The translations under genes were made by a program, and so were the position numbers. The notes beneath the pieces are model-generated. The model ran no database searches, was not told where the DNA came from, and saw nothing but the letters and a program-made list of their open reading frames with translations. Positions 1 through 17,074 of a DNA stretch of 17,074 nucleotides are shown here, piece after piece. The stretch spans positions 45,742 to 62,815 of the forward strand of contig JBBIPP010000011.1 of NCBI GenBank assembly GCA_037442745.1, in the 5' to 3' direction. How positions within the stretch are numbered: position 1 is the stretch's first letter; each line of letters begins with the position of its first letter. The stretch is from an archaeon. GTDB taxonomy: Archaea; SpSt-1190; DYHY01.

Positions 1-72
1 GAACCCTTTGGGGAACCCTTTGGGGAACCCTTGGGTGAACCCTTTGGGGAACCCTTGGGTGAACCCTTGGGT
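1..72 (+). repeat. In-frame 12-bp tandem repeat, at least 6 units, encoding (EP[F/L]G)n in the FtsY N-terminal region
   Basis: Units gaaccctttggg (1, 13, 37) and gaacccttgggt (25, 49, 61), head to tail with no spacers. The array runs to the window edge. Confidence 0.95.
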
Positions 73-1008
73 GAGGAGAAGAAACAGGGCGGTTTCTTCG
101 GCAAGCTTTTCGGGGGCCTGAAGAAAGCGACTGAAAAGGTCAGGAAAGCGGTCTCTGAAAAGACACTTTCGGAAGGCGATGTGTCCGAAATCCTCTCCAA
201 GTTCGAGCTGGAATTAATCCAGGCGAACGTTGCATCAGAAGTCTCTGAGAAAATCTGCGGGAAGATAATGGGGGACTTGGTCGGAAAGAAGGTTGCGAGA
301 AGCCAGGATGTGGGAGAACTGATTGTTGCAAGTCTCCGAAAATCCGTCTCGGAAATTGTCGGGAAAGACACCCGGAGCTTTTTCTCAATTGTGGAAGCTG
401 AGAAGAGGAGGCCTATTGTAATAGCGTTCATTGGGTTCAACGGGAGCGGAAAAACGACGACAATTGCCAAGGTTGCGAACGCGCTCAAGGCAAGGGGATA
501 CTCGTCAGTAATTGCCGCTGGGGACACTTTCAGGGCGGCTGCTGTTGAGCAAGCCGAAATCCACGGGGAGAGGCTCGGGATAAAGGTAATCAAGCAGCAG
601 TACGGGGCGGACGCGGCCTCGGTTATTTTCGATTCAGTGAAATATGCTCAAGCAAAGGGAGTGGATTTCGTCCTCGCTGACACTGCTGGAAGGCAGCACA
701 CGAATTCCAACCTGATGGAGGAATTGAAGAAGATTGTCCGGGTCAATAAGCCAGACATGAAAATATTGGTTGTCGATTCCATCTCTGGGAGCGATTCAGT
801 CATTCAGGCGAAGAGCTTTGACGAGGCGGTCGGTGGGATTTCAGGAGTAATTCTTACAAAAGTCGATGTTGATGAAAATGGGGGGACAGCGATTTCGGTT
901 GCCCACACAATAGGAAAGCCAATATTCTTTTTGGGAATTGGGCAGGAATACTCTGATTTGAAGGAATTCGACGTTAACGATTATCTGGGAATGGTTTTCG
1001 GGAAGTAG
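1..1008 (+). CDS. ftsY: Signal recognition particle receptor FtsY (5'-partial; frame 1 is open from base 1)
   Basis: SRP-GTPase motifs GFNGSGKTTTIAK, AAGDTFRAAAVEQ, DTAGR, TKVD and GIGQEYSDL, with an FFGKLFGGLKK amphipathic helix before the NG domain. The TTG at 31 lies inside the repeat, so the true start is probably upstream of the window. Confidence 0.97.
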   Translation, partial: EPFGEPFGEPLGEPFGEPLGEPLGEEKKQGGFFGKLFGGLKKATEKVRKAVSEKTLSEGDVSEILSKFELELIQANVASEVSEKICGKIMGDLVGKKVARSQDVGELIVASLRKSVSEIVGKDTRSFFSIVEAEKRRPIVIAFIGFNGSGKTTTIAKVANALKARGYSSVIAAGDTFRAAAVEQAEIHGERLGIKVIKQQYGADAASVIFDSVKYAQAKGVDFVLADTAGRQHTNSNLMEELKKIVRVNKPDMKILVVDSISGSDSVIQAKSFDEAVGGISGVILTKVDVDENGGTAISVAHTIGKPIFFLGIGQEYSDLKEFDVNDYLGMVFGK

Positions 1009-1033
1009 TCTTTTATTCTTCAAAGGTTACGTT

Positions 1034-1970
1034 ATGGAAATCGGAAAATTCCGGGTTTCGGATTAAAAGCGCCTCGGAGGCCATTCTTCCGGGCTAAACC
1101 TTATTCGGCTAAGGTCGGACTCGGGATATTGGGCAATCACTTTCATGACAACGGACGCCCCTGAGGTTGACTTTATTCTTCAGGTTGAAGCGGAGTTCAA
1201 TCAAATTGGCGCCACCTCCGGCGGACGGATTGAAAAAACCCAGAAAAATTGTTATTTCCAAAGAATCAGAAGCTTATTCCTAGGTAACCGAAACTTCTCT
1301 TTCCGGGAGGGACAAGAAACCGCAAATTCTCTTTTCTATTTCTCACACGCCGAACAAATGGCTTTCGACGTTGATACGGGAATCTGGCTTGACGCTTTCG
1401 AATATTCTCCGGTTGAACTTGTTTGAGAGCGGCGCAGGGAAACTCTAGTCAGTTTGGAGATTGGCCATAAGACGGTTGAATATAGCTGAGGCGAGAGAAA
1501 AGTTCTTTCTCCGAGAGCGGTCTATGGAATTGGGCGGGCAGTTTCAAAACATCTAAAGGAAAGGGAAGGTAAAGGGGAAAAAATCCTCGCAATTGCATCA
1601 ACATATGAAGCAAACGAGGGAGAACTAAACCAAGTGAACGTTCATTGGACAAATTGCTCGCTATCTGCTCTCTTGGAGAAGAGGTTGCACTGAGACTTGA
1701 AAATATTCTTTCTGGGGCAAACACGGGTTCTTGGAATCTGGCGTTTTTCCGAAAGGGGTTCGGAAATTGGCAAAGTACAGGCAGATTTCGACACCAGTCT
1801 ATTTCCATAGGATGGGCAGTTCTCCTTATGCGGCCGGGCTAGCAAAAGATGTTTTGGGCTTGCTATTTCACAAAGTGTCGGACAGGTGGCGGAGGATATT
1901 GGTCTGCGGGCGAAAGCGGGAGACTGCTACAAATACGCCCTTCCCGCCAACTGAAACACTCTTTTTTTAA
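1034..1970 (+). pseudogene. Probable decayed gene of unknown function (about 300 codons)
   Basis: TTTTATT at 1011-1017 precedes ATG 1034. That frame reads as protein-like text (MEIGKFRVSD*KRLGG...MTTDAPEVDFILQVE...) to 1954, with internal stops only at 1064 TAA, 1424 TGA, 1487 TGA, 1691 TGA and 1808 TAG. The overlapping + ORFs 1645-1842 and 1731-1970 suggest distal frameshifts. No family recognised. Confidence 0.5.
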
Positions 1971-1971
1971 A
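1964..1971 (+). promoter_or_regulatory. TATA box of srp54
   Basis: TTTTTAAA ends 23 nt before ATG 1994 and there is no SD motif, consistent with a leaderless mRNA. Confidence 0.6.
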
Positions 1972-1993
1972 CCTACCAATCCTTCCTCTCCCA

Positions 1994-3343
1994 ATGCTAG
2001 AATCCCTTGCCGAAAAGCTCCAGAACGCAATGAAGCGCCTTGCTGGAAAGGATGTTGTCGATAGGCAGTCTGTCGAAGAATTCGTAAAGGAAATGCAGCG
2101 GGCTCTGATTGCAGGGGATGTTGGAGTTGATCTTGTCTTCCAATTGTCGGAGAGGATAAGGAAACGGGCTCTTGAGGAGAAGCAGTTGGTCGGCCTCTCC
2201 CTAAAGGACCACGTCTTGAAGGTAATTTATGAGGAGCTTTTGGGAATAATAGGCAAGGGCGCCCCGTTTGACACCTCGAAGAGACCTATTCGTATAATGA
2301 TGTGCGGGCTTTTTGCCGCGGGGAAAACGACAACCTCCGGGAAATTAGCTCTTTGGTTAAAGAAAAGGGGCTTGAAAGTAGCGCTTGTTGGGGCGGACAT
2401 CTATAGGCCTGCCGCCCAGGAACAGCTCCGGCAATTGTCAGAGCAGATAGGGGTTGACTATTTCGGGGAAGGGACTGATATTGTCGGAATTGTCTCTGAA
2501 GCCTCCAGGAATTTTGAACGGCACGACGCAATAATATATGATACTGCAGGACGGAACGCTTTCGACGGGGAAATGCTTGACGAGCTCATGAAAGTGAAGG
2601 GAATTGTCTCCCCAACGGACATTTTCCTGGTCGTTGCAGCAGACATTGGGCAGGCGGCCGGACGGCAGGCGAACGAGTTCTCCAAGGTCGGGCTCTCGGG
2701 AGTTATTGTCACCAAAATGGAGGGGACTGCGAAAGGTGGCGGAGCAATAGCCTCCTGCGCAACTGCCGGGGCTCCGGTAGTTTTTGTCGGAACCGGGGAA
2801 AAGATGCGGGATTTGGACATTTTCGAGCCGAAAGGTTTCGTCTCAAGGATACTGGGCTGGGGTGATGTGTCGGCTCTCCTGAGAAAGGCGGAGGAAATTG
2901 CAAGGGAGAGTTCGCTTAACCCTGAGGACATTCTGAACTCGTTCAGTCTCAACACTTTCTACAAGCAGTTGGAAGCTGCCCGAAGCATGGGCCCTCTGAA
3001 GAACGTTCTTCAGATGCTCGGAGCCGGAGGGAACGTTCCGGACGAAATGGTTGTGAAAAGCGAGGAGAAACTGAAAAAATACAAGTTCATTATTGACTCA
3101 ATGTCAAGGAAAGAGAGGTTCAACCCGGAGCTCCTTAATTCCTCAAGAATTGCCAGGATTGCCAAGGGGGCTGGCGTGAAAGAGTCCGATGTGAAAGAGC
3201 TCCTCCAGCACTACAAGCAGGCGGAGAAAATGCTCCGGTTCATGAAGAAAGGAAGGCTTCCCGGTGATTTGGCGAAGAGAATGGGCGGGCTAAAGGGGAT
3301 GAAGGGAGGGCTTTCCGGAATTCCTCCGGGTTTCGGGGGCTAG
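1994..3343 (+). CDS. srp54: Signal recognition particle protein SRP54/Ffh
   Basis: N-domain MLESLAEKLQ, G1 GLFAAGKTTT, DIYRPAAQEQL, DTAGR, TKMEGTAKGGGA and GTGEK. M-domain MGPL...IIDSMSRKERFNPELLNSSRIARIAKGAG, followed by a G/M-rich tail. Confidence 0.98.
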   Translation: MLESLAEKLQNAMKRLAGKDVVDRQSVEEFVKEMQRALIAGDVGVDLVFQLSERIRKRALEEKQLVGLSLKDHVLKVIYEELLGIIGKGAPFDTSKRPIRIMMCGLFAAGKTTTSGKLALWLKKRGLKVALVGADIYRPAAQEQLRQLSEQIGVDYFGEGTDIVGIVSEASRNFERHDAIIYDTAGRNAFDGEMLDELMKVKGIVSPTDIFLVVAADIGQAAGRQANEFSKVGLSGVIVTKMEGTAKGGGAIASCATAGAPVVFVGTGEKMRDLDIFEPKGFVSRILGWGDVSALLRKAEEIARESSLNPEDILNSFSLNTFYKQLEAARSMGPLKNVLQMLGAGGNVPDEMVVKSEEKLKKYKFIIDSMSRKERFNPELLNSSRIARIAKGAGVKESDVKELLQHYKQAEKMLRFMKKGRLPGDLAKRMGGLKGMKGGLSGIPPGFGG

Positions 3344-3382
3344 GGCAGAAAATCCTATTAATCCAGATTGTTGAAAAAGCGA

Positions 3383-3952
3383 ATGGTCCAAAGAATTGCG
3401 GTTCTCGGAGACTGCCATTTTCCGGGAAGGGCGCGGGAACTTCCAGAAAAACTCTTGTTTTCCCTGCGGAAATTCGCGCCAACAATTGTTATTTTCACCG
3501 GGGACGCAAATTCCGGCGAGACTTTTGACAAAATTGCAAAGAGCGTTCCGGAAGCGGAAATAAAAGCTGTGAAGGGCGAGAAGGACTATCTCGACTTGCC
3601 CTCAGAAATTGTCCTTGAAATAGAAGGAGTGAAAATAGGGGTTGTCCATGGGGAATTCGCAAGGCCCCCCGGTAACAAGGTTGAAATTGAGAATTATGGC
3701 AGGTCCCTTGGAGTCCAGGCAATAATTTTCGGGCATTCCCACAAGCTATTTGTTGGGAGGGAGGGAAAGCTCCTTTTAGTTAATCCGGGGAGCTTCACAG
3801 GCATCCCAATTCCGGGCGAGGAGCCGGGGAACCCTTCCGCTGTTTTCCTGACTTTGGAATTCGGGCGCGTTAGCGCGCGATCAATTGTGCTCTCGAGAGG
3901 AAGGCTTGAGGAGATTACTGAGGAGTTCGTTGTTCTCCCCGAAATCCGATAG
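3383..3952 (+). CDS. YfcE/MJ0936/Vps29-family metallophosphoesterase
   Basis: Calcineurin-like motifs GDCH, TGD, KGEKD, VHG, GHSH and NPGS. Start placed at ATG 3383 (TTG 3368 is the alternative); TATTAAT lies at about 3357. Confidence 0.9.
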   Translation: MVQRIAVLGDCHFPGRARELPEKLLFSLRKFAPTIVIFTGDANSGETFDKIAKSVPEAEIKAVKGEKDYLDLPSEIVLEIEGVKIGVVHGEFARPPGNKVEIENYGRSLGVQAIIFGHSHKLFVGREGKLLLVNPGSFTGIPIPGEEPGNPSAVFLTLEFGRVSARSIVLSRGRLEEITEEFVVLPEIR

Positions 3953-4031
3953 TCTTTTATTTGAGAATGCCACCGCATCGGAATAATCATCCCGATAACG
4001 CGGGAGCAAGTCCCCTATAATTACCGAATAA

Positions 4032-4493
4032 GGGGGCCATGCACAGTTCAATATAACGACAATCCAACAATCCATCCGAACTTTGGAAAATGGAGGGTTG
4101 TCTTCAAATCACTTATTTTCCGAAGACAATGATAAAGGAGGGATTGGGAGCTTTTCCTTATTTAGACGTTTTGTCCAATAGGGCGATTTATTGAAAAAAT
4201 GTTCAGAGGAGCTTGAGCGGAAAGGCTGGAATATCCTGATTATTTTGGAAGGGGGCTTGGTTGCAAGAACACTTGAAAATGCCCTGAAAAAAGCACACCC
4301 GGAATTGCCTGGCGAATATTTCCCGGACAAGCCCGGAAAGGGGGAGGGGTTCAAAGAAGAGCATCCGGGAATGATTGTCGACTCTTCCCCTGAAGCGCAG
4401 GTGATCAATGCGACTGGGCTAATTGCAAACGCAGGGATAACACTTGACTGGAGATTGCTCTCCCCTCTCCTGCCAATTCCCCGGAAATCGTGA
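4032..4493 (+). pseudogene. Hypothetical ORF (4191-4493), possibly the 3' part of an interrupted gene
   Basis: One frame is open 4032-4178, interrupted by TAG at 4179, then open to TGA 4491-4493. The distal part has protein-like composition (LKKCSEELERKGWNILIILEGG...). No family recognised. Confidence 0.35.
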
Positions 4494-4560
4494 CATACCG
4501 GGTTTCCATCGGAGGCGTTCCAAAAGGCGCTGGTTCCCGAAGGTTCCCGAAAATGAAATA

Positions 4561-4569
4561 TTTTATAAA
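4561..4569 (+). promoter_or_regulatory. TATA box of the rpl21e operon
   Basis: TTTTATAAA with an A-rich BRE-like stretch (gaaata) just upstream, ending 23 nt before ATG 4592. Confidence 0.7.
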
Positions 4570-4591
4570 CCTCTGGAAAGGGCGCTAAACC

Positions 4592-4888
4592 ATGGCAAAA
4601 AGGCCGCGAGGTCCGCGAAGCAAATCACGCTACAAAATGAGGAAAAGCCCGAGGACCCGGGGAATTCCTAGCGTCTCAAAAATTATGAAAAAGCTCGAAA
4701 TAGGGGCAGTTGTCTCCTTCGATGTCGAGCCATCAATGCACAGGGGACTTCCGCCTTCAGTTTTCCAGGGTTTGACCGGAAAAGTTGTTGGAAAGAGGGG
4801 ACGGGACGGCTATGTTGTCCGCTTCAGGCAGGGAAAGGCCTGGAAGGAGCTTGTCACAACCGCAGTCCACCTCAAGGAAACGGGATGA
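4592..4888 (+). CDS. rpl21e: 50S ribosomal protein L21e
   Basis: Basic 98-aa protein: GPRSKSRYKMRK..., EPSMHRGLP..FQGLTGKVVGKRG, K.L.T.AVHLK. Conserved position before rpoF. Confidence 0.96.
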   Translation: MAKRPRGPRSKSRYKMRKSPRTRGIPSVSKIMKKLEIGAVVSFDVEPSMHRGLPPSVFQGLTGKVVGKRGRDGYVVRFRQGKAWKELVTTAVHLKETG

Positions 4889-4897
4889 TTTTTCAAA

Positions 4898-5257
4898 ATG
4901 GAAAAACAGACAGCCGAAATCGGAAGCTCAACGCCCGTGTCGCTAGCCAAGGTAAAGGCAATTCTCTCAAAGAGAGAAAAGGAAGGGGCGCTCCATTTCG
5001 AGCAGAAAATGTCCCTTGAATATGCGAAAAAATTCTCAAAGCTTGATGAGAAAGAGGCGGAAGAGCTGATTGAAGAGCTCAACAAGCTCGAAATCCCGAG
5101 GTTCAAGGAGAGGCATGCCGTCAAATTGGCTGATCTCCTACCTGAAGACCGGGCGGGAATAAAGGCGATTTTCTCAAAGGAGAGCATTAGCCCCAATAAC
5201 GAGCAGGCAGATGCAATTCTCAAGGTTCTTGCCAAGTACAAAGGAAAAGGGAAATAA
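4898..5257 (+). CDS. rpoF: RNA polymerase subunit F (Rpo4)
   Basis: PVSLAKVKAIL, EQKMSLEYAKKFSKL and AVKLADLLPED motifs; synteny rpl21e-rpoF-DUF655-rsmA. Confidence 0.93.
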   Translation: MEKQTAEIGSSTPVSLAKVKAILSKREKEGALHFEQKMSLEYAKKFSKLDEKEAEELIEELNKLEIPRFKERHAVKLADLLPEDRAGIKAIFSKESISPNNEQADAILKVLAKYKGKGK

Positions 5258-5304
5258 AGGAGCTCCTTGTTGAAAGGGGCGTTGAAATTGAAAGAGTGAG
5301 AGAA

Positions 5305-5910
5305 ATGGCTGAAAAACTAATTGTTCTTGATGTTTTGGACACTGGGCATTCTACCGATTCTAGGCCCCTTCACCTCAGGGACAGGCTTGTCCAGGCAATA
5401 TCCGAGGACACGCTCGTTCTTCGGGAGTTCGCAATACTTCCCGACTGGAAGCCGGCTCTTCGGGAATCGTTTGAGCGGGGAGAGTCGGGGAAAATAAAGA
5501 GAATTATTGAAAGAATGGAAGCCGGCCGAAGGGTAGAGACAATTGACTATCAGAGGCTAACAACATCCGCCACAAACGAACTGGATGATGCGGTTTCGGA
5601 AATTGTTGACAGGAACGAAAAGAGATTCGTTGAATTCTTCAACAGGGCAGGGCCCCTGACAACAAGACAGCACAGCCTGGAACTCCTCCCCGGAATCGGA
5701 AAAAAGCACATGTTCGCAATAATTGACGAGAGGAAGGTAAAGCCCTTCGAAAGTTATTCGGACATTCAGACGAGAATCAAGCTCCTGTCCGACCCGAGGA
5801 AAGGGGTTGTAAAGAGGATTCTTGAGGAAATAAAAGAGCCCCAGAAATACTACCTCTTCGTCCAGCCTCCCCTCTCGAAAATCCTCGAGCGTTGGGGCGG
5901 AAGACAGTAG
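5305..5910 (+). CDS. DUF655 family putative nucleic-acid-binding protein (OB fold plus HhH)
   Basis: IVLDVL..GH, FVEFFNRAGPLTTRQHSLELLPGIGKKHMFAIIDER..KPFESYSDI..R and KYYLFV, plus conserved synteny. Start is ATG 5305 or GTG 5296. Confidence 0.93.
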   Translation: MAEKLIVLDVLDTGHSTDSRPLHLRDRLVQAISEDTLVLREFAILPDWKPALRESFERGESGKIKRIIERMEAGRRVETIDYQRLTTSATNELDDAVSEIVDRNEKRFVEFFNRAGPLTTRQHSLELLPGIGKKHMFAIIDERKVKPFESYSDIQTRIKLLSDPRKGVVKRILEEIKEPQKYYLFVQPPLSKILERWGGRQ

Positions 5911-5962
5911 CTACCTGCAAAAGAAAAAGTCTTATTTAGGTGGAAAGGAAGAGTTGTTTCCA

Positions 5963-6559
5963 ATGGCTGGAAAAACCGCTGTCGGCAAACAGGAAATTTC
6001 AGGAGAAATCGCTTTTTTCACTCTTCTCGGGAAAATGAAGAGAATCGGAAGGCGGGGCTGGAACCTCAGGGGAATCGAGACTCCCGAGACAATTGCGGAC
6101 CACTCATACAGGACAGCGGTTCTTGCCTATTATTACGCTGAAAAGTTCGGGCTTGATGTTGCAAAAACTGTCGGGCTCGCCCTCCTCCACGACATAAACG
6201 AGGTTGAAACTGGAGAGAACCCGGGGGACAAGTTTTCCGCAATTTCGAAGGAAAAAAAAATCAGGGACGGGCAAGCTTCCCTCAAAAAAATAACATTTGG
6301 CCTGCCAAAGGCAATTGCGAAGAAATACTCGGAAATGTGGGCGGATGAGAACCTCCGGAAAGGAAAGGAAGCCTCTATTGCGAGGGATGTAAACAAGCTC
6401 GAGCTCGCTTTCCAGGCATTGGACTATGAGCTCGCTGGGCATCCGGGCGAGAGGCTAGATGACATGTGGGCGCATGCGAAAAAGAATGTCTACGACCTCA
6501 GGCTGAAGGCAGTCCTCTCTTCCCTTGAGAAAATGCGCCCGGGAAAAAGGAAAAAATGA
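5963..6559 (+). CDS. HD-domain protein, YfbR/HDDC2 5'-deoxynucleotidase-like (motifs partly degenerate)
   Basis: KRIGRRGW, ETIADHSYR, ALLHDINEVETGE and RDVNKLE. ATG 5963 follows TTATTTA at about 5932. The stop overlaps the rsmA start (ATGA). Confidence 0.88.
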   Translation: MAGKTAVGKQEISGEIAFFTLLGKMKRIGRRGWNLRGIETPETIADHSYRTAVLAYYYAEKFGLDVAKTVGLALLHDINEVETGENPGDKFSAISKEKKIRDGQASLKKITFGLPKAIAKKYSEMWADENLRKGKEASIARDVNKLELAFQALDYELAGHPGERLDDMWAHAKKNVYDLRLKAVLSSLEKMRPGKRKK

Positions 6560-7284
6560 GATTCCTTCCGGAGAAGAAGCTCGGGCAGAATTTTTTGACT
6601 GACAAAAGGACGCTAGAGTTCGAGGCGGACTCTGCCGGGATTTCAATGGAAGAGACAATTCTTGAGATAGGGCCCGGGGACGGAAGGCTTACAAAATTCC
6701 TCGCAGAGAGGGCGGGAAAGGTTGTTGCAATTGAGAAAGACAGGAGAATGGCAGAATTCCTCTCGGAGCTACCGGAAAACGTTGAAATAATTTACGGGGA
6801 TGTTGCGAAAATCCCGCTTCCAAAGGCCGATAAGGTTGTCGCAAACATCCCGTACAACCTCTCCTCGAAAATAATTTTCCTTGTCCTCGAAGGCGGGTTC
6901 TCTCTTGCAGTCCTGACAGTGCAAAAGGAGTTCGCAGAGAGGCTTGTCGGGAAGCCCGGGACAAAGGACTGGGGAAGGATTTCCGCAACAGTCTCCTTTC
7001 TTGCGGATGTCGAAATTCTGAAAATTATTCCAAGGAGGGCGTTCTTCCCGAAACCAAAAATAGATTCGGCATTAATCAGGATTGTTCCAAAGGAGAGGCC
7101 TGAGAATTGGGCGAAATTGAAGCTCCTAATTGACACAATATTCACAACCCCCGGAAAAACGCTCAGGAACTCAATTAGGGGCGAACTGAAGGGGGCTGAA
7201 AAGAGAATCCCGAAAGACCTCTTGGGAAAGAGGGTGAGAGCTCTGGAGAAACGGGATTTGGAGATTGTTTCAAAATATATTTAA
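6556..7284 (+). CDS. rsmA: 16S rRNA adenine dimethyltransferase RsmA/KsgA
   Basis: KKLGQNFL, LEIGPGDGRLT, AIEKD, ANIPYNLSS, QKEFAERL and FFPKPKIDS. Confidence 0.97.
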   Translation: MRFLPEKKLGQNFLTDKRTLEFEADSAGISMEETILEIGPGDGRLTKFLAERAGKVVAIEKDRRMAEFLSELPENVEIIYGDVAKIPLPKADKVVANIPYNLSSKIIFLVLEGGFSLAVLTVQKEFAERLVGKPGTKDWGRISATVSFLADVEILKIIPRRAFFPKPKIDSALIRIVPKERPENWAKLKLLIDTIFTTPGKTLRNSIRGELKGAEKRIPKDLLGKRVRALEKRDLEIVSKYI

Positions 7285-7337
7285 ATACCAAAGTAGTGAA
7301 AACTCTGACGTATTAACCTAACGGGAGTGAAAAATGA

Positions 7338-8213
7338 ATGGTAATGGAAGAGAAATTCTTGAATCAGTTGCGTGACAATTTCGATTTGAACCTCTATGAG
7401 GTCAAGATTTGGACAGCCCTCCTGTCAAGGGGAATTTCGACTGCCGGCGAACTCTCTGACATTGCAAACGTCCCGAGATCGAGGGCATATGATGTTTTGG
7501 AATCGCTCGAGAGGAAGGGATTCGTTGTAATGAAGCTAGGGAAACCTATCAAATACATTGCGGTCCAGCCAGAAGAAGTAATGGAGCGGGTGAAAAAGAA
7601 CTACAAGGAATCCGCGAGGGAAAAGGCGGGGGAACTGGAGAAAATCAAGAACTCAGAAGTCGTCCTCCAGCTAAAACAGCTCTATGAAAAGGGAATTGAG
7701 ATGGTTGAGCCGACTGATCTCTCTGGAGCTCTGAAAGGGAGGCACAACCTGCACGACCACATTGACCTCCTGCTGAAGGACGCGGAGACCTCGATTAGCA
7801 TTGTAACGAGCGTATCTGAGCTCAACCGCCTTGCAGAGTTCCACTTTTCGAGCATCAAGGACGCGAAAGAGAGAGGCGTAAAGGTGAAGATTGCATCAGA
7901 AATAACGCCAGAGAATGTCAGGTCCGCAAAAACCCTCTCCGAAGTCGCTGAACTGAAATACATGGAGCACATAAGGGCGCGCTTCTACATTATTGACGGG
8001 GAGGAAGTCCTCTTCATGCTCCTTCCGGAAGAGGAAGTCCATCCGACATATGACACCGGAATCTGGGTGCACTCTCCTTTCTTCGCGGAGGCTTTGGAAG
8101 ACCTCCTCTCGCACGCATGGAACAAGCTTGACGACGCCGAGAAATATGTGAAAAAGGCTGACGCCAAGGCGGATGCGAAGGGCGAGGCGGAAGCCAAAGG
8201 GAAAAGAGCTTAG
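7338..8213 (+). CDS. TrmB family regulator / chromatin protein (TrmBL2-like)
   Basis: wHTH LNLYEVKIWTALLSRGISTAGELSDIANVPRSRAYDVLESLERKGF...GKPIKY, a coiled coil, and a C-terminal PLD-like domain (RGVKVKI, ARFYIIDGEE). SD-like GGAGTGA upstream. Confidence 0.93.
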   Translation: MVMEEKFLNQLRDNFDLNLYEVKIWTALLSRGISTAGELSDIANVPRSRAYDVLESLERKGFVVMKLGKPIKYIAVQPEEVMERVKKNYKESAREKAGELEKIKNSEVVLQLKQLYEKGIEMVEPTDLSGALKGRHNLHDHIDLLLKDAETSISIVTSVSELNRLAEFHFSSIKDAKERGVKVKIASEITPENVRSAKTLSEVAELKYMEHIRARFYIIDGEEVLFMLLPEEEVHPTYDTGIWVHSPFFAEALEDLLSHAWNKLDDAEKYVKKADAKADAKGEAEAKGKRA

Positions 8214-9388
8214 AAAAAATCCAGACGTTTCTGGGAAAGGGCGAATTTCAGGAGTTTTGATTCTGTGAGAATTCTCTCCTTCTTCACCCTTGATTCTGAA
8301 AAGAGGGCTTGAAGCGCGGAGGGGAGATCTGGGAATTCCCTCGGGGGACTTTCCATCGCATTCCTTACATTCTCCCGCACCTGCCAGACTCCCAAGGGGG
8401 CGAAATAGCCCTCCCCAATTGAGCGGACTATCAGGGCGGAAGCCTGTCTTTTGACTTTAGCCAGATATTCGCAGACAGCAATCCTTCCAGCATAATATCC
8501 CCCAGCAACATTCGACGCGTATTTCTTCCGCCCTTCATAGTATTCCCAGTCCTGCATAAGAGTCTCCCCGGGGACATATCCTTCAAGCTGTTCGAACGAC
8601 CATTGTCCCGGGAAAAGAAGGATGTGGAACTCATTATCGAGGTGTTTGGAAGTGAAAAGGAGTGCGCGGTCGATTTTTTCCAATTCCCTTATTTCGGAAA
8701 TCAGCCGCTCGGAGACAATCGAATCAGTGGCAGTTATCCCCCACCTTGTCGGGACAAGGGTCTTTTTCTTTCCGAGAAACCCGCCAGAGAGGAGGCGTTG
8801 GATGTAGTAAACGTCAAATCCGTAATTGAAAAGCTCGTTTGCGCCGTCTTCCGCCCGGAGATTTTCAGATAATATTGAGTCGACTTTTGAGGGGATTTTC
8901 GGGTTCTCCGTTACCTTGAATTCCTCAAGGCTGGCGGAAGGTCCAAGGGGACTCGAATACTTGTCAAAAGATAGACCTTCCCGGAGGCTCCTTGTCCTCG
9001 CTTCAACTTCGGTAGGCTTGACTGCTAGTGATACTTCGCCAAAATATTCCCGCGAGAGCGCTGGCCTCTTTATCTCGGCTGAAAATGTCATGTTAAGGAG
9101 GGACAGCCTTTTTTCCGAAATCTCGGGAATTGACAGTTTGTCCGAAAACCATTTGGAAGGGCTGTCCAAATCATCATGTCCGGGGAGAGGTGGCGCAAGA
9201 ACTCCTGCCCGGACGCGCGGATATCCGAAATTCCCGACAAATATTGAAGGTGGTGAATCCCCGAAGAACGAACCCTTTGAAAGTGCTGCCCGGGTCTTTG
9301 CAACAATTGGGGTTGAATGGAGCGGGCATCTCTCAACTCCCGCGCCTAGGCATATTGGGCACCTATTTTTTCCGCCGACTGCCTGCAT
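8210..9388 (-). CDS. nreA: Archaeal DNA repair protein Nre (PCNA-interacting)
   Basis: SPPSIFVGNFGYPRV, LVPTRWGITATD, GGYYAGR, PLGVWQVRENVR and C-terminal PIP box QKRLDFF. Start placed at ATG 9388, about 26 nt after TTAAAAA (9420-9414), rather than 9472. Confidence 0.93.
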   Translation of the reverse strand: MQAVGGKNRCPICLGAGVERCPLHSTPIVAKTRAALSKGSFFGDSPPSIFVGNFGYPRVRAGVLAPPLPGHDDLDSPSKWFSDKLSIPEISEKRLSLLNMTFSAEIKRPALSREYFGEVSLAVKPTEVEARTRSLREGLSFDKYSSPLGPSASLEEFKVTENPKIPSKVDSILSENLRAEDGANELFNYGFDVYYIQRLLSGGFLGKKKTLVPTRWGITATDSIVSERLISEIRELEKIDRALLFTSKHLDNEFHILLFPGQWSFEQLEGYVPGETLMQDWEYYEGRKKYASNVAGGYYAGRIAVCEYLAKVKRQASALIVRSIGEGYFAPLGVWQVRENVRNAMESPPREFPDLPSALQALFSESRVKKERILTESKLLKFALSQKRLDFF

Positions 9389-9486
9389 TACCCCTCCAAT
9401 CCGAAAAATCGTATTTTTAACCGATTTGGATGGCTTTCCGATTATTTTCGGAGAAAATACTAAAACGGGCATGGCATTTTCAATTG

Positions 9487-10065
9487 ATGGGCCCAGACGT
9501 TGGAGAAGTAGATTCCATTGGCGACTCCGCAGTCGAAGAATTTGACAGGGTTTATGGCTATCTTTGGAAAGAAATAGGAAAGCTCAAGTCCCTTCCAACA
9601 ATTGGCAAGCCCCATTCAAAGAAAAAAGGGGGAATTTCATACCGAGTCTCAAAGGATTGCTGGAGAGGCAGGTGCGCAACTGTTTCCGCTTCGAATGACT
9701 GGCTTTACCTTGCCCTCAACGTTAGGGATGAGGGCGACGGACTGAAGGTTGCCAAATCCCCCACAATGCGGATTGATTTCGACTCTTCCCTTGAGGACGA
9801 CGCAGCGCTTTCGTTATACGAAATGGTTGCATCAGAAATGGGGGGAAGCTACTCGGGCGAGGCCGGATGGGGGAAAAAGCGCCTCCCGACAATAAGGACT
9901 CTGGGAGGAGATTTTGGAATACTTTTGAAAGGGGGGACTGCCTCTATTTACACTGGCTTAAAAGGGGAGAAGCGGACTGCTCTTGAAAGGGAGTTCATCC
10001 GGGCAGTTGTCAACTCGGGAGAGGCGCTAGAAATTTCAGTTGGGCCATACAAGGCGCAAGGCTAG
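9487..10065 (+). CDS. Hypothetical protein
   Basis: A long ORF that fills the gap between nre and fni and has genome-like codon usage. ATG 9487 is preferred over 9430. No motif recognised. Confidence 0.65.
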   Translation: MGPDVGEVDSIGDSAVEEFDRVYGYLWKEIGKLKSLPTIGKPHSKKKGGISYRVSKDCWRGRCATVSASNDWLYLALNVRDEGDGLKVAKSPTMRIDFDSSLEDDAALSLYEMVASEMGGSYSGEAGWGKKRLPTIRTLGGDFGILLKGGTASIYTGLKGEKRTALEREFIRAVVNSGEALEISVGPYKAQG

Positions 10066-10085
10066 AGAATTTATTTGGATATTGA

Positions 10086-11141
10086 TCAGCTTTTTTGGGA
10101 AATCCATTCAGAGAGCCTTCCGAAAACCCTTTTTTCCGCCCGGGCAAGGGATTCCAAGTCCTTCGACCCCGTAAGAAACATTGCAGCCTTCAGTTCGCCG
10201 ATTCTCAAGGACAGGAATTCCTCAATTCCCCTCTCTCCTGAGCGCGAGTGGGCAAGGAGGATTTCCCGGGCGAATCCACCCCCCCACGCTCCAAGAGAAA
10301 TTGCTTTTGCAACATCAACACCTGTCGAGAGGCCCCCTGACGCTATCACCGGGACGGGAAGGTCGCTACACTCAGCGACTGATGCGAGTGTCGGAATTCC
10401 CCAGTCAGAGAGAGCGGACCCTATTTCCTCCCCTCCGCGCATTGACTCTATTTTCGTAAAGCTCGTTCCCCCAAGTCCACCGACATCGATGCCGGAAATC
10501 CCAGCATCAACCAACCTTCTCGCAACTGTCCCGGATATTCCGCACCCGACTTCTTTCGCGAAAACCGGGACGCCGGCGCAGTCAACTATTTCCTCAAGAA
10601 TTGAGGCGCCGTCCGAAAAGTTTCGGTCCCCTCCTTTCTGGACAATCTCCTGCGCAGGGTTCAAATGAATGAAGATGCCGTCCGCCCCTATCATCTCGAC
10701 AGCATCCCTTGCCGCATTTGGCCTGAATCCTCCCCCAATGAAGCTCGCGAGGCCTAGGTTCGCAAACACCGGAGAGTTCCTTGCGAACTTCCTGACTTCA
10801 AACAACCCCCTTCTCGAGGGGTTCTCAAGCGCAATTCTCTGGCTTCCGACTGAAAAGCCCAGTTCAAGCCTCTCGCAAGCCCTTGCAATTGAGGAATTGA
10901 GCTTTCCCGAGAGGGCGGTTCCGCCAGACATTGAGGAGACAACTATTGGAGCTGACACTTTCTTCCCGAGAAGTGTTGTCGAAGCCGAGACTTCTGAGAG
11001 GGAAAGCTCGGGGAGAGCCCTATTTAGCAATACAACATCCTCGAAGAGGCCTTTCCCCTTGTTTTGGGACTCTTCCGAGAGGGAGAGGATGATGTGATCT
11101 GATTTTCTTCCTGAAATTCCCTCTTTTTTCTTCCGCGCCAT
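10086..11141 (-). CDS. fni: Type 2 (FMN-dependent) isopentenyl-diphosphate delta-isomerase
   Basis: RKSDHI, SSMSGG, VGSQR, ANLG, HLNPAQE...GD, KEVGCG, GGTSF, WGIPT and IASGG. Confidence 0.96.
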   Translation of the reverse strand: MARKKKEGISGRKSDHIILSLSEESQNKGKGLFEDVVLLNRALPELSLSEVSASTTLLGKKVSAPIVVSSMSGGTALSGKLNSSIARACERLELGFSVGSQRIALENPSRRGLFEVRKFARNSPVFANLGLASFIGGGFRPNAARDAVEMIGADGIFIHLNPAQEIVQKGGDRNFSDGASILEEIVDCAGVPVFAKEVGCGISGTVARRLVDAGISGIDVGGLGGTSFTKIESMRGGEEIGSALSDWGIPTLASVAECSDLPVPVIASGGLSTGVDVAKAISLGAWGGGFAREILLAHSRSGERGIEEFLSLRIGELKAAMFLTGSKDLESLARAEKRVFGRLSEWISQKS

Positions 11142-11225
11142 TGAGAATTCCGGAGAAAATCAGGAGCGAATTTAAAAAAATTCATGTGGCAAAGTTATTT
11201 AAGCGAAAATGGTCCCCCGGATGCC

Positions 11226-11831
11226 ATGCCTTCCGGTGAAAGTGGGAATTCGCCTCATATCCAAGAAGTTTCAACCGAATACAAAATCAACAATGTTGTT
11301 GTAACAACCCAGCTTGCGAAGAATTTCAACCTGGTTGAGGTAATGAAGAAGGTTCCGGGAAGCGTCTATGAGCCGGGAAATTTCCCCGCGCTCCGCCTGA
11401 AAAAGTACGAGGCCGGATTCCTCCTCTACTCCTCAGGAAAAATCGTCTGCACTGGCGCGAAGAGCACTGACGATGCGAGGGAAAAGGTCGCGCTCCTCCA
11501 GAACGAGCTGAAAAAATACGGGATTTCGACAATTGTAAAGCCCGAGATATTCATAAGGAACATTGTGGCCTCAATTGACCTCAAGCGAGAACTCCGCCTG
11601 CATGAGCTCGCGTGCCTGATGGAGGAGAGCGAATACAACCCGGAATATTTTCCCGGGATGAAGGTCCAGTTCGGAAACACGCGCCTCCTGGTTTTCAGGA
11701 CGGGGAAAGCGATTCTCCCGGGACTCGGGAGCGTTGAAGAGATTGAGAACACCGTTCGGTGGCTCAAGGGGAGGCTGAACTCTACTGAGAAGGAAATCGC
11801 GCGGCAGGGGCTCGCAAAAGCAAAGCGATAA
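11226..11831 (+). CDS. tbp: TATA-box-binding protein (divergent)
   Basis: Two TBP repeats: INNVVVT...YEPGNFPAL...LLYSSGKIVCTGAKS and IRNIVAS...YNPEYFPGM...LVFRTGK. ATG 11226 follows TTATTTAA at about 11195 (ATG 11184 is the alternative). Confidence 0.92.
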   Translation: MPSGESGNSPHIQEVSTEYKINNVVVTTQLAKNFNLVEVMKKVPGSVYEPGNFPALRLKKYEAGFLLYSSGKIVCTGAKSTDDAREKVALLQNELKKYGISTIVKPEIFIRNIVASIDLKRELRLHELACLMEESEYNPEYFPGMKVQFGNTRLLVFRTGKAILPGLGSVEEIENTVRWLKGRLNSTEKEIARQGLAKAKR

Positions 11832-12246
11832 GGAAAATTTTCCGAAAGGGTTTCTTTTTGACTGCACAATCTGCGCGGAATGCTGTCGGGATTCTGGAAA
11901 GCACAGAAGAAGGATAATATTTTCGGAAAAGGAAGCTGGGGAAATCTCCCTCGCCTATGGAATTTCAAAGGAGACTTTCTCCGTTCGGTCTGGGCGGAAG
12001 GACGCCTATTCAAGAAGAATGAGGAAACTCTCCGGGAACTGCTTTTTCCTGAATACGGAGAGCTGGCTCTGCCGGATTTACGGGAAGAGGCCCCTTGTCT
12101 GCAGGTTCTATCCTTTCGAGCTAAGGCAGGACGGCTCCTGGGCCTGCGCGAAAGTAGCTGACTGCGAAGGGCTCGGCAAGGGAGAAGAGGTCCGTCCTGC
12201 GCATTTCAGGCGCCTACTCAAGCGCGCAAAAGAGGTATTTTATTAA
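11785..12246 (+). CDS. YkgJ (CxxCxxCC) family cysteine-cluster protein; start codon uncertain
   Basis: The frame of ORF 12019-12246 extends upstream as FDCTICAECC (from 11857), followed by CFFL, CRIYGKRPLVCRFYPF and CEGLGKG. The frame is open from 11779 but has no ATG/GTG/TTG before the Cys motif. CTG 11785 is used tentatively. Confidence 0.85.
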   Translation: MRRKSRGRGSQKQSDKENFPKGFLFDCTICAECCRDSGKHRRRIIFSEKEAGEISLAYGISKETFSVRSGRKDAYSRRMRKLSGNCFFLNTESWLCRIYGKRPLVCRFYPFELRQDGSWACAKVADCEGLGKGEEVRPAHFRRLLKRAKEVFY

Positions 12247-12247
12247 A
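12238..12247 (+). promoter_or_regulatory. TATA box predicted to drive the H/ACA RNA
   Basis: TTTTATTAAA overlaps the YkgJ stop codon and lies about 31 to 22 nt upstream of G12269, the first base of the hairpin. A purine-rich stretch (aaaagagg) precedes it. Confidence 0.6.
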
Positions 12248-12268
12248 CGCCGGATGGGGGTTTCCCCC

Positions 12269-12345
12269 GCCCCGCCCATAGCCGAACGCGCATGATTGTG
12301 ATGCACAACATCTAACGTGAGTGCGCGTGCGAGGGCGGGGCAACA
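12269..12345 (+). ncRNA. Box H/ACA pseudouridylation guide sRNA (transcript may extend to about 12420)
   Basis: Lower stem GCCCCGCCC (12269-77)/GGGCGGGGC (12333-41). Pocket AUAGCCGA/GCGA. Upper stem ACGCGCA/UGCGCGU. K-turn U-GA ... CGU-GA-G, closed by UUG(U)GAUG/CAUCUAA. ACA at 12343-45, 14 nt from the top of the pocket. Confidence 0.82.
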
Positions 12346-12471
12346 ATTCCCAATATCGTCCTCCCTGAACTGGAGTGGAGGAGGGGACGGGGCCCGGGCC
12401 AAGAGGCAAAGGACGGCAGTTCTTTCCTGAAATAGATTTATAGCTGGGGAAAGGCAATTCTCGTTGAAGAA

Positions 12472-14013
12472 ATGCCTGAACGGAAGAAGAACTGCCCCCT
12501 TGTTCTGGTAATCAGGGACGGCTGGGGATTTCGGGAAAGTTCCGAAATGAACGCTGTCGAGAGCTTCTCTCGGGAGAGCTTTGAGAAAAGGCTTGTCTTG
12601 AAATACCCAAACACCCTTCTTGGGGCGTCCGGGAATTTCGTCGGCCTTCCGGAAGGCTATCAAGGAAACTCAGAAGTCGGCCACCTGACAATTGGCGCGG
12701 GAAGAGTCCTTTTCCAGTCGCTTGAGAAAATAAACAAGTCAATCAAGGAAGGGGATTTTTTCAAAAACGGCGCGTTTCTTTCTGCAATCGAGAACTGCAA
12801 GCGCAATTGCTCGGCGCTCCATATAATCGGCCTTGTGCAGAAGGAAGGGGTTCATTCCCATATTGATCATTTGTTCGCAATCCTTGAGCTATGCAAGAGA
12901 GAGGGGCTCTCGTCAATCAAGGTCCATCCAATAACTGACGGAAGGGACGCTCCCGTGAAAAACGGCATCGGAAACCTCCGGGCGCTCTTGGAAAAACTCT
13001 CTGAGCTCGGATTCGGCGAGATTTCGACAGTTTCCGGCAGGTATTATGCAATGGACCGGGACAAGAAATGGGAGAGGACAAAAAAGGCATATGATGCAAT
13101 TTTCTTCGGAAAGGCGCAAAATTCGTTCTCCGACCCGGAGAAATTCCTCCTCTCCTGCTATGAGAAGGGAGAAACGGACGAGTTCGTTGTTCCGGGAGTT
13201 AGGAGGGACTATCCGGGAATAGGAGATAACGATTCCGTCATTTTCTTCAATTTCAGGACAGATAGGACTAGGCAGCTCACGCAGGCAATTGTCGAGCGGG
13301 AGTTTTCGGGATTCGAGAGGGGGAAGAGGGACTTTTTCCCTGTTTTTGTCGGGATGACTGACTATTATTCGCCAATTGATGGCCTCGGGGAGCGGACGTT
13401 CTTCGCTTTCCCGGCCGAGAAACCTGAAGGATTCCTTGGGGAAATCATCTCCCTCGCTGGCCTCTCCCAATTGAGAATATCGGAGACAGAGAAATACGCC
13501 CATGTGACTTTTTTCTTCAACGGCCAGGTGGAGACTCCTTATCCTTTGGAGGAGAGAATTCTTGTCCCGAGCCCGAAGGTCGCGACATATGACCTCGTCC
13601 CTGAAATGTCTGCTGACGCAATAACTGAGAGGCTTCTTATGGAAATCGACCGGCATGACGTAATAATCGCAAACCTCGTCAACGGCGACATGGTAGGACA
13701 CACAGGGAACTGGGATGCGACACTTCTTGGGGCGAGAAAGGTCGATTCCTGCATTGAGCGGATTGCTGACGCAGTCTTCCAAAGGAACGGGACGCTAATA
13801 GTGACTGCTGACCACGGGAATTGCGAGGACATGACTCCGGAATGGAGGACTTCTCATACATTGAACCCCGTAAGGGTAATTATTGCAAGCAGGAATCCGG
13901 GAATTTCGGGAGCGCGCCTTGCTCGTGGGAGGGGCCTCGCCTCAATTGCACCGACAATTCTGAAAATTCTCGGAATCGAGGCGCCCCCTTCAATGGAAAA
14001 GCCCCTTTTCTGA
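12472..14013 (+). CDS. gpmI: 2,3-bisphosphoglycerate-independent phosphoglycerate mutase (bacterial GpmI type)
   Basis: DGWG, GNSEVGH, GVHSH, DGRD, SGRYYAMDRD, NFRTDR, ETEKYAHVTFFFNG, DMVGHTG and TADHGN. TTTATA at 12437-42. Confidence 0.97.
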   Translation: MPERKKNCPLVLVIRDGWGFRESSEMNAVESFSRESFEKRLVLKYPNTLLGASGNFVGLPEGYQGNSEVGHLTIGAGRVLFQSLEKINKSIKEGDFFKNGAFLSAIENCKRNCSALHIIGLVQKEGVHSHIDHLFAILELCKREGLSSIKVHPITDGRDAPVKNGIGNLRALLEKLSELGFGEISTVSGRYYAMDRDKKWERTKKAYDAIFFGKAQNSFSDPEKFLLSCYEKGETDEFVVPGVRRDYPGIGDNDSVIFFNFRTDRTRQLTQAIVEREFSGFERGKRDFFPVFVGMTDYYSPIDGLGERTFFAFPAEKPEGFLGEIISLAGLSQLRISETEKYAHVTFFFNGQVETPYPLEERILVPSPKVATYDLVPEMSADAITERLLMEIDRHDVIIANLVNGDMVGHTGNWDATLLGARKVDSCIERIADAVFQRNGTLIVTADHGNCEDMTPEWRTSHTLNPVRVIIASRNPGISGARLARGRGLASIAPTILKILGIEAPPSMEKPLF

Positions 14014-14085
14014 GCCCGGAGGAAAGCAATCGCCGGGGCAAATGGTAAAGTATTTTTAAGCAGGGCAATCAGATTGTTCAAACCA

Positions 14086-14889
14086 ATGGCTGAAGGGGAA
14101 GCCACGTCTGCAAATGCTCCTGAAGAGGCAAATGAAGCGCCCCTTCAGAAATCTGTTGCCATCCGCGAACAGCCAATGACAGTAATCCAGATTATGGAGA
14201 ACTACAACAAAGTCGAGAGGGCAAAGTCGGGGATTTCCGGCTTTGACGACATTGTTGCAGGGGGGCTTCCCCGTGGTTCCCTCGTCCTTCTCTCCGGAAT
14301 GTGCGGGACCGGAAAGACTACTTTCTCAATGCAGTTCCTCTATCACGGGGCGAAGAACGGAGAACCGGGTGTTTTCATATCCCTTGAGGAGCAGCCAGAA
14401 ACTCTCATAAGGAACGCTGGGCTATTCGGCCTAGATTTCTATGATCTAATAAGGAAAAAGTCATTCGCAGTAAAGTTCTTCGAGCTCTATGATTTCGAGA
14501 AATTCAAGGCGAATTTGGAGGAAATTGTGGACGAAATGAAGGCTCAGCGGGTAGTTATTGAATCGTCCTCAATTCTCGGGCTCTTCTTCGAGGACAAGTA
14601 CAAGTTCAGGAAATCCCTCCTTGAGCTGGGGAAATCTCTCAGGGAAAGAAACATAACAACCCTCATAATATCCGAAATCCAGGAGGGGTCGGACGGGCTC
14701 TCGACATTCGGGGTCGAGGAATTCGCGGCCGACGGGGTAATTAACATGAACTACGTAAAGGTCGGGAACGTTTTCATGCGCTCGTTAAGCATCCGGAAGA
14801 TGAGGGACACAATACACTCAATGAAAATACATCCCCTCCAGATGACAAGCCACGGGGTATACGTATATCCGACTGAGGAAATTTTCTGA
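14086..14889 (+). CDS. Single-domain KaiC/RAD55/GvpD-family RecA-like ATPase
   Basis: SGISGFDDIVAGGLP, Walker A GMCGTGKT, SLEE, RVVIES, VEEFAADGVI and SIRKMR. ATG 14086 (TTG 14074 is the alternative) follows TTTTTAA at about 14053. Confidence 0.93.
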   Translation: MAEGEATSANAPEEANEAPLQKSVAIREQPMTVIQIMENYNKVERAKSGISGFDDIVAGGLPRGSLVLLSGMCGTGKTTFSMQFLYHGAKNGEPGVFISLEEQPETLIRNAGLFGLDFYDLIRKKSFAVKFFELYDFEKFKANLEEIVDEMKAQRVVIESSSILGLFFEDKYKFRKSLLELGKSLRERNITTLIISEIQEGSDGLSTFGVEEFAADGVINMNYVKVGNVFMRSLSIRKMRDTIHSMKIHPLQMTSHGVYVYPTEEIF

Positions 14890-14941
14890 TTCTTCCGGAA
14901 AATTGGGGCTTGTTAAAAACCTGCGGGAGTAAAGCTTCCAA

Positions 14942-15173
14942 TTGAGTTTGCCGTTTCAGACTGCTAATCTTGCTCTTCGAGACCTTCCGAAGAAGAGGAG
15001 GGCCCGGATTGTCCTCGGATATTCCATGAGGTTGGCGACTTTTGGGAGCCAAAATGATTTCTGAAAGTGTGGGAAGACTCCAGTCTCGGGAGCTCCGCAA
15101 TTATCTTGATTTCCCGGAGGAGAAGAGAAAGTTCGCTCCCGGATATCGGGAATATGAAATAAAAATAGATTGA
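14942..15173 (+). pseudogene. Possible frameshifted small gene remnant
   Basis: TTAAAAA at 14913-19 precedes a TTG 14942-15064 ORF (40 aa). It overlaps a second frame, open from 15030, containing ATG 15054-15173 (39 aa, ...PEEKRKFAPGYREYEIKID). Confidence 0.25.
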
Positions 15174-15177
15174 ATTT

Positions 15178-15220
15178 AAAAAAAAACTTTCCGGGGAAAG
15201 CGCCGGCCTCCCCAGGAAAC
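15178..15220 (-). terminator. Hairpin plus T9 terminator downstream of pilin 1
   Basis: The minus strand reads TTTCCTGGGGAGGC..GCTTTCCCCGGAAAG followed by 9 T, beginning about 12 nt after the pilin stop. Confidence 0.65.
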
Positions 15221-15231
15221 TGCCTTGCTAA

Positions 15232-15705
15232 CTATTCCATCTTCCCGGTTATTGTTCCGGTATCGACGTGGGTCAATCCGCCTGCGTCAAAATAGATGCT
15301 TGCGGAAAGCGTGTATGTCTTTCCTGTAGTGAGCGTTCCGAGGCACTTGGTTACGTTTGAAGTTGCAGGAAGGATAGCAGTCCCGTCAGCGGAGAGCTGG
15401 ATTTCCGTGGTTTCGTTATAGTGGCATTCACCGGTTGCCCCCGACCTTGTTGCCGAGAGGTTCGTTATTGTTATTGCGTCCCCGAACCTGTTTCCGACAA
15501 GAATTGTAAGGCCTGAAGAGTTGAGCTTCCAATCGGAAATCTGTAGGCTTGAAAATCCTGTCGCCCTCTTGTTCGAGCCCCAGGTCGCCGGATTGAAAAC
15601 CCCGAGGGCGAAAAGCGCCCCCCCGATAATTACAATAATCAGTATTGCCCAGCCGTATGTTATCAGATATTCCAGCGCGCCCTGCCCTTTTCGTTTAGTG
15701 TCCAT
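15232..15705 (-). CDS. Archaeal type IV pilin-like protein 1 (class III signal peptide)
   Basis: MDTKRKG/QGALEY with Glu at +5, a hydrophobic helix, a Ser/Thr-rich beta domain, 2 Cys and 4 N-x-S/T sequons. Upstream TATAAATA (15755-48) and SD GGTGA (15720-16). Confidence 0.9.
   Translation of the reverse strand: MDTKRKGQGALEYLITYGWAILIIVIIGGALFALGVFNPATWGSNKRATGFSSLQISDWKLNSSGLTILVGNRFGDAITITNLSATRSGATGECHYNETTEIQLSADGTAILPATSNVTKCLGTLTTGKTYTLSASIYFDAGGLTHVDTGTITGKME
15590..15692. repeat. 103-bp perfect direct repeat, copy 1 (pilin 1 N-terminal coding region)
   Basis: Base-for-base identical to 16584-16686 (offset 994). Confidence 0.95.
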
Positions 15706-15787
15706 TTTTTGTTATTCACCGAATTTTGTAAATTTGGCCTCTCTTGGTATTTATATTTTGAGCATATGATAAATATCAGTCAGGGAT

Positions 15788-16114
15788 TTGGCAGTATTTG
15801 TGGCAATTGATTACCAAGGAATCTACAACATTCTTGATTATCTCGCATATCTTGGGGTTGTTGCCGGGGTTGTTGCAACATTAATTGCGTACAGGTTCGC
15901 AAAGAGGTTCGGCGGAAGCGTCGGGATAATGCTCAAGGCATTCATATTGGTTGTGCTTTTAGAGACGTTTGCTGCGCTAGTGCTGGCAGTCTTCCCAGTC
16001 GGCTCATCGAATTACGAGCTTGCCCGGGCGCTCTCAAGGGTTTTTCGGCTCCTAGCCCTTCTTGTTGCTGGACTTGGTGCTTTTCTTGCTAATAGGGATT
16101 TTGACAAAAAATAA
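15788..16114 (+). CDS. Small integral membrane protein (about 3 TM helices), unknown function
   Basis: Three hydrophobic segments separated by basic loops (YRFAKRFGG). Divergent from pilin 1. Start is TTG 15788 or GTG 15800. Confidence 0.75.
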   Translation: MAVFVAIDYQGIYNILDYLAYLGVVAGVVATLIAYRFAKRFGGSVGIMLKAFILVVLLETFAALVLAVFPVGSSNYELARALSRVFRLLALLVAGLGAFLANRDFDKK

Positions 16115-16198
16115 ATGCCGGCAGGTGCCTGAAAAAATAAGGTTTTAGGGGAAAGATAAAGGAATCCCCTTGTCTCTTTATCGGATATTTAGAAGCGT

Positions 16199-16702
16199 TT
16201 AGACCTCGACTTTCCCTGTTATTGTGCCCGAATCAAGATGGGTCACTCCGCTTGTTGTCTCGTACTGGATCTGGACTGTCAGTGTGTATGCTTTTCCGAC
16301 TCCTGCAGAACCGCAGTTATCGAGAGCTCCTCCATAGTCCCCTTCCATTGCCGAGAAGAGCTTTCCAGTCTCGTCAGCAGTCAGGTTTCCGAGAACTGCA
16401 ACTGTGTAATTCGAGAAGCAGGCAGTCGACTGACCTGTTTGTGTGAGGTTAATTGCTTGAAGGTAAATCGGCTCCCCAATCTTGTTTCCGAGTACGAAAG
16501 ATGCCCCGCTAGTCTCTATTTTCCAGTCTTTCACGTGGATTGATGCGAATCCCGTCGCCCTTTTGTTCGATACCCAGCTTGAGGGATTGAAAACCCCGAG
16601 GGCGAAAAGCGCCCCCCCGATAATTACAATAATCAGTATTGCCCAGCCGTATGTTATCAGATATTCCAGCGCGCCCTGCCCTTTTCTTGTGTTTTTTGCC
16701 AT
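16199..16702 (-). CDS. Archaeal type IV pilin-like protein 2 (class III signal peptide)
   Basis: MAKNTRKG/QGALEY with the same helix as pilin 1, 2 Cys, 3 sequons and a C-terminal THLDSGTITGK. Upstream TTAAATATAA (16780-71) and SD AGGAG. Confidence 0.9.
   Translation of the reverse strand: MAKNTRKGQGALEYLITYGWAILIIVIIGGALFALGVFNPSSWVSNKRATGFASIHVKDWKIETSGASFVLGNKIGEPIYLQAINLTQTGQSTACFSNYTVAVLGNLTADETGKLFSAMEGDYGGALDNCGSAGVGKAYTLTVQIQYETTSGVTHLDSGTITGKVEV
16584..16686. repeat. 103-bp perfect direct repeat, copy 2 (pilin 2 N-terminal coding region)
   Basis: Identical to 15590-15692. Confidence 0.95.
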
Positions 16703-16776
16703 TTTAGCATATTCTCCTTTTTCTTCTTCGCTATATTGTCACTCTTGCGAGTAAAACAAATTGGGAGAGGTTATAT

Positions 16777-17073
16777 TTAATTGTTTTTGGCCTTTTCAGA
16801 GGTGAGGGCGTTTTCAGGCAATTCTTTCAATCCCTTCGGGCAATTAGTTGATACAAACCCGAGACTATTGGCTCCAATAACTTTCGGAAGGGGTTTTTGC
16901 ACCCAGGCATCCCTGTTCTTCAAGTTCTGAAAAAATTCCTTGGGGCAACGAACCTAAGACATTTTGGAGGGGGGCAAATATTCGGCAGTGGTTTTGATGG
17001 GTGATTTTATATCTCTATAGGGACTGTTGAAACCCTTGACAAAGATTATCGAAAAATCCGCAATACGAACTTT
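16777..17073 (-). other. Possible 3' end or remnant of a gene entering from the right edge
   Basis: A minus frame reads KVRIADFSIIFVKG...SKMS*VRCPKEFF...AKNN*, with one TAG (16956-54) in 99 codons. No family recognised. Confidence 0.25.
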
Positions 17074-17074
17074 C

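Follow-up and report, generated by a model that had tools for sequence, protein, structure and literature searches.

Positions 12269 to about 12348 (forward strand) of the window, by which we mean the whole 17,074-nucleotide stretch of DNA analysed here, are predicted to encode a box H/ACA guide sRNA with a single hairpin and a transcript of its own, aimed at U2585 of the organism's own large-subunit (LSU) rRNA, a reading to which we give a probability of roughly 0.7. The segment 12269-12345 had no prior annotation and, both by inspection of the sequence and in RNAfold predictions, adopts the canonical fold of single-hairpin archaeal H/ACA guides. We take it to be a genuine new representative of an RNA class that is already known, one whose transcription, assembly into an RNP, modifying activity and operation without a recognisable Gar1 we infer. 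The host genome is archaeal, 1.14 Mb in size and 94.5% complete, and belongs to a phylum of 17 sampled species. The elements of the locus are as follows.

12237-12248, forward strand: A/T-rich TATA-like box TATTTTATTAAA, at -32 to -21 from G12269; putative archaeal promoter
12269-12277, forward strand: 5' strand of the lower stem, 9 nt, with the probable 5' end of the RNA (RNAfold)
12278-12285, forward strand: 5' guide strand of the pocket, of which 12280-12285 pairs with six 23S bases starting two positions 3' of the target U
12286-12295, forward strand: 5' strand of the GA stem, comprising the closing A12286, seven more stem positions, and G12294 and A12295 of the K-turn
12296-12315, forward strand: C-stem of the K-turn and apical stem-loop (GAUG/CAUC, loop CACAA)
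12316-12318, forward strand: three-nucleotide K-turn bulge CGU (C12316, G12317, U12318), on the 3' strand, where a K-turn needs its bulge
12319-12328, forward strand: 3' strand of the GA stem, comprising G12319 and A12320 and then eight stem positions to the closing U12328
12329-12332, forward strand: 3' guide strand of the pocket, GCGA, which pairs with the four 23S bases directly 5' of the target U
12333-12341, forward strand: 3' strand of the lower stem (sequence, RNAfold and alignment)
12343-12345, forward strand: ACA box, 14 nt past the closing pair, with the spacer base A12342 after the lower stem

The architecture matches the determinants of productive archaeal guides as given in the available text of the relevant studies, namely a lower stem of 7-9 bp (PMC4652768), a GA stem of 10 layers and a distance of 14 or 15 nt from the closing pair to the ACA box (PMC4652768; PMC2377435). 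The lower stem (12269-12277 with 12333-12341) consists of nine Watson-Crick pairs with no mismatch, and the pocket is a bipartite internal loop with strands of 8 nt (5') and 4 nt (3'), which two G-C pairs partly close in the RNAfold minimum-energy structure. Above the pocket, seven pairs run from C12287-G12327 to U12293.G12321, six of them Watson-Crick and the last a U.G pair; they are preceded by an eighth, pocket-closing pair, A12286-U12328, which is drawn by RNAfold and is G-C in one relative. With the tandem sheared pairs G12294.A12320 and A12295.G12319 of the K-turn, the GA stem reaches exactly 10 layers, from A12286-U12328 to A12295.G12319, and exactly 14 nt (12329-12342) separate the closing pair from ACA. 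A preliminary description of this DNA, made from the letters alone, had claimed a perfect 9-bp lower stem, a bipartite pocket, a 7-bp upper stem, a complete K-turn (bulge CGU, tandem G-A pairs and a G-U pair), ACA 14 nt from the pocket top and, on these grounds, an archaeal H/ACA guide; every one of these elements was located, and the upper stem gained its closing pair. Folding of the region, which the same description had proposed as a check, recovered the hairpin at -42.2 kcal/mol (z = -4.41, with none of 200 shuffled sequences equalling it); for the opposite strand of the hairpin region the z-score was -2.79.

Homologues of the hairpin were found in a genome of the same genus (G001, 88% identity) and in one of the same family (G003, 76%). 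When the three sequences are aligned, 95.7% of the cells are paired, compared with 29-49% when the partners are slid, and double compensatory changes affect 6 of the 23 pairs, a number reached in 1 of 500 shuffles, this covariation support being drawn from three sequences that are all kin. The lower stem is 100% paired in the three sequences, with one pair changed on both sides and one on one side only, and four of the eight GA-stem pairs show double compensatory changes, the closing pair passing from A-U to G-C. In the apical region the loop is conserved and so is most of the stem, where one pair has changed in a compensatory way; the C-stem of G003 is weak. No base differs among the three sequences in the two pocket strands, the two GA dinucleotides, the last position of the bulge (U) or the ACA box. 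The search for covariation in related genomes, on which the preliminary description had made its structural claim depend, thus returned a structure conserved in three genomes, with compensatory changes around an invariant pocket. In addition, the locus is spanned by metagenome contigs from three more populations (identity 90-95% and under 90%; four further runs). Of their 76 base differences 40 are listed, and of their 17 indels 12; all the listed changes fall outside 12269-12345, although some of the remaining 36 differences and 5 indels could do so. The listed differences in the flanks include substitutions at 12257, 12265 and 12351 and indels in 12253-12268 and 12366-12407.

The pocket can form 4+6 Watson-Crick pairs, with no wobble, around U2585-G2586 of the organism's own LSU rRNA, leaving U-G unpaired. 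Position 2585 (C8:5219 of this genome) is the equivalent of E. coli U2504, in the central loop of domain V. The six pairs of the 5' arm give a duplex of -8.5 kcal/mol, and the four of the 3' arm one of -3.6 kcal/mol, compared with -1.5 for a target of the A-2503 type. The preliminary description had correctly matched AGCCGA with the UCGGCU that follows the target U; its other half, CGA(GG) with (CC)UCG, has to be replaced by GCGA (12329-12332) with UCGC, the own-23S equivalents of 2500-2503, so that the equivalents of 2498-2499 stay unpaired. It had also anticipated a mismatch at G12329 unless position 2503 carried a pyrimidine in this organism; the mismatch vanishes because the own 23S rRNA carries C at the 2503 equivalent, which gives a G-C pair. 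The 23S rRNA of G001 and G003 was not found, so that guide and target could not be compared there. The usual length of the 3' single strand is 5-6 nt according to the consulted portion of PMC4652768, and the arm seen here stands at the short end of the range reported to be active.

No better target turned up among the stable RNAs of the genome: the next-best site in the own 16S and 23S rRNA offers seven pairs, one-sided and with wobbles, and the best site in the 41 tRNAs six. Shuffled pockets reached ten Watson-Crick pairs in 0 of 300 cases, and in 10 of 300 when wobble pairs were allowed. In the two strands of the genome (2 x 1.14 Mb) the exact 4+U+N+6 motif occurs twice, compared with 0.54 occurrences expected; one occurrence is the 23S site and the other lies at C8(-)68023.

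The protein components of an H/ACA RNP are largely present. The genome has a gene for a 357-aa Cbf5, which carries DKCLD, TruB_N, TruB_C_2 and PUA domains as well as the motif GTLD, and further genes for Nop10 (57 aa) and L7Ae (126 aa). Of the four proteins that the preliminary description had proposed to confirm, Gar1 alone was not found: PF04410 has no match at E <= 10 in the genome, and the best hit of an HMM built from nine archaeal Gar1 proteins to all ORFs of at least 40 aa has E = 2.9. Across the phylum Gar1 was found in 0 of 17 genomes, compared with 17 of 24 other archaea sampled; it may nevertheless have been missed, because Pfam overlooked it in one of four archaeal controls, Gar1 is a short protein and genome completeness stands at 94.5%. 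In the available text of PMC11077068, classic H/ACA RNPs are described as retaining some activity without Gar1. No synthase of the RluA/RluC family (PF00849) was found in the genome.

The alternative that survives best, although we hold it to be unlikely, accepts a genuine H/ACA guide and assigns it another physiological substrate (an mRNA, an sRNA or a second rRNA site) or a mainly non-catalytic role as a chaperone of 23S rRNA folding. The weakness of the 3' arm, 4 bp at -3.6 kcal/mol, speaks for it, since this arm is the one reported to matter most, and a 4-bp arm with two G.U pairs is described as inactive in the consulted part of PMC2377435. The same text states that archaeal guides can serve several targets, and an exact second site does exist at C8(-)68023. 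Gar1, which supports turnover, was not found, and in the text consulted on P. abyssi and S. islandicus no pseudouridine is listed at the equivalent position; the target lists that supplement the studies of N. equitans, S. islandicus and P. aerophilum may bear on whether a guide to it has already been published. Against these points stands the fact that the 23S site is the only ten-pair, all-Watson-Crick match among the 16S, the 23S and the 41 tRNAs, and that the geometry (10 layers, 14 nt, an unpaired U-N) is canonical for catalysis at U2585. Moreover, the pocket strands are invariant while the stems vary, and the C that the rRNA itself carries at 2503 suits the guide. We therefore retain U2585 as the predicted substrate; a guide target at the U2504 equivalent is probably new.

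With respect to transcription, the TATA box claimed earlier ahead of the first G is present as the A/T box at 12237-12248, which encloses the stop codon (12244-12246) of an upstream ORF with a CxxCxxCC domain. Judged from its sequence and position, it is a putative promoter of the sRNA. G001 (about -40 to -22) and G003 (-28 to -23) have A/T boxes at similar distances ahead of their hairpins, and an H/ACA sRNA of N. equitans with its own box A promoter, described in the available text of PMC3491384, provides a precedent. A scan for promoters and terminators of the bacterial type returned nothing at the locus, archaeal promoters being outside the models of that scan.

The gene neighbourhood raises the question of a role in cis. 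In all three genomes a gene of phosphoglycerate-mutase type adjoins the hairpin (iPGM in this genome, His_Phos_1 in G001 and an ApgM-type gene in G003), and in this genome and G001 the hairpin lies about 125 nt upstream of it on the same strand, as would suit an L7Ae-binding K-turn hairpin that acts as a cis-regulator or terminator of such genes and resembles an H/ACA guide by chance. This explanation appears improbable. The neighbour in G003 is convergent with the hairpin, which hence cannot be its 5' leader; the three neighbouring genes come from different families; and no terminator-like T run follows the hairpin. Furthermore, a leader or terminator would leave the ACA box, the 14-nt spacing, the 10-layer GA stem and the pocket complementary to 23S rRNA unexplained.

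Searches with structural models and sequence patterns delimit the distribution of the element. A covariance model run over the 17 genomes of the class, which here coincides with the phylum, gave full-length matches only in this genome, G001 and G003, together with a 30-nt partial match in G013 (E = 0.018). No guide was detectable in G002, a genome of the same family that is 84% complete, although the target sequence is identical there; a 15-nt BLAST match in G002 is not a guide. Matches to a K-turn-anchored pattern in three of the 17 genomes (G004, G006 and G008) were discarded as chance occurrences, the sequences printed for them showing no upper-stem complementarity. Exact-pattern scans returned at least 120 stretches in genome contigs and at least 119 in metagenome contigs, mostly bacterial, and among the 153 occurrences listed only one (L137) has both stems, its hairpin being letter-identical to that of G001. 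A strict structural descriptor had four matches in the genome versus three in the reversed control; the bare descriptor is thus non-specific, and the locus rises above chance because of its conservation with covariation and its unique complementarity to rRNA. A relaxed descriptor combined with a target filter, aimed at additional H/ACA guides, had 179 matches genome-wide versus 108 in the reversed control and carries no information. In the window, Rfam gave no match at gathering score and, at E <= 10, chance-level matches together with HgcG (10.4 bits, E = 0.89, versus a gathering score of 77), so that the RNA is a member of a structural and functional class and not of a curated sequence family. 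A GC-rich intergenic hairpin that arose by chance and has no function, which the descriptor counts and the lack of an Rfam family match would in themselves allow, was already disfavoured and is highly improbable in view of the conservation across genus and family with six compensatory pairs, the invariance of the hairpin among the listed differences of further metagenome populations whose flanks vary, the z-score of -4.41 and the unique rRNA complementarity.

If the preferred reading of a guide aimed at U2585 is correct, its mode of action can be proposed by analogy with the solved archaeal H/ACA RNPs. The K-turn would be the binding site of L7Ae, Cbf5 would contact the lower stem and ACA through its PUA domain, and Nop10 would bridge L7Ae and Cbf5. 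Ten layers of GA stem and a spacing of 14 nt would together bring the top of the pocket to the active site of Cbf5, the pocket strands would pair with pre-23S rRNA on either side of LSU 2585, leaving U-G unpaired, and Cbf5 would isomerise U2585, the equivalent of E. coli U2504, to pseudouridine. A bolder and much more tentative proposal, which we consider possible but doubtful, is that a whole phylum of mostly small genomes operates a three-protein Cbf5-Nop10-L7Ae machine without Gar1, and that in one family a guide puts pseudouridine on the U2504 equivalent, as an RNA-guided counterpart of RluC matched to the unusual C2503.

H/ACA guides are poorly catalogued beyond a few model archaea and are missed by gene callers and Rfam; the present guide is unusually clean and can therefore anchor a covariance model for the lineage. 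Should the modification be real, archaea would guide pseudouridine by RNA to the nucleotide of the peptidyl transferase centre (PTC) that RluC modifies in E. coli, and the system would provide natural tests of the minimum working length of a 3' guide arm and of H/ACA RNP function in vivo without Gar1. On the bolder proposal, a pseudouridine at the U2504 equivalent could modulate the wall of the catalytic centre that senses drugs and nascent chains. The coupling between G12329 and rRNA C2503 offers a ready test of co-evolution, given more genomes with both loci.

Among known RNAs, the single-hairpin sRNAs of Pyrococcus (Pab21, Pab91 and Pab160/Pf9) are the closest in design: as described in the available text of PMC2377435 and PMC4652768, they share the single hairpin, the 9-bp lower stem, the bipartite pocket, the 10-layer GA stem with a K-turn, ACA at 14-15 nt and a target region in domain V of the rRNA. 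They differ in having no detectable sequence homology with the RNA studied here, whose 3' single strand has 4 nt, with one spacer nucleotide ahead of ACA, compared with the 5-6 nt reported for theirs, and whose host has a 1.1-Mb genome without a recognisable Gar1; the predicted target corresponds to P. abyssi 2596 (offset +92), which does not appear among the pseudouridines given for that species in the same available text. The third hairpin of HgcG/Pab40 (RF00064) is the sole Rfam H/ACA model aligning to 12269-12341 (model positions 200-268); as far as its published description goes, HgcG/Pab40 has three hairpins and other targets, and a score of 10.4 bits versus a gathering score of 77 does not amount to membership. 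The sRNA of N. equitans likewise resides in a very small archaeal genome and is described in the consulted part of PMC3491384 as intergenic, with K-turns and its own box A promoter about 26 nt upstream of the start, but it is 159 nt long with two hairpins, and the targets given for it are predictions. In Pyrobaculum, the H/ACA-like guide Pae_sR207 has been proposed for L2596/L2597 in domain V of 23S rRNA, with L2596 judged a non-productive target, according to the available text of PMC4652768. These positions follow P. aerophilum's own numbering and not that of E. coli; S. islandicus U2597 is given as equivalent to E. coli 2457 in the consulted part of PMC11077068, and hence the Pae_sR207 targets may lie in helix 89.

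The closest functional parallel is RluC, a stand-alone synthase of the RluA family that makes pseudouridines 955, 2504 and 2580 of E. coli 23S rRNA and thus acts on the same PTC nucleotide as predicted here. Pseudouridine 2504 makes E. coli less susceptible to inhibitors that bind the PTC, as stated in the available text of PMC13602947. RluC is protein-only and belongs to another synthase family, whereas in the present case specificity would come from an RNA guide and catalysis from Cbf5, of the TruB family; the two systems would therefore be functionally convergent rather than homologous.

A hairpin that is very probably a genuine gene for an H/ACA guide sRNA lies in a 225-nt spacer, between the stop of an ORF encoding a CxxCxxCC domain (ending at 12246) and the start of the iPGM gene (12472), in an archaeal genome of 1.136 Mb (G000; 20 contigs, 49% G+C, 94.5% complete), whose contig C11 holds the window at 45742-62815. 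Its elements, read from the sequence, are the following:

12269-12277 / 12333-12341 (+): lower stem, 9 bp, all Watson-Crick
12278-12285 and 12329-12332 (+): internal loop (the pocket), 5' strand of 8 nt and 3' strand of 4 nt
A12286-U12328 to U12293.G12321 (+): upper stem, eight pairs
G12294.A12320 and A12295.G12319 (+): tandem sheared pairs
C12316-G12317-U12318 (+): 3-nt bulge on the 3' strand
12296-12315 (+): short C-stem and apical stem-loop
12343-12345 (+): ACA, preceded by one spacer A

RNAfold returns the same fold as both the minimum-energy and the centroid structure of this strand (-42.2 kcal/mol, z = -4.41, none of 200 shuffles as stable), the opposite strand folding less exceptionally (z = -2.79). 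The preliminary description had read this architecture correctly, and the 14 nt that it counted from pocket top to ACA become exact once the closing pair A12286-U12328, the sole addition, is included.

By itself the hairpin descriptor is unspecific: a strict scan gave 4 matches in the genome versus 3 in the reversed, non-complemented sequence, and a relaxed descriptor combined with a target filter gave 179 versus 108 in the reversed control. The case therefore rests on conservation, population data and target complementarity. An Rfam search of the window assigned the hairpin to no curated family. Among 40 relatives, BLAST identified two homologues, one at 88% in G001 of the same genus and one at 76% in G003 of the same family, and no other convincing match. 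The three-sequence alignment shows no change in either pocket strand (nor in the bases flanking the 5' one), in the two GA dinucleotides, in the final bulge base or in the ACA, and double-sided compensatory changes affect 6 of the 23 pairs, including the pocket-closing pair (A-U to G-C). Paired cells amount to 95.7%, versus 29-49% when partners are slid by 1-3 columns, and the observed covariation was matched by 1 of 500 shuffles. The earlier reading would have been refuted by the lack of a conserved structure in relatives; both homologues carry that structure.

The locus is also covered by contigs of four other metagenome runs, two of these runs with identical contigs. Among the differences listed for runs X3 and X4 (90-95% identity) and X6 (below 90%), none of 40 base differences and none of 12 indels falls within 12269-12345, a further 36 base differences and 5 indels lying beyond those listed; for X3, which has 20 differences in 12000-12365, those listed comprise 15. 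The flanks vary, again among the differences listed, at 12257, 12265 and 12351 and through indels at 12253-12268 and 12366-12407. A small G5-TTT-C5 hairpin (12256-12268) immediately 5' of the lower stem has no conserved counterpart in G001 or G003 and is a site of indels in X6.

An A/T box occurs at -32 to -21 from G12269; G001 has a comparable box at about -40 to -22 and G003 one at -28 to -23, within spacers that are otherwise G+C-rich. All listed X6 indels lie between this box and 12269 or after 12366. Box and indel placement are compatible with a predicted RNA beginning at or near 12269. For an H/ACA sRNA of N. equitans, box A is placed 26 nt upstream of the start (PMC3491384). The stop codon of the CxxCxxCC-domain ORF falls within the A/T box. 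The frame of this ORF (11836-12246, +) is open from at least 11836, Cys motif included, and its earliest in-frame ATG, GTG or TTG occurs only at 12019, 3' of that motif, so that the gene has either a non-canonical start or a truncation. Two genes upstream of the guide, a TATA-binding protein is encoded (11184-11831, +; PF00352, E = 6.8e-34). The upstream neighbor differs between genomes (CxxCxxCC in G000 versus CYTH in G001), and a phosphoglycerate-mutase-type gene, of a different family each time, adjoins the guide in all three:

Window 12472-14013: iPGM, G000
L010 (extracted locus) 1715-2470: His_Phos_1, G001
L011 (extracted locus) 176-1381, convergent: ApgM-type PhosphMutase, G003

The single 16S (contig C8:749-2212) and 23S (C8:2635-6394) genes of G000 were scanned for a U-N dinucleotide flanked 5' by the complement of the 3' pocket strand and 3' by the complement of the 5' pocket strand. 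One site stands out, at position 2585 of the 23S rRNA (C8:5219), where both arms pair contiguously (4+6 Watson-Crick pairs, free of wobble); the duplex energies are -3.6 kcal/mol (3' arm) and -8.5 kcal/mol (5' arm). The second-best rRNA site has 7 pairs on one side only, with 3-4 wobbles, and the top site among the 41 tRNAs has 6 pairs; a better-pairing target, the alternative raised at the outset, was thus found in neither rRNA nor any of these tRNAs. When the 12 pocket bases were permuted at random 300 times, no permutation reached 10 Watson-Crick pairs with both arms of at least 3, and 10 of 300 did so with wobble allowed. The exact target motif occurs twice genome-wide, versus 0.54 expected, one occurrence being the 23S site.

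E. coli numbering was assigned through the 23S segment that the preliminary description quotes, to which the site was matched. On that numbering, we take the target U to be the U2504 equivalent; the unpaired neighbor is presumably G2505, the 5' arm 2506-2511 and the 3' arm 2500-2503. Position 2503 had been expected to be a mismatch unless it held a pyrimidine, and it is C in this 23S rRNA; an A-type target would weaken the 3' arm to -1.5 kcal/mol. The quoted segment has A there. Among the archaeal relatives sampled, C is no rarity here, occurring in 10 of 21 genomes with a match in that 23S region (including, from the window's own phylum, G000, G002, G004 and G009); 7 of 21 have A, G024 has one copy of each, and 3 of 21 are unreadable by motif. 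In G030, C also replaces the target U itself. The same search of relatives did not find the 23S of G001 and G003. Provided that the RNA is a guide, the U2504-equivalent uridine is probably its substrate, and we put guide and substrate together at roughly 0.7.

About 30 nt beyond the predicted target U, on its 3' side, the 23S gene carries an A/T-rich insertion of ~750 nt:

L001 (extracted locus) about 4116-4866 = G000:C8 about 5250-6000 = 23S rRNA about 2616-3366: 23S insertion

It contains a 12-nt unit repeated five times in tandem (L001 4386-4445) and no ORF of at least 110 aa. The insertion is absent from the 23S of G004, G006, G022, G028 and G039, and in G002 about 160 nt occupy the corresponding place; an rRNA intron and an expansion segment are the candidate explanations.

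Of the core proteins whose presence was proposed as a check, Cbf5 (357 aa; DKCLD, TruB_N, TruB_C_2 and PUA domains, GTLD catalytic motif), Nop10 (57 aa, adjoining a 288-aa ORF) and L7Ae (126 aa) are encoded in G000, and Gar1 was not found, either with Pfam PF04410 (nothing even at E <= 10) or with an HMM built from nine archaeal Gar1 ORFs and run against all ORFs of at least 40 aa (best E = 2.9). None of the 17 genomes of the class, which equals the phylum, yields a PF04410 match, versus 17 of 24 other archaea; Nop10 is present in 17 of 17. Since one of the four archaeal controls has a Gar1 that the Pfam search missed, a divergent protein may exist, and Gar1 is either lost or very divergent in this phylum. 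Classic archaeal H/ACA RNPs without Gar1 retain some activity (PMC11077068) and a T. kodakarensis gar1 null is viable (PMC6138745). No RluA/RluC-family synthase was found in G000. What merits follow-up is the target prediction together with the apparent absence of Gar1 from the phylum.

From P. abyssi positions 2549, 2672 and 2697 we infer an offset of +92 to E. coli numbering, with E. coli 2457 and 2605 as presumed counterparts, by which the target site would be P. abyssi 2596 and its neighbor 2603 would be E. coli 2511. The other E. coli positions used, 2580 and 2504, come from PMC13602947, where pseudouridine 2504 is an RluC product that makes E. coli less susceptible to tiamulin, linezolid and clindamycin. 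Muller et al. (PMC2377435) expect 13 pseudouridines in P. abyssi 23S, 2596 not among them, and credit the guide Pab35 with three sites modified in E. coli by RluE, RluC and RluB; 2603 is made by Cbf5 without a guide. S. islandicus has three 23S pseudouridines, with E. coli equivalents given in Table 1 for two, 2457 and 1917, neither being 2504 (PMC11077068), and those of H. volcanii are 1940, 1942 and 2605 (PMC5029457). A literature search, with supplementary target lists and a Pyrobaculum guide study outside its scope, returned no guide to this position; we have not seen the predicted target in print, which stops short of calling it new outright.

Muller et al. 2008 give an ACA-to-target distance of 14 or 15 nt and stress the 3' guide arm (PMC2377435), and Toffano-Nioche et al. 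2015 show that in productive folds the second G.A pair is exactly the tenth stacked layer counted from the pocket-closing pair, the ACA lies 14-15 nt from the pocket-closing pair and the lower stem typically has 9 bp (PMC4652768). The hairpin has 10 layers, a distance of 14 nt and a 9-bp lower stem. It differs from the usual archaeal H/ACA RNA in its 3' single strand, of 4 nt plus a 1-nt spacer instead of 5-6 nt; by structural and functional class, the RNA is an archaeal box H/ACA guide.
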